A stretch of DNA of 63,954 nucleotides, filler included, from Licmophora abbreviata (taxonomy: Eukaryota): the NCBI GenBank assembly GCA_900291995.1. It is 12 parts of 12 records of this genome, joined end to end, with 100 filler letters (N's around TTAATTAATTAA, not from the genome) between each part and the next. Parts side by side here need not be neighbours in the genome. Positions count along the whole stretch, not along the records: positions 43,555 to 55,184 come from OLMU01001676.1; 11 more parts are not named here. One strand, written 5' to 3'. Under the pieces are notes generated by a model that was not told the origin of the DNA, did no database searches, and saw nothing but the letters and a program-made list of their open reading frames with translations. This document shows positions 1 to 63,954 of this stretch, in pieces. The translations under genes and the position numbers were made by a program. Positions within the stretch are counted from its first letter, which is position 1. Every line of letters starts with the position of its first letter.

Positions 1-2
1 AT

Positions 3-558
3 CAAGAGAGCGAGGGGAGTGAAAGGGAGGAAAATGGTGATGCTGACCAAGCTCGATCGGCACTTCCACATGCCATCCGACTGTTGAGCGAACGAGCAGC
101 CAAGGAACGAAGCGAGGACTCGTTGAAGGGACGCTGCATGTTGGGCATATGCGCGTCGTCTGCAGAAGAAGGCATCGCTACTCTCAAGTCGTGGGTGTCA
201 TCCTTGGAACTTCCTCGAGGTCTCTTACATGGAATGGACAAAGATGGAGTGCCCATCGACGTGGAGGGCAGCGTATACATCAAGTACAACACGGGTGGGT
301 TGGTTTCGTCTGATTTGTATCCCTTCAGCGTTTCTCAGTCGGATGCTGACCTATTTCTTATCTGCTGTCATAGGTGGAGTGCTAAGCTTCGGCGATATTC
401 GAAAGAGTGGGATGGGATTCGACGCCCTCTGGAAGCCCGGAGATGCGATGATCGAAGAGTACGACGGGACCTACCGAGGCGTCTATTTCCAGGTGGAGCT
501 TTCCGATGGAGAATTCCGACAATATCTAGTGCCCTTGAATACGTTAGATGTCCACTAA
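3..558 (+). CDS. Hypothetical protein, 5'-partial, one intron (295..373)
   Basis: Frame is open from the window start. A GTGGGT..CATAG intron joins ORF 84..611 (...IKYNT) to ORF 229..558 (GGVLSFGDIRK...LNTLDVH*) in frame. No family recognised. Confidence 0.6.
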
Positions 559-631
559 TCTTTTTATCCGCAATGGCCACCGGTGATGTGAATCTTGTGC
601 ACTTGTCATGATCGCTGGGGTACCTCGTAAA

Positions 632-3217
632 CTATTGGCCCTGTGACAGCCATTCCTCAGAAGCTCCTCCACCGACCGACAGTCCCGTCGCTGCTGCGAT
701 ATCGCCAACCATGCCTTTCGTCTTCTGTAGATTCTCCATGCTTTGCTCCATCATCAGCTCCTGTCCCTTCAGCAAGTCGTGGCAGTTTGCAATGTCAGAC
801 TTGCTGAGCCTCATGTCGACGACTCGTCCGGACTTCAATGACTGAATAACATCGTCGGATGCATTTGAGAGCCGCTTGAAAGATTCTTCCCATGTGTCGC
901 ACTTGGCCTTGAGAAGCTTTAGTCGCCGAAAGTAATCGATTTCGGATTGTGTGAGCGTGGGTTGTAGGTCTTGACATGCCTGGAGGAGATTACTGCTGCG
1001 TTGCGCCAGGAGACTGGCATTCGTCTCTGCGGACTCTAGCTTTTCGACAGTTGCCGTCATTCGTCCCTTAAGGGAGTGAACTGTCTCTTGCAAAGCTCGC
1101 AGCTGCGATACTTGGCTCTTGTACATTTCCTGAACATTCTTCATACCGGACAAGGCAACCTCGTTGATTTCCAGGAGCGGCAGTACGACTTCCTTCTCGC
1201 ATCGTTCCTTGATTGCAAGGACTGTCGCGAGAGTTCCAGCATTGATGTCGGAGGGAGTCGTCGCTCCGCCGACAATCTTGCCCATGCCAGATAAACCAGC
1301 GTTGACTCTGTCTACCATGGGCTGCAGCAGTTCGTGCAGAGGCTTTGTCCGTTCGACTGCTTGAAGTGCCGTATGTGTGGCGGAATCTTTCTTACCCTCT
1401 TTTGCGGAGGCTGACAGCGACTCTTTCTCGTGCAGGTATCTAGATTCCGTCAGATTGACAACTGCCATGTTTCCTACGGAGGAGGTCACACCAGGCAACA
1501 GTTAGTAACGCTATTCTACCAAAGCTCTCTTTAAATGCTATCACACGTACCATTCGAAAGCCGCACAACAAGACTGTGGCCAAGGTGCGCATCGCCGCTA
1601 ATGACGGCACCAGTGAGCCGAACGTTCCCACTACCAGCCGAGACATCAAGGCTCGACCACGCAGACGTGCGGACAGTCTCGTTCGCACGTTTGCTTGACG
1701 GAGAAACAAAGCCGGCCCCTTCGTCAGCCCCCTCACCTTGGTGTACTTTACTACTAGCAAAACGCATTGCGTTTGTGGATACGGATACAACGCCTTGGCT
1801 CGATGCATAATGCATCATGTTGTCCATGACGGGATCGCGCACGAGGGTTGCGAGTGGTAGTTGCGCAGACGGTTTCGTAGTTTTCCGCTTCGCCGTCCGG
1901 AGAAACTTCCACTCGTTCCACGACGACACCGAGCTCCGCAAGAGAATCGTCCAAAAGCAGGCCGTCGTCTTGGTTCTCGTATCCGAATCGAGGAAGTATC
2001 GCCGTGACGGGTACCACCGCAAAGTCGACTCCAGTGTGCGCTCGTGCAATCGCCATACCCACCAAGTCTCTTGAGAAGAAAGGTTCAATGACGAGAGCAC
2101 GATTCCATGCTTCATCGGGTTCCATGGGCGCAGGAAGGAGGACGGGCCCTTGGATTTGCACTGGGAAGAGCGCTGCATTCCGGACATCTCCGCCCGCGCG
2201 CATGCGAGCCTGGAGGTAGTAACTCTGACCATCATCTCGCGACAGGAAGACGTCTTCGAGGAACCGGCGCGCAGCGAGCATCTGTCTCCATCGGGGTGCA
2301 TTCGTATCTCCAAAGCTTTCAGTGGCTTCGTCAATGTATTCAACCGCTTCTTTGACGACAGAGCGAGACACAGTTGCCCCATCAAACACAATAGGGCTGG
2401 CGCCGAGCACTTCACCCGACGCCTTCAAGAAAAGAGTCGACGCGGAAGGTAGAAGAGCAAGACCGTTCGACTGCGCGAAACAAAAGTCAACGATACCGCA
2501 CTCGTCGTGGATCTGCTCTAATCCAAACTGAAGGGGAGTCGTGACTAATTTGCCTCCCACCCCATGATGTAAGACCAGCGTGTACTCATTCACGGTGGCA
2601 TTGTGTGTGAGCATCGCCATGGCTCCTGGCGGAGACATGAAGGCATATCCCATGCGGCGATGAGGCGCCGAGCGAACTCGTACAATCCGCAACGAGGACG
2701 AACTTCCCGCCAAGAAGGAGTCCATGGGGTTCACGACCGACACAACCTCTCCCTCCACAATGCCGTCGGTGACTACGAAAGGACACATGTAAGCAAGCTC
2801 CAGGCGGAACACATCGTGTCGCGTGTAGAGGCAAAGGAGAGGCTGCAAGCATTTCTGTGGTCCCGCTTCGTCAGTGTCCTTCGGAGGCCGTTGCATCGAG
2901 TCACCATGGACACACAGCAGCTCGATTGGAGCCTCGACCGCCAAGACGGACTCGACGGACTTGGGCAGACGTGTACGAATCACTGGCGGAAATTCACGCT
3001 CGATTTCGTCATCTGTGGTCCCAGCGAGAGGAAGATTGTGCGATTCCACAAACACCTGTCCATTGCGTTCTGTTACAAGAGAGTAGACGGAGCGCCCGTC
3101 GGGGGACAAGCAGGACAGCGGCCCGACGAAAGATACGGGTCCCTCCAATGGAGGTGTGTGTGCTCGGCGACTCTCGCTGTCTGCCGAAAAGTTCGACGAA
3201 ATTCCAAAGCGGGGCAT
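632..3217 (-). CDS. Nucleoporin Nup88/Nup82-like (beta-propeller plus C-terminal coiled coil); apparent frameshift near 1881-1884; intron 1474..1550
   Basis: Motifs VDFCF, LFLKASGEVLGASP, QGPVLLP and LVRDP..HY.S.QGV resemble the Nup88/Nup82 propeller, and the C-terminal ~280 aa is heptad-rich. A GTACGT..CGTAG intron gives in-frame RLSNG|NMAVV. Confidence 0.6.
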
Positions 3218-3378
3218 GATGGTTCAGAACGCTTTCGAGAATCGGTGTTGAGTACAAGCAGAGACGAGGCAAGGATGATGGTGAAGAGAAAGTCCGCTCC
3301 CGACGCATTCCCATGGTCGTGAGAAGAATGACGCGGGGTGATGATAGATGGATGACGTCCATGAGTCGTCCGAAAAGA

Positions 3379-3478
3379 NNNNNNNNNNNNNNNNNNNNNN
3401 NNNNNNNNNNNNNNNNNNNNNNTTAATTAATTAANNNNNNNNNNNNNNNNNNNNNNNNNNNNNNNNNNNNNNNNNNNN
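3379..3478. other. Artificial 100-nt linker N44-TTAATTAATTAA-N44; identical linkers at 7507-7606, 15698-15797, 20607-20706, 23831-23930, 33146-33245, 34874-34973, 40082-40181, 43455-43554, 55185-55284 and 62850-62949
   Basis: Eleven identical fixed-length spacers with stop codons in all six frames. Confidence 0.98.
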
Positions 3479-3480
3479 AC

Positions 3481-5488
3481 ATCATTGATACCGTGTTCTA
3501 CTTCCGCGTTCTGATCGCACTATTGCTTGCTGGCGCGGCGACATCTGTGAAGCGCTCCGTTGTTGCGATCTCTTTTGGAAAGAAGACGTTTGCCAAATAC
3601 AAGCCTCGCTTGGAGAAGCTTCTCGCAGATGTTGTATTGATAGCGGAGGTCGCTGAGCTGTCAAGCCACGTCCAGACTCAGCAGGGTGAGACAATGAAAC
3701 GCGGTGTCCTCAAAACTACGAAATGGACGAGTATGAAGTTTCAGAACAAGGGGCCGAGCGGAAAGGCCGCGACAGACAAGGGAGCTCTTACTGAGAATGA
3801 CGATGAGGAGGAACTGGAAAGTGGCGACGATGAAGTCAGCGTGGATGATGACGAAGAATGTAGTGATGACGATCAAGACGTGGACCCTTCAAGACCTCAA
3901 AAGCGAGCGAGCGACAACCCCACTTTTTCGAGGAAACGTCCGTTTCTCAGAACGGTATCGACGACTCGAAAAATCAAGAATTTGCTTGAACGTTGGAGTG
4001 AACCGACGGCCAAGAACCAGACCTCTCATGTGTCAATCAGTGACATTCTGAAGTTTAGACGTGCTTTGACATTTATGGACGACTCGCACCCCTTCTCCCT
4101 GTCCTTTGGCCCTGCACAAACTAGAGACGAATGTATTCGGTCTGCGCAGCAGACATATCGGAAACTCTGGGAAAATCAAGATGGGCAGGACAGCCTCTCT
4201 TTCGAAGTAATCAATCTTCTAGCGCACGGCCCAGATAATGTTGCCGATGACGCCGATAAAGAGGCCGCACTGAGAACTCTTTTCCGTCCGGATTATTTCA
4301 ACGAGGTCTCTGTGCTGGCGTTCGTTCAAGCCTGTGACTCTGTGTACAAGAGACTGCGGTTCTTTCGCGCTTCGGTTGGAAACTCGTCAGTGATCGACCG
4401 TGTGCTGGAACAGATCGTTGATGTACGTTTCGACTCTGTGTGTGGAGGTTCTGATAGTGCTACATACTGCGTCTGACACCACTCTCATGATTCATCTTTT
4501 TTACCAGCTCCTATTTGGTTTTATTCTTTCTCTAGTAATACTGCTTATTCTGCAGTTCAATCCATGGCCGTTGCTCGTATCTATTTCTACGCTTGTGGTA
4601 TCGTTCGCGTTTGCGTTTGGCACATCGGCTTCAAAATACATTGAGGTAGTTCAGTTGCTGTGTTTCAATGTAATTCGCTTGCACCGCAATCCTCACACAC
4701 TCGCTAACGTTTCTATATAGGGAGTTCTTTTGATCATAGCTCGCCAACCTTTCGATCTTGGCGACCGTATTTTGATTGTTGGCAGTGAGAATGTCATAAA
4801 CTACGATGATTCAAATTCCTGGTTCGTGGAAGGTATGTTGTGGCTTTTCAAAGAGATACATGATGCACTGCCCTTGGCCTTGCGTGTGTGGAATGTGATG
4901 CTCATTTGCGTGCATCCAACACCATTTTGTCCATTCGCGATCTATTTCTATTTCTGTTTCATAGATATCAACCTTTTCAGCACAACGTTGCGATTTGGCG
5001 CTACGAACCATGTCGCCACAGTAAACAACGGCTCGATCGCAGGATCGAGAATTGTGAATTGCGCCCGATCTCCGAACGCCCTTGTTTCGCTCACTTACCG
5101 CCTTGGTCTGTCGTCCCCGGGGGAGCAAGTCGATCTGTTCCGCGAAGCTATCGAAAAGTATATTCAAGACAACCCACGCCTTTGGGACCAACTCATTTTC
5201 TTTCGATGTCGTATGATCGATCCCGATATGGATGTTATGGAGTACCTCGTTCGTATTCGGTCCACTAAACCTTGGCAGGATGCACCTGTCATCAATGCCG
5301 CTCGGTCTGATTTTGATAAGTTCTGTTATGAGGTCGGCCTAAAGCTTGGCATATTGTACGACACGCCGGCCCGAACGCAGGTGGTAGTCCTTCAGAATCC
5401 TCCTGAAGACAGTACAGGCAGCGCTATCATCAGAGAACAAAGCCGCTCGGGAAGCGGGATGCCGTCAGTGGCCATCGAAACACGCTAG
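3481..5488 (+). CDS. MscS-like mechanosensitive ion channel, 5'-partial; introns 4423..4507, 4646..4720, 4833..4964
   Basis: TM segments followed by SFAFAFG..ASKYIEGVLLII..QPFDLGDRI and VEDINLFSTT...NGSIAGSRIVNCARSP (MscS core). Three canonical introns keep the frame. Confidence 0.9.
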
Positions 5489-5580
5489 AGCAAGTCGATA
5501 GACAGGACGAACGAATCCGTCAAACGGAATGTTAAAAAGTTAATTCCTAAAATAAACGAGCAGCCATTTGTGTTGTTTCC

Positions 5581-7335
5581 TCAGGTCGCCTTCGGCTGAA
5601 CCCAGTCTCGTGGAACAAACTGGTCATAGATAATCTCACGGTGGCAGCTCCACACAAGCTGGATGGCCTCGGGCGTACCAATGCCACATCCACGGGGGTC
5701 ACCGGATGGTCCAAACCAATGGTTCTGGGGCGCACCTGTCGTACGAGCGCGGCGTCCAGCGTACGTCGTACCGTTCACTGTGTTGGCCAGAACCTTCGAC
5801 TGGAACGCAGCATCGTTCGAAACCACAGCTGCCGTCAAATGATGCGAGATACGCTCGCAAGCCTCCAGAACTCCATCTAGTGACCTGTCGTCGTATTCCG
5901 TCACTACCTGAAACGGTGCAAAGAGCTCGGTGGTACATGCGCCAAAGTTCTCCTGCTTGAGCATCTCCTCGAGCGGGACAAACACAGCTGTCGGTTCAAC
6001 TGCGCCGTACTTTTCGGGAATCGAATGGTTTTTGAGTTCCTTTCCACCAAAGAGAAGCAAAGCTCCTGGGATCTTAGTGAGGCGCTCGACGTGTTCAAGG
6101 ATACCCTTGGTGGTGTGAGTCAGGACAGGTCCAACCGTCAAGTCACCCAGGTTGCGCTTGGCGGCCATGTCCTTCATCTTGTCAAGGAGTCCGGTGGCTC
6201 TCCAGTTTTCATGCATAAACATGATAGACTGAGCAGAGCACTTCTGACCGATTGTAGCATACGCGTCCTGATCACACTGCCAGGCGACATAGTCGACATC
6301 CGCCACATCCGGACCGAGAATCTTCCAATCAAACCCAGCATCTTCAATCTTGACCTTGCCGTGCGTTTCACGCGACAACAATTCCGCCACACGGGAGGAT
6401 CCCGTGAACTGTGTCATACGGACGGGAGTCTTGACTATAACTTCCTGTGCTACAGGCCCGCGGCAGTTCAGGAAGTCAACGTCGTTCTTGTCCATACCAC
6501 AGTGGTGAAGCAAACGAAGGAATTGCTCCATCACGAGAGCACAGGCCTCGCTCGGTTTGAGGACCGGCTTGTTACCCATGTAGAGGGAACCCATCAACTG
6601 AAGAACTGGGATCTCTAGTGGAAAGTTAAAGGGTGCTACAATTGCCACCGGGCCCCACGGCCAACGATGCCCGAAGGACATTTGGCCATAGTGGTCGCCT
6701 GGAACACCAAAGGATTTGGCCAGACGGCGGACATTGTCGCCCGCGAAGTTATGAAGGAATGCAGCCGTCACTTTGACCTGCAGAAGTCAATATTAAAAGA
6801 ACGAGATAAGAGTACATTACAACAGATACAAGCTCACGATCCGGTAAGTTGCACTGACCTCGCCCATCGCTTGACCGTGGGACTTGGGAACGCACTTCAT
6901 GATGCACTGAGTGAAGAATTCAGCGACCTCTGGCTTTGCAAGATACTCTCCAGCCTTGCGGGTGATCTCGCCGTACTTGACATATCGATCGCAGTTCTTG
7001 ATCGGGTTGTGAGCCCCACTTTTGGTCACCTTCCTCAAGCTGTCAACAAACGGCTGGAGTTCGTCGACGCCCGTATCGGGAATGGTGAAGATGGCTGGCG
7101 CATCCTTGTCCATTGGGTGAGGAATCTGCATGACCGATCCAGCAGACTGCCACTCGCCAGCAACGCAGTTGGAAACGGCATGCGGTACGGTAGACACACC
7201 CAGCCGCGCGGGATCAACCGAGGCCCAAGACAAGGCCCCGGACCCTGGATTGAAGGCCGGACTAGGCGACTTGAGAGCTGCGGCGCTCACCTGCTCGGCG
7301 CAGGCACCGATTTTGTGCACATTGGGAGGGGCCAT
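5581..7335 (-). CDS. ALDH12: Delta-1-pyrroline-5-carboxylate dehydrogenase, ALDH12 type; intron 6778..6858
   Basis: PFNFPLEIP, FTGSS, EDAGFDWKILGPD, GQKCSAQS (catalytic Cys) and TTGAPQNHWFGP are characteristic of plant/algal ALDH12. Confidence 0.92.
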
Positions 7336-7770
7336 GGTCAGAATGAATGTGTACCGAGGATTTCAAAGATTTTGCACTCCAACAAAAGATTGTGACTGAT
7401 TTGTGCCGATGGATCCGAACGCAAAGCGAAATTGCATGTGGTGTCAACAAAGGTGTCATCCATCAACAAAATGTGAGGCGAAACGTCATCATGCGCGCTT
7501 CCTGCANNNNNNNNNNNNNNNNNNNNNNNNNNNNNNNNNNNNNNNNNNNNTTAATTAATTAANNNNNNNNNNNNNNNNNNNNNNNNNNNNNNNNNNNNNN
7601 NNNNNNAGCATGTAACTGAATATATTGATGGAATGGAAACTTCGATTGCTATTCCTCGACGGCTTATACCGGTAAGGTGTTTGCTTTGCTAACGAGCAAC
7701 ACCTCGCCTTGACAGCTCGATCGGACTGTTGCTGCACACGCGGCTACATGCGCGCAAGGTCATCGCCTCC

Positions 7771-9251
<1,481 letters not shown>

Positions 9252-9501
9252 GGTTCTATTGTGTGCGTTGAGAGAAACAACGCGATCGCAAAGTGTGATG
9301 AAAAAAGTCTCCCACGGCATCAGAATTTGGAAGAAATTGACATTCTGACTCCTTTGACTCGTTCTACGTAGAAGCCGTACTGTGATTACCATTTGAGATG
9401 AGACCAACACATTCCGCCGACGTTCCAAACTCGCCGCCGCCGCGGGTCGAGTCAATTCGTTCGCTCTGGTGTTCTCTTGTCTTTCGAAATTGAAGTCGAC
9501 C
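9252..9501. promoter_or_regulatory. Probable bidirectional promoter region between head-to-head cathepsin paralogs
   Basis: Only 250 nt separate two divergent ATGs. Inferred from the arrangement; no specific motif identified. Confidence 0.45.
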
Positions 9502-10855
<1,354 letters not shown>

Positions 10856-11291
10856 GAAGCTTTGATCAATGCGCGAGTACCGTCGGGTTTGACGCTTTGC
10901 TCACTAAGCAAAGCCATTCGACGACATTCGAAAAACTAAACTGAAGTAGTTGACTTGTCACATAGGACTCTAGGCCAAGCAAAGGGCAACAACAACTTGT
11001 CTTATCTGGTTCCGTTTGTGTTCGAGACAATCTTCTGAGATGCATAGCTATCCTGAACAACAAACGTCATGATACTCGTGGGTCGCGGGTGTCGATCTTC
11101 CACTTATACACGAAAGAACGCGCGCGTATTGACGTGTTTTTCGAACACTAAAATAGACCGATCTCAACATCGTCATTTGAACGTTCAATGTGTTGATGCG
11201 ACGCAAAAGATGTCAGATGTCACACTGCAACACTAGACTTCATCATCCTCAGTGAACATCTTCTCGTCGTCACAGAGCACCGAACGGCACC

Positions 11292-11993
11292 ATGAAGATT
11301 CTACTATACAATCCAAATACAACAGAGGGCATGACGAATGCTATGGTTCCCGTGGCGAGGCAAGTCGCACACTCGGAAACGGAGATTGTTGGTGAGACGG
11401 CGTCGAGCGGTGTTTCGTCGATTGAAGGGTACTTCGACGAGGCTTTGAGCATTCCTCCGATGTTAGCGAGATTTCAAACTGTTGAAAGGGGTGGATACGA
11501 TGCAGTCATCATTGGATGCTTCGACGATACTGGGCTCGACGCAGCTCGCAGTCTACTCAACATACCGGTCGTGGGTTTATGCCAGAGTGCCGCCCACATA
11601 GCTTCCGTTGTATGTGAGAGGTTTGCTGTCGTCACGACAATGCCACAGTCGGTTCCACCGTTGAGGAGAGTGCTACAGAGCTATATCGGAACAGAACGTT
11701 GTGCAGGGGTGTTTGCTAGTAGCATACCTGTCTTGGATCTTGAGGGAGCTTCCGAAGAAACGCTTGAGAAACTCTTGAGTAAGTGCCGCCAAGCATTGGT
11801 TGACGCAGATGGATTGGTCCTCGGATGTGCTGGAATGGCTCCGTTAGCGGCATCGCTATCCAGAAAGCTTGGGGTTCCAGTTATTGAGCCTGTCACAAGT
11901 GCGGTAAAAATGGCAGAATCGGTATTGGGGTTGAGTCTCAGAACGAGCAATTCGAGTGGCTGGACAGCACCTCGCGAAAAGGAGCGTACCTAA
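11292..11993 (+). CDS. Asp/Glu/hydantoin (allantoin) racemase family protein, intronless
   Basis: MKILLYNPNTT, SIEGYFDE and the two catalytic cysteines in GCFDDTG and LVLGCAGM. Confidence 0.9.
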   Translation: MKILLYNPNTTEGMTNAMVPVARQVAHSETEIVGETASSGVSSIEGYFDEALSIPPMLARFQTVERGGYDAVIIGCFDDTGLDAARSLLNIPVVGLCQSAAHIASVVCERFAVVTTMPQSVPPLRRVLQSYIGTERCAGVFASSIPVLDLEGASEETLEKLLSKCRQALVDADGLVLGCAGMAPLAASLSRKLGVPVIEPVTSAVKMAESVLGLSLRTSNSSGWTAPREKERT

Positions 11994-12663
11994 ATACTCT
12001 AGCTCATACTTCTGTCTACACGACGTATTCGACAAAGACACGACTCTTGTGCTTCTGGACTCTGGCATCTTGCTTGGACGTACCGGCTTGCGTGGGGGTA
12101 TGCTGATGCAAAATGAAAAATTCTGAATGCCGCTGATCATTGATTAGGTTACGATAGACCTAATTCCCTGGTAGCTTCATTTCTTAGACAGCCTTGGATT
12201 GATTGCGGTCCGTACTTTACTTTTCACAGATAATCTGAGGTACGATCGTAGTCTACAGAGGCCGCGGAAGCGAACCAACCGCGGCGACGGAGCATGACGT
12301 CAGTTTCTAAAGGCTCCGGAGGCCGGCGCGCTTGCATTGCCAGGGCGCGCGCGTTCGATGCTCCTTTTTCTTTCTTTCGTCTGTCGCGCCAAAAGTCGAT
12401 AGCCGACGTCGCGATCGAACGACCATGGCGGGCGCATGTGCCTATTCACTAGGATGAACAAAGTCAAGCAAAATTCAAGGATACCTCTTGATCAAGTCGC
12501 ATCTTCGCATTCAATTGACTCATTGTACATGCCTGCTTCCCCACTGTGGGACTGTGGGAAATTTGACGAAGATTCCCAGGCTCTCCAGGAGTGAATCTTC
12601 CGGTGTCCGTATCGATCCCTCCACAAATCCGCACATTCCTTAATTAGTTCAACACATCAAGCT

Positions 12664-13779
12664 ATGGAGCGAAATACACTGGATACAAGAAAAATATACG
12701 AGGAAGCGATCGAAGAGGATATTCAATCCTTTATCGGGGCGATACGAAATTGGACCGCGTTGATGATTGGCAATGAAGCGGCCGACAGTCTTTCTTTTCG
12801 GAGCAGCATGAACTTCACTCAGGGTGACAACCGAGATCGGGGCACTTTTTTTTCATCTAGAAACATCACGACATGTCTGGACAAGACAAACATGAGTCGC
12901 ATGGGCCAACTGCTGGCGTCGCTCTTGACGACCAACGACGCCCCAGACCAGACCGTGCAAGAGGATGCGGTTCGGTCCTTGCAATGGCGGCCCTCGTTAC
13001 CATGCATGAAAGACCGACACTTAAAGTATCTGGGAGGTGGATCTGGAGCTGGTTTTCAAGTGCGATGCGGTGGAGATCGTTATCATGTTTTGCTGGACGC
13101 TTCTTGTGGAGGTGGTGGAGGCGGTAGACCTAGAATAACATCTCATGGAGAGTACTGGTTCCGTGGAGGCTCTCAAGCCCATGTGCGGTTACCTCATCAG
13201 GGGAAGATAACTATAAGGGGCGGCGGTCGTAAATGGAAACTTGGTAAATCCTTCGAAAGGGGTAAAGGGGAAGCCATGAATGCACTGAGTGACGCCATGC
13301 TATCCTGTGCATCCAATCGGTCACTCTGGATTCAAGGAGGCGGTGGAGGAGGGTGGGAATCAACAAGTCAGCAGGGAAACGGCAGTGATAAAGAGCAACA
13401 TGGATTCGGGTTCGACTTTGTCTTATCTCATCCCGAAATAGTAGGCGGCAGCCGAGTCGCGGAGATTCCGAACAAACCGAGGGAGGCGCCCGCAAATCAA
13501 TCGTACTCTGCCAATTTGTACCACAGCTGTCTCCATCTCTCAGGTGACTCTGAAGCTATTGGAGCGTGTTGGGCGGCACAATCAAGAGACAATATACAGT
13601 CTTGGCAGTCTCAAATGCACCTCATTGAGTATGACTTATATGCGACCCCAAGCAGCTTCTGGCCAGCGGTAGTCTCAGCAACGGTTGCTCTCCTATGCTT
13701 CTCTACTGTCTCTCTTCTGGCGAGAGTCCTTGCGATGTCAATACGGAGACGCGGGTATAGGGCCGTGCCTGACTATTGA
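12664..13779 (+). CDS. Hypothetical glycine-rich single-pass membrane protein (possible upstream exon 12454..12590)
   Basis: 371-aa ORF with several poly-Gly runs, a C-terminal hydrophobic helix and the short tail RRRGYRAVPDY. A weak GTGAAT..ATTAG intron at 12591..12647 would add an in-frame upstream exon. Confidence 0.6.
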   Translation: MERNTLDTRKIYEEAIEEDIQSFIGAIRNWTALMIGNEAADSLSFRSSMNFTQGDNRDRGTFFSSRNITTCLDKTNMSRMGQLLASLLTTNDAPDQTVQEDAVRSLQWRPSLPCMKDRHLKYLGGGSGAGFQVRCGGDRYHVLLDASCGGGGGGRPRITSHGEYWFRGGSQAHVRLPHQGKITIRGGGRKWKLGKSFERGKGEAMNALSDAMLSCASNRSLWIQGGGGGGWESTSQQGNGSDKEQHGFGFDFVLSHPEIVGGSRVAEIPNKPREAPANQSYSANLYHSCLHLSGDSEAIGACWAAQSRDNIQSWQSQMHLIEYDLYATPSSFWPAVVSATVALLCFSTVSLLARVLAMSIRRRGYRAVPDY

Positions 13780-14203
13780 GAAGTGGCTCGGTTGTCTACG
13801 CTCCTAGAATGCAGTAGCTTCGCATGCCGTCATTGATGCATGACAACCCGGAAGTATGGGAAGAAACAAATTCGATCATCAGACATACGGGAGTGCGACT
13901 AAGCCTTAAGAAGGTCATGAACTACCTTTCTCTTTTAGGAGGCTGATATACTGTAGCTTTGTGATGGCTACAATGTAGCTCATGTGCTAATCTCGTCGGC
14001 GTTGATGTACCGGTGACGCCGGTTCAAGACGCGACTTTTGTAACTCCAAAGCTCATAACCGGCTCTCTGCAGCCATCCAACGCGTTTTCGAAAGTTGAGT
14101 TTCCAAATCGCGAAGTTCTCGGCGACAAACACAATGTGCCGACCATACCTGTCTTCTTATTGCGCCACTTGTCAGAAAAGCACCTCGTAGACAGCTTATA
14201 ACT

Positions 14204-14682
14204 ATGGGCAAATCGATTCGATCGAAAATAAAGCGAAAGCACCGCGCCGAGTTTCGTGCGACGATCGGAACTGTGAGTCGAGTCTCTCTTTCAGCCTATG
14301 CGCATCACTGCGATCGCTTGATTTGGTCGCTTGTTTCTCAATTTGTTTTTGCGTTATTTGTTTTGTCAATCAGGAAGCAGCTAAGGAACAGATGGCAGTT
14401 GTACAATCAAAGCTGAAGGTGTGCCTGGAGAAGGGGTCGATGAACTCGCTGGATCGCCTCTCGTCCCTTTTTAAGACGGAAGCCAGCGAAACTGAGACAG
14501 GGGCTGAAAATATGGATGCTGTGCCGGTGGACCCCTTTGAGACCGTGGAGGCAGTCAAGGGAGAGAATAAAGTCCCTGTTAAGAAGCCCAGAAGACAGAA
14601 GCACAAGCTGAAGAATGCACCGGCTAGAAAAGAACAGAGCAAGCGCGCGAGGCCCAAACCGAGGTACTTTTGTCAGTTCTAG
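14204..14682 (+). CDS. LLPH/DUF2423-like small basic protein; intron 14273..14373
   Basis: N-terminus MGKSIRSKIKRKHRAEFR matches the MAKSxRSKxKRxxR start of this family. The C-terminus is Lys/Arg-rich and the GTGAGT..ATCAG intron is in frame. Confidence 0.7.
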
Positions 14683-14911
14683 CGCGAGAGAGGATGCAAC
14701 TTTTGGAAACTTGACGCGAATGGTCGAACCGTCTACTCTACTAGTTGGTCTAAACACGGTTATATAACACAGTTATGAACAGCTTTTGCAGCTTTTGACA
14801 GCTCTCTGTGCTCTCCGCGGCGTCAGGACTCTTGTTGATGGGGACCGCATTGATTCAATCAACGCGCTCGCCTCAGAAGCAGCCAGTAGATAGCTTTGGC
14901 GGGAACCACAT

Positions 14912-16804
14912 CTATATCGCTAAATCGGCCTCCTCAACGACCTTCTCAGTCTCATTTGACTGAGTCTCCACGCGAATATTGTCATGATCCATGAAATACC
15001 TTGGCTGCTTGCTCTTTCCAGCGACTTTCGTTTGCTCCACCGCCTCCAGCGGGAATAAATCATAGAACGCCTTCAAAACTGACTTGGAGCGCGCTAATAG
15101 ATCGGGTGGTGTTATCATTGGATCGTCCCCGCCTAATGGGCGGCCTGAAATGATCTTCTTGGAGGAAGGATCGGCCACGCGTTCCTTAATGGTCTTGTAG
15201 AACGAACGCTTGGACGGATCCGGGATGGTCTCGCTTTGAAGGATATCGTCCGGGAGCATCAACGAGTCGATAAGATCGTCGCATGCTTTCTCCGCATCGT
15301 CGTTGCCGATAAAGTCGTCGAGGTAACGGGTTGGCAGTATCTGCACGTCGCCCTCAAAGGGCAACTGCACAAAGAACAAACGGTGGGGGCTAGGCGAATC
15401 GTTTTCAATCAGTGGAAATAATCCTCCTAGCACTGGATCTCCATTCTTCTTCTTCGTGAAGCTACAAATCGCGACGTGTTGGCGACGGTGGAGTCCTTCG
15501 GAAAGGGCGGCGATAGCTGCACAGGCATGCTGAGAGTCGTGCCCCGTGACCCCATAAGCGGGGCCCAACATGTACGAACGCGTGACTTTTGCGACCGGTG
15601 CGTAGCCAATGATCTTGATGCTGACGGGATCAGTATTTTCCTTCAACCCAATCAAATCCATCCCACTTATCGGAACGTAGTCTGAGCCAAAGACAAANNN
15701 NNNNNNNNNNNNNNNNNNNNNNNNNNNNNNNNNNNNNNNNNTTAATTAATTAANNNNNNNNNNNNNNNNNNNNNNNNNNNNNNNNNNNNNNNNNNNNTTC
15801 AACTGGACGGTGATGGCGGGATCGTCCGGGTCGCAGTGGCTAGTGATCGTGTCAATGCGCCCCGAGATTATCTCCCCCGCACCATCTCGCTCCCATTTGC
15901 GCTCCGCATCCAGCTTGACGTAGCATCTCTTCAACGCCGGCAGGGTTTCCTTTCTCAATAGCGTGATATATCGCGCAGGGACCATCAGACCAGGAGCAAT
16001 GTGCAGCTCCACCTTCTTGCGCTGCGATGCCGTCGGCCGATCCCCCAAAGTTGCACTCGCGATTTGTTGCATTGTCGAAGCTGCCCGGACCTCACCTGCC
16101 AGGTGCGCCACAAAACTAACCAAAAAGTTTTCGTTCTTCAGCTTATCAGACGATGGGTGTTCCACAGGTTCGAGTTTGACGCGTTCGTTGCTGGGTATGG
16201 GTTCTTTGAAATCAGCTTCACGGACAAAATCGATGCCGACTACAGTTACTCGACATTCGAGGGTCTTTAAGCTCTGGAATGTGATCCCAAGCTGCTTCTT
16301 GTCAAACTCAAAGCGATGCTCGGCGTCCGTAAAGATGACTATTTTGCGTCTGTATCGCTTGCCAAAAGTCTTCTGGCGGAGAATATCCGCCGCTACGACA
16401 ATTCCATCAAAGAGATCACCTCGTAGCTCCCGGGCACGTTCTGGTGTAGTCGTCTGCACGGCACGAAGGTTTCTCAGCAAAGCCCCAGAAGGTTTCGAAA
16501 CACCAATCTCAGGGAGCACCGTCAGGTTTGGAAACACCTCTCCTTCTTCGTTGTCGTCGTCAGCGTCCATCGCAATATTGTGCCTCGTTTCCTCCGTCTT
16601 GAGTACAACCACCGCTACTTCGTGCGCCTTCGACTTGATCATGAGCTGAGAAATCAAATCTTCAAGCGCTTCCTTGGCGCAGGACAATCTAGTACTGCCC
16701 GATGCTTCTGTTGCCGTTGAGGGATACCGCTTGTTCATCGTCGGGTTCGCGTCGAGAATGAAGACAACAGCATCTTTGGAAGGCGGGCCTTTGGGCGGAG
16801 CCAT
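14912..16804 (-). CDS. KU80: Ku80-like NHEJ DNA end-binding protein (vWA plus Ku core), spans linker 15698-15797
   Basis: vWA motifs AVVFILDANPTM, DLFDGIVVAAD and RKIVIFTD. After the gap come FGSDYVP, LFFVQLPFEGDV and DDLIDSLML of the Ku core. Confidence 0.8.
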
Positions 16805-17202
16805 CCTGGCAATCTATCTGTATTGCAATGAGGAGTCAATCGTTGCTGAGGACAGGCAAAATGAGCAGCGCTTGCAGCAGGCGATATCAGCATGTGATGC
16901 GTGATGCAGATGTTCACATCACCATAGATGGTGTGTGTGTGCTGTGTGTGATTGTTGTGCAACGCCTAACCCGACATGAGAGAGACAGCGCACCGCGGCG
17001 GCCTCTCCCGCCGCAACAGCGCTCCTTCTTATCGAAGCTCGTATATTTTTTTGAATCGATTTTCCCGCTCAACGAAATGGGATGAGGAAGAGAGCCCAAT
17101 TGAACTATCGACATTCGTTATACTGCTATTAACCTATTCACATTCAAACAAAGCGTATGAAGCTCTGCACATACAATCAATTCACAGATATTGCACTGGT
17201 GC

Positions 17203-20200
17203 CTACCTCTTGTAGGGGAAGGTACCACGAGGAAAGTACTTCTTCCTCCACCGACTGCGACGAAGACGGCTGGTATGTTCGGGAGTGATACGACTCACGC
17301 GCTCTCCAATCTTCAGACGAACGTTGGTAAATGTGCCGCACTCAGGAGCTTCCTCCCACGAATCGTATTCCGAGCCAGATTCGTCGTCGTGACGATTCAA
17401 TTCCGTTTCTTCGTTCTCCGACAGGACGCTTCCGCTGTAATCCGAAGGCAACGACGAGGCATCGTCGTTATCGTCAAAGGACGCCGAGGATTCCTCGTCA
17501 TGGCTGCGGCTTCGAGACATTCGGTTGCGGACTTGCCACGTGAGATACCAGTCATCCGCCCATTCTTGTTCTGGAACGCTCGCCATGGGCATTTCCATTG
17601 ACTTTGGATGGGTCACGGGCTCGCGATATTTGTCGTTGCCACGCTTGCGCGTCAAAGAACCAAACCAGTTCCTCGAGAACGAGATGCTCTGCTCATGCAG
17701 AAAGCACTGCTTCACCTCTCGGTGCTCCCACGGCATGGAGTCCAGTCGGCCAGCCTCATCCCCTACAGACGAAAGGTCATACAGAGAATAAACATCGATG
17801 CCCATGTATCCTGGATGTGCGCTCGTTCTCTCCTTGTATTTGGACCGAATAAAGGTTTTGATTGCAGTTCGAAGGCGGTTCCGTCGCCCAGTCCCCCACC
17901 GTGCAATATTTTTCGCCGCAGCCACACCACCGATAGAAGGCAGCTCGTCTGGACTGGGAGCGATCCGATCCTCGGGAGAATCAATGCTCGGCATGTGAGC
18001 TTTCCACGGGTTCTTCCAGTGAAGCGCAACTTGCTGGATCATCCAGGCCTCACTATCAATCCACTTGCGCTCGAGTTCTCGCAGCATAACCGATGGTGTC
18101 ATCGGTACCCGCGCGATGACATCGCTCGGATTCACAGCGCGAGCCTTCGGCGTCGCCTTGAGTTCGCGCGATCGTCTCCCTTCCTCTTGTCGCAACTTTT
18201 TCTCGAGTCTGGCAGATGTGCCACGCTCGTGCTCCTTGCGCAATCGATACTTGGAAGAGGAGTCAAGCGACTTTCTTGAAGAGACTTTCAAGGGCAAGGA
18301 GCCAACTTCTGGCCGTTCAAAAGAGTTGGCCTCTAACTCTTCATACTTTCTAGCATCTTCCTGTCGTGCCCCTTCCACTGTGTTCTCATGGGCTTCCTGA
18401 CTAGGGTCCATCTCCCGTAGGATCGCGGAGGGGGTTGCAGAATATTCGCCATCGTCGTCCTCATCGCTCCTTGTAGCGCTAGAAGCTTTCCTCAACACGT
18501 CGTCTATCGTGGCGTCGCCCGTGGCTTTGAGAGTGCCTTCCCACCAGGGTTTACCTGAGTCTTCGCTTGCCTGTGGCCCAATAGCTTTGCTCAAGTCGGC
18601 ACGATTTGGGTCAAGACCAAGCTCGGCCTCATTCCGCCCCTCCATCTTGAGAAAGAAGGAAATAGCAGGACTAATCTGACCTCCTTCTTCGGATCTCGAG
18701 CCGTCAATAATGGCTTCTTGCACGTAGTTGACTCTCTCGGCATCCTCAGTCCAGTCCGTTCGAACTGCCGCGACTTCATCGAAAGTTGTTGCCGCCAGAA
18801 CAGACTTAGAACTGTGGGTCCTATGGTCGGAAATTTCCGAGGCATTCGAGTTGGCTACAACCCCACCGGGCCCCCAGCTCGCGTCAACAGCTAGATGATT
18901 GAGTCCTTCCACGTCATCCATCGATTCTGTTCGAACTGCCGCGACATCGTCGAAAGTTGCTGTCGGCGGAACAGATTCTACACCATGGGCCCCTCGTTGG
19001 GAAATTTCCGAGGCATTCGAGTTGGTTTCAGCGCCACCGAGCGCCCAGCTCGCGTCAACAGCTAGATCATTGAGTCCTTCCGCGTCATCCGTTGATTCTG
19101 TTCGAACAACCGCGACATCGTCGAAAGTTGCTGTCGGTGGAACAGACTCAACACCTTGTTCCCTGTGTTCAGGAGCGTCCGCGGTATTCGAGTTGTTTAC
19201 TGTGCGACCGAGGCCCCAACTAGCGTCGACAGCAAGATCCTTGAACCATACCGAATCATCGGTAGATTCCGTTCGAACAACCGCTACATCGTCGAAAGTT
19301 GCAGTCGGCGGAACAGGCTCAGCCCTGCGTTGGGAAATTTCCGAGGCATTTGAGTTGGCTACAACGCCACCGAGCGCCCAGCTCGCGTCAACAGCTAGAT
19401 CATTGAGTTCTTCCGCGTCATCCGTCGATTCTGTTCGAACTGCCGCGACATCGTCAAAAGTTGCTGTTGGTGCAACAGACTCAACACCTTGTTCCCTGTG
19501 TTCAGAAGCGTCTGCGGTATTCGAGTTGTTTACTGTGCGACCGAGGCCCCAACTAGCGTCGGCAGCTAGATCATGTGTACGTGTCGAGCTCCAACTCAAG
19601 CTCGATTGCAAAACATGGGGTGCGCTGGTAGTAGGAGAATGATCATGCGATTCGGAACCGTCTCTAACATCCATTACTTGGTCGACGCTGAAAGTGTCCG
19701 TCAAACAAATATTGTTGTCCTCAGCGGACTCGTCCCGAAAAACAGAAGGGTCGAACGTGTCCTGCAAATGCATTGCCTGGTCTTCATCCAACTCGTCTTG
19801 TGAGGCGGAAGAATCGTCCGAGCTCGCCCCGCGCAATGTCATGATCATATCGTCGAGGTTTGATCCCTGATTTAGCTCATCCTTGCCCCATCCAATCTCT
19901 TTGTTGCGACTGCTCTCCTTGCGTCCAGGAGGGTCGAGAGTAGTATTGGACTTTGTAATCGCGTCGATGAACCTCCCTATCTCAACTTGGGTCTCCGGCG
20001 TGACACCCGTATCACTAAGAGACCGCATACCCGACTCTTCACTGCTTGTAATGTATAGATAGCTACTCGTAGGGGCGATCGACATGTTCTTGAGACTGTC
20101 GCGAGTTGCGCTCAGCAAAGTGGTGTTCTTGCCAGTTTCGCCACTACCCCTCTTCGTTCGTCTCGTGACGCCTACAGGCTTTGTTACGTCGGCGTCGGTA

Positions 20201-21223
20201 AAGTTCTCACTTTCCTGTAAAGTCCGTGCGACAGTCTGACCAGAGGAGGATCCAGTAGCATATGCCTTCTTTCCAGAATTGTCGACAGCATGTGCTAGCT
20301 TCTTCCGCTGGTGAAGGGAGTCGATGAATGCACGAACGTCGTCCAGCGTGCCTGGCTCGACGACTCCTCCGTCCGATGATTCTTCCGACAAAGTATTGCT
20401 CATCATTGTGCTCTCAGATTTTTTCGGGATCTTAAGTTGGCCAGTTTTCTGCGCCTCGACAGCCTCCGCGGGTATCGACGACACGACATGCAACGGTGGG
20501 GAACTCGAAGTGAGCGACTCGTGCCGCGTCGGTGACTTCGGTGACTTCGGGGCGCGACTCGCCGTACTAACTGGTTCAGTCGCTCGTGAAGCAAAGATAT
20601 TGAAGANNNNNNNNNNNNNNNNNNNNNNNNNNNNNNNNNNNNNNNNNNNNTTAATTAATTAANNNNNNNNNNNNNNNNNNNNNNNNNNNNNNNNNNNNNN
20701 NNNNNNGATTAGGCGCCTTGCTCTGCTCAGAAGTGGTTGCCGCTGCCGGAGACGTGGGCTCAGGTGACTTGGGCGGCACTTTCCTGGACGTCGCAGCATA
20801 ACCCCTAGACGGCGACAGTCCTTTTGGAGTCAGTGGAGTTCGAGAGAAAGATGCAACCGCTCGAGCCACAGGACGTGGGCGGGTTGAGGTTTTACTGAAA
20901 CTCCCCATTGGAGAATCCGCCTTTGGCGAATACAGCACAGTGCTGTTCCGAGGGGACACTCCGTTCTCATCGTGTGCTGATTTGTGTCCCTCGCCGCCAC
21001 CAGGCTCCTGCTTGGCCCGAACAGTCGCAATGGCAGCCGAAACCGTCAGACGTGAAGGAGGATTCCGTTTGGAATAACTCCTGAAAGCAGCCCTTGCCCT
21101 GGGACTGCGAGGGGACGGCACATGTGCCTTCGCGGATCGTTCTCCTAACTGTCCATCACTTGTTGCCACTGCCTGTCGAAGGGAATCTGTCACTGGACGG
21201 CCTTGGCGGGTTGCAGGCTCCAT
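17203..21223 (-). CDS. Large (>1300 aa) mostly disordered protein with internal tandem repeats and a Trp-rich C-terminal domain; spans linker 20607-20706
   Basis: The 1096-aa ORF is open up to the gap, and the S/P-rich ORF beyond it (ATG 21223) lies on the same strand. The C-terminus EAPECGT...RRSRWRKKYFPRGTFPY looks ordered. Confidence 0.75.
18727..19572 (-). repeat. Coding tandem repeat, 5 units of 171/162 nt (57, 54, 57, 57, 57 aa)
   Basis: Unit DLAVDASW...NSN...PTATFDDVAxVRTESTDD is visible in both DNA and protein, with A-B-A-B-B' subtype order. Confidence 0.95.
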
Positions 21224-21883
21224 TCTCTCGAACCGCTTCAATCGCTATCTTCGGGATGCTAGATCGTTCGCCAAGTAGAGGTTTGGGGAACGTGCCTGTT
21301 TGGACAGCGCGTCGTTAGCGACGTTGAAGGCGACGAGAGAGTCGTGTGAAGGAGCGATGTGATTGCCACTAAGAAAAAAATGGCGATGAATTTTGGGAGC
21401 GAAAAGGCGCGCGCCCGCGAGCGAGCCAGTCGTGAAAAATGGCTATACATAGCGAATAAACATACGATCATTCACATGTATTTAGGCTGTAATATACACA
21501 CAACGGGCGAGATCGCTCTGCGACGTCTCGTCTCCTCATGCGCGGCTCTACTTTCGCTCACATTTTGGTACCCCTCACCCCTGTGTCATATAGTGTCGTC
21601 GGCGCATTTCTGTGCTGGAGTAGATTTTATGAACTAAAGTCCATCTGCCGTTGCACATTTTCTCGTGCACAAGTTTGTGTGGGTGTATCTAGGCGACGAT
21701 CATCAGCCACGACATCCATACAATCGGTGGCCAAATAGACTAAACACGCTTCTAGCTGTAAAGAGGACTATTCAGTAAAAACCGCACCAGAATACAACCA
21801 CAAAAGACGAACCCGCCTATCTAGACATGCGCGATAGATATGAGGCCCTGAGTTCGACCTCTTCTTCCCCCTCCCTTGAAGAC

Positions 21884-23830
21884 TCAGACAAGGCCTTGCC
21901 TTCGGGCTCTTTCCTTGTAAGAGTCGAGCGTACTATCATCTGTCATGGAGTCGAACGTTTGGGAATCAACACCAGTGCGATACGTGTCTTCGTCGTCGGA
22001 TAGTATTTCTTCGTCGTTCCCCACACCACATGTATTCAGAACTTGATCGAGTAGAGACGAATGAGGATTGAGTCTCATGTCTGCCAACGCAGAAACGGTG
22101 CGGCGGGAATTGCCAATTCGCCCATTCTTAGTCCCCACGACATCGTCGCCAGTGGGCGATGTGCAAGACGTAAGCGCACTCAGTAGGGATTTCGCTGGCT
22201 TGGTAGTCACGGTAATATCATCGGCTGTGTCAAGTGTCGAGTCGTTGTCGATCGTCTCGTGATCTGATTCCCAATATTCGATTTCTGGGCCATTCAGAGC
22301 GGACCCAACCGTGTTACCGAGTTGTGTGAAGATTGATGAATCGTACAAGGTCTTGACGACCTTCAAGAAGCGAACAAAGCTAAAGTCGTTGTTGTTCGTC
22401 ATCTGGAAGTGAAGCGACACGATGAAATGTGAGAGTTGGTCGACAGGCTAACAAAAGCGATAGATACGCATCGGTCAGCTCACCTTCGCGGTAGCCGAAG
22501 GACGATCTTTCTTTGTCGACCAAGAATATGGAAGTTCGATAATCATCCCCGTGTCTGAGCAGTCGATGAGGATCGTCACGGTCACACCGTATCGCATTGG
22601 GGCCAACAGTGTCTTGAATATCAAAGTGTCCCGGATCATGCCACTGGTCGCGTAGTCAACCGGTGCGATGATTTCGTCGTAGCTCTCCGCCTCTGAATTG
22701 AACGTGGCATCGAGCACACGACCTCCATGACCGGAAAACTGAACAAAGACGGCATCGCCGGGTTGACTCTGTTCTGACAGCGCCATGAGAGCCGCAGTAA
22801 TGTTCTGATGAGTTGGGTGTTCGTGATCATCATCGTCGATAAGTACCGTCATAAGCTCGCTGGACTCCGGAAATCCCTGGACGTTAACTATGTAGTCCTT
22901 CATCGATCGGATGTCGTCATGGCTTGCCTTGAGCTCGGCGCCATGGATGTTGTCGTAGTTGCAGCCAATGAGAAGCGATCGCTTCTTTCCTGTAGTTGCG
23001 TCAAAGTCGTCTGGGACAAGCGAGAAGGGCTTAGACACGTCAAGCTTGCGCGTGGACGTCACCACGGGCGCCTGCGCATACTCAATCTCCTCAATTTCCG
23101 CCTTCATTTTCCGAATAAGGTCTGCCCACGTTATCGGCGACTCTGCAGATCCGTCGCCGAGGACTAGTGACTCTGAGGTCCGAGTTTGCTGCACACCTTT
23201 TGAATTGAGAGATTCGTCATCATCGTCGTCGTCAAACAGTGCCTCCGTATTTGAAGCATCTCTGGCGGCATCCGCAGCTTCATTGGCTGCGTCGTACAAG
23301 ACCTTTAGCATGGCGTTGCAACACGCTCCACCGAATGATCGCCCTGTACGTGCATAGAAGATTACGTGAGTTCTTGCTTGAATTCAATGCAGAGAAAGTA
23401 AGATCACTATACTGTTCTTCTTACCGGGTTCTTGAGCATTATCCACGGCATTAAATTCTTCCATCGTTGGCAGGTCCCATACACGACCATACTTTGTAAA
23501 AGAGCCACCGATCACCCGAACATCAGCCGGAACAAAGGCAGCACTCTTCTTGGCATACTCCTCTGAAGACAAGGCACTGACAGTCTTTCCAACATCGGGG
23601 TCGTCTCTTCTCGTGAGAGGAAGATTCTGACTGTTGGTCGCGACGACCTGAAGATATGCCATGAGATCAGCCATCGCCAGGTTTACTCTTACATCTTCGT
23701 CCCTGATACCTGGGTGCTGCGGAACAAGGGGGCCGCCCCCCTTCCCAGAGGTATTGTTGGCTGCAGGGGTAACTCCAATATTCATTTCTTTGCTTTCTGT
23801 CGAAATAGGCGAGCCAGTCTCTGTCGTATC
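21884..23830 (-). CDS. Type III (p10-before-p20) metacaspase-like protein, probably 5'-partial; introns 23344..23424 and 22403..22483
   Basis: p10-like ADVRVIGG and GGACCNAMLKVLY precede the p20 motifs KRSLLIGCNY, QPGDAVFVQFSGHG and ILIDCSDTG. Confidence 0.88.
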
Positions 23831-24193
23831 NNNNNNNNNNNNNNNNNNNNNNNNNNNNNNNNNNNNNNNNNNNNTTAATTAATTAANNNNNNNNNNNNNN
23901 NNNNNNNNNNNNNNNNNNNNNNNNNNNNNNTCTCTTTCGCATCGGCTCGCTCGCAAAGAAAGTCACGACGAGATACCCCTCCAAACGGCGTGTCAGCTTA
24001 GAAGGCAAGCGCACACTACAGAATAAAATAGGCACACTGGAAAAGTAGCTGACAGCCAAACTATAGTAGTGATAATGCTGCATTACTGAGTGGTGTCCAA
24101 GGTCTCGCAGAAAAGCAGGGAGAGTACTATGAAAGCCAATGCATCCTATGGTTCATCAGCAGCACATTACAATCGTCATTAGACGCCCTCTTT

Positions 24194-25204
24194 TTATGCT
24201 GTGCTTCCAACCACCTTGTACGTCTTTTTAAGGTCTTCCGTCTCAATTACAAGCCATCCTTCCGAGACACCCGGATTCTGAGGCCTAAATTTGATGATGA
24301 AGTTGACAGGCTCCTTCGACAGTGAGCCTTCCGAGGGATCGACCGTCCAATCCGGGGGAGTGTCGTTCGAAAAGGCTGCACGGAAATCCGCAAAGCCCAT
24401 GAATTCATTCTTGAGAGACATTTCATAAACGACGCCCTGGTTGAGGCGGGCGTTGAGCTCGATGACACCCTCGACCGGATCTGCGGGCTGGACGGGGCCG
24501 AACGTCTGCTCCAAATCGAAATCCTGTTGGTATGAGTCACAGATAAATCAGGAGCAAGCCCGCGACAAGAAAAGGTGAGAGAGTCACGTCTCATGCACTA
24601 TGATTTCAAAGCAGAAAGGTTAACATTCATCACTTACCTGGGTTCGCTCAATGCCAAAACTGGAAAGCATTCTCCAGTTGTCGTCTGACACCTGATCAAA
24701 GTTGTCCGTCATTCCTTGATGCTGAATACGGCTGTCCCGCAGTTCTTGCTGATTTTTCCAGTTCTCAATCTGTTGCGCTCGCGCCGTATCCACACCCTTC
24801 TCTCGAAGCTCCTCAGAGTATCCTGTGGAAGTGCCCCAAGCATTCTTTGCTGACATTGTCTTCGACTTGGCCAATTGCGGCTGCACGTCACTCCCGAATT
24901 TCTCCAGTCCTTTATTGCCGTCTCCAGCAACTCCCATCTGACCATCACCTCCATCGAACTCATCGAAATCCACAAATCCCTTCCAGTCTCCTACACCGTA
25001 TCGGTCCTGTTTCTCTTTGGACAAATTCGTCTCTTCTTTCGAGTCATTGAGATCCGGATTGTCGACAGGACGATTCAACTCGTTTGAGAGGTCGTCCAAG
25101 TATCCACGCGCGATCACGCGAGAGTGGACGCGCCTCGTGAAGGGGACAAAGGCGGCATTGGCACCAGTGATGGCGAGTAGCAAAGCGGCTGTCGTGAACT
25201 TCAT
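24194..25204 (-). CDS. Putative plastid-targeted protein of unknown function with a C-terminal beta-rich (Ig/MSP-like) domain; intron 24524..24637
   Basis: Bipartite leader MKFTTAALLLAITGANA-AFVP followed by an Arg-rich transit peptide. The GTAAGT..AACAG intron joins ERTQ|DFDLEQ. Confidence 0.75.
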
Positions 25205-25441
25205 GGTCGTGATCTTCTGTGATGTGTGGCGCTTGGAAAAGATCTTGGAGACATCAGTTCGAGGAACCAGCATCACAGTACATTTCTACGGCTGTTCTAC
25301 GTGATGTCATAGGCTTCGGTTTTGAAATCCGGGTCATGGAATGGGGAGTTTCAAAGCTGTGCATGTTGAATGTTGTGCCTGATGACATTCCATTGACTTC
25401 GACTCGCATCCACTTTTATGCAAAAGAGCGAAGACAAACTG

Positions 25442-26810
25442 ATGACCATGGCGACCGACGGCGAAAGCATGGACGTGGATACACCACCGGAAACAGCGAA
25501 GACTCCCGAAGGAGGTCAGCCATCGGCTTCTTCCGAGACGGCCGCGAAGTATCCGGACATGGCGCTGGCGCAAAAGATCCATCGTCTCGCGGTGGCCAAG
25601 CTTGACGAGGAGGGAGCGGCTGCTGTGGGCATCCCCGAGGATTTGCAAGCGCGTGTCATGACGCAAGTCGGAGAAGAATTGGAAAATCCCACTCTCTATC
25701 GTCATCTCATATCTCTCCTACCCTATAAAGATGGAATTTCGAAAGGCACGCTGGAAGAAATGGAGGAAAAGTACAAGACGACTGTGGAGGATCTTGAGAA
25801 GAAAGTCGAGGAAGCCAGGGAGTCTGCCGGTGACATGGAAGTCTTGGAGGCCCGATTGGAGATTGCTCGCTTTGCGGCGAAGAGTTTGAGCAAGGAGGCA
25901 GCGCTTGACTCGTACGAAAAGGTGCTAGATTTGCCCAAGTTGAGCAGCGGCAAGAAGATTGATGCTCTCATGGACAGCTCGCGCGTTGCCTCGTTCTATG
26001 GCGATACGGCAAAGAATGACGAACTGATCGAACGGGTGAGTACCAAGTGACAGAAGATACTCTCTTTGTCTTGAATATTATTTTCACCTTCTTCTCACGT
26101 CATCAAAACCCTATCCATTCCAATTGTAGGCTTCCAAACTCGCCGAAGACGGAGGCGATTGGGATCGTCGCAATCGTCTCAAGGTGTATCGGGCAGTTTC
26201 GAAGCTACTTGCTCGCGACGTCAAGGAAGCTGCGTCACTCCTCATTGACTGCGTTGCTACTTTCTCGTGTAACGAACTGTGCTCCTACGCGGAATTCATC
26301 GTCTACACTATCATTGCCAACATTTTGTACCTTCCTCGTCCTGAACTAAAGGAAAAGATCATCGACGGATCTGACATTTTATCAGTTTCCAGCGATATTC
26401 CAGTGCCCATGCGACTCGTCAAGGCTCTGTACGACTGCAACTACAAGGCGTACTTACATGCCATGGTGGATGTGCAAGCCGTTCTGGAGGCCGACCGCTT
26501 CCTACAGCCGCATGCTGGCTTTCTCATGCGTGAACTGCACGTCCTTGGCTACAAGCAATTCTTGGATTCGTACAAGTCCGTCACGCTCGAGTCTATGGCT
26601 GAGTCATTTGGTGTGAGTGTCGAATTTTTGGACTTGCAGCTCAGTCGATTTATTGCAGCTGGAAGACTGACGGCCAAGATTGACAAGTTCGGTGGTGTCG
26701 TCGAAACGAATCGACCCGATCTCAAGAATGCGCAGTACCGAGACATGATTCAACACGGTGATCTCTTGCTCAATCGAATTCAGAAGCTGTCGCGTGTGGT
26801 TGACTTGTAG
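25442..26810 (+). CDS. RPN7: 26S proteasome lid subunit RPN7 (PSMD6); intron 26036..26129
   Basis: Splicing gives GGDWDRRNRLKVY. The PCI domain C-terminus reads KIDKFGGVVETNRPD...GDLLLNRIQKLSRV. Confidence 0.97.
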
Positions 26811-27188
26811 TAGCGTAAGATGGGATTAGCTTTGATACGACAAGCCTTAGCTAGATTATCTGATGGAGCAGGCGCGTCGTACACCTAACCGACCCATTCG
26901 AGAATGAAAATGGTAATCGCACGAATCCGGACTCCATCGGCAATCCACTCCCAAATTCTGGGAAGTGCCCGCGTTCTCGAATGCGAACACCCAAACGAAC
27001 ACAATGTCAACGGACAATTTGAACCGCGGCCTACGTACATGGCATACTGAAATGTTCGTGTCTGTATATCGAGGACCACGAGATGGCTTCATGAAAAGTG
27101 GCGCGGCAATCATCGCCGATGTGATTTTGTTGCCACGAAGGACCGTGTCTTTGTGCTCTTGACATTTATTTTGGAAGCTTATCTCACA

Positions 27189-27658
27189 ATGGTATTGGAA
27201 TCAATTCCCTCGGAATACCAGCTGCTTGTCGTAGTTGCGGTGAGTTTCGCAGAGATAAGGAAAAATGGGCGTCTCCGCGCGTATCACGATGACGCACACA
27301 GTCATTGTGTCCGCGTGGGTCGGAGGGGTGGACTGAATGACGCTGTCTATGAAGGGACAGTGTAGTCGATTCTCGTGCTTGGGAACCCTACGGATGGTCG
27401 TGCCTGATGTCTAGCTCGGCGTCGTTCTCACTCTCAAATGCCTCCATCCCTACACAGGTCGGTCTCCTCTTCTTCGTTGCGGTACTGGCGTGTGCTCGTA
27501 TGTCGGCCACGCCAAAGACGAAAAGCAGCTCTAAGAAGAAGGTATCTGTCCAGTCTCCCTCCACACCGAAACGATCGCGAAAGAAGGCTTTCGAGTTCGG
27601 AAGCGTAGAGACTCCGCAAGGACGTCGATCGGCACGTATCGCTCGCAAGGAAGATTAA
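27189..27658 (+). CDS. 84-aa signal-anchored microprotein with a basic tail; intron 27240..27457
   Basis: The GTGAGT..CACAG intron joins MVLESIPSEYQLLVVVA to VGLLFFVAVLACARM...TPQGRRSARIARKED*, giving one continuous TM helix. Confidence 0.7.
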
Positions 27659-28365
27659 GAGAATGTGACAGGCATCATGGGATGATGAAAGTTAAAAGTT
27701 ATCTGTGCAAGGCTCGCCTTTAAGGGTATGATGGCGCGATTGGCGTCGCGACGGGTGCGGGGTTTGGGAGGACTGTGCGGACAGCTAGATTGTCGGTGCA
27801 GTGCCCTCAGTTTTTTGTTTGTAGCAAGTTTACTACTTATAGTGAAAGCTGTTTGGATCGCGTTATCTTCATGGCTTTCATATTGTGGGCTGCATCAGCC
27901 ACACTCATTGAACCCTTCTCAACAGAAGGGGGGAGACTAGCCATAGACATCAAAGAGCTATTGGTACATGCGGGTGAGCGATGTGAGGATAACCGGTACC
28001 AGATACCCTGCCCGCGGACCCTAAACGTACGATACCGAATCTTACGATAGATCGAGAGATCTTAGGAAGACAGATCTACCCAGTATGCAGCCTCTTGACC
28101 TGCGATGAATTTGCATTGCTTGGTAGAATCCAATCCAATTCTATGATATGATACCGGGTAGCTAGGAACGATGCGTGTGTGTGCTCGTATGCTTGTAACT
28201 GAATGGACGCCGACACACGGGTTATGGGCTCCGAGAGAGTATTGGCGCTTTTTTAGATGAATGAGACCATGAGATTCTTGTCGCCGCTGCTCCGTGTCCG
28301 CAGCCTCACCTTTGCCGGAACGATTACGTATATTATTTCTTTATCTCTTCTGACTATCATAATTC

Positions 28366-29674
28366 ATGAGCAGTCGTCATTCCAGGTCTAGATCGCGCGA
28401 GCGCGACGAGCACGATGGACATTACGGACCGGTCGGTGGGAGTACAGCGTCGGCTCCGCATGGTGCTCCGCCCCTCGCCAATTACGGCATGATGGCTCCC
28501 TTGACGACAGGAGGCATGTCGAGCATTCTCATGAGCGCACAAAGCTCGGCGAATGAAAAGATTAGTCGCGAACTGTTTGTGGGAAACACGCCTCCTGGTA
28601 CGTCGGAAATGCTCTTGATGCAGTTCTTGAATGGAGCTATGCGACGCGTCGGTCTTTGCCAGAACCAGGAGACGCCGATTCTAAACTGCCGTGTCAATCC
28701 CAAGTTTGCCTTCATTGAACTAGTTTCGCCTGATGCAGCTAACAAGGCGCTCAATCTCAATGGAATTCCCTTTCTCGGATCTGTTTTGAAGGTATCGCGT
28801 CCTAGCAAGTACAGCGGGCCTACAACTCCGGCCAAGACCTGGCAGGAGCTGACCGGTCAAGCGCTACCTTCTAATGCTGTATTGGACTCATCGGGTGCAG
28901 AAAAGCTCAATCGCGAGATCTTCGTCGGCAACACAACAGCCGAAATGACAGAGCCCATGCTCCAGGATTTCCTGGGAAACGCCATGCTGCAAGTCGGACT
29001 CAACACTATGCCGGGCAATCCCATTGTCACGTGCCGCGTGTCGGGAAAGTTTGCGTTCATTGAGCTGCGGTCTCCACAGGAAGCGGCAAATGCGTTGAAC
29101 CTTAACAACATTCCATTCATGGGATCGCAGCTTCGGGTCGGTCGCCCGTCCAAGTGGCAAGGTACCGACAAACCGCATATGAATTGGTACGGGTATACTG
29201 AGTTGCTTCACGTTGATTGTTGTCTAAAATATTGCGTATCACTAACGTCTTTTTCTGGTTTCACTCGTATTTCGCAGGGAGGATATCTTGGCGCGCTACC
29301 TCAGTGGCGACTTGACGCTTCCGGCCCAGGGAGGAGCCGGCGCAGCGGCCGTCGTGTCATCGTCATCTGAACAGACGGCGACGCGTGTTGTCGAACTCAA
29401 GAACATGTTGAGTCCGGAGGATTTGGAAAACGAGGAAGAGTACCATGAAATCATGGAAGACACCAAGGATGAATGTAGCCAGTTTGGAAGCTTAAAAAGC
29501 GTCGTCATTCCGAAGAAGGGCGAGGTCGGCGTCACCAAGGTCTTTCTGGAGTACATGTCTACGGGCGACGCGGCCAAAGCAATTAAGGGTCTTGCAGGTC
29601 GCACTTTTGACGGCCGCAAGGTAGAGGCGGCGTACTTTGACGAGACAAAGTTTTCCAACAAGGATTATGCGTAA
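28366..29674 (+). CDS. U2AF65 (U2AF large subunit)-like splicing factor; intron 29187..29277
   Basis: Short RS N-terminus, two RRMs (RELFVGNT..FAFIEL) and a C-terminal UHM/RRM3 (TRVVELKNM..EDTKDECSQFG..GRTFDGRKV). Confidence 0.85.
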
Positions 29675-30199
29675 GAATAAAAGCATGGATAGGGAACCGT
29701 GCTTTTGTTTGATCCGCGACTGCGTTGCTTGTTTCTTCCGTCTGCCCTTTGCTAGTGTTTGTCGATTGATCTCGTTGCGCCAAGCTTTGAATAATGAAGC
29801 GCGGCAAGGCGACTAGTTACACATACCGGACGGTAAAATTATTGATCAATCATATCTTCTGGAATACCGTATCGTACTTACTACGCCTCTACTGTGACCT
29901 GTCTCGCTTGTTTCTTGTTCTCTTGGAGTAGGCGACGGTGGCTTGGTGGGGTCTTACTAGCCATATCATGCTTTGCTGTTCGCTCTTCCGGGTGTACCAT
30001 TATCTTCGTTGAAGCTAGCGCCGTAGACAATGCCTTAGCGCTACCGTCATGGTCTTCAAAAATAGCGCGATGCATCGATTTTGACACCGTCGGCATACTT
30101 CTACAAATCACAATGATGAAGGATAGAGAAAAAAATCAAAACCAGAAGTTACTCAGGAATAAAGATCAGTCAATTGGAAATTCCTTGTCTGCTTGCTAG

Positions 30200-31291
30200 C
30201 TAAAAACCACGCCTTGCTTTTCGTGGGTTCTTTTTCTTATTCGCTTTCCTGTAGTGCTCCGTCTTGGTCCGTTGCATCGTTCGATACTTGTTCGTCGTGT
30301 AGCCGGCAACTGCTGGGTCGGCCATGATCTCCTCTGTCAAGTTGCTTCGACGTTGTTTCTTCGTAAGCCGAGATGAATAGAACTCTGATGCCCCTTCAAT
30401 CACTGTCCCAACCTGCAGCACCTTGTTCTTGTTGTTGTCGGCCGACTTGTAGAATCGCTTGGGATCTAGGTAGTTACGATTTCGAATGACGGCCAGGTCT
30501 GTTTTCACTTCGTCCGTCATGGGAGTCGGGACCATGCCAAACCATCCTTTTCCAGCCGAAAGATCAGGTGCTCTCTTCGTCCCCGTCTTGAAAGAGGAAT
30601 ATAATGAAGCATACTTTGTTGGAAGAAATCCATTTGACGATCGCTTCATTGCCTCAGCACCGGGCTCTGCTGTGTCCACAACGAACTTGGAAGTCGATGC
30701 ATCGCTGCGAACCGCCTGGCGCCGAAGTTCCGCAATACCACCTCTGGGTCTATATCTGTTCAGCGACGATGCTTCAAGCTTTAACGGGGCTACATAGCCG
30801 GGTATCAGCTCAGTCAGTCCGTTTCCAACTGCTTTCGAATGGCCGATACTGCGTGCCCCCGAGTTCGAAAAACGTACATCGCCAGGGTTGTCTCGTTTGT
30901 CTCGTGTCGCGTCATCTCCTTGGACAGCATCCTCGTGATCAACTGTGATAGACGACTCTATCATGTCGCTATCCTTTTGTTTGTCTTCTTCCTGTGGCAC
31001 AGACATCTCAGCAGTTTTGGCACATTTCATTTGTGTTGTGGCGCGTAGCTCTTCACTGTCACGTCTGCCAGTCCTCGACCCACTCCGTGTTCGTCGCCCA
31101 CGCACCCTGGTTGACTCTGAAACATCTTCCACCCTCTCGAAGACATTGCTATCATTGCTATCAGCTTCCTCTGGATGCAGTATCGATGTTTCATCATGGT
31201 TTTCGTCACCGATGGGCGTCTGCGGAGTGACGATTTCGGTGCCATCATCGTCATCAGCCGCCTTCGCTTTGGAGCGTCTCGTAGAAACCAT
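30200..31291 (-). CDS. FCF2: Fcf2 pre-rRNA processing protein (DNTTIP2-like C-terminal domain)
   Basis: WFGM..TDEVKTDLAVIRNRNYLDPKRFYK..QVGTVIEG..EFYSSRLTKKQR. Confidence 0.9.
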   Translation of the reverse strand: MVSTRRSKAKAADDDDGTEIVTPQTPIGDENHDETSILHPEEADSNDSNVFERVEDVSESTRVRGRRTRSGSRTGRRDSEELRATTQMKCAKTAEMSVPQEEDKQKDSDMIESSITVDHEDAVQGDDATRDKRDNPGDVRFSNSGARSIGHSKAVGNGLTELIPGYVAPLKLEASSLNRYRPRGGIAELRRQAVRSDASTSKFVVDTAEPGAEAMKRSSNGFLPTKYASLYSSFKTGTKRAPDLSAGKGWFGMVPTPMTDEVKTDLAVIRNRNYLDPKRFYKSADNNKNKVLQVGTVIEGASEFYSSRLTKKQRRSNLTEEIMADPAVAGYTTNKYRTMQRTKTEHYRKANKKKNPRKARRGF

Positions 31292-31601
31292 GGTTGATAC
31301 GTCGACTTCTACTGTCCTGACAGCTTTGTGGACTGCTGTTGACGACAATCTCGGCACTGTGTCAGTAGCTTTGACTTGAGATGTGCGCAAAACGATGACA
31401 ACAGTCACAGCTCCATCATTTCGATCTAGCTTCCGATGTGAGTTTTTTGTGCGGTCCTGATCATCCCAGTACGTCCATCGTCCGAAATGCGATGTTAGAG
31501 GAAACTGAAGTAAAATACCGGTAGTCTAGAGGCCTTACGTTTCTTCTCGCCTCTAATTACTAATAGTTTGGTGTAGCGTTAGTATCCTCCTCAGGACCCG
31601 C

Positions 31602-33145
31602 CTAAGAATCGTGCTGAGGGTTGTGTTCGTCCGATGGATCCACGTGATCCGGGTGGCTTGGGTGTAAGATACCTTCCTTCAGCCCCCCGCCCTTCGGCCA
31701 AAAGCATGCATATCCCAACTGCGAAAGCCCCGCAGGTTGGTCACTTCTTCCGTGCGTCGTCGATCCCACCATTTCCGTGCGCTCCAGCTCCGGTCCAATC
31801 TGCTTCACCTTCTCGTTTATTCTGTGAAAGAGTTTGAACGGTTCAATCGGCGCAACGACGCCGACCGCGGTCTTGATGCCCTGGGTAGGAGGATGAAGGT
31901 AGGCATGTTTCATGAGTGGTTTATGTCGCTATTCGACACCAGAGTACACACGAGTATAACTTACCCATTGTGGTATGCCACCACCGGGATTCGCTTGCGC
32001 CAAGATCGCCATTCGTGTCTTGTTCCTGTCCTCGGGATCTGGCGATATAACTGTAGAATAGGTGAATGTTGCTAGTGAGACAGACGTCTGGAGTACCATC
32101 ATCACATTGACTCAGCAACATTCGATACTTACAGTTGGCACCTCTGAGCGCAAATGCACGACAATACTTTCCATCTTGTTCCTTGTGATTGCCAGGAGCT
32201 TCGCGGTGCTCACATGCTTGATTCACTACAACTTGAGTCCCGTCTCGGAGCCATCGATGATGGCAAAAAGTGACCAAGTCTCTGGGCTTTATGAACAAAA
32301 TCTGAGGCGTGTGGCCCCAGCATATTTTGGAGTGAGGAGTGATTTCCTCCAAATCGCGATGTTCGACGACCAAGTCGTTGTATTCTGAAATTCGTGCCTC
32401 CTGCGCAAGATATGCGCACACTTCCTCCATGGGAGCATCAATGGTTGAATAGCACTTCACACAGGGATATTCGGTGTCGTCGTCCGGGTTGGCGTGATCG
32501 GCTCTTGAATCCGACATCCATTTTAGATAGCATTTGATTCTGCCGTCGGGATTGAACTTGTTGCGAACAAGTTTGTTGCATATGACTTCTTTCCATCCAT
32601 CTTCTTCGCCACCTTCTTCGAACAGAAGTTTCTCTGCCCACTTTTCTACTTGCAATCCAATCTGGTCAAACTCCCGTTGTCGCATGCGTCGCGCCACGAG
32701 GGCCGATACTCCACTGGCTTGCTGCTCTTCTTCTTCGTCTACTTCGACACCCATACGGCGCTTCATGGCAATCATTTCTCGACGAAGCTCCGCCATTTGA
32801 AGACGCATCTCCTTGAGTTCCTCCATTGCCTCGTCCATGGCACGGGAGAGCGGTTTTCGTCTCTGCTTCTTGGAATTCACAATTGTCTCTGAAATACCAT
32901 AGTAAAAGCCAGTCCCAGCGACGACGTTTCGAGGATTTGGCATCTTGCGATGGCGTTTCCGCTTGTTGGTCTTGGTGGCGACTGAAGCCTCTACTGTAAC
33001 GAGGGGGTTCGACGACAGCCTGCTTTGCCAGCGTTTCAAGTTGAGAGCAGGAATCGACCTCAGTCCCAATGGAGAGCCTCGAAATAATGCAGACGTGATG
33101 TCACCATCCGCCAATACATCACTAGGAAGCGACCCTCCAGTGACG
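31602..33145 (-). CDS. START lipid-binding domain protein, 5'-partial; introns 32051..32132 and 31881..31964
   Basis: A coiled coil followed by START-like motifs EYNDLV, FIKPRDLVTF and QANPGGGIPQW after splicing. Confidence 0.85.
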
Positions 33146-33694
33146 NNNNNNNNNNNNNNNNNNNNNNNNNNNNNNNNNNNNNNNNNNNNTTAATTAATTA
33201 ANNNNNNNNNNNNNNNNNNNNNNNNNNNNNNNNNNNNNNNNNNNNAGTACAGAGTGCGGCGAGAAAAACACATGTTTCACTGAAATGAGACAACCATAAG
33301 AAAGACCTTAGATTCTGCTGCACTCGCACACCGCAGCCAAATTACTGCAGCAAGAGATACAGCCAAGTAGGGAGAGGGAAAGCCGTCGATCGGATGGGAT
33401 GTCACAAGCTGTCCCAGCAGAGCTTCTCTTTATGTGCGGCGCCGATGACGCAGCCGCGCGTTGATGCGCGATCAAAGGGCGCGGGAAAGTTTTGCCGCCA
33501 ACGGATTCTCCTCAACATGGGCGGCAGTACATATTTATGTTGAGCTCTACATACTCAAATGTGGTATGGTTTTCTCGTTAAAGTGCGACATGAAAAACCA
33601 CGAGCTTTCGAGCTCTACAATATATTCAGGCATCGCGCGCAACATCGCGAGGTTGAAAAAAGTGCGGGAAAACCCAAAGTCATTTCAGTTTGTC

Positions 33695-36539
33695 ATGATG
33701 CACAGCGTTGACGCTGGGCGAATGCAGCGACGTCTTTTACTCCGTCTCTTGGTCTTTGCAGTGATTCAGTGGGCTGTTTTGGTCCCAAAAGTGAATGCTT
33801 TGCTACCAGTGCATTCGCCAGTCAGCAAAAGTCGCAACATGAATATCTTTCGAAGAACTTCCGGTGATGCCGATGAGCAAGACTCAGCTTTGTCTCCTGC
33901 TCAACAAGACACAACTCTCGAAGCCTCCTGCTACACTCCTAATCACCGGCAAGATGCCGAGACTTACAACGCAATGATATCTGCCTCAGTTGATCTTTCC
34001 GACGCTGTGGTATCGAACGGAGTCCTGTCCGGTGAGTATATACCGGTACTCTAGCATGACTAACTCGGCACATGGTAAACCCATCACTATGGACTTACAT
34101 GCTGATTTCTCTTTCCTACTTGCTGCTGCAGTGATTCGATCGGTTCGGGATATCGACAATGCGAAACGGCGTAAGTTTCTGTACTCGATTCCGATTCCAC
34201 AAGGCAATGGATTCTTTCCATTTTCGATTCCACCCACTGAATTGGTCGATGACATCAAGGTGCGGGTTCCCTCGAAATCGGGTGACAAGATTGCCATTCT
34301 GCGAGAAAAGAAAGATATCAACGAAAAGGGAACCGATGGCACTCGGCAGGTGCTAGAGATTTGGTCGAATGATTGTCAATCGCTCTCCAAGCGAATTGTG
34401 TTACCTTCGGCTCTACATGGCAAGGTCATAAACGATCCCGGGTGGTTTGGACAGATCGCATGGAATGAGGATGAAACAGTGCTACTTTACTCAGCTGAAC
34501 GCAAGTCCCCCGACTCGCATTCATTCTTTTCTGCGCATGATGGCACTGCCGATGGTGCTCAAGCTCGAGGAAGACAAAACACGCTTGGCTGGGGCAAGAC
34601 TGAGACCTGGGGAGAAAAGTACACCAAACAATCTGGACTACTCGATCTGTTTATCGTGAACACTTCCAATGGTCGTGTCGGTCGAGTGAGTAACGTTCCC
34701 GGAGCCACTGACGTAACGACCGAGGGTGGCTTCACGCTTGGGCAGGCTAGTTTCAGTCCTTGTGGAACTCACGTTGTGTACACAGGGTGGGACGCCGGCG
34801 GCGGTGCGGAAATGCCCCGTCGGCTCGGAATGATCTACTGCATGCAGCGACAGAGCAAAATCTACGCTTCGCCNNNNNNNNNNNNNNNNNNNNNNNNNNN
34901 NNNNNNNNNNNNNNNNNTTAATTAATTAANNNNNNNNNNNNNNNNNNNNNNNNNNNNNNNNNNNNNNNNNNNNCTGAGCGAGCTCTCTGTCGATGAGGCG
35001 GATGTCTCCGAATTCGAGGATAAACGCGACGGCGAATTTCTCTGTTTGACGCAAAGTGCGCGACTCTCAAGATCGCCGAGATTCTCTCCCACAAAGTCGG
35101 GAATCTCTCATCTTGTATACCTTTCCAGCAAATTCGGCTTTGATACTCATAATGGAGGGGTATCATTGTACGTCATTGACTGGGATACAGAGAATGGTAA
35201 ACCCGTGGTGAATAGTCAGCAGATCTGGGTTGAAACCGTCTTGGAACCTGCTCCTCGTGATTCGAATAATGACGTGGTGGTGGCCAACATGGGGTTTCCC
35301 GGCCTTTACACAAACCAACTGCCAGTTGGATGCTGCACAAAAGACTATCTACTGATGACAACCCAATGGGGCTCTGTGCAAAAGATAGTTCGAATTTCGT
35401 TAGAGGATGGAAAGCTTACACTTTTCAACGTTGACATAGTCAGGAGCAACGGGGTATCATCAGAGCCTTTTGCGAGTCAGACGGTGCTATGTTCAACATT
35501 AGACGGCGGCTTCATTGTTTCGGAAAATGCACCGAATCAACCTTCCATTGTCGGATATGTCTCACCTGGGGCGGTGGCAAGAGACAGTGTTGATAGGAAG
35601 GTCGAAGCGGCTTTAGTTGCTGAAATGGCTCCGATCACTTCAACTTCGTTTGCAGACGTTTCTCGTAAAGGTCTGTCTTCCGCGCTCGACTTTTCCTACG
35701 ACGTCTTGACGATGCGACCGCCGCAGATTCAAGATGAGGTAGATACGCCAGTCCAATGGATCCTGCTCTTGCCAAAAAGCGCAGACGAAAGCACCGAGAA
35801 ATCTCCGCTTATCATCGTCCCTCACGGGGGACCACATGGGTGTACGCCGACAACCTTCATACCCAGCTATGCTTTCTTATGTGCAAGTGGCTATGCGATC
35901 CTCCATGTGAATTATCGTGGCTCTACAGGTTTCGGCCAGGGGTCTTTGGAAGCCCTCCCTGGACACATCGGGTTCTTGGACGTAAAGGACGTAGTTCACG
36001 CGGCGATAACGTTATCAGACACGGGGTGGATCGATCGCAATCGGATTGGAATTTGCGGTGGTTCCCATGGCGGCTTTTTGGCGGGACACTGCATTGGCCA
36101 GTTTCCTGAATTATTCAAGGTCGCTGCAATGCGCAATCCTGTCACGAACATTGCGTCAATGCTAACAGCGACAGATATTCCAGATTGGTGTTACGTCGAA
36201 ACCTTTGGATGTGGATACTATTCATGGAAGGAGTTTCGTGGCGTCCAGAGGGATGAGCTTGGAGCCATGTTCGATAGCTCGCCTGTGCGTTTTGCGGAGA
36301 AGGTCGTTGCACCCACTTTGGTGGCATTGGGCATGAGCGACCAGCGGGTTCCACCCTCTCAAGGCCTCGAATACTATCACATTCTGCGGTCTCGAGGTGT
36401 GACGACGAGGCTCCTTATGTACGATGACGACGACCATGCGATTGATGGAGTCGTCAGTGAAGCTGACCATTGGATCAATATCAAGCAATTTTTTGACGAA
36501 CACCTCAAATGCATAACCCAGTCGCAATCAGACCCCTAA
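33695..36539 (+). CDS. Acylamino-acid-releasing enzyme (S9C peptidase) with N-terminal signal-like sequence; intron 34032..34131; spans linker 34874-34973
   Basis: PHGGPH, VNYRGSTGFG, nucleophile GGSHGG, MRNPV, DQRVP and DDHAI. The propeller motif WGEKY is upstream. Confidence 0.92.
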
Positions 36540-36759
36540 TATGCGAAGCTAAAGTGAAGAAGTTTATCTCTAGAGTTATAGTTGCAATACATTACAATCG
36601 ATTCGATTCGTTGTGAGCCGAGAGACAACCCACTTCAAAGTGTCGAGCTCCGTGCTCTACAACAAACATGGGCTATTCTAAGTAGGCACAGGAGCCACTC
36701 AAAAGTTCGACGACGACACGCGGCGTTGTTGGAAATCGTCCACAACGTGTGTCTCGACC

Positions 36760-37983
36760 ATGGACTTGTTGGCATCGCTTCATCTGGAGCTGCTCCCGGA
36801 GCAGCAGACTCGAATATCTCACTTATCTCAGACACTTGCGGAAAATCCCGATCTCCGACTGGGATTCAATGCATGCTGTGTCTGTGCAACAGGGTTGACG
36901 CCGTCGACGAAGTCAATCGAGTGCAGCATGTGTCGCCGTGTCAAGTACTGCTCGGAGAATTGTCGAGAACAAGACGCCACGGTCGTGCCTAATGACAATG
37001 AGGAGGCTCTGGGCCATTCCTCTGTGATTTGTTCGCTGCTGAAGCTCTGCCATGCCGATGAAGATGCAGAAGATCCCAAGACTTTCCAGTCGGCGGACGA
37101 TACAGCGAGAGACCGAATTCAAAGCGAGTACGAATCATATCCAGCTACTCTTGCAAATGCTCTGTTAGAGGGACCGGATATTCTGAATCGATTCACCAAG
37201 AGAGAATCAAATGACCTTGTGATTCATGTGGTCGGAGCTTCTGTTGAGGCTGAGCTGTGGGGGAACAAACCATCTGCTTGGGCAGCGTACGGCGAGGCAT
37301 TGGGACAGCTTGCAGAGTCCAAGGGCCTTGGAGTGGTTCATTTGCACTTTGTTGGTCCACACTGTCCTGCTGACCCTATTTCGGAAGATCGACGCATTCC
37401 TCTGTATCGGGATGACCACGGATCTTCATCTTATCGGCTTGTTGTGACATCGCACAAGACAACCTACACCAAAAAACTCCTACAGGACAACAAACTATTA
37501 CAGACGCCGGACGTTGTTGCATTCTTCAACCCTGGATTCACGTGTCCAGATTACTCATGGGAGGAAGCAATGTCGTGTTTGTCATCTGGCACGGCATTCA
37601 TTGTCACTTCGAACACTGAGTTCGAAGGTATTTCCGAATGCCAGTACATGTGGGAAAAGCAGCTATTGCCGTCGCTTCCGGAGATTGTCGCGGAAATACT
37701 TGGAAATGGATCCCATACCGCGGGCGATGAGCACGCGGTTTTCTTCAGTGAGAATCCTTTTCGCGGGAACCGTGTCCGACAGAGCGGAACTATGGCGAAC
37801 GATCTCTTTGTCAAGAACAGCTGGGTCCTGATGGGCCACTTCGGCAAGCCCATGGCGTCACTGAGTCGTCAGGCCTCGTCGGCCGATAAGCAGAAAGGCC
37901 CGTCCCTCGAAGAAGCAAAATCGAGGAAAAAGAGACGCAGGGGAAGCCCGAATTCAAAAGAGACAAACCCAGCTCTAATCTAG
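36760..37983 (+). CDS. MYND zinc-finger, MSS51/ZMYND15-like protein
   Basis: CxxC..CxxC..YCSxxC..H..C MYND finger, plus IHVVGA..EAE, PDVVAFFNPGF and ENPF of the MSS51-type C-terminal domain. Confidence 0.8.
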   Translation: MDLLASLHLELLPEQQTRISHLSQTLAENPDLRLGFNACCVCATGLTPSTKSIECSMCRRVKYCSENCREQDATVVPNDNEEALGHSSVICSLLKLCHADEDAEDPKTFQSADDTARDRIQSEYESYPATLANALLEGPDILNRFTKRESNDLVIHVVGASVEAELWGNKPSAWAAYGEALGQLAESKGLGVVHLHFVGPHCPADPISEDRRIPLYRDDHGSSSYRLVVTSHKTTYTKKLLQDNKLLQTPDVVAFFNPGFTCPDYSWEEAMSCLSSGTAFIVTSNTEFEGISECQYMWEKQLLPSLPEIVAEILGNGSHTAGDEHAVFFSENPFRGNRVRQSGTMANDLFVKNSWVLMGHFGKPMASLSRQASSADKQKGPSLEEAKSRKKRRRGSPNSKETNPALI

Positions 37984-38042
37984 CTTCAAGTAGAGCAATC
38001 TGTACATAGGCATTGATTGTCGATTTTATATGGGTGGGGAAT

Positions 38043-40520
38043 CTATACAAGGAAAGAGAAGCCCAAGACGGCCCCTATTGATGGTAGCATCCAGATTCCG
38101 ATCCGCGTATCGCTTCCGGAGGTCGATGGAAGAGTCGGTGCAGAAGTTGGAACCGAAGGACCAGCACTCGTGAGAGTGAAGTTGTATATCTCTCGTTCTG
38201 TTGAGTCGACCGTGCTTGAGTACATAACAATCTCGTTCTCTTCTGGACCGTAATAAAGATTGTAGAAGCCGTCCCCAAAAACGCAACACATCCCATCACC
38301 GAACGAGTCATGGACGACCAGAACAAAATCTCGTTCTGTCGCGTCTAGACGAGGGAGGTTGATCGTTTCCGTAAGTTCGCGATTGGCAACCTCACCGTCG
38401 TACTGGCCCGGCGGGCCGAAAGCGACCACATGAAACTCATCTGTCGGCACCTGCAGTCTATCTGCTGAGATCGTTTCCGAGAGCTCTTCTGAGGTTTCAT
38501 TTGATAAGCCAGCAGGACCTGCCATTAAGAACCACCCGACTTCTTCTGGAAAGCTGTCAAATCTCAGAAAGAGATTTAGCGTTTGGTCCCCTAACGTGGG
38601 TAGAGTGGGTTCACCGCTAGGCGAAGCCACAAACGTCACTTTCTGGGGTTCTGAGAACGTCCCTGGGATACTCAAGACTTTTCCGGTTGACGACCCAAGA
38701 CGTATGTCGATTGAATCTCTTGTACCGTCGAAGCCATCATCGAAAAACGTAATCTGATAGAGTCCTCCCTCTTCCAGAAACAAAGTATCAAAGACATTCT
38801 CTCCGACTTCAGTATAGCTTCCGGGAGGAACATTGACAATGAGACGTCTATCGGAAAGATCAATGCGCTGGACCTTCCAGCCAAAGAGCTCAGGGTTCCC
38901 ATCAAGCCGGAACTGAACAGAAATTGGAAAGTTTCCAGTCGTCTCAAAGGGAAATATCGACGGGAGGAGTGTGGATTCGTTGACGTCGAGCACAACGAAC
39001 TTGTGTCTCTTAACTCCTTGAAAAATTCCGTTCCCCGACACCAGGGTACGATCGTTGTCTTCGAGCACGACCCGATAGTTTCCGTTCCCCTCCTCGCAGC
39101 ACATTCCGTCTCCTGCAATGTCGATTGCTGTAAAAGTGTATGTCTTTCCAAACTCAAGAAAGACGGTCTGTTCGATTCGAGCCGCCTCTATCGAGTAAAA
39201 ACCGGGATTCTCTCCGGCAATCTTCACCCCAGAATCATCTTCGATTTTCCACCCAAACTCTTGTGGAAAGTTGTCAAGCGTAATGAATACTCGGACGGGA
39301 ACCTTCGTAGTAGTAGGTGCTGGAGAAGAGGTGGGTCCAGTGGGGGCACTGGTCGGAGAGGGAGAAATCGTGAAAGTGTCGTCGCAAGCGAAATCTTCAG
39401 GGGGGTTGCTGGACATCTCACAAACGACACTCTCGATCCAGCTCAATTCCGATGTGATCCGCTGGCTAACGCTCGGAAAGCGCGTGATATCGCACGTGTC
39501 TGGTCCCCACGACAAGACTCCAAGTTGCAAATCCGAAGCAGAAGTCGACCCTGCGAGTATAACCGGCGATCCTGAGTCACCCTGACAGCCTACGCCTTGA
39601 TCGTCGCTAGCCATACAAAACATGTGGTCCTTCACGTTGTCGTTCCACAGGCCTCTACATTCCTCGTTGCTGATGGTGACAAGTGTGGCCTCCTGAAGAT
39701 TGGTCGAAGTCGATGTCGCATCTGTCGCATTCGTTCGACCCCACCCCATGATCGTCACCGGAAAGCCGTCTCCGGGGAAAGAAGGGTTCCGATTCAGCAT
39801 GACGGGTGGAATTGACGACTCTCCGAGAAGTTTGATGATCGAAAGGTCAAAGTCCTTTGAATCGTAATCGTAGCGTGGATGATAGACGCGACTTTCTATC
39901 GAGAATGTTTCTGAAATTACATTGTCCGCCCCAACGTTGTTCCTGGCGATATGAGCTTCTTGCATAAATCCGCACTGGTGTAGTCCGACGGGGATGCGCG
40001 ACACCAAGGTGCAACGGATGAGTGGAGATACGCAAAGCAAAATAAAGAGTGGTAAAAAGCACTTACATGCGCGGCTGTGAGNNNNNNNNNNNNNNNNNNN
40101 NNNNNNNNNNNNNNNNNNNNNNNNNTTAATTAATTAANNNNNNNNNNNNNNNNNNNNNNNNNNNNNNNNNNNNNNNNNNNNGGTGCTATCAGGCTCCCTC
40201 CACATACGTGCGATCCGAAACCTCGTTGCAGTGTAACAGCGTATGGATATCGACCTAGTGGAGCCACTTTACCATCTACTATCCGATTCTTCGTGTCCTG
40301 CAAGCCAAATACCAGTGCAAAGAAGCGATGAGAACGACTACAAGGATACATAACGCTCTGGGACGCGCCCCAGATTCAGTCCAGTAACGACGGTGGACCA
40401 TGTGCAGAGCACCAGTGGCGCACGATCTACACGCACCTCGAAATGAACGACACCGGCGGTGCTGAGCCATGTCCTCGACAAAAACGCCCCACACAGAATC
40501 CACCCGGGAAGCGCTCTCAT
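38043..40520 (-). CDS. Trypsin-family (S1) serine protease with three C-terminal repeat modules and a GPI/TM tail; introns 40298..40436 and 39975..40066; spans linker 40082-40181
   Basis: Activation site R|IVDG, CGGSLIAP, LTAAH|C, DFDLSIIKL and GDSGSP, ending in a hydrophobic C-terminus. Confidence 0.9.
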
Positions 40521-41132
40521 GGTCACGCTTCCTATTGCTCTTTATCTAAAGCAAGGAGACTCTTTGCCACACACAGCTCAAGGCGCACGATCGATTGGGT
40601 CACCTCAACTGTGGCAACTTCAAACTGGGTTAGCCCCGAAGCCAATGCAGTGGTCGTGGTGTCGTGTGTGTCGGACCCGGAACTTTGAGCGCCATCTCGC
40701 ATCGATGACATTTTCGAAGTCGCCATCCTACGATGCCCTTCATACTAAAATACATACGTATTTCAATACGGATGTCATCGTACACTATTTTGTCCGGAGA
40801 ACGCTCCGCCCAGTCACGTTTTTGGTGGAGAGCGTGCCCCATCACTACCTAGCGGCGAATTGGATGAGTAACGGAAATAAGTGAACGAATTTTGAGGACT
40901 CTTGAGCATGAACGGTAGAAACGGGGCTTCCCACGACTTAGCAGTGTATGTGCTTACTTTCAAACAGTACTTCGCGCGGTAAGAGTATCATTTGTGCTTG
41001 CTTCGTACTGATGCCAGCCATTACCTATGGTAGACCTGTGAGCACTCCGGCTTCCAAACGGAGTGTTCCATACTACAGGAATATTGACTGCATATCAGCT
41101 CCAAAGTTCACATGATGAAGTATTCTAAATAG

Positions 41133-43292
41133 TTACAAAACAAAGTTATACAGCAGATAGATAGATAGCATGGCACTACGCGTCCAAACGCCGGATACCT
41201 TTCCGAGTCGCCATCCTGCCGCTGATGCCGGGTCGCTTCCGGAGAGCAGAAACTCGCTCCTGAAGCGGCCTTGGCCAGAAGCATTGCCTTCCACTAGAAG
41301 GAAGTTGTCAACTGGAGGTCCGTAATATAACTTGTACGAACCCGAGCCATTGGAGCAGCACAGTCCGTTGCCTCCTGAATCCATAAACGTCAAGATGAAC
41401 TTTCGTGCAGGACTGTCCGGAATGAGAGGGAGAGGATGCTGCTCCCTGACGAGCTCATTTGCGAGGGATGACTCGTACGACCAGCCGTGCGCGATGGTAT
41501 AGAGACGGACGTCGTCGCCTGCTTGTCGCTCGGCCGAAATTACAATCGCAGGTACCTCCATTTCGAGCATCCATGAGACTTCCGTTGGAAAGTCGTCAAA
41601 TTGAATCTCAAGAGTCAAAAACGATGACGATGGCGACAGACCAGCATCCACGAGAACATATTCGCTCTTGCTTCGCTCGAATACCCCGGTCCCTTCTGCT
41701 ACAATCGAGGTTGAGTCGGAAGTGTCCCAAGTGCCCAACAATACACGATACGAGCCATTGCCGTACGCGCAACATATTCCATCAGCATAGCGATCCAAGA
41801 CAGTGAAGTTGTACAGGCCTCCTTCTTCTACCCAGACAGTTTCGACTACTTGCTGGTTCTTGGCCTTGTCGGAAAATACGCCCGAGCCACGAAAGACGAT
41901 TTCTTGTTCGGAATCGCCTAGTCGCGATAAGGACCACCCCGTTTCCTCAGGATATCGGTCCAGCTGCAGCGCAATGGTTAAAGGCAAAGCCGACAAAGAT
42001 CGTTCCTCTGATAACCGAGTTGGCATTTGGAACACATGTAGGGACGCTACACCGAATTCTCCCGATCCCGACACCAACAGTTCCCGGTTGTCCAATTGAA
42101 TGGCACTGCTGGAGGCATCACCCAAATAGATGGCGAAGGACCCGTCCCCATGGGTACAACACATTCCATCTCTATAGACATCATGCAGAATGAACGTGTA
42201 GATCTGTCCCGCGTCCAGCCACGCAACGTCTCGCACTTGTATCCCAGGGACGTCGTAAGAGCCAACATGACTCCCTGCAATTGTGTTGTGTAGTGAATCT
42301 TCAATGACCCACCACGTTTCAAGTGGGTAGCTATCAAGCTGCAGAACTATAGTCACTGGTAGTTGCGGCATAGATGAATTGGTCAGGACATCTGCTTCCA
42401 CGTTCGCAATGCAGCCATAGTCGTCCGGGGGGTCCGCCGACCGAGAACAAACAATCTCGTCAATCCAATCGCTAACGTACGACACCCTCCCATACACTCC
42501 GGGAAATACATTACTGGCACACCCACGGCCCCAACGAACAACCCCCACTTGCACGTCTCCACCCTCAGCCCCATCAGCATTTGGTATCAACAACGGCGCG
42601 CCACTGTCACCACCACAGGCGTCTCGTCCTTGCGCCTCGGCACAAAGACTGTCCTCGTCGATGCGCCCTTCGTAACTATACGACGAGTCCTTCCTCGATT
42701 CGCACTCTTCATTGGAAATCGCAAATACATCGGCTTGTTGTAAAATCGTCGGAAATCTTTCTTCGTTTACTTGGGTGTCCCCAAAACCAATCACTGTCAG
42801 CAATTCTCCGACAAAAGGTTCATTGCTGTTTCGGTTCAATCGGATGGGTGGAAAGGTGGAGCTGCCGTCCAGCTGTACTACCAAGAAGTCCATGTCATAA
42901 GAGGTTGTTGTATAGGACGGGTGTACTTCATAGTGTCGCACTCCAAATGTTTCAAAGGCATCGGGTGCATCGTTTGCTCTGTCGTGTCGACCAATCTCGA
43001 TTCGGTCAAAATCATAGGCACAATGAGATGCAGTCAATACCATATCGGGCGCTATCAGACTTCCACCACAGAGCAGTTCACCTTGACGCGTGTAAAGATT
43101 TGCAATATATGGATATCGATCGGGGGGAGCATCGTTTCCTCCGACAATATGAGACGATCCCGACAACAGCACAGATCCGGATTTCCCAGGATTGACCGCG
43201 GTGAGATTCGCTGTGGAACACTTTTGAAGAATCGACAGAGTGCAGACCCATCTGACGATTCCAAACCGACGTCGATTTCTTATTCTCGTCAT
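41133..43292 (-). CDS. Trypsin-family (S1) serine protease, intronless paralog, with three repeat modules and a GPI-like tail
   Basis: IVGG, CGGSLIAP, LTASHC, DMDFLVVQL and DACGGDSGAP, followed by repeats of D.YP.E..W...D...DG.CC..G.GS. Confidence 0.93.
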   Translation of the reverse strand: MTRIRNRRRFGIVRWVCTLSILQKCSTANLTAVNPGKSGSVLLSGSSHIVGGNDAPPDRYPYIANLYTRQGELLCGGSLIAPDMVLTASHCAYDFDRIEIGRHDRANDAPDAFETFGVRHYEVHPSYTTTSYDMDFLVVQLDGSSTFPPIRLNRNSNEPFVGELLTVIGFGDTQVNEERFPTILQQADVFAISNEECESRKDSSYSYEGRIDEDSLCAEAQGRDACGGDSGAPLLIPNADGAEGGDVQVGVVRWGRGCASNVFPGVYGRVSYVSDWIDEIVCSRSADPPDDYGCIANVEADVLTNSSMPQLPVTIVLQLDSYPLETWWVIEDSLHNTIAGSHVGSYDVPGIQVRDVAWLDAGQIYTFILHDVYRDGMCCTHGDGSFAIYLGDASSSAIQLDNRELLVSGSGEFGVASLHVFQMPTRLSEERSLSALPLTIALQLDRYPEETGWSLSRLGDSEQEIVFRGSGVFSDKAKNQQVVETVWVEEGGLYNFTVLDRYADGICCAYGNGSYRVLLGTWDTSDSTSIVAEGTGVFERSKSEYVLVDAGLSPSSSFLTLEIQFDDFPTEVSWMLEMEVPAIVISAERQAGDDVRLYTIAHGWSYESSLANELVREQHPLPLIPDSPARKFILTFMDSGGNGLCCSNGSGSYKLYYGPPVDNFLLVEGNASGQGRFRSEFLLSGSDPASAAGWRLGKVSGVWTRSAMLSIYLLYNFVL

Positions 43293-43713
43293 TTGAAGGA
43301 TAAAGGGTGTGTACACCAACGAAATGAGGAACTGTGGGGGTCGTGAAGTCGACCAAAGATGGGGGGTGATGGTGCCCGGCGCCGCTTTTCCTCGCGAGAC
43401 TTCGCGATGAATGAGACGCCGCACGCTGGGCACCGCGCGTTGAGTGTCAGTCCCNNNNNNNNNNNNNNNNNNNNNNNNNNNNNNNNNNNNNNNNNNNNTT
43501 AATTAATTAANNNNNNNNNNNNNNNNNNNNNNNNNNNNNNNNNNNNNNNNNNNNGATTGAACTGACTCGACTCACTGGAATGTAAGTATCCTGGATCCCG
43601 GGAGGATTTTGATATGTTGACAAAGGCAGCCACAACGATGACAACTGCGGCGGCGACGGCCGAAGGCAGCGTCGCTTAGTTTGATTCTCCCGTATGAAGT
43701 GATTCCACATGCA

Positions 43714-45860
43714 ATGTCCTGTACGATTCTGTGGTCGACGCAGTCCGGAAGGGCCAAAGCATGCGCCAGACGCGCACGACGGATCTTGCAAGAATCCAGC
43801 ATCGACTCATCGTCATCCCTCAATGTCCTAGTCGGCGGGTCTTTGGATGAGTATACATTCGCGAGGATTCTAGAAGAGAGAAGGACAGAACCAGCGAGTG
43901 GACAGCACGTTTGGATCTTTCTCGTCAGCACGACGGGCGATGGAGAACAATGTGATACCATGCGCCAAACCTGGCAAGCACTGTACGTTTTGTGCTAAAT
44001 GGAAGCCATCACTTGGTGCATGAAGCAATCCGCGCTTGCTTGACTTTCTTTTCCTGACACGTTTTACAAACATCCTTATCATCGCACTTTACTTTCAGTC
44101 TGAGCAGATCGCTCCCCTCCGACCTCCTTCAGTACGAATCGTTCGCACTCTTCGCCTTGGGCGATCGCGCCTATGGACCACAGTTTTGCGCGGGAGGACG
44201 CAAGTTGGCAGCGCGACTGGTGCAGCTGGGGGCCACACCATGTGTGCCAGTGGGATATGGAGACGATGGAACTCCGAACGGAGGTGTGTTTGCAGACTTT
44301 GACGACTGGTTACAGAAAGTATTGGTCCCGGCGTTTCCCCAGGGGACTACTCGTGCTGGTAGCAGCAACAACAGCAGCAACGTCAATGTTAAAGCTCCAG
44401 TCAGTATTGGAAGTAGCTCTTTTGATATCCAACGCAACCAAGAGGATAATTCTTCAGTATCATGGACATCGCAAGACGCAGAATGGAGAACAACACACTT
44501 TCGATCTGAATATCAGTATTTCTTTTCGACTGCGGGTCCAATTACGGCCTACAACTTCAAAGACGTTGACCCTCCGTCGTCTCCATGTAAAGGATCCGTC
44601 TTATTCAATCGTCGACTTACAGATCCAGAGTGGGAGCAGAATACTCGGCATATTTCCATACAGGTTTCGGCATTACGGAGAGATGGAGCGACTCTGCCGT
44701 ATCGGGCTGGAGACGTTGCCGCGGTCATGCCGGTGAACAAAGCGGAGGATGTTGAAAAACTTCTCAAGGTCTTACCGGCGTCGATACAGTCCATTGCTGA
44801 TCAAGGCATGAAAATAATACCAACAACTGTGGGAGTCAATTCGCCATCTCGTCGACCATGGCCTCACCGCTGTACACTTCGTGGCTTACTCACGTACTGC
44901 GCGGATATTCAAGCTCTCCCCGAACGAGAAGATTTGTGGGAGCTGAGCTTTTTATGTGATCTCAATCGCAAAATGGGACAGGATCAACGTGAGAAGCTCG
45001 TGACGCTTAGTGATCCGTCTGGCGCTGCCTTGTACGCCGATTATGTATTGCGCGAAAAGAGAACGTGGGCTGACGTCCTGTACGACTTTGATTCGGTGCA
45101 GATGACACTCGAAGCACTGCTAGACCTGCTTCAGCCGATTCGACCTCGTGAGTTTAGCATTGCGAGCTCTCCGACTTTGTCGTCGAGCGGAGAGTCGTTC
45201 AGCGTCGAGCTATGTGTCGCCGTCGTCGAGGGCACAACGCCATTGGGAAGAAGCTATAATGGACTCTGCTCGAGCTACCTTGCCCGACTCGAGTCCACTT
45301 CTTCCGTGCACCTGTGGCTCCGTCCAGGATCGTTCCATAGGCTACCTCTTACTCTGAGTAAAAACGGTGCGTTCGCGACGCCTGTCCTGTGCATCGGCTC
45401 TGGCACTGGTGTCGCACCTCTTCGGTCGTTGATCTTGGAGCGAGAAGCTGTGCGGGAGCAGCATCTAAAAGATACTGGTGCACCGGTTGTTGGTGATGGA
45501 CGCGACAATCTTCTCGTCTTTGGTTGTCGCAAGGAATCCATGGATTACTATTATCAAGAGGAGTGGAGGGACATGATCGAAAACAAGCGCCTCGCCCTAA
45601 TGACGGCGTTTAGTCGCGATCAATGGCATAAGATTTATGTGCAGCAGGTCGTACGGGACGCCAACGAAGGGGCGCTCATTGCCACGCACATTTTGAAAAA
45701 CCAAGGTGCAATTTACGTCGCCGGTGGTGCCAAGATGGCTCGCTGTGTGAAGGATGAGATACTCGAGTGTCTCGCCGCTGAACTCGGCGAAAAACAGGCG
45801 GCGCAGCTCCTCAAAAAGCTAAGTCGACTCGGCAAGTACAGCGTAGAGGCGTGGAGCTAA
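43714..45860 (+). CDS. NDOR1: NADPH-dependent diflavin oxidoreductase 1 (Tah18/NDOR1); intron 43983..44098
   Basis: Flavodoxin motifs STQSGRA, STTGDGE and LGDRAY, FAD-binding PREFSIASS, GSGTGVAP, AFSRDQ..KIYVQ and terminal EAWS. Confidence 0.9.
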
Positions 45861-45928
45861 GAACTTGGAAGGGGTGAAGTAAGGCAAAGTCTATGTGCTG
45901 TATCGTGATAAATCGTAACAGGATACAG

Positions 45929-46678
45929 TCAGAAAAAGTCCAGCAGATCGGCAAACCCTGGTACCAGAATGACTTCAGCACCACACTCCTTCATGGCCAT
46001 GCTAAGTGGCGCATCTTCGTGCGACTTTCCCTTAGTTTTGGCCTCTTCCACAGCTTCGGGTGTGGCCACACCCACAGCACGACAATTTGTCGCTAGCGCA
46101 GATCGAATGTCGTCGGGAGTATCTCCCACCATGATGACAGTGTCGCTAGGTTCAACGCCCAGGAGCTCGCACGCACGTCGCACAGGGAACGAGTCTGGCT
46201 TGGGAGGCCCGTCTTCCATACAAACACTGACTTCAAAGAGATGGACGAGGCCGTGTACTTTCAAGAACTTCTCGCAGTCTTTCCTAGGTCTTCCCGTTAC
46301 AATCGCCATATGCTGACATCTCTTTCGCAGTTCTTCCAGCGTCTCCATTGTCGGAATGACAGTTTCGAGCTTGCAGAGCTCCTGGTAGAATCTTTCGAAG
46401 GTTTCGGTTACTTTATCAAGCGTCGCAGACTGATCCCCATTCGGATCGCTCTTGATGAGATCCAAACTGAGCTTCCAATCGTTGTTGCAGCCACCTCGAG
46501 CTTTCCAATCACCGACGGTGTCGAGTGTAATGGAGGTAGCCCCGTATTCTCGGCAGGTGGCAATAATGGAAGCTCGGTACGACTTGCTGACCTCTGCCAG
46601 CACCCCATCCATATCCAAGAGCAATGTGGAGGCTTTCTTCGGTGTGACCGTCATGGTAGAAGGCACAAGCGAGTCCAT
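45929..46678 (-). CDS. HAD-superfamily subfamily IA hydrolase (TIGR01548-like); alternative start at 46654
   Basis: Motif I DMDGVL..VSKSYR, GGCNNDW, motif II VTGRP, KPD and motif IV GDTPDD. Confidence 0.88.
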   Translation of the reverse strand: MDSLVPSTMTVTPKKASTLLLDMDGVLAEVSKSYRASIIATCREYGATSITLDTVGDWKARGGCNNDWKLSLDLIKSDPNGDQSATLDKVTETFERFYQELCKLETVIPTMETLEELRKRCQHMAIVTGRPRKDCEKFLKVHGLVHLFEVSVCMEDGPPKPDSFPVRRACELLGVEPSDTVIMVGDTPDDIRSALATNCRAVGVATPEAVEEAKTKGKSHEDAPLSMAMKECGAEVILVPGFADLLDFF

Positions 46679-47047
46679 TCGGTTCAAGTATGTATTGCAG
46701 CTTTCGCATCACTTTTTGCGTTGATCGCTTAAGTTCCAAAACACAGACGCATCAATCATTGGTGTGTGACCGACGGCAAGACTGTGCTTGCGCGACGGCC
46801 ATTCAAATGTTCCCTCGGACAAAATATAAAATATCGCTGTTCGGCTTGTGACGTCGTCCTGGCTCGCTCTGGGCCAATCAAATCTCGTTCACTCGTGATT
46901 CCGCCAACGTACTCGACACGTGGAGTCCTACGTGGCCCGGCTTTTTCACCTTTCAACGCGTCTCATCGCAATGTGACCATATTTTTTCCGTCATTGTACT
47001 CGTGGTTCGGCATCATACGACCCTCACTTCTCTTTACTTACTCTACT

Positions 47048-47929
47048 ATGGCTCCTTCACTCCCTCCTCTCTACTTTGATGGCCAGAGTGCCACTGATGG
47101 TTCCAGGTTTGCGTCGCTTCCAGCCGAGCTTGTTCAGAACGTGACAAGCTTCTTCGATTGGGGCGACCTATCGCGCCTCGCCGCCACTCAGCTGTGCTGG
47201 TCGAACGTTGTATCGGATGCAGCCGATGGTCATGACTCGCAATGGGAACTCGCACGTGCACTGATGGAAGGAACCAATGGGATGAAGCGTCATCCGGAAC
47301 GTGCGATTGCTCTCTTGAAACAGCTTGCTGGAGTCACCATGACTCCCGCCACATGTGACGACGACGAGTCTAAAGAACACGAGACGACCGTCATTTCATC
47401 GCCCTTTGCTCCTGCCATGCGTCGACTTGCCGACTGTTTCTTACAGGGCGATGGTGTCAGTAAGGACACTGCGGTTGGAGTTCGTTGGTTGGAGGCTGCA
47501 TTCGACCACGGCGTTGACAAGGAGGCCGCGCATGAACTCGCGCTCCTGTTTGAATATGGAGAGCACGAGGTGGAGATTGACGTCTATGTCGCGGCAGAAT
47601 GGTTTCATAAGGCTGCACAAGCCGGTCATGTAGAAGCTATGGCAGAATATGCCATGTGCTGTGAGCTCGGATGTGGCTGCGAGCAGTCGGATGAGCTAGC
47701 GATGGAGTGGTACGTCAAGGCCGCGAACGCAGGACACACCACGGCCAAATATAGTGTCGGAGAGGCGTTTGAAGAAGCACGTGGTGTTCCCCAGAGTGAT
47801 GAAGAGGCTTGTCTTTGGTACTACAAAGCGGCTGTGGAGGGGGATGAGGATAGCAAGAAGGCGCTGCGTCGTCTGCACGACATTGCTAGAATCGTACTGC
47901 CAGGAGTGGCAGGCATCTTGGATGGATGA
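47048..47929 (+). CDS. F-box-like plus Sel1-repeat protein
   Basis: N-terminal FASLPAELVQNVTSFFDW..L..LAAT...W (F-box-like), then multiple Sel1 repeats (A..WY.KAA..G...A). Confidence 0.85.
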   Translation: MAPSLPPLYFDGQSATDGSRFASLPAELVQNVTSFFDWGDLSRLAATQLCWSNVVSDAADGHDSQWELARALMEGTNGMKRHPERAIALLKQLAGVTMTPATCDDDESKEHETTVISSPFAPAMRRLADCFLQGDGVSKDTAVGVRWLEAAFDHGVDKEAAHELALLFEYGEHEVEIDVYVAAEWFHKAAQAGHVEAMAEYAMCCELGCGCEQSDELAMEWYVKAANAGHTTAKYSVGEAFEEARGVPQSDEEACLWYYKAAVEGDEDSKKALRRLHDIARIVLPGVAGILDG

Positions 47930-48092
47930 TGCGCGGGGAACGCGCAGAAAAGAAAAAAGAGTATGTTCATTAGAGAGACTTTGTAACGTATGTGATAGAG
48001 AGTAAGTTGTTTTGGGAATATCGGAAATGAGCTGTCCACTTAGTAGCCCGACAAGGAAAGTCAGGACCGCGCATGCCAAGAGCCACAAACTG

Positions 48093-49670
48093 CTATGAGA
48101 CGCGGGGTGTGTGTTCAAGAGCTTCGATAACCGCAGAATATTGGTAGTCATGGCTCTTCTTGCTTGTTATGTCAAAGAGCTCGGATCGAACCAATACGTC
48201 ATCGACTATGGACTGGGGCGTTAGACCGTCACATGCCGCATACACGCGCGCGAGAGTTGTCCTGAGATTCTGGTTGCGATACGCTGAAAAGATGAGAGCG
48301 ACAGCTGGCTTCAGTACACCATCTTCTCCTTGAGTAGTTCCGCATAGATGGGCTGCGATGAGCTGCTCGAGAAACTTGAGGACTGGGTCTCCTCCAAAGG
48401 CGCCGCACCCCCACTTACCAGTCGAAACGAGCGTCGTCGACCGATCACTGCCTCGTGGCAACTCTGCAGCAACGCCACTTGATGGAGATGATTCAAGAAC
48501 ACTTCCAAGGAAGCCGAGGTATGCCTTTCGGATATCACGATACACTGGAGCATGGGAAAACTGTTTCGCCGGATCATTTGTGACGCTGGCATCCATGCAA
48601 ATTAACGAATGCGTGCAGCACTCGCTGAGAGGTCCTTGATAGTGAAACGAATAACCATACCCCCCATACAATGAGTATCGCCGAACATTGTGTGCAATGA
48701 CCACCGTGTCGGGGGGCATCTCCCCATAAACGAGCATGCCCACGTTGAGCTCAGGGCAGCACACTTGGATGATCTCTTCTTGTGTGCAAGAGTCCCAGAA
48801 CTCGCCGACGCCGAACACTTTGTTTGCAAAATTGACCATAGCAGAGGCGTCGCGGTTTTCCATTGCGTTGACACTTATATCATGAACGACCCCGTTAGAG
48901 CTAGGAGAAGAGCCTCCTACTAAGGCCAAATTCCAAGCAGGCATGGCACGAAACTGCCTCATTGATGGACCGATGCTTCGTTGAAAGATCACAGGCGCGT
49001 TCACTTCGCTCGACTTGCTTTCGATTTCTCGTTGCATTGTTACGAAGTATTGAATCAGGCATTTCACCTTACCAACGCAGCAATCAGATGTTTGGAAAAA
49101 GAAACGGTGAAACTTTATCCCAGAGTGGACACCATCTGGACTCGGCTTTCGTGATGACACTGGGTCTCCTGCAATATTGCAAAGGAAAGCATTCGCGAGG
49201 ACACCACAGCACCACAGTCTGCTCTTCCTCCACAATGGGGGTTCGATCGGAAACAAGCGATACCCTTTTTTCTCGTAGTCATTCAATACGATGTCTGCGT
49301 AGTCGACGAGACTCGAAACGAACATCGCGAGCTCTGATGGATCTCGCTCACCAAAGAAGTCATCAAATCCTCGATGTAATGCTGTCAGCGAAAGAGTCGC
49401 GTTTTTGTGTCCCCGTTGAAGATTGGGATTCAGTTGGCTTGTTCGTGTTACAAAGTCATCAATCGACTCAACTTGGCTGTAGTAGTCTCGCAGAGTCGTC
49501 GTGTTGGACAGTACGAACATCACTGGAACCTTGGACATGGAAAAGGCGCGCACGCGGTGTCGTGTCCTGGTCTGCAATCGGCAAGAGTGAAAGGTGCCTA
49601 GACTCACTCTCAGTAGCATTGATAGTAAACTGTAAACAAACAAATGTGTGGTCAACATTCGAGCTAGCAT
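48093..49670 (-). CDS. PARG: Poly(ADP-ribose) glycohydrolase family protein
   Basis: VNFAN..FGVG.....TQEEI...CPEL and TGKWGCGAFGGD..LKF. The start codon is uncertain. Confidence 0.88.
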   Translation of the reverse strand: MLARMLTTHLFVYSLLSMLLRVSLGTFHSCRLQTRTRHRVRAFSMSKVPVMFVLSNTTTLRDYYSQVESIDDFVTRTSQLNPNLQRGHKNATLSLTALHRGFDDFFGERDPSELAMFVSSLVDYADIVLNDYEKKGYRLFPIEPPLWRKSRLWCCGVLANAFLCNIAGDPVSSRKPSPDGVHSGIKFHRFFFQTSDCCVGKVKCLIQYFVTMQREIESKSSEVNAPVIFQRSIGPSMRQFRAMPAWNLALVGGSSPSSNGVVHDISVNAMENRDASAMVNFANKVFGVGEFWDSCTQEEIIQVCCPELNVGMLVYGEMPPDTVVIAHNVRRYSLYGGYGYSFHYQGPLSECCTHSLICMDASVTNDPAKQFSHAPVYRDIRKAYLGFLGSVLESSPSSGVAAELPRGSDRSTTLVSTGKWGCGAFGGDPVLKFLEQLIAAHLCGTTQGEDGVLKPAVALIFSAYRNQNLRTTLARVYAACDGLTPQSIVDDVLVRSELFDITSKKSHDYQYSAVIEALEHTPRVS

Positions 49671-50165
49671 CGGATCATACGAAAAGATATGCTTTCGAGC
49701 AATTATTTGAGTTGAGCGCCAAACTTGTTCTGCTAATCGAAATGCATGAGCTCAGGCATCAGTCGTCGCCATCCCGCCACAGATCGTCTCTGTATTCCAA
49801 CCAGCCAGGTTGAATGATGTGCCTTGGACCGTAATATCATCACATCATCCCGCTCTCTTATGCACTTGTATGCTGCGCTTGTTAGTCTGCCGCGGTGACG
49901 CGAGATGCCGGTGCGTCGTGGTGTGGCGTGACGGACGTACTGACTTTTCCGGAGAATCGAGGGCCTGCTCCGGGATGAGGGAGTTCTTATATGTTCTTCC
50001 GGTTTTCTCGTTTGCTATGCAGTAGTATAGGACAAGTCTTACTGTACAGCCACTGCATATAGACTATGCACTCTCTTTTTAGCTAGACTTAGGCATCCAC
50101 ATGGTGGCAAGCAATGTTATAGCAAACAGCAATGTTATGACGACCCCTGATGAATAGCAGAAGTC

Positions 50166-51441
50166 TCACCCCAAAACCTGCGTTGGAATGCGAGACTGAG
50201 TGTCCTCTCGGAAGATTTCAGCCTCTTGTCTAGTAGACTCTGAGTGTTGTGACACCGCCGTTAGGTCGACAACGAAATGGGTAACTTCGCTCACCCGATT
50301 TGCATGGCCTTTCGGACTTGCAGCCATTACTGGTCGGACGTTCATAGTGCACTTGACGAAGCTTGCAGACTGCTTATCATGTTTGCTGATGAGATCGACG
50401 GAAGTGTCGCTTCCGGATCCAGACGCAGCCACGCATGATGGTAAAGAGAACTTTTCACAAATACCACCGTGGAGCAAGTCGGCGAGATGTCTGCCCAGAA
50501 TGCTGCTTGACGCAATCCCGGAAAGCCTGGAAAAGGCAGCATTCGAATGAATAATGGTGTAGGGAGCGTTAGATAGGACCATGACTCTGTATGTAAATAG
50601 GCACAAACACGAGGTTAGACCATGCAGCAAGGATCACAACCATATCTGGTAGCAAACGGTCGACGATTGCTTACCTCGCTTCCTGACAAACCGCCAAGGC
50701 CTCTTCCAGAGACACGGTGATCGAAGCGGGACATGAGACCAGACTAGCGGTCTCTGTCTGTTTTGTGGTCTTTGGTTGATCACGAGGCTTGTGTTTGAGG
50801 GCGTCCTCTACTCTCGCGTTGATCACAAGAACTGAAGAAGCCAGATGCTGGGCATCGTCGTTATCCGTCTCGCTGAGAGAGCCCGTGCTACTTTCGCTAT
50901 CAGATTCGGCAATGCGGGCTACTTGTGTAGGAGCCTTGTAGGCAAAGCGGCTGAGATTGATCACCTCTTGGTACGCTTGTCCAGCATCCACGTCAAACTT
51001 ATGGTACGAAAAGTCGTGACCAGCGTTCAGAAAGGGAGAGGCTTCGACTGCGCCGGAGAAGACAAGCTTCACGCCCGACATGTCTACCTTGGCAAGTGGG
51101 ATCGCCCTTGTGTTCGTTGTGCGAATCTTGGGTACTGGAAGGCCGGCACGGTCGAGATCGGTTCTAGCAAAGGCCGCATCGAACTGCCTTTCGTTGAGCT
51201 TGCGACGCTTGGCGCGTTCGTTGCTAGAGTACTCGCGCCTGCTTCTGGAGCGAAAGTCGATGGTTCCTGGTGGACTCTCATTGCCAGAGCCGTCGCGATC
51301 GGCAGAGTAACCAGATTCACTATCCTGCGGATGGGATTGATGGATCAGGATGTTTCCGGCCGTGGGATGAGCGGAGCGCTCGCAGGAGGTGCCTTGAGCA
51401 GCCCGTCCACTAAGGAGTCGAGCACTGAGTTGAGAAACCAT
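50166..51441 (-). CDS. Protein with a C-terminal PAS domain; intron 50587..50674
   Basis: After splicing: EARVMVLSNAPYTIIHSNAAFSRLSG....ILGR (PAS-like). The N-terminus is disordered with a basic NLS-like AKRRKL. Confidence 0.75.
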
Positions 51442-52090
51442 GTTGCAGCGAAGACGGAATGAAAGTAAGGAGTCAATTGTCCTTTGTTGCGATGAAGGTG
51501 ATGTCTTTCGTGGCTTTCTTGTTTTGTGAGACGCGAATGCTGTCAACAAGTGGCCCACCCGGGCGAGAAAGCGAAGGCAAACCGAGATGATGTGGTAGAA
51601 AAAAGTGCGCAAAAGTGAGGGCTAGATTGCGTATTTATGGGTCAGACATTTGAAGCGGTGACGAATCAGCGACTTGTTAATCCTTCCGAACGTGCTATAC
51701 ATTTGACAAAACGTGCTCTTTAAATGTATTTACATGACATACTTCAGATGTGGCCACGTGTTCAGGGAAAATGTCATGATGGAATGGTCTGCTTGAAGCG
51801 GTACTCACGGCTTATTGCCATGGATTGCGATGCGTCATGACGATGTCAGCCATGACGATGGGGAGGCCGCGTCTTTGATGAGTGAGTGAGTCGAGTCCAA
51901 CATCCATCCCGCGGTCGAGCAATTGTGGTCAGACGCCAATGCCTTTACCCTAGTAGTGCTGGTATGCGAACACCATACAACCGACGTGACAATGGACATG
52001 ATCCCGCTCGCATCTAATGTTTCTGTGCTACGGTCACACCAAGTACTCGTGGCTATTACTTGAAACACAGACATTACAGATACGCTCGCG

Positions 52091-54718
52091 TTACCACTTG
52101 ACTAGAGATCCAATAGCAACGGCGACAAAGAGCACGAATTTTGTCAACTCAAGATGCCGAAAGTTCTTTTCGCTGTTTTCCAATCTCCCGCAGTGCCAGT
52201 CGAACCGTTTGGTAATGTTTTGAAGCTCTCCTCGTTTCATGTGACCCCAGAGTCTGCCGCTTTCTAGGATGATGACAAAGACGTTGGCTAACACATGGGC
52301 CCCTACGCAAAACATGGTCGACCTTTCATATTCCAGAATGCTGCATCGATGACGATACTCTTGCACTCGCGCCATATCGACTACCACATCTGATACGAGA
52401 ACCCAAGCGAGAGTGGATAAGATCGTCGCTGGACTGGCACCCAGCATCACATGCGCGGGGATAAGAAACAGGAGAGTCTCCGTTGCATTCGGCCAGGACC
52501 TGTAGGTGTGGGCGGGAAATCTGCAGAACAGTGCACTATCCCCGATCGCCCAGTTGAAGAAGTGACTCGAGAGAACGAGAGGTGATCCCGGCCAAAAATC
52601 GTGGTGCACCGTGGCTGATGGACAGGCCTTGAGGTGGGCGCCTGCTTTGTGCGTCTGGCGGAGACAGAAATCGACGTCCTCGCCCCCTCCAGTTTTGGCG
52701 TAGTCAGTATCGAATCGGATGCGACGCCTTCGAAAGATAATGTTGGCCGTGACTCCCCAGGCAGGTTGGGAGTAGTCTGGGTTACTTGCTATCTCAAACA
52801 TGAACGTGAGGTAGCTCATCAGAACAGCTGCATGTTTGAGAGGAAGATCAGAGGCTCGAGGGAATCGGACTAGGCCAACAAGACCCTCCTCGTCTGGAGA
52901 GAGCTTCTTTATTTCGTCTTCGTATCGGGCAAGAAGGTCCGGTTCAGGCCGCACGTCGTCGTCCAAGAAGAGGACGAACTCAGCAGCGCTCTCGTCTAAA
53001 CCTCGGTTGCGACTTGCGGATGCGCCAATGTTCATCGTGTTGGACCGAACGCGTATGTTGTTACCACGGTACTGGTTGGCTTCACTCTTTGATGCTACAA
53101 CAAGCTGCTGCTCGAGCGCTTGAGCTGCTTCTTCAATAGTCGGTCCCACGAAGTTCGCGATGAGCTTCTTCGGGTTGTCAACGACGATGATGAAGGTTGT
53201 ACGGCACGTGTCGGGCACGGACAACGAACAGATCCGTTCAAGATAGCGAAGGTCGATTCGGTACGTGGGCACGAGCACGTCCAGGACAATTATCTCCGGC
53301 TGCTCCGATGCGTTTTTGAGCAGGTACGAACCTATCGGCATTGCGTCATCGAGAACCCAGTCTCGCCATCCAGATGCCTGGACGCGCTCGTATCGAACTG
53401 GTCCAGCTGATCCGATGATGTTGCCTCCACTTAAGTTGGAGAGCTCGGCTTCCACTGCAGGGGCAGCGCCATACGCAAGGTAAAGTCGTTGGAGGTATGG
53501 ATCCAGATCTTGGTTGATGAACAACCCTATCCGGTGTTTCGGGACGAGGCCTTGGAAGATCCGGAAATGTTCCTTTCCTACCACAGGGAACGTAGGGAAG
53601 CCAGGGAATGTTCGATCCTTCCACCAAGGGCAGCCAAAGCCGAATGGACACCCTAAGCGGTCTGCAATGGATAGAAATGCACGGTAGAGCTCTTGATAGT
53701 GATTGGGCGTATGGAGTTCAACGTCGTCACCGAGAAGCACAACCCAGTCGGCTCCTTGATTCCATGCCCGTTCGGCCATCAGATGCCATGCCCGACAAAT
53801 AGGGAAGGGAGAGCCGTTGGATCTTTCCTCGTTGATAATCATATCGAAGCGTGTGACACGCGAGCGGCTCTCGATGCATTTCTTCAAGCGGACGATATCT
53901 GGGCTGTGAGCCTCGTCGCTGTCGATTCCGAGGACGATCAAATACTTACAGAGAGGATCTTTTTCAACGCTGTCCAGTAAGCGTAAGACTGCCTGGATTG
54001 AATTTTCGGTGGACATTCCTTCACCAACACGAAGCGTGAGCAAAATACCTTCTAAAGGCAGGGGCGGGTTGGAATTCTGGATTCCTGCTTTCTTCATTGC
54101 ACGTCTCCACTCAGACTGTTGAGCACCAATTCCAGCACAAGATAGAAGTTCTGGCCATTTTGCGACGTCGTAGAGCGGGAGAACTACGATACCGCCAATT
54201 TTCTCATCTTCAAATGACGCAATGCGTCTAGTGTGCTCCGATGCTCGAGTCCGTAGCATCTGTTCGAGTGCGACGCGTTCCTGCCCACCAAGTTCCGCCT
54301 TATGCCCTAAATCATGAACTACCCAGTGCTGAAGCTCAGAACGAACCGTGTCCTCGATATCACGAGTTGTCGCCACGAAATGCACTTTCACCCCTTGCTC
54401 ATGGGCATCACTCTGTAGCTTTGCGAGCTCTTTTCTAGGGAGAAAGGCAAGAAGCGCAATCCACCCATCGCATACGAGACTGTGCTCATTCACTTGCTTG
54501 AGTACTGTTTGTCGTCCACCGTTGTGCCACCATGCTCCAACGATCACCTCTGGCTTCTGAAGGATCCCTTTGTACTGCCTCGCAGTCAGGACTGGAAATT
54601 GAGAATGTACTTTCATTCCAATTATCTCGCCTGCCTTCGCGAGAGTACTTGTGCCGGACCGATAAAGTCCGAGATTAAGAATGCATGTCTCGTTGGGAGT
54701 CAAGGGTCGGGTCGACAT
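52091..54718 (-). CDS. Fusion protein: sulfotransferase-like domain, two GT-A/GT2 glycosyltransferase domains and C-terminal membrane helices; intronless
   Basis: 5'-PSB-like LGLYRSGTSTL and 3'-PB-like TTRDIEDTVRS. GT domain 1 has LGIDSDE and WVVLLGDD; GT domain 2 has VPTYR, GASASRNRGL, FLDDDV and GGEDVDF. Confidence 0.82.
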   Translation of the reverse strand: MSTRPLTPNETCILNLGLYRSGTSTLAKAGEIIGMKVHSQFPVLTARQYKGILQKPEVIVGAWWHNGGRQTVLKQVNEHSLVCDGWIALLAFLPRKELAKLQSDAHEQGVKVHFVATTRDIEDTVRSELQHWVVHDLGHKAELGGQERVALEQMLRTRASEHTRRIASFEDEKIGGIVVLPLYDVAKWPELLSCAGIGAQQSEWRRAMKKAGIQNSNPPLPLEGILLTLRVGEGMSTENSIQAVLRLLDSVEKDPLCKYLIVLGIDSDEAHSPDIVRLKKCIESRSRVTRFDMIINEERSNGSPFPICRAWHLMAERAWNQGADWVVLLGDDVELHTPNHYQELYRAFLSIADRLGCPFGFGCPWWKDRTFPGFPTFPVVGKEHFRIFQGLVPKHRIGLFINQDLDPYLQRLYLAYGAAPAVEAELSNLSGGNIIGSAGPVRYERVQASGWRDWVLDDAMPIGSYLLKNASEQPEIIVLDVLVPTYRIDLRYLERICSLSVPDTCRTTFIIVVDNPKKLIANFVGPTIEEAAQALEQQLVVASKSEANQYRGNNIRVRSNTMNIGASASRNRGLDESAAEFVLFLDDDVRPEPDLLARYEDEIKKLSPDEEGLVGLVRFPRASDLPLKHAAVLMSYLTFMFEIASNPDYSQPAWGVTANIIFRRRRIRFDTDYAKTGGGEDVDFCLRQTHKAGAHLKACPSATVHHDFWPGSPLVLSSHFFNWAIGDSALFCRFPAHTYRSWPNATETLLFLIPAHVMLGASPATILSTLAWVLVSDVVVDMARVQEYRHRCSILEYERSTMFCVGAHVLANVFVIILESGRLWGHMKRGELQNITKRFDWHCGRLENSEKNFRHLELTKFVLFVAVAIGSLVKW

Positions 54719-55674
54719 CTTTCGAAAGTTGCGGTTCCGCTCAGCTTGTGTTATGAGTAAGCCTCGATATGTAGTTTCTCGAACTCCTTTGACGATACCA
54801 CCTAGATCTGTACGTACTCTGAAATTTTCAGAATCATGTGGCTAACACTTTTCCTGCTGTACGACGGTCTACGGTGGCCCTAAAATTTCGGGGCAGTACG
54901 ATTTTGTCGTGGCAATCAGAACTGCGTCTCATCGAGGTGGCAAACTCCTGGACAGCTGGAGGAGGAACTTATCACCCATCCTATCTGCTATCGTGCGGCG
55001 TGGTAACCTTGCGTTGCGAGATACCCAACTATGGTACCGGTTATACCGAATCTCAAACTTGCGCTTATGGCGCTCGCGCGGAGTACCAAGTACTCCGAGC
55101 AAAGTTGGATGTGATGGTCGCGAAGGAGCGGTTGCTGACGTCAGGTGCGACGTTTTTAGCTCTAGGTACTCGTAACCTCACAATNNNNNNNNNNNNNNNN
55201 NNNNNNNNNNNNNNNNNNNNNNNNNNNNTTAATTAATTAANNNNNNNNNNNNNNNNNNNNNNNNNNNNNNNNNNNNNNNNNNNNCGACTCCGCGCGTGGC
55301 CGTCGAGCCGTATTGGTGTCTGATGGGACGACGCGTTAAGATTCTCGATCCACGCCGTTGCAACACAGCCTCGAAGCTTTGCCCTTTCTGGTAACTTCGA
55401 AACGAATACTCATCCTTGCTATTAACCGGTCGACATAAACGGTCGCACTTCGGTCCAGCTATAGACAGCAAAATTGGAAGCCCACAGACGGAAACTCAAC
55501 ATTCCAAGTCACTTCTATCGTTTTAGTCGAATCGTGACCATTCTGACGCTCTTCGGTCTCGTTGTGGCTCCCCGCTGCCATTCCTTTACTTCGATACTTG
55601 TAGGCCGACGCTATTTTCACTATTCAACTCGCTATCTTATTTGGAAACGTTCTCGATCCGACGTGAAACGATCC

Positions 55675-56340
55675 ATGATGTCGTCGTCGACGACACAGGA
55701 CGAAGACGCACGCATGCGGAAGAAGGTCTTGCGCAAAGAGATTCGAGGGCGAATGAGAACACTATCTCGAGATGAAATTGAGACGCAGAGCAACAAGGTA
55801 TGGGAGCGACTTTTTGAATTGCCAATGTATAAAGACGCGAAAAGCGTAGGTTTGTTCCTGTCCATGCCAACGCACGAAATCAACACCGATCTGGCATTGA
55901 AGGATGCTATTCGAAACAAAAAGACAGTGTATGTTCCGGAAGTAGGGCAGAATTTTGAAAAGAGCGATATGGAACTAATTCGAGTCATCCTGGATGACGC
56001 AGACGTCAGTGAAGATCTTGAGATCTTTCACCAACAGTGGCCGAAGAACAAGTGGCAAATCCCCGAGCCTCCGGCTGAAATGCCCCGTGTTCCTGCCAAG
56101 CCAGGTGACATCGATCTGATGATTGTACCCGGGCTTTGCTTTGATCGATTGGGAGGCAGGCTCGGGCAAGGGAAGGGATATTATGATCGCTTCCTGGCTC
56201 GCATCCGTCAAAATTCAAAGCCCAAGCTGGTGGCAGTTGGGCTCGGTCCCCAGCTCGTCGACACGGGCATCCCCATGACTGAACACGACTTTCGTATGGA
56301 GACGGTGCTCCTACCAAACGAAACCATTGTTGTAGACTAG
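55675..56340 (+). CDS. 5-formyltetrahydrofolate cyclo-ligase (frame open upstream to 55465)
   Basis: KKVLRKEIR, FLSMPTHEINT, WQIPEP, DLMIVPGLCFD..GGRLGQGKGYYDRFL and HDFRM. Confidence 0.93.
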   Translation: MMSSSTTQDEDARMRKKVLRKEIRGRMRTLSRDEIETQSNKVWERLFELPMYKDAKSVGLFLSMPTHEINTDLALKDAIRNKKTVYVPEVGQNFEKSDMELIRVILDDADVSEDLEIFHQQWPKNKWQIPEPPAEMPRVPAKPGDIDLMIVPGLCFDRLGGRLGQGKGYYDRFLARIRQNSKPKLVAVGLGPQLVDTGIPMTEHDFRMETVLLPNETIVVD

Positions 56341-56455
56341 GAATAGGCGGTCCGTGAGCTCGCGATACGAGGGAACCTAGCTTAACTAGTGGTTGGGCTA
56401 CACCTTATGATTGTGCGTCGAGGAAGTCTAGCCGTACAATACTATTTCCCCACTG

Positions 56456-57427
56456 CTATATTGTAATTTCCCCTAGAACGAAAGCTGCAGTCTCCCACAA
56501 AGAGGGATCGAACGGAAGGACTAGTGCTGACAGCAGGCCAGAATGATGCTCGTCGCCGGCATCGTCGTCGCAGCCAGTTCCACTCAACCGGAGTAGAATG
56601 CCAGAGTCGGTAGCGAGAATGCCGCCAGGTCGCAAGAGCTGCAGTGTGGCTGCCGTTTTCATGACGTCGTCATTTGTCCTGCATGTAACGGCGACTCCTC
56701 CCATGCCGTCGTTCGCGAACTCGTCCGAGTCGCGCCCGACCGGTGGCTCGCCCAAGAGAAGGCCACTTTCGAGTTGCAATGAGCCGTGCGCGGATGGAAG
56801 TACGCCTACTAGGAGACTTACCAGACTGGACACGGCTTCCTCGCGCGCCCCATTGTCCTGCACATGTTCCTCGCGATCAATCAGCACCCATCCACCACTC
56901 GAAGCGGTGTCAATTGCAGGGGTGGGATCTACATAGGAGGAGCCGTGGGCGTCAATGGCAAACGTATAGCCATACGAACGCGAATTCTCTGTTACATCGC
57001 AGAGCTTTCCATCTCGTTCTCGAACAAAGAGCATATCAGGGTCACCTTCTTCCCAAGACTGAGTAGCTCGAGAGACATCTTCTTCCGAAATGACAACTCG
57101 GTCGACCGTAAACGTGGTGGCGCCCTCCTCAGTCATAATTAGGCGTGATAGCGCCATGCGGGGTACGACCGCTGTGTTTCGCAAATCGAGCCAAAGCTGG
57201 GTATCTCTTGACGACTCGGAGAAGTCACTCTCGTCGGTTTCGAGAAGACACTTCATCGTAGTTGCTGTCTCGTATCGACGAGAATGTCCTGAGGTCGAAG
57301 GCAGTCGGCGGATGGGCGGTGAACCTCCGATTTGAAAAGCGGAACTGAGAACAATCGAATGCATCGCTTTCTCCCACACCGCCACAGTAAGAAGAAAAGC
57401 TATGGTACATTTTCTGCATATGGACAT
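56456..57427 (-). CDS. Hypothetical protein, possibly plastid-targeted
   Basis: 323-aa ORF with a hydrophobic N-terminus, an SSA-FQ cleavage-like motif and an S/R-rich transit-like segment. Confidence 0.65.
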   Translation of the reverse strand: MSICRKCTIAFLLTVAVWEKAMHSIVLSSAFQIGGSPPIRRLPSTSGHSRRYETATTMKCLLETDESDFSESSRDTQLWLDLRNTAVVPRMALSRLIMTEEGATTFTVDRVVISEEDVSRATQSWEEGDPDMLFVRERDGKLCDVTENSRSYGYTFAIDAHGSSYVDPTPAIDTASSGGWVLIDREEHVQDNGAREEAVSSLVSLLVGVLPSAHGSLQLESGLLLGEPPVGRDSDEFANDGMGGVAVTCRTNDDVMKTAATLQLLRPGGILATDSGILLRLSGTGCDDDAGDEHHSGLLSALVLPFDPSLWETAAFVLGEITI

Positions 57428-57724
57428 CAGGGAAGCTTGACGACAAGGAATGGCGCCTCTGAAACATACAATCAGACTTTAGATGGACCTCTCCGCACGC
57501 ACCTCTCGCGATCTCTCCCATAGTCGACAGAGTCAGTCAGTCGAGACGGCGGATGTCCTGTCCGCCGCCGCGCGCGTCTTTCCATTGCAATGATTGTCTT
57601 TCCATCTCTCGCGTCGTCCTCTCGTCGTCCGTATCGTGAATGCGCGCGATCCGTGAGGTCCGGTTCGCGCGGCTTCACATCGTCCTCTCATCGCCGTCAG
57701 TCGTCACCATTATTACAGTTGACC

Positions 57725-58897
57725 ATGGCGACGGCGTTGAGACAACTCAGACCTTTTCATGGACGGCAGTGGCGTAAGAATGGGTTCAGTTTATCTACCA
57801 GTACTGTTCTGTTGAACAAGCCACCCTCTCTTGCAAATGCGACCACGTTGCGACTCTTCTCGTACTCACGAGGGGGAAATGCGCCGGGCGTAGGAGGGAG
57901 GTCCGAGGAACGCCACATTGCGACTGCCATTCGAAAGATGAAAGAGATGAAACCAAAGTTTGTCATCGAAGTCGTTAACGCGTCCAATGTCGGTCTGGTG
58001 CCCCGACTCTTCCCTGGTACCTCCATGGTAAGGGATGCGCGGGTCGTCCTCCGAATCCTCACACACGCCGACGTGCTTTCGAACGCGGCACTTCGCTATC
58101 AGATGGCGCAAGCGCAACATCGTGAGAGGGACAGGACCGATGCTGTGATTGCATTGAACCTGAAAGAATCGTCGGCCATGAAACGTAAGAATCTGCGCAA
58201 TGTCACTTCTGCCGTGTTCGGTGGAGCGCAACTCGCTTCCGATCGCGCAGCTCTAGTCTGTGGGATCCCGAATGCCGGCAAGAGTAGTCTCATCCTGCCA
58301 CTTTCAAAAGATCGCACTCTGAGCGTCAGAAAGAAGAAGAGTTACCATTTGCCCAAAGTTTCATCCAAGGCAGGGTGGACTCTGTCCACTAAACGGCACG
58401 TCATGGAAACAGCTCGTGGTCACGCCGTGACGCTCATTGATACTCCAGGACTGCGACCGCGAATTGATGATGCCGATATGGAAACAATGGCGCTGCTGAT
58501 TGCGGTGGGCGCCATGGAACCTTCCAAGGGCATGCTTAATGGTGAATTAAAGAGACTTATCGTCGAGACGCTCCTCAAGGCGCTCAACCGTCACGGCGCT
58601 TTTATGCCATCGGAAGAAGCATTGCCTTATGTAGCAGCATTTGGATTGGATGCACCGACCGAGGACCCAGAGGAGTTTCTAAAGGCAAGCGCGAAATTAT
58701 TACCACGCAAAGGAACGGGGTCCTTGATCGATTTGATAAAAGAGTGCAAAACAGGCCGCTTGGGTGGATTAATATTTGAAGAGGGGCCTGGACGGCAACA
58801 ACCTAACGATTTACTCAATCTGAATCGAACGGCGCCTGTTCTCTGTATGAATGATGAGGCAAGACGCCTGATTGCTCTTGATTCACAAATCGGGTAA
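57725..58897 (+). CDS. Circularly permuted RbgA/YlqF (MTG1-like) GTPase, probably mitochondrial
   Basis: G4-like THAD lies before G1 GIPNAGKSS, G2 GWT and G3 DTPG. C-terminal GRLG and an Arg-rich presequence are present. Confidence 0.8.
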   Translation: MATALRQLRPFHGRQWRKNGFSLSTSTVLLNKPPSLANATTLRLFSYSRGGNAPGVGGRSEERHIATAIRKMKEMKPKFVIEVVNASNVGLVPRLFPGTSMVRDARVVLRILTHADVLSNAALRYQMAQAQHRERDRTDAVIALNLKESSAMKRKNLRNVTSAVFGGAQLASDRAALVCGIPNAGKSSLILPLSKDRTLSVRKKKSYHLPKVSSKAGWTLSTKRHVMETARGHAVTLIDTPGLRPRIDDADMETMALLIAVGAMEPSKGMLNGELKRLIVETLLKALNRHGAFMPSEEALPYVAAFGLDAPTEDPEEFLKASAKLLPRKGTGSLIDLIKECKTGRLGGLIFEEGPGRQQPNDLLNLNRTAPVLCMNDEARRLIALDSQIG

Positions 58898-61633
58898 CAC
58901 AACAAAATAGAGATCCTTTTTAGACACGAAATACAATTTCAATTGTTGACACTTATCGAAAGACTTTAAACAATCCGTGTGGGTTTGCTCTGCACCACGA
59001 TGTTTGCGGCAGTGACGAATCGACCCACTATAGTAATACGATGGAATGGCTTCTTTGCACAATGTTATTGCTAGCGTTACGACTGTCCACGCTGCACTTC
59101 TAGTTTTTTTCCGATAAGTCTTCTCGTCCGGATCCTTTCCGTACATTAGCTGGTCGTACTTCTCTTTGGTAATCTTTCCATTTCGTAATTTCTTGTGCAG
59201 TCGTTCCTCTTTGGCAAGCTCGTCCCACTCGTCAAAGATTTGTTGTTGCCGACCTCGTTTCTTGTTCGGATTTCTTCCTTTGTCGATTTCCGCTTGGCGG
59301 TGTTCCTTCTGTCGGCGAATGCGTTCCGCTTGACGCTGCTCAGCCTTGATCTGCTTGGCATTCTTTCCCCCTGCTGCTAGCTCGGCTTTCAGCCTCTTTT
59401 GTCGCGCTTGTTCTCTGACTTTGTCCTTGAACGCGATCGCATGAATATCAACGTCGGGACCCGCTGGCTCGAAGTTGAGCTTGTCAGCTTTGTCTCGTAG
59501 CTCAGGCATCTTTGGAAGTCGCAGAAGGCAGAACAGTGTGGCCAGTTGGCCCAAATCAAGTGACGGGAACCTGTTGGTATCGACGAGCAAACAAACTCTT
59601 CGTTAGTAAAATAGATGCGCGTAGATAACAAATGTGTGGACACTGGGTTCCTGCCTCTCCTGTAGGAACGGCGAAAGACAGGGAATATCGCCCTTGGGAG
59701 ACTACTGATTTTCTCCCTTTCGTTCGATTTCGCATTCGACAGTGACATCCGAACATCATTGGCATATTGCAAAAGACGATCCGTTTTAGATTGCCATCGC
59801 AATATCCCCGAATGGTCGGCAGTAGACCTGTCCTTTGCTTTGAATGACGTGGTTGCATTCAATACAAACTTACCGGAAAATAAAAGCGCAATGGTGCTCT
59901 TTGTAAGCCCGAATGTAGGAGGTGTACGCTTTTGTCCCCTTCTCAAGAAAGTCACGGTCCTCCAACACCATGTTTCGGACCAAAGGAAGTACATCTTGGA
60001 TAGTGACACCAGCGCCCTTAGCGCTACGAAGATTACGAAGTGTTGACGAGTCACGCCTGTGTGATTCTTCTGTTGACCTATGAGCTGCGTCTGGCTTGGA
60101 GTCCGGGTCGGCCCTTATGGGTGCACAGTCCTCTGAATCGGGTAAAGGGAACAAAGGAACCTTTCGATTCTGCAGTAAATCGACGTAGCTTTCTTCTTTT
60201 TCCGTGAGAAATAATAGGCTGCTTCCCACTTTACCCGCTCTCGCTGATCTTCCGACACGGTGTACGAACGAGGCAGGATCCTGCGGCGCATCAAACTGCA
60301 CAACCCAGTTGACATCAGCCACATCCAAACCACGAGAGGCCACATCGGTACACAGCAATACACCACCGTTTACTGAGGGTCCCTTTGCGGAGTCATCGGT
60401 CATGTTTGAACCTTCTCGAAACCGCTCCATGGCCTTCTCTCGGCGCTTCTGCACCATCTTCCCATGAAGCAGTTCGACGTATTGCTCCTTCAAAAGCTGC
60501 TGCAGCGCCATCCCGAAGAATTCTACGCAGGCGCAAGTCAGAAAGAAGACTATCACTTTCTCGTCCCGATGTGTTCGAAGAAACGCTACAAGACGAGAAA
60601 GTTTCTCATCGAGGGGTGACATGATGTAGTAGTTCGTCAATGAAGTTGGGGTTGCTTGCTCCTGAGCACGGGCCAACAGTGACTCATTCTTGCTCCCGGT
60701 ACCCAACGCAAGCTTGTGACTCTCTCCGGTAGATGAATTTCGTGAAGCACTTTCGTCGTTCGTCGCAATCGCTACATTGACCAACACAGGGTTTCGCATG
60801 CCTGCTCGCCGCATCAGCTCTTTAATACCGCGACTCCCTGCGCCGCCTGTTCCCTTTCCGCTCGTTCCAGTGGCACTGAAGATGCCTGTGCGGCGCATCC
60901 GTGGTAACTTCGCCAAGATAGTATTAAGCGTCACATCAAAGCCCATATCCAGCAAGACGTCGGCCTCGTCCAGGACCAGACACTCGAGTTCCGAAACATC
61001 CATGACATCATATCGCGTCAACACATCTTCGATCCTACCAGGCGTTCCAATGATGATGTCGCTTCCTTGCGTCTGAAATGTACGCAGATCCTCAGAAACA
61101 GGACGATAGGAAGATCCTCCTCCCATCAACAGGAGAGGCTCCGCTAGCGATGCGTACTTGCAAAGCTGGCACGCCACATCGTAGGTCTGCTTTGCTAGTA
61201 CTCTAGTCGGACTCAATATGACTGCGGCGACTTGTCGTTTCGTAAGGAGAACAGTCCGTCTAAGAATCATCTCGACAATGGGTATGAGGAAAGCAAGAGT
61301 TTTGCCGCTCCCCGTCACGGCCTGAACGGCAACGTCCTTGTTGGTCAGAAACAAAGGAATCGTAGCTGCCTGCACCGGCGTCATGGAGTGAAACTTCTTT
61401 GACGCAACATACTTCAAAACACCCGGGGAAAGCCGTGGACTGATAGAGTAGAATGCATTCGGATTTGTGGATATAGGAGAAAGATTGTTGTCCTTTGGGC
61501 TCCTTTGCACCTGCGCAGCGCCGTCATTCTCAGCGGGTTCCGTGATGTCGGGCATCGAAGAACTTGATCCGGACTCGGTCGATGACGATTTCTGCCCAGA
61601 CTTTCTCGACTTCTTTCTATTCTTCGATCCCAT
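58883..61633 (-). CDS. DDX55: DEAD-box RNA helicase DDX55/Spb4; intron 59571..59873
   Basis: Q motif TPVQAATIP, AVTGSGKT, LDEAD, FSAT and HRVGRSARAG, plus Spb4-type SYIRAYKEH..IFR, LRLPKMPEL and DEWDELAKEERL.KKL. Confidence 0.93.
59630..59835 (-). ncRNA. Candidate intronic box H/ACA snoRNA, snR30/U17-like
   Basis: Minus strand: H-box-like AGAAAA (59709-59714), then the 3' hairpin GGGCG-AUAUUC-CCUGUCUUUC/GAGAGGCAGG-AACCCAG-UGUCC, then ACA plus 3 nt (59635-59630). The 5' end is approximate. Confidence 0.55.
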
Positions 61634-62048
61634 TGCTCTCTCTGTAACTGCTTTGAATTCTGTGAAATCCTCTGGCGCTGTAGCGGCACGGCAAGCAACA
61701 TTCGTCGGCTTGTTGCCTTGTGTTTGTGTCGCGTTGACGTTTTGGATTTTCTTGTGCGGCGCGCCAAAACATTTGGATGGCTTACAATCAATTGAGGGGC
61801 AGCGTCCGGCCGTCGACTGAAGCAATCACCATGGTGGCGAGAGTGCGATGCATTACTGTCATCTTCTGTGTAATCGAACTGCGACATCACAACACTGTTG
61901 AGTTCCTTATCTTCAGTACTCTATCTCTATTATTCTATGTTCTATTACTCCACGTTGATGCGACTGCATGAGTTTCGCTGACGGCTAACAAGTCTATCGC
62001 CGATTGAGCGGACCCATGCGTCTCTCTATTTCAACACTAGACAGTCTC

Positions 62049-62509
62049 TTAGATGAGCAGAGACATGCGATCCTTAGTGATGACACCGGATTCTCCGATC
62101 TCCGTGAAGATAAGCTCCATTTCGGCGCGGGAGATCTTGCTGGCAGCATGAATGTTATGGATCACGCGGTCCATCCCGTCCAAAGTGATCAGGCCGTCCT
62201 CACGCCTCTTGGCGGCTGAGATGACCTCCTTCTTGAAGCGAGATGGGATCTCCTGAGAATAACTGTGCAAGAAGGAAAAGATACCAGACGACAGCAGAGG
62301 TGAGTGCATCAGAATTTACAGCCCCGAAAGCGAATTCCAACGGTGACACGGCGTGTCACAATTACTTACTGCTGAACGCGGTATTCCTCCAAGACCTGCT
62401 TGAATTTCGTCACGGCTGCGGTTCCCTTGCTCGATAGAGCTCGTTTTTGAGCCGCAACAATAAGCTGGGTGGAGGGAAGGCGGGAAACAGCGGTGCGAAG
62501 AGGCGTCAT
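62049..62509 (-). CDS. Small putative mitochondrial protein with degenerate EF-hand-like helices; intron 62263..62369
   Basis: Presequence-like MTPLRTAVSRLPS...KRALSS. The GTAAGT..CACAG intron joins LEEYRVQH|YSQEIPSRFKKEV. Confidence 0.7.
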
Positions 62510-62949
62510 GGTTGATCAGGTCGTGTCGTCGATGATGTCAAGGTATTGTGAAGTCTGCGAGAAGGCGAACAAAATTCGCGATCAGTCGGAGTTGGCCATG
62601 TCAGAGACGACATCATCAAAACCCATCGCTCGCAAAATCCTTCTATCACTAAATCTGATCAAAGTTTGATGTGAAAGCCATTTGGACAAGATCGCACAGA
62701 TGGGGAGTGTAACACGTGCTTCAACCAGAACCACACAGCCGGTGGTCAACGCACGCACGCCTCAAAATTTTGAAGCAAGATTGGGTTTTACTCTTGCGCG
62801 ATGCACGACTCCGGTGAATGGTACAAGTTAGCACGTTGGGAATGCGGCCNNNNNNNNNNNNNNNNNNNNNNNNNNNNNNNNNNNNNNNNNNNNTTAATTA
62901 ATTAANNNNNNNNNNNNNNNNNNNNNNNNNNNNNNNNNNNNNNNNNNNN

Positions 62950-63227
62950 GGCCGCCATGCGACGAATGCGATGTGCAGCAGGGGCGCCATGAGGTGACCG
63001 ACGATCAGGATCGTCAGATAGGCCGGGCCGTCATCGGCGCGGTGGTGGCTGAGATCCTCGCGGCAGACCGTGCAGGTGTCGCGCACCTTGAGATAGCTTT
63101 TGAGCATCGGCCCGCTGCCGCAATTAGGGCATTTGCGCCGGAACCCCTTGCGCAGGGCCGGCCACAATTGCCGCTCGCCCTCTTGCTCAAGGTGGTGCTC
63201 GTGCTCGTGGTGCTGCGCGTTGGCCAT
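62950..63227 (-). CDS. Bacterial DUF983 family protein, 3'-partial
   Basis: KCPNCGSG....SYLKV...C..C...LSHHRADDGPAYLTILIVGH, with a GAAAGGA Shine-Dalgarno upstream. Confidence 0.9.
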
Positions 63228-63474
63228 GGTCGTCCTTTCCGATCAGGGGCTGACAATGGGCCATTCGCCAAAGGATATGAAGGTGTCAGGTGGTCATTGC
63301 GTCGTGATGTCGCAAATACCCGGCGCGCAAAACGGCAGGGCGGCGCGGCGATCACGTAAGCGTGACCGATTGACGGGGTTCAATGCGACGGAACCTTGCG
63401 GCTGGTCCGTATGACCTTGTGAACCGGCCAGCGTGCCGGTCTCGCATGATGGGAAAGCACAGGAGAAGATTGCC

Positions 63475-63954
63475 ATGAAACGCACCTATCTGATGACCGG
63501 AGCCGTAACGGCTCTGATGATTGCGACAGCCGGTATGGGCGTCGCGCAGCAAGCCATGCAGGGCGGCATGGGAGGCGGTCAGCATGGTCCGGCCTTTGAT
63601 TTCGAGGAGCTCGATGCCGATGGCGACGGTCGGATCACCCAAGACGAGATGGCGGCGCAGGCGCAAGCCCGCTTTGGCGCCGCTGATGCGGATGGCGACG
63701 GCAAGCTGTCATCGCAGGAAATGGCCGAGAGGATGCAAGCGCGCATGATGGAACGCATGGCCCGACGCGCAGAGCAGATGATCGCCCGTCAGGACACCGA
63801 CGGAGACGGCCTGCTGAGCATGGAAGAGATGCAGGCGGGACGCATGGGGCGGATGTTCGACCGTCACGACGCTGACGGGGATGGCGCGATCTCGGCTGAA
63901 GAATTCGAGGACATGGCCAATATGCGCGCCGAACGGATGTCCCGGGCCCATGAT
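63475..63954 (+). CDS. Bacterial secreted EF-hand calcium-binding protein, 3'-partial (absent from the ORF track)
   Basis: AGGAGA RBS at 63461-63466, signal peptide MKRTYLMTGAVTALMIATAG, and EF loops DADGDGRITQDE, DADGDGKLSSQE, DTDGDGLLSMEE and DADGDGAISAEE. Confidence 0.9.
   Translation, partial: MKRTYLMTGAVTALMIATAGMGVAQQAMQGGMGGGQHGPAFDFEELDADGDGRITQDEMAAQAQARFGAADADGDGKLSSQEMAERMQARMMERMARRAEQMIARQDTDGDGLLSMEEMQAGRMGRMFDRHDADGDGAISAEEFEDMANMRAERMSRAHD

Follow-up and report, generated by a model that had tools for sequence, protein, structure and literature searches.

Few of the genes by which algae make and sulfate their polysaccharides have been identified. Here, we ask whether one gene of the diatom Licmophora abbreviata might do both. 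The window analysed, a stretch of 63,954 nucleotides in which small scaffolds are chained by N44-TTAATTAATTAA-N44 linkers, had been proposed in a first-pass annotation to hold a fusion of a sulfotransferase, two glycosyltransferases and C-terminal membrane helices. Exactly as described there, an ORF of 875 codons plus stop, with an ATG start and no intron, was found at 52091..54718 on the minus strand. Database searches with the 875-residue product returned 118 proteins at E ≤ 1e-3, about 100 of them full-length with 42-56% identity; the full-length homologues, which include records named as nine diatom species, align end to end with the whole coding sequence at 98-99% coverage. Cluster representatives matching the ORF numbered 1338 at E ≤ 1e-3 and 323 at E ≤ 1e-30. 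These alignments set the ORF apart from a reading frame that is open by chance. The motifs on which the proposal had been built were all located, i.e. GLYRSGTSTL (aa 17), TRDIEDTVRS (aa 118, previously given as RD....VRS), LLGDD (aa 328), FLDDDV (aa 584) and GGED (aa 678), and the architecture, three catalytic-type modules and a membrane anchor in one polypeptide, holds.

The piece of the window that carries the gene (43555-55184) is gap-free, as had been claimed. It also encodes an NDOR1-like FAD_binding_1/NAD_binding_1 reductase, a HAD hydrolase, a Sel1-repeat protein and a poly(ADP-ribose) glycohydrolase. A further neighbour had been labelled a PAS protein; this label is unconfirmed, the two split ORFs at 50166-51612 having no Pfam match at E ≤ 0.001. 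No RNA data set was found to contain the ORF. One sequencing run with a small share, X1 (0.08), yielded four contigs of 139-321 bases, none informative on transcripts, and three of the four have loose ends resembling sequencing adaptor.

Does the N-terminal domain look like a sulfotransferase? Residues 1-217 (54068..54718, minus strand) are predicted to form a P-loop α/β domain (pLDDT 93.1). The top 14 Foldseek matches to this model were 13 Schistosoma sulfotransferase entries and Cpz8-PAP, with P-loop kinases scoring almost equal to sulfotransferases in structural matching. PAPS-dependent sulfotransferases, as described in PMC11625862, have a strand-loop-helix with a K/R-x-G sequence and a strand-turn-helix 3’-phosphate site with a conserved Ser, and counterparts of both are present. 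The first, a PAPS-binding-loop-like element, spans aa 15-26 (N-x-G-L-Y-R-S-G-T-S-T-L; 54641..54676, minus strand), where R20-S21-G22 lies between modelled strand 10-15 and helix 23-32. Over 71 sequences, N15 and G17 are invariant, G22 is found in 70, and residue 20 is Arg in 62, Lys in 8 and Gly in one; R/K-x-G is found in 70/71. The second, a 3’-phosphate-binding-like strand-turn-helix, spans aa 119-132 (R119...S127-E-L-x-H131-W132; 54323..54364, minus strand). Here R119 ends strand 110-118 and S127 sits on helix 121-134, in an R-x7/8-S arrangement, and R119, S127, L129, H131 and W132 are invariant in all 71 sequences. Candidate catalytic bases are D84 (invariant), E128 (70/71), H131 and H162 (69/71).

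Profile searches point in the same direction, at lower scores. Pfam Sulfotransfer_4 (PF17784) matched the domain over aa 13-50 only, at 14.6 bits (E 0.031) against a cut-off of 22.8, which the best of the diatom sequences scanned (20.3 bits) also fails to reach. Weak matches to the same family were obtained for 9 of 24 aligned members (best E 5.5e-4) and 8 of 12 further diatom-type sequences, and no other P-loop-clan Pfam family matched in the N-terminal domains scanned. A red-alga-type relative sharing the core, P0259, passes Sulfotransfer_4 at 50.6 bits. In the ESM Atlas, Sulfotransfer_4 accounted for 18 of the 30 nearest named clusters (top score 0.91). Aligned by hhalign to the Sulfotransfer_4 domain of P0259, the profile of the N-terminal domain gave a probability of 82% (score 40.2) over 160 columns with both motifs aligned, compared with at most 0.8% for 20 shuffles and one reversal of the P0259 domain. 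This evidence is weakened because a true P-loop kinase used as control, an archaeal APS kinase, reached 66% (score 37.8), over only 44 P-loop columns. Probabilities were at most 3% against Sulfotransfer_3 domains and a non-significant 5.5% against an archaeal Sulfotransfer_4 neighbour. Pairwise, BLASTP linked the domain to P0259 through the P-loop alone (E 0.074), and the HMMER profile did so at E 0.0099 in a set of 261 proteins. The PDB profile search gave no HMMER link to any solved sulfotransferase; with a profile of the N-terminal domain and part of the middle domain, it returned no sulfotransferase or kinase and one unrelated chain at chance level (E 1.4). A search for stand-alone relatives of the domain found just four fragments of the same family, and one seeded with the P0259 Sulfotransfer_4 domain found no matches.

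Thus, the PAPS-loop and Arg..Ser motifs of the earlier sulfotransferase claim stand, but the Pfam threshold is missed, so that the reading rests on motifs, weak profile matches, language-model neighbours and analogy of architecture. By these, the domain is likely a divergent Schistosoma mansoni-type (Sulfotransfer_4) sulfotransferase. The alternative that comes closest is that the domain is a P-loop kinase acting on a sugar or acceptor, or else a regulatory or inactive module, which would leave a two-glycosyltransferase enzyme that does not sulfate. The Walker-A lysine of P-loop kinases and NTPases occurs in none of the 71 sequences (residue 23 is Thr in 49, Ser in 18, Ile in three and Leu in one), while residue 20 has the sulfotransferase PAPS-loop style. 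Against it also stand the invariant R119-x7-S127 on a strand-turn-helix, the restriction of weak Pfam matches and ESM neighbours to sulfotransferase families, the longer hhalign span with the sulfotransferase, and the clear sulfotransferase domains that fill the equivalent accessory position in other lineages. We therefore consider a kinase or inert module unlikely.

The middle domain (aa 218-478; 53285..54067, minus strand) had been described as the first of two glycosyltransferase modules. Its model has a GT-A fold (confidence 94.3) with a conserved DD, which bears out that part of the claim, but it is not a recognisable “GT2”: it lies outside all Pfam families, with no Pfam or NCBIfam match at E ≤ 1 and none in the PDB profile search. 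The DxD-type motif G330-D331-D332 (53723..53731, minus strand) directly follows the fourth strand (model strand 111-116), the canonical GT-A position; all 24 of 24 members share it, and over 101 diverse sequences its conservation stays at 90% or more. Invariant in the same 24, fungal and other distant forms included, are D266, D368, H384, N402 and R442-Y443, and over 24 to 101 sequences D266/D268, D331-D332, D368, H384, N402-Q403 and D406 are invariant or nearly so. In six-frame translations of 80 loci, the middle-domain profile matched L001 and L002 alone, and nothing beside prokaryotic GT2-membrane genes; by this search, the domain is eukaryote-specific in the sample examined. Might it then be catalytically dead, a scaffold, carbohydrate-binding or dimerisation module in an enzyme that forms just one linkage, followed by its sulfation? 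Its invisibility to Pfam and NCBIfam, the lack of a homologue beside the prokaryotic genes and the inactive GT-A partners found in other bifunctional systems would fit this. The conservation of the acidic positions of active GT-A enzymes, even in fungi and distant eukaryotes, and the confidence of the GT-A model speak against it, and we regard a dead middle domain as decidedly improbable.

The claim of a further glycosyltransferase module was borne out above threshold. The GT2 catalytic domain (aa 479-745; 52484..53284, minus strand) matched PF00535 at 33.6 bits (cut-off 23.3), and all 24 aligned members match this family. Its DxD motif, D586-D587-D588 (52955..52963, minus strand), is invariant in 24/24 members and in 25/25 sequences of the alignment with prokaryotic homologues. 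A second loop, G-G-G-E680-D681 (52676..52690, minus strand), is a candidate catalytic acid/base loop; G679 is invariant, G677, G678, E680 and D681 are at least 90% conserved, and G and E of the loop are invariant across prokaryotic homologues. Processive membrane GT2 synthases of the cellulose, chitin, hyaluronan and NodC type carry a Q(Q/R)xRW acceptor motif and build a membrane channel from their own helices. The corresponding site here reads H-F-F-N-W-A-I-G-D, with W723, G726 and D727 at least 90% conserved and no Q..R. PF13632 scored 19.7 bits in the diatom protein, against a cut-off of 27, and 49.9 and 34.3 in prokaryotic homologues.

The claimed C-terminal hydrophobic helices were recovered in a 19-residue Kyte-Doolittle scan, which placed hydrophobic segments only at aa 748-782, 800-818 and 855-873, none before aa 748. 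The membrane region (aa 746-875; 52094..52483, minus strand) thus comprises 3-4 hydrophobic helices and a conserved GRLxGH...RFDWH loop, and its alignment with prokaryotic GT2-membrane proteins runs from one end to the other. A PDB search with the GT2-membrane profile matched the first ~110 residues of generic GT2 structures only, leaving the membrane half unmatched, and the full-length profile similarly retrieved generic GT2 N-terminal halves only. In NCBIfam, the GT2 region was MftF-like (E 4.2e-16) and EpsD-like (E 8.1e-13), both far under the equivalog cut-offs. MftF (TIGR03965), the best match (aa 544-784), shares the order of GT2 followed by C-terminal membrane helices, and is also the best NCBIfam match of an archaeal homologue, L004 (E 2.9e-16). 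The diatom protein is nevertheless not MftF, since its 58.9 bits fall far under the cut-off of 280; no mycofactocin genes are present. Applied to the 3-4 helices, the positive-inside rule gave no consistent topology. A signal peptide is absent and all catalytic domains precede the first hydrophobic segment, so these domains should face the cytosol, unlike in classical Golgi carbohydrate sulfation.

How general is this arrangement? The core (GT-A, GT2 and membrane part) is widespread in eukaryotes, fungi and algae included. Of 150 listed representatives, 52 were Pfam-scanned, chosen by a length sufficient for extra domains. Sulfotransfer_3/_1/_4 domains were found at E ≤ 1e-5 in 12 of them, fused N-terminally in six (five Sulfotransfer_3/_1, one Sulfotransfer_4) and C-terminally, as Sulfotransfer_3/_1, in the other six. 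Epimerase domains were fused in 20 and GT8 domains in 10 of the 52, and methyltransferases are joined to the core in other lineages; “core-only” rows in this comparison may be truncated gene models. In a FastTree phylogeny of the core, which carries long-branch warnings, sulfotransferase-bearing forms fall in three separate clades. These data show the domain shuffling that had been suggested, the same core occurring with epimerase, GT8, Sulfotransfer_1/3/4 or methyltransferase in different lineages. The fungal variant mentioned in the first-pass annotation is real: Cantharellus (P0116) and Mucidula (P0138) carry both glycosyltransferase modules behind an NAD-epimerase domain, which in P0116 is most like GDP-mannose 3,5-epimerase (E 2.5e-71). 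The literature covered, largely outside subscription journals, describes neither a diatom sulfotransferase-glycosyltransferase fusion nor a GDP-mannose-epimerase-GT2 fusion.

Stand-alone archaeal and bacterial proteins are homologous to the GT2-membrane module along its entire length. At 26 prokaryotic loci examined, the GT2-membrane gene is adjoined by sulfotransferase genes at two (at L005 together with an APS kinase), by an NAD-epimerase gene at 10, a second GT2 at eight, a GT8 at one and methyltransferases at two. These neighbours are the same partner enzymes as the domains fused in eukaryotes. A recent horizontal transfer from bacteria to diatoms, which the first-pass annotation had raised from the missing intron, is highly improbable: the intron-free ORF, the archaeal and bacterial GT2-membrane homologues (E down to ~1e-50, a value relative to candidate stretches only) and a full-length copy with 53% identity on a “Myxococcota MAG” contig may seem to favour it, but prokaryotic relatives exist for the GT2-membrane half only (residues ~473-866, 27-36% identity), fungi, algae and other eukaryotes widely carry the full core, the scaffold neighbours of the fusion gene are eukaryotic, and the “Myxococcota” copy, the sole full-length “bacterial” match, has a canonical 87-nt GT-AG intron and low-complexity eukaryote-like flanking ORFs, showing that this contig of the MAG is itself eukaryotic.

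Which known systems come closest? The N-terminal domain shares 13-16% identity with Schistosoma mansoni-type sulfotransferases (PF17784; 4mua, 5tiv) and Streptomyces Cpz8 (9kf2). Those are soluble enzymes that stand alone and have small molecules as substrates, whereas in the diatom protein the domain shares one polypeptide with two glycosyltransferases and a membrane anchor. E. coli K4 chondroitin polymerase (2z86), Pasteurella heparosan synthase (8viw), human CHSY3-CHPF (9q8z) and LARGE1 (7ui6) show a generic fold likeness to the diatom enzyme; such bifunctional polymerases with two GT-A domains have neither a sulfotransferase domain nor a C-terminal membrane module of the diatom type, and in animals their products are sulfated by separate Golgi enzymes. 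Animal NDST (heparan N-deacetylase/N-sulfotransferase, 9f6z/1nst) differs in being a Golgi-lumenal type II protein of the Sulfotransfer_1 family that modifies an existing chain and has no glycosyltransferase domain. Rhizobial NodC is a membrane GT2 that builds its oligosaccharide at the cytosolic face. With NodH, its partner in Nod-factor synthesis, it offers a likeness, in that the product of a membrane GT2 is sulfated by a cytosolic PAPS-dependent sulfotransferase, but the two are separate proteins, and NodC is a processive chito-oligosaccharide synthase with QxxRW, in place of which the diatom enzyme has HFFNWAxGD, besides an extra GT-A domain. The NodH family is assigned to Sulfotransfer_3, with an RXG loop, in PMC11625862, and Sulfotransfer_3 is the family found fused to the GT-A, GT2 and membrane core in other eukaryotes.

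Together, the sequence, the models and these analogies lead us to favour, with a probability of roughly 60%, a membrane-anchored, trifunctional enzyme with its catalytic domains on the cytosolic side, where they carry out two glycosyl transfers and a PAPS-dependent sulfation. The GT2 domain and C-terminal helices would anchor it at the membrane, where the GT2 domain would transfer one sugar to a membrane-associated acceptor or growing chain. A second, different sugar or linkage would come from the middle GT-A domain, and the N-terminal domain would sulfate the product with PAPS as donor. The folds of the domains, their conserved residues of catalytic type, the modular build across the family and the prokaryotic gene neighbourhoods that match it are shown by the data; that all three domains are active, that PAPS is the donor, that the catalytic domains face the cytosol and in which order the steps run, we infer. 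A likely sulfotransferase joined to two glycosyltransferases makes the protein a good candidate for the maker of a sulfated sugar chain or glycolipid.

More tentatively, the enzyme could be a single-polypeptide synthase of a diatom-wide sulfated wall polymer or exopolymer, synthesised and sulfated on the cytosolic side of a membrane, not in the Golgi lumen, before its export. Sulfated glucuronomannan would be the best fit, because one sulfotransferase and two different glycosyltransferases suit that polymer, regarded as ubiquitous in diatom walls (PMC4584364). We give this proposal a low, though appreciable, chance of being right. In its broader form, GT-A plus GT2-membrane would be a pan-eukaryotic “plug-in” synthase chassis. 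Were this true, the fused accessory (GDP-mannose 3,5-epimerase, GT8, Sulfotransfer_1/3/4 or O-methyltransferase) would determine the chemistry of the glycans particular to each lineage, and the ancestors of the chassis would be archaeal and bacterial operons made up of the same components.

Sulfated polymers of diatoms are relevant to both carbon export and biofilms. One gene, free of introns and found across diatoms, appears to link two glycosyl transfers to sulfation and, because it apparently joins these activities, it offers a directly testable handle. If the catalytic domains do face the cytosol, this would be an unusual eukaryotic route of carbohydrate sulfation. Fungi, red algae, diatoms and uncultured eukaryotes have this core joined to tailoring enzymes of different kinds, a pattern mirrored by prokaryotic operons, and this picture of the family guides the assignment of function to hundreds of unannotated eukaryotic “GT2” proteins.

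The ORF lies on the minus strand at 52091-54718, begins with an ATG and has 875 codons, exactly as placed by the first-pass annotation, and all of the motifs quoted there were found in its protein. Homologues numbered 118 at E ≤ 1e-3, about 100 of which cover 98-99% of its length at 42-56% identity; their named sources include Seminavis, two species of Cylindrotheca, Epithemia, Mayamaea, Cyclotella, Cyclostephanos, Thalassiosira exigua and a Bacillariaceae MAG, taxon labels being sparse because most relatives are metagenomic. At E ≤ 1e-3 an exhaustive HMMER search matched 1338 cluster representatives, 323 of which also passed E ≤ 1e-30. Judged by its sequence, the ORF is a genuine conserved gene. 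The DNA around it is made of 12 pieces, small scaffolds chained by N44-TTAATTAATTAA-N44 linkers (11 junctions within 3379-62949, for example 55185-55284), and therefore synteny can be read only inside one piece. The piece carrying the gene (43555-55184, 11.6 kb) also encodes, according to Pfam, an NDOR1-like FAD/NAD reductase, a HAD hydrolase, a Sel1-repeat protein and a poly(ADP-ribose) glycohydrolase. Because of these neighbours the setting is eukaryotic and nuclear, as had been proposed from the reductase and from a “PAS” protein, the latter of which is without any Pfam match. The next piece, past the linker, holds an unrelated 5-formyltetrahydrofolate cyclo-ligase (55474-56340, plus strand; Pfam E 7.5e-39).

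Pfam recognises only the C-terminal GT2 of the protein (PF00535, 33.6 bits against a cut-off of 23.3, aa 546-605), with PF13632 sub-threshold across aa 581-774 and Sulfotransfer_4 sub-threshold at aa 13-50 (14.6 bits against 22.8). The best NCBIfam matches, MftF (E 4.2e-16) and EpsD (E 8.1e-13), each fall far under the equivalog cut-off. The middle domain (aa 218-478) has no family match in Pfam or NCBIfam. Its nearest ESM Atlas clusters (window 53285-54076) are those of Nucleocytoviricota (score 0.97, 5410 members) and of haptophytes (score 0.96), both made up of unannotated proteins ~230-257 aa long; as a lead, giant viruses may have GT-A domains of this type as separate proteins.

For the N-terminal domain (aa 1-217), sulfotransferase is the reading we favour, with a probability of about 0.8. 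Its AlphaFold2 model (71 sequences) has a pLDDT of 93.1 and a pTM of 0.89, and the top 14 Foldseek matches are 13 Schistosoma sulfotransferase entries and the Streptomyces protein Cpz8 with PAP, although the best E is just 9.6e-4. Passages of PMC11625862 describe Sulfotransfer_4 as the “S. mansoni type” and list as family features a PAPS-loop Lys/Arg with Gly, a Ser on the 3’-phosphate helix and the sheet architecture. As modelled, the domain shows all three: the PAPS-loop R20-S21-G22 sits between strand 10-15 and helix 23-32, while at the 3’-phosphate site R119 ends strand 110-118 and S127 lies on helix 121-134. Among the 71 aligned sequences, 62 have R and eight have K at position 20, and R119, S127, H131, W132, D84 and G85 are invariant. 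Sulfotransfer_4 is the sole P-loop-clan family among the weak Pfam matches to the domain, reached by 9 of 24 aligned members (best E 5.5e-4) and 8 of 12 further diatom-type sequences, and it names 18 of the 30 nearest named ESM Atlas clusters (top score 0.91, 173 shared features); no PDB sulfotransferase was reached by HMMER. In hhalign, the domain profile aligned with the Sulfotransfer_4 domain of a red-alga-type relative (itself above the Pfam threshold at 50.6 bits) at a probability of 82%, in an alignment that spans 160 columns and matches both motifs, and with an archaeal Sulfotransfer_4 at only 5.5%; shuffled controls reached at most 0.6% and a reversed one 0.8%. An archaeal APS kinase, a genuine P-loop kinase run as a control, scored 66% on 44 P-loop columns, which weakens the hhalign evidence. 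The Walker-A lysine position is lysine in 0 of 71 sequences (T49, S18, I3, L1), and we regard a kinase or other P-loop role as unlikely.

The diatom architecture has a much narrower distribution than its core (middle GT-A, GT2 and membrane part). Pfam was used to scan 52 of 150 listed representatives, selected as long enough for extra domains. An NAD-epimerase, N-terminal or internal, was found in 20 of these, GT8 at either end in 10, Methyltransf_24 in three (two with a histidine phosphatase as well) and an aldehyde-dehydrogenase fragment in one. Sulfotransferase domains at E ≤ 1e-5 occur in 12 (N-terminal Sulfotransfer_3/_1 in five, C-terminal in six and N-terminal Sulfotransfer_4 in one, a record labelled Hildenbrandia rubra, a red alga), with one additional weak case. 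Proteins of the fungi Mucidula and Cantharellus carry the epimerase form of the core, in line with the fungal fusion mentioned in the first-pass annotation. The Cantharellus epimerase is GDP-mannose 3,5-epimerase-like (8sg0, 2c59; E about 1e-71), which hints that at least those epimerase-bearing relatives use GDP-sugars. Two single proteins deserve mention. A metagenomic protein of 662 aa (P0123) joins a diatom-type N-terminal domain (118 bits) directly to the GT2-membrane part without the middle GT-A; this could reflect natural variation or an exon skipped in gene prediction. A protein of 741 aa labelled Agarophyton chilense, a red alga (P0103), is 43-46% identical to diatom sequences, N-terminal domain included, with a degenerate C-terminus; it may come from an epiphytic diatom or be a genuine red-algal copy.

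A FastTree of the core was built from 106 rows, i.e. 16 diatom sequences picked from ~90 and all other stored core-covering proteins; the coverage filter removed 77 of the 261 stored proteins, and two near-duplicates were dropped as well. Sulfotransferase-bearing forms group in three different places: one clade holds the diatoms (support 97), a red-alga-type pair sits within a GT8/core clade, and the Sulfotransfer_3 forms make a third clade (support 100) divided into N-terminal (97) and C-terminal (99) subclades. Counts of gains are rough because branches are long, as a long-branch warning indicated, and the “core-only” rows may come from gene models that are truncated. The sulfotransferase families differ, as do the ends of the core at which they sit, and a single fusion event cannot account for this. 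The domain shuffling first proposed holds, the same core being fused to varied partners.

Prokaryotic homologues, scanned in one genome per species, cover the GT2 and membrane half only (query residues ~473-866, 27-36% identity), aligning across the membrane helices and the RFDW/ERFDY motif; their hosts include Nitrosopumilaceae, Poseidoniales, Methanosarcinaceae, Bathyarchaeia and Chitinophagaceae. Neighbours were surveyed at 26 loci (the two nearest ORFs per side for 25 loci, 85 of 191 listed ORFs, and 13 further ORFs), and they echo the eukaryotic fusion partners: an NAD-epimerase at 10 loci, a second GT2 at eight, an MsbA-like ABC exporter at four, a methyltransferase at two, sulfotransferases at two and a GT8 pair at one. 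No middle GT-A homologue was found in the loci examined. One sulfotransferase locus (L038) has two Sulfotransfer_3 genes; the other, in a marine Euryarchaeota MAG (L005:234-4812), reads APS kinase, NAD-epimerase, GT2-membrane, Sulfotransfer_3, Sulfotransfer_4, a compact candidate locus for an archaeal sulfated glycoconjugate. A radical-SAM gene of ~315-330 aa, usually abutting upstream, adjoins the GT2-membrane gene in 10 of the 26 archaeal and bacterial loci (L003, L008, L011, L016, L018, L019, L020 and L039, at about 2000-3000; L031:4550-5512; L009:1035-3023) and is fused to the epimerase in Methanolobus; the eukaryotic fusions showed no such domain. The sole full-length “bacterial” match, 53% identical, lies on a 224-kb contig of a “Myxococcota” MAG (L001:2917-5736). 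Because a canonical GT-AG intron of 87 nt (4045-4131) breaks the gene and the ORFs on either side are eukaryote-like and of low complexity, this contig looks like mis-binned eukaryotic, diatom-type DNA. Horizontal transfer was raised as a possibility in the first-pass annotation; a recent one is unsupported, the other prokaryotic matches being half only. Separately, a 3.4-kb contig titled Verrucomicrobia MAG holds the middle GT-A and GT2 core as a single uninterrupted ORF (L002:1657-3444; 40% identity, middle-domain HMM 290 bits), and on so short a contig is either a further piece of wrongly binned eukaryotic DNA or a complete core in a bacterium, which would be rare.

Hydrophobic stretches are confined to aa 748-782, 800-818 and 855-873 in a hydropathy scan of the whole protein. 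Because no such segment precedes aa 748 and the sulfotransferase-like fold of most homologues begins within ~10 residues of the initial Met, all three catalytic domains are expected on the cytosolic side of whichever membrane holds the C-terminal helices. In the likeliest model, the GT2-membrane module would glycosylate either a growing chain or an acceptor associated with the membrane, a second, different sugar would be added by the middle GT-A, and the N-terminal domain would then sulfate the product with PAPS as donor, an order of steps that we infer. Two kinds of product are conceivable: a polymer that is synthesised in the cytosol and then exported, or a head group, either of a glycolipid or of a lipid-linked oligosaccharide. 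Every domain of the fusion falls in a known fold class, and there is precedent both for paired GT-A domains, in two-GT-A polymerases, and for sulfotransferase fusion, in NDST; a full-text search of the literature found no description of this sulfotransferase-GT-GT2-membrane architecture. According to passages of PMC11468063, sulfated glycan synthesis genes are still unknown in brown algae and diatom structures are essentially glucuronomannans alone; a statement in PMC4584364 regards sulfated glucuronomannan as ubiquitous in diatom walls. A bold, speculative version of the model, which fits the number of activities, would have the fusion act as a one-protein synthase of this polysaccharide. The fusion gene offers a single testable candidate, in a family that shows modular logic throughout.
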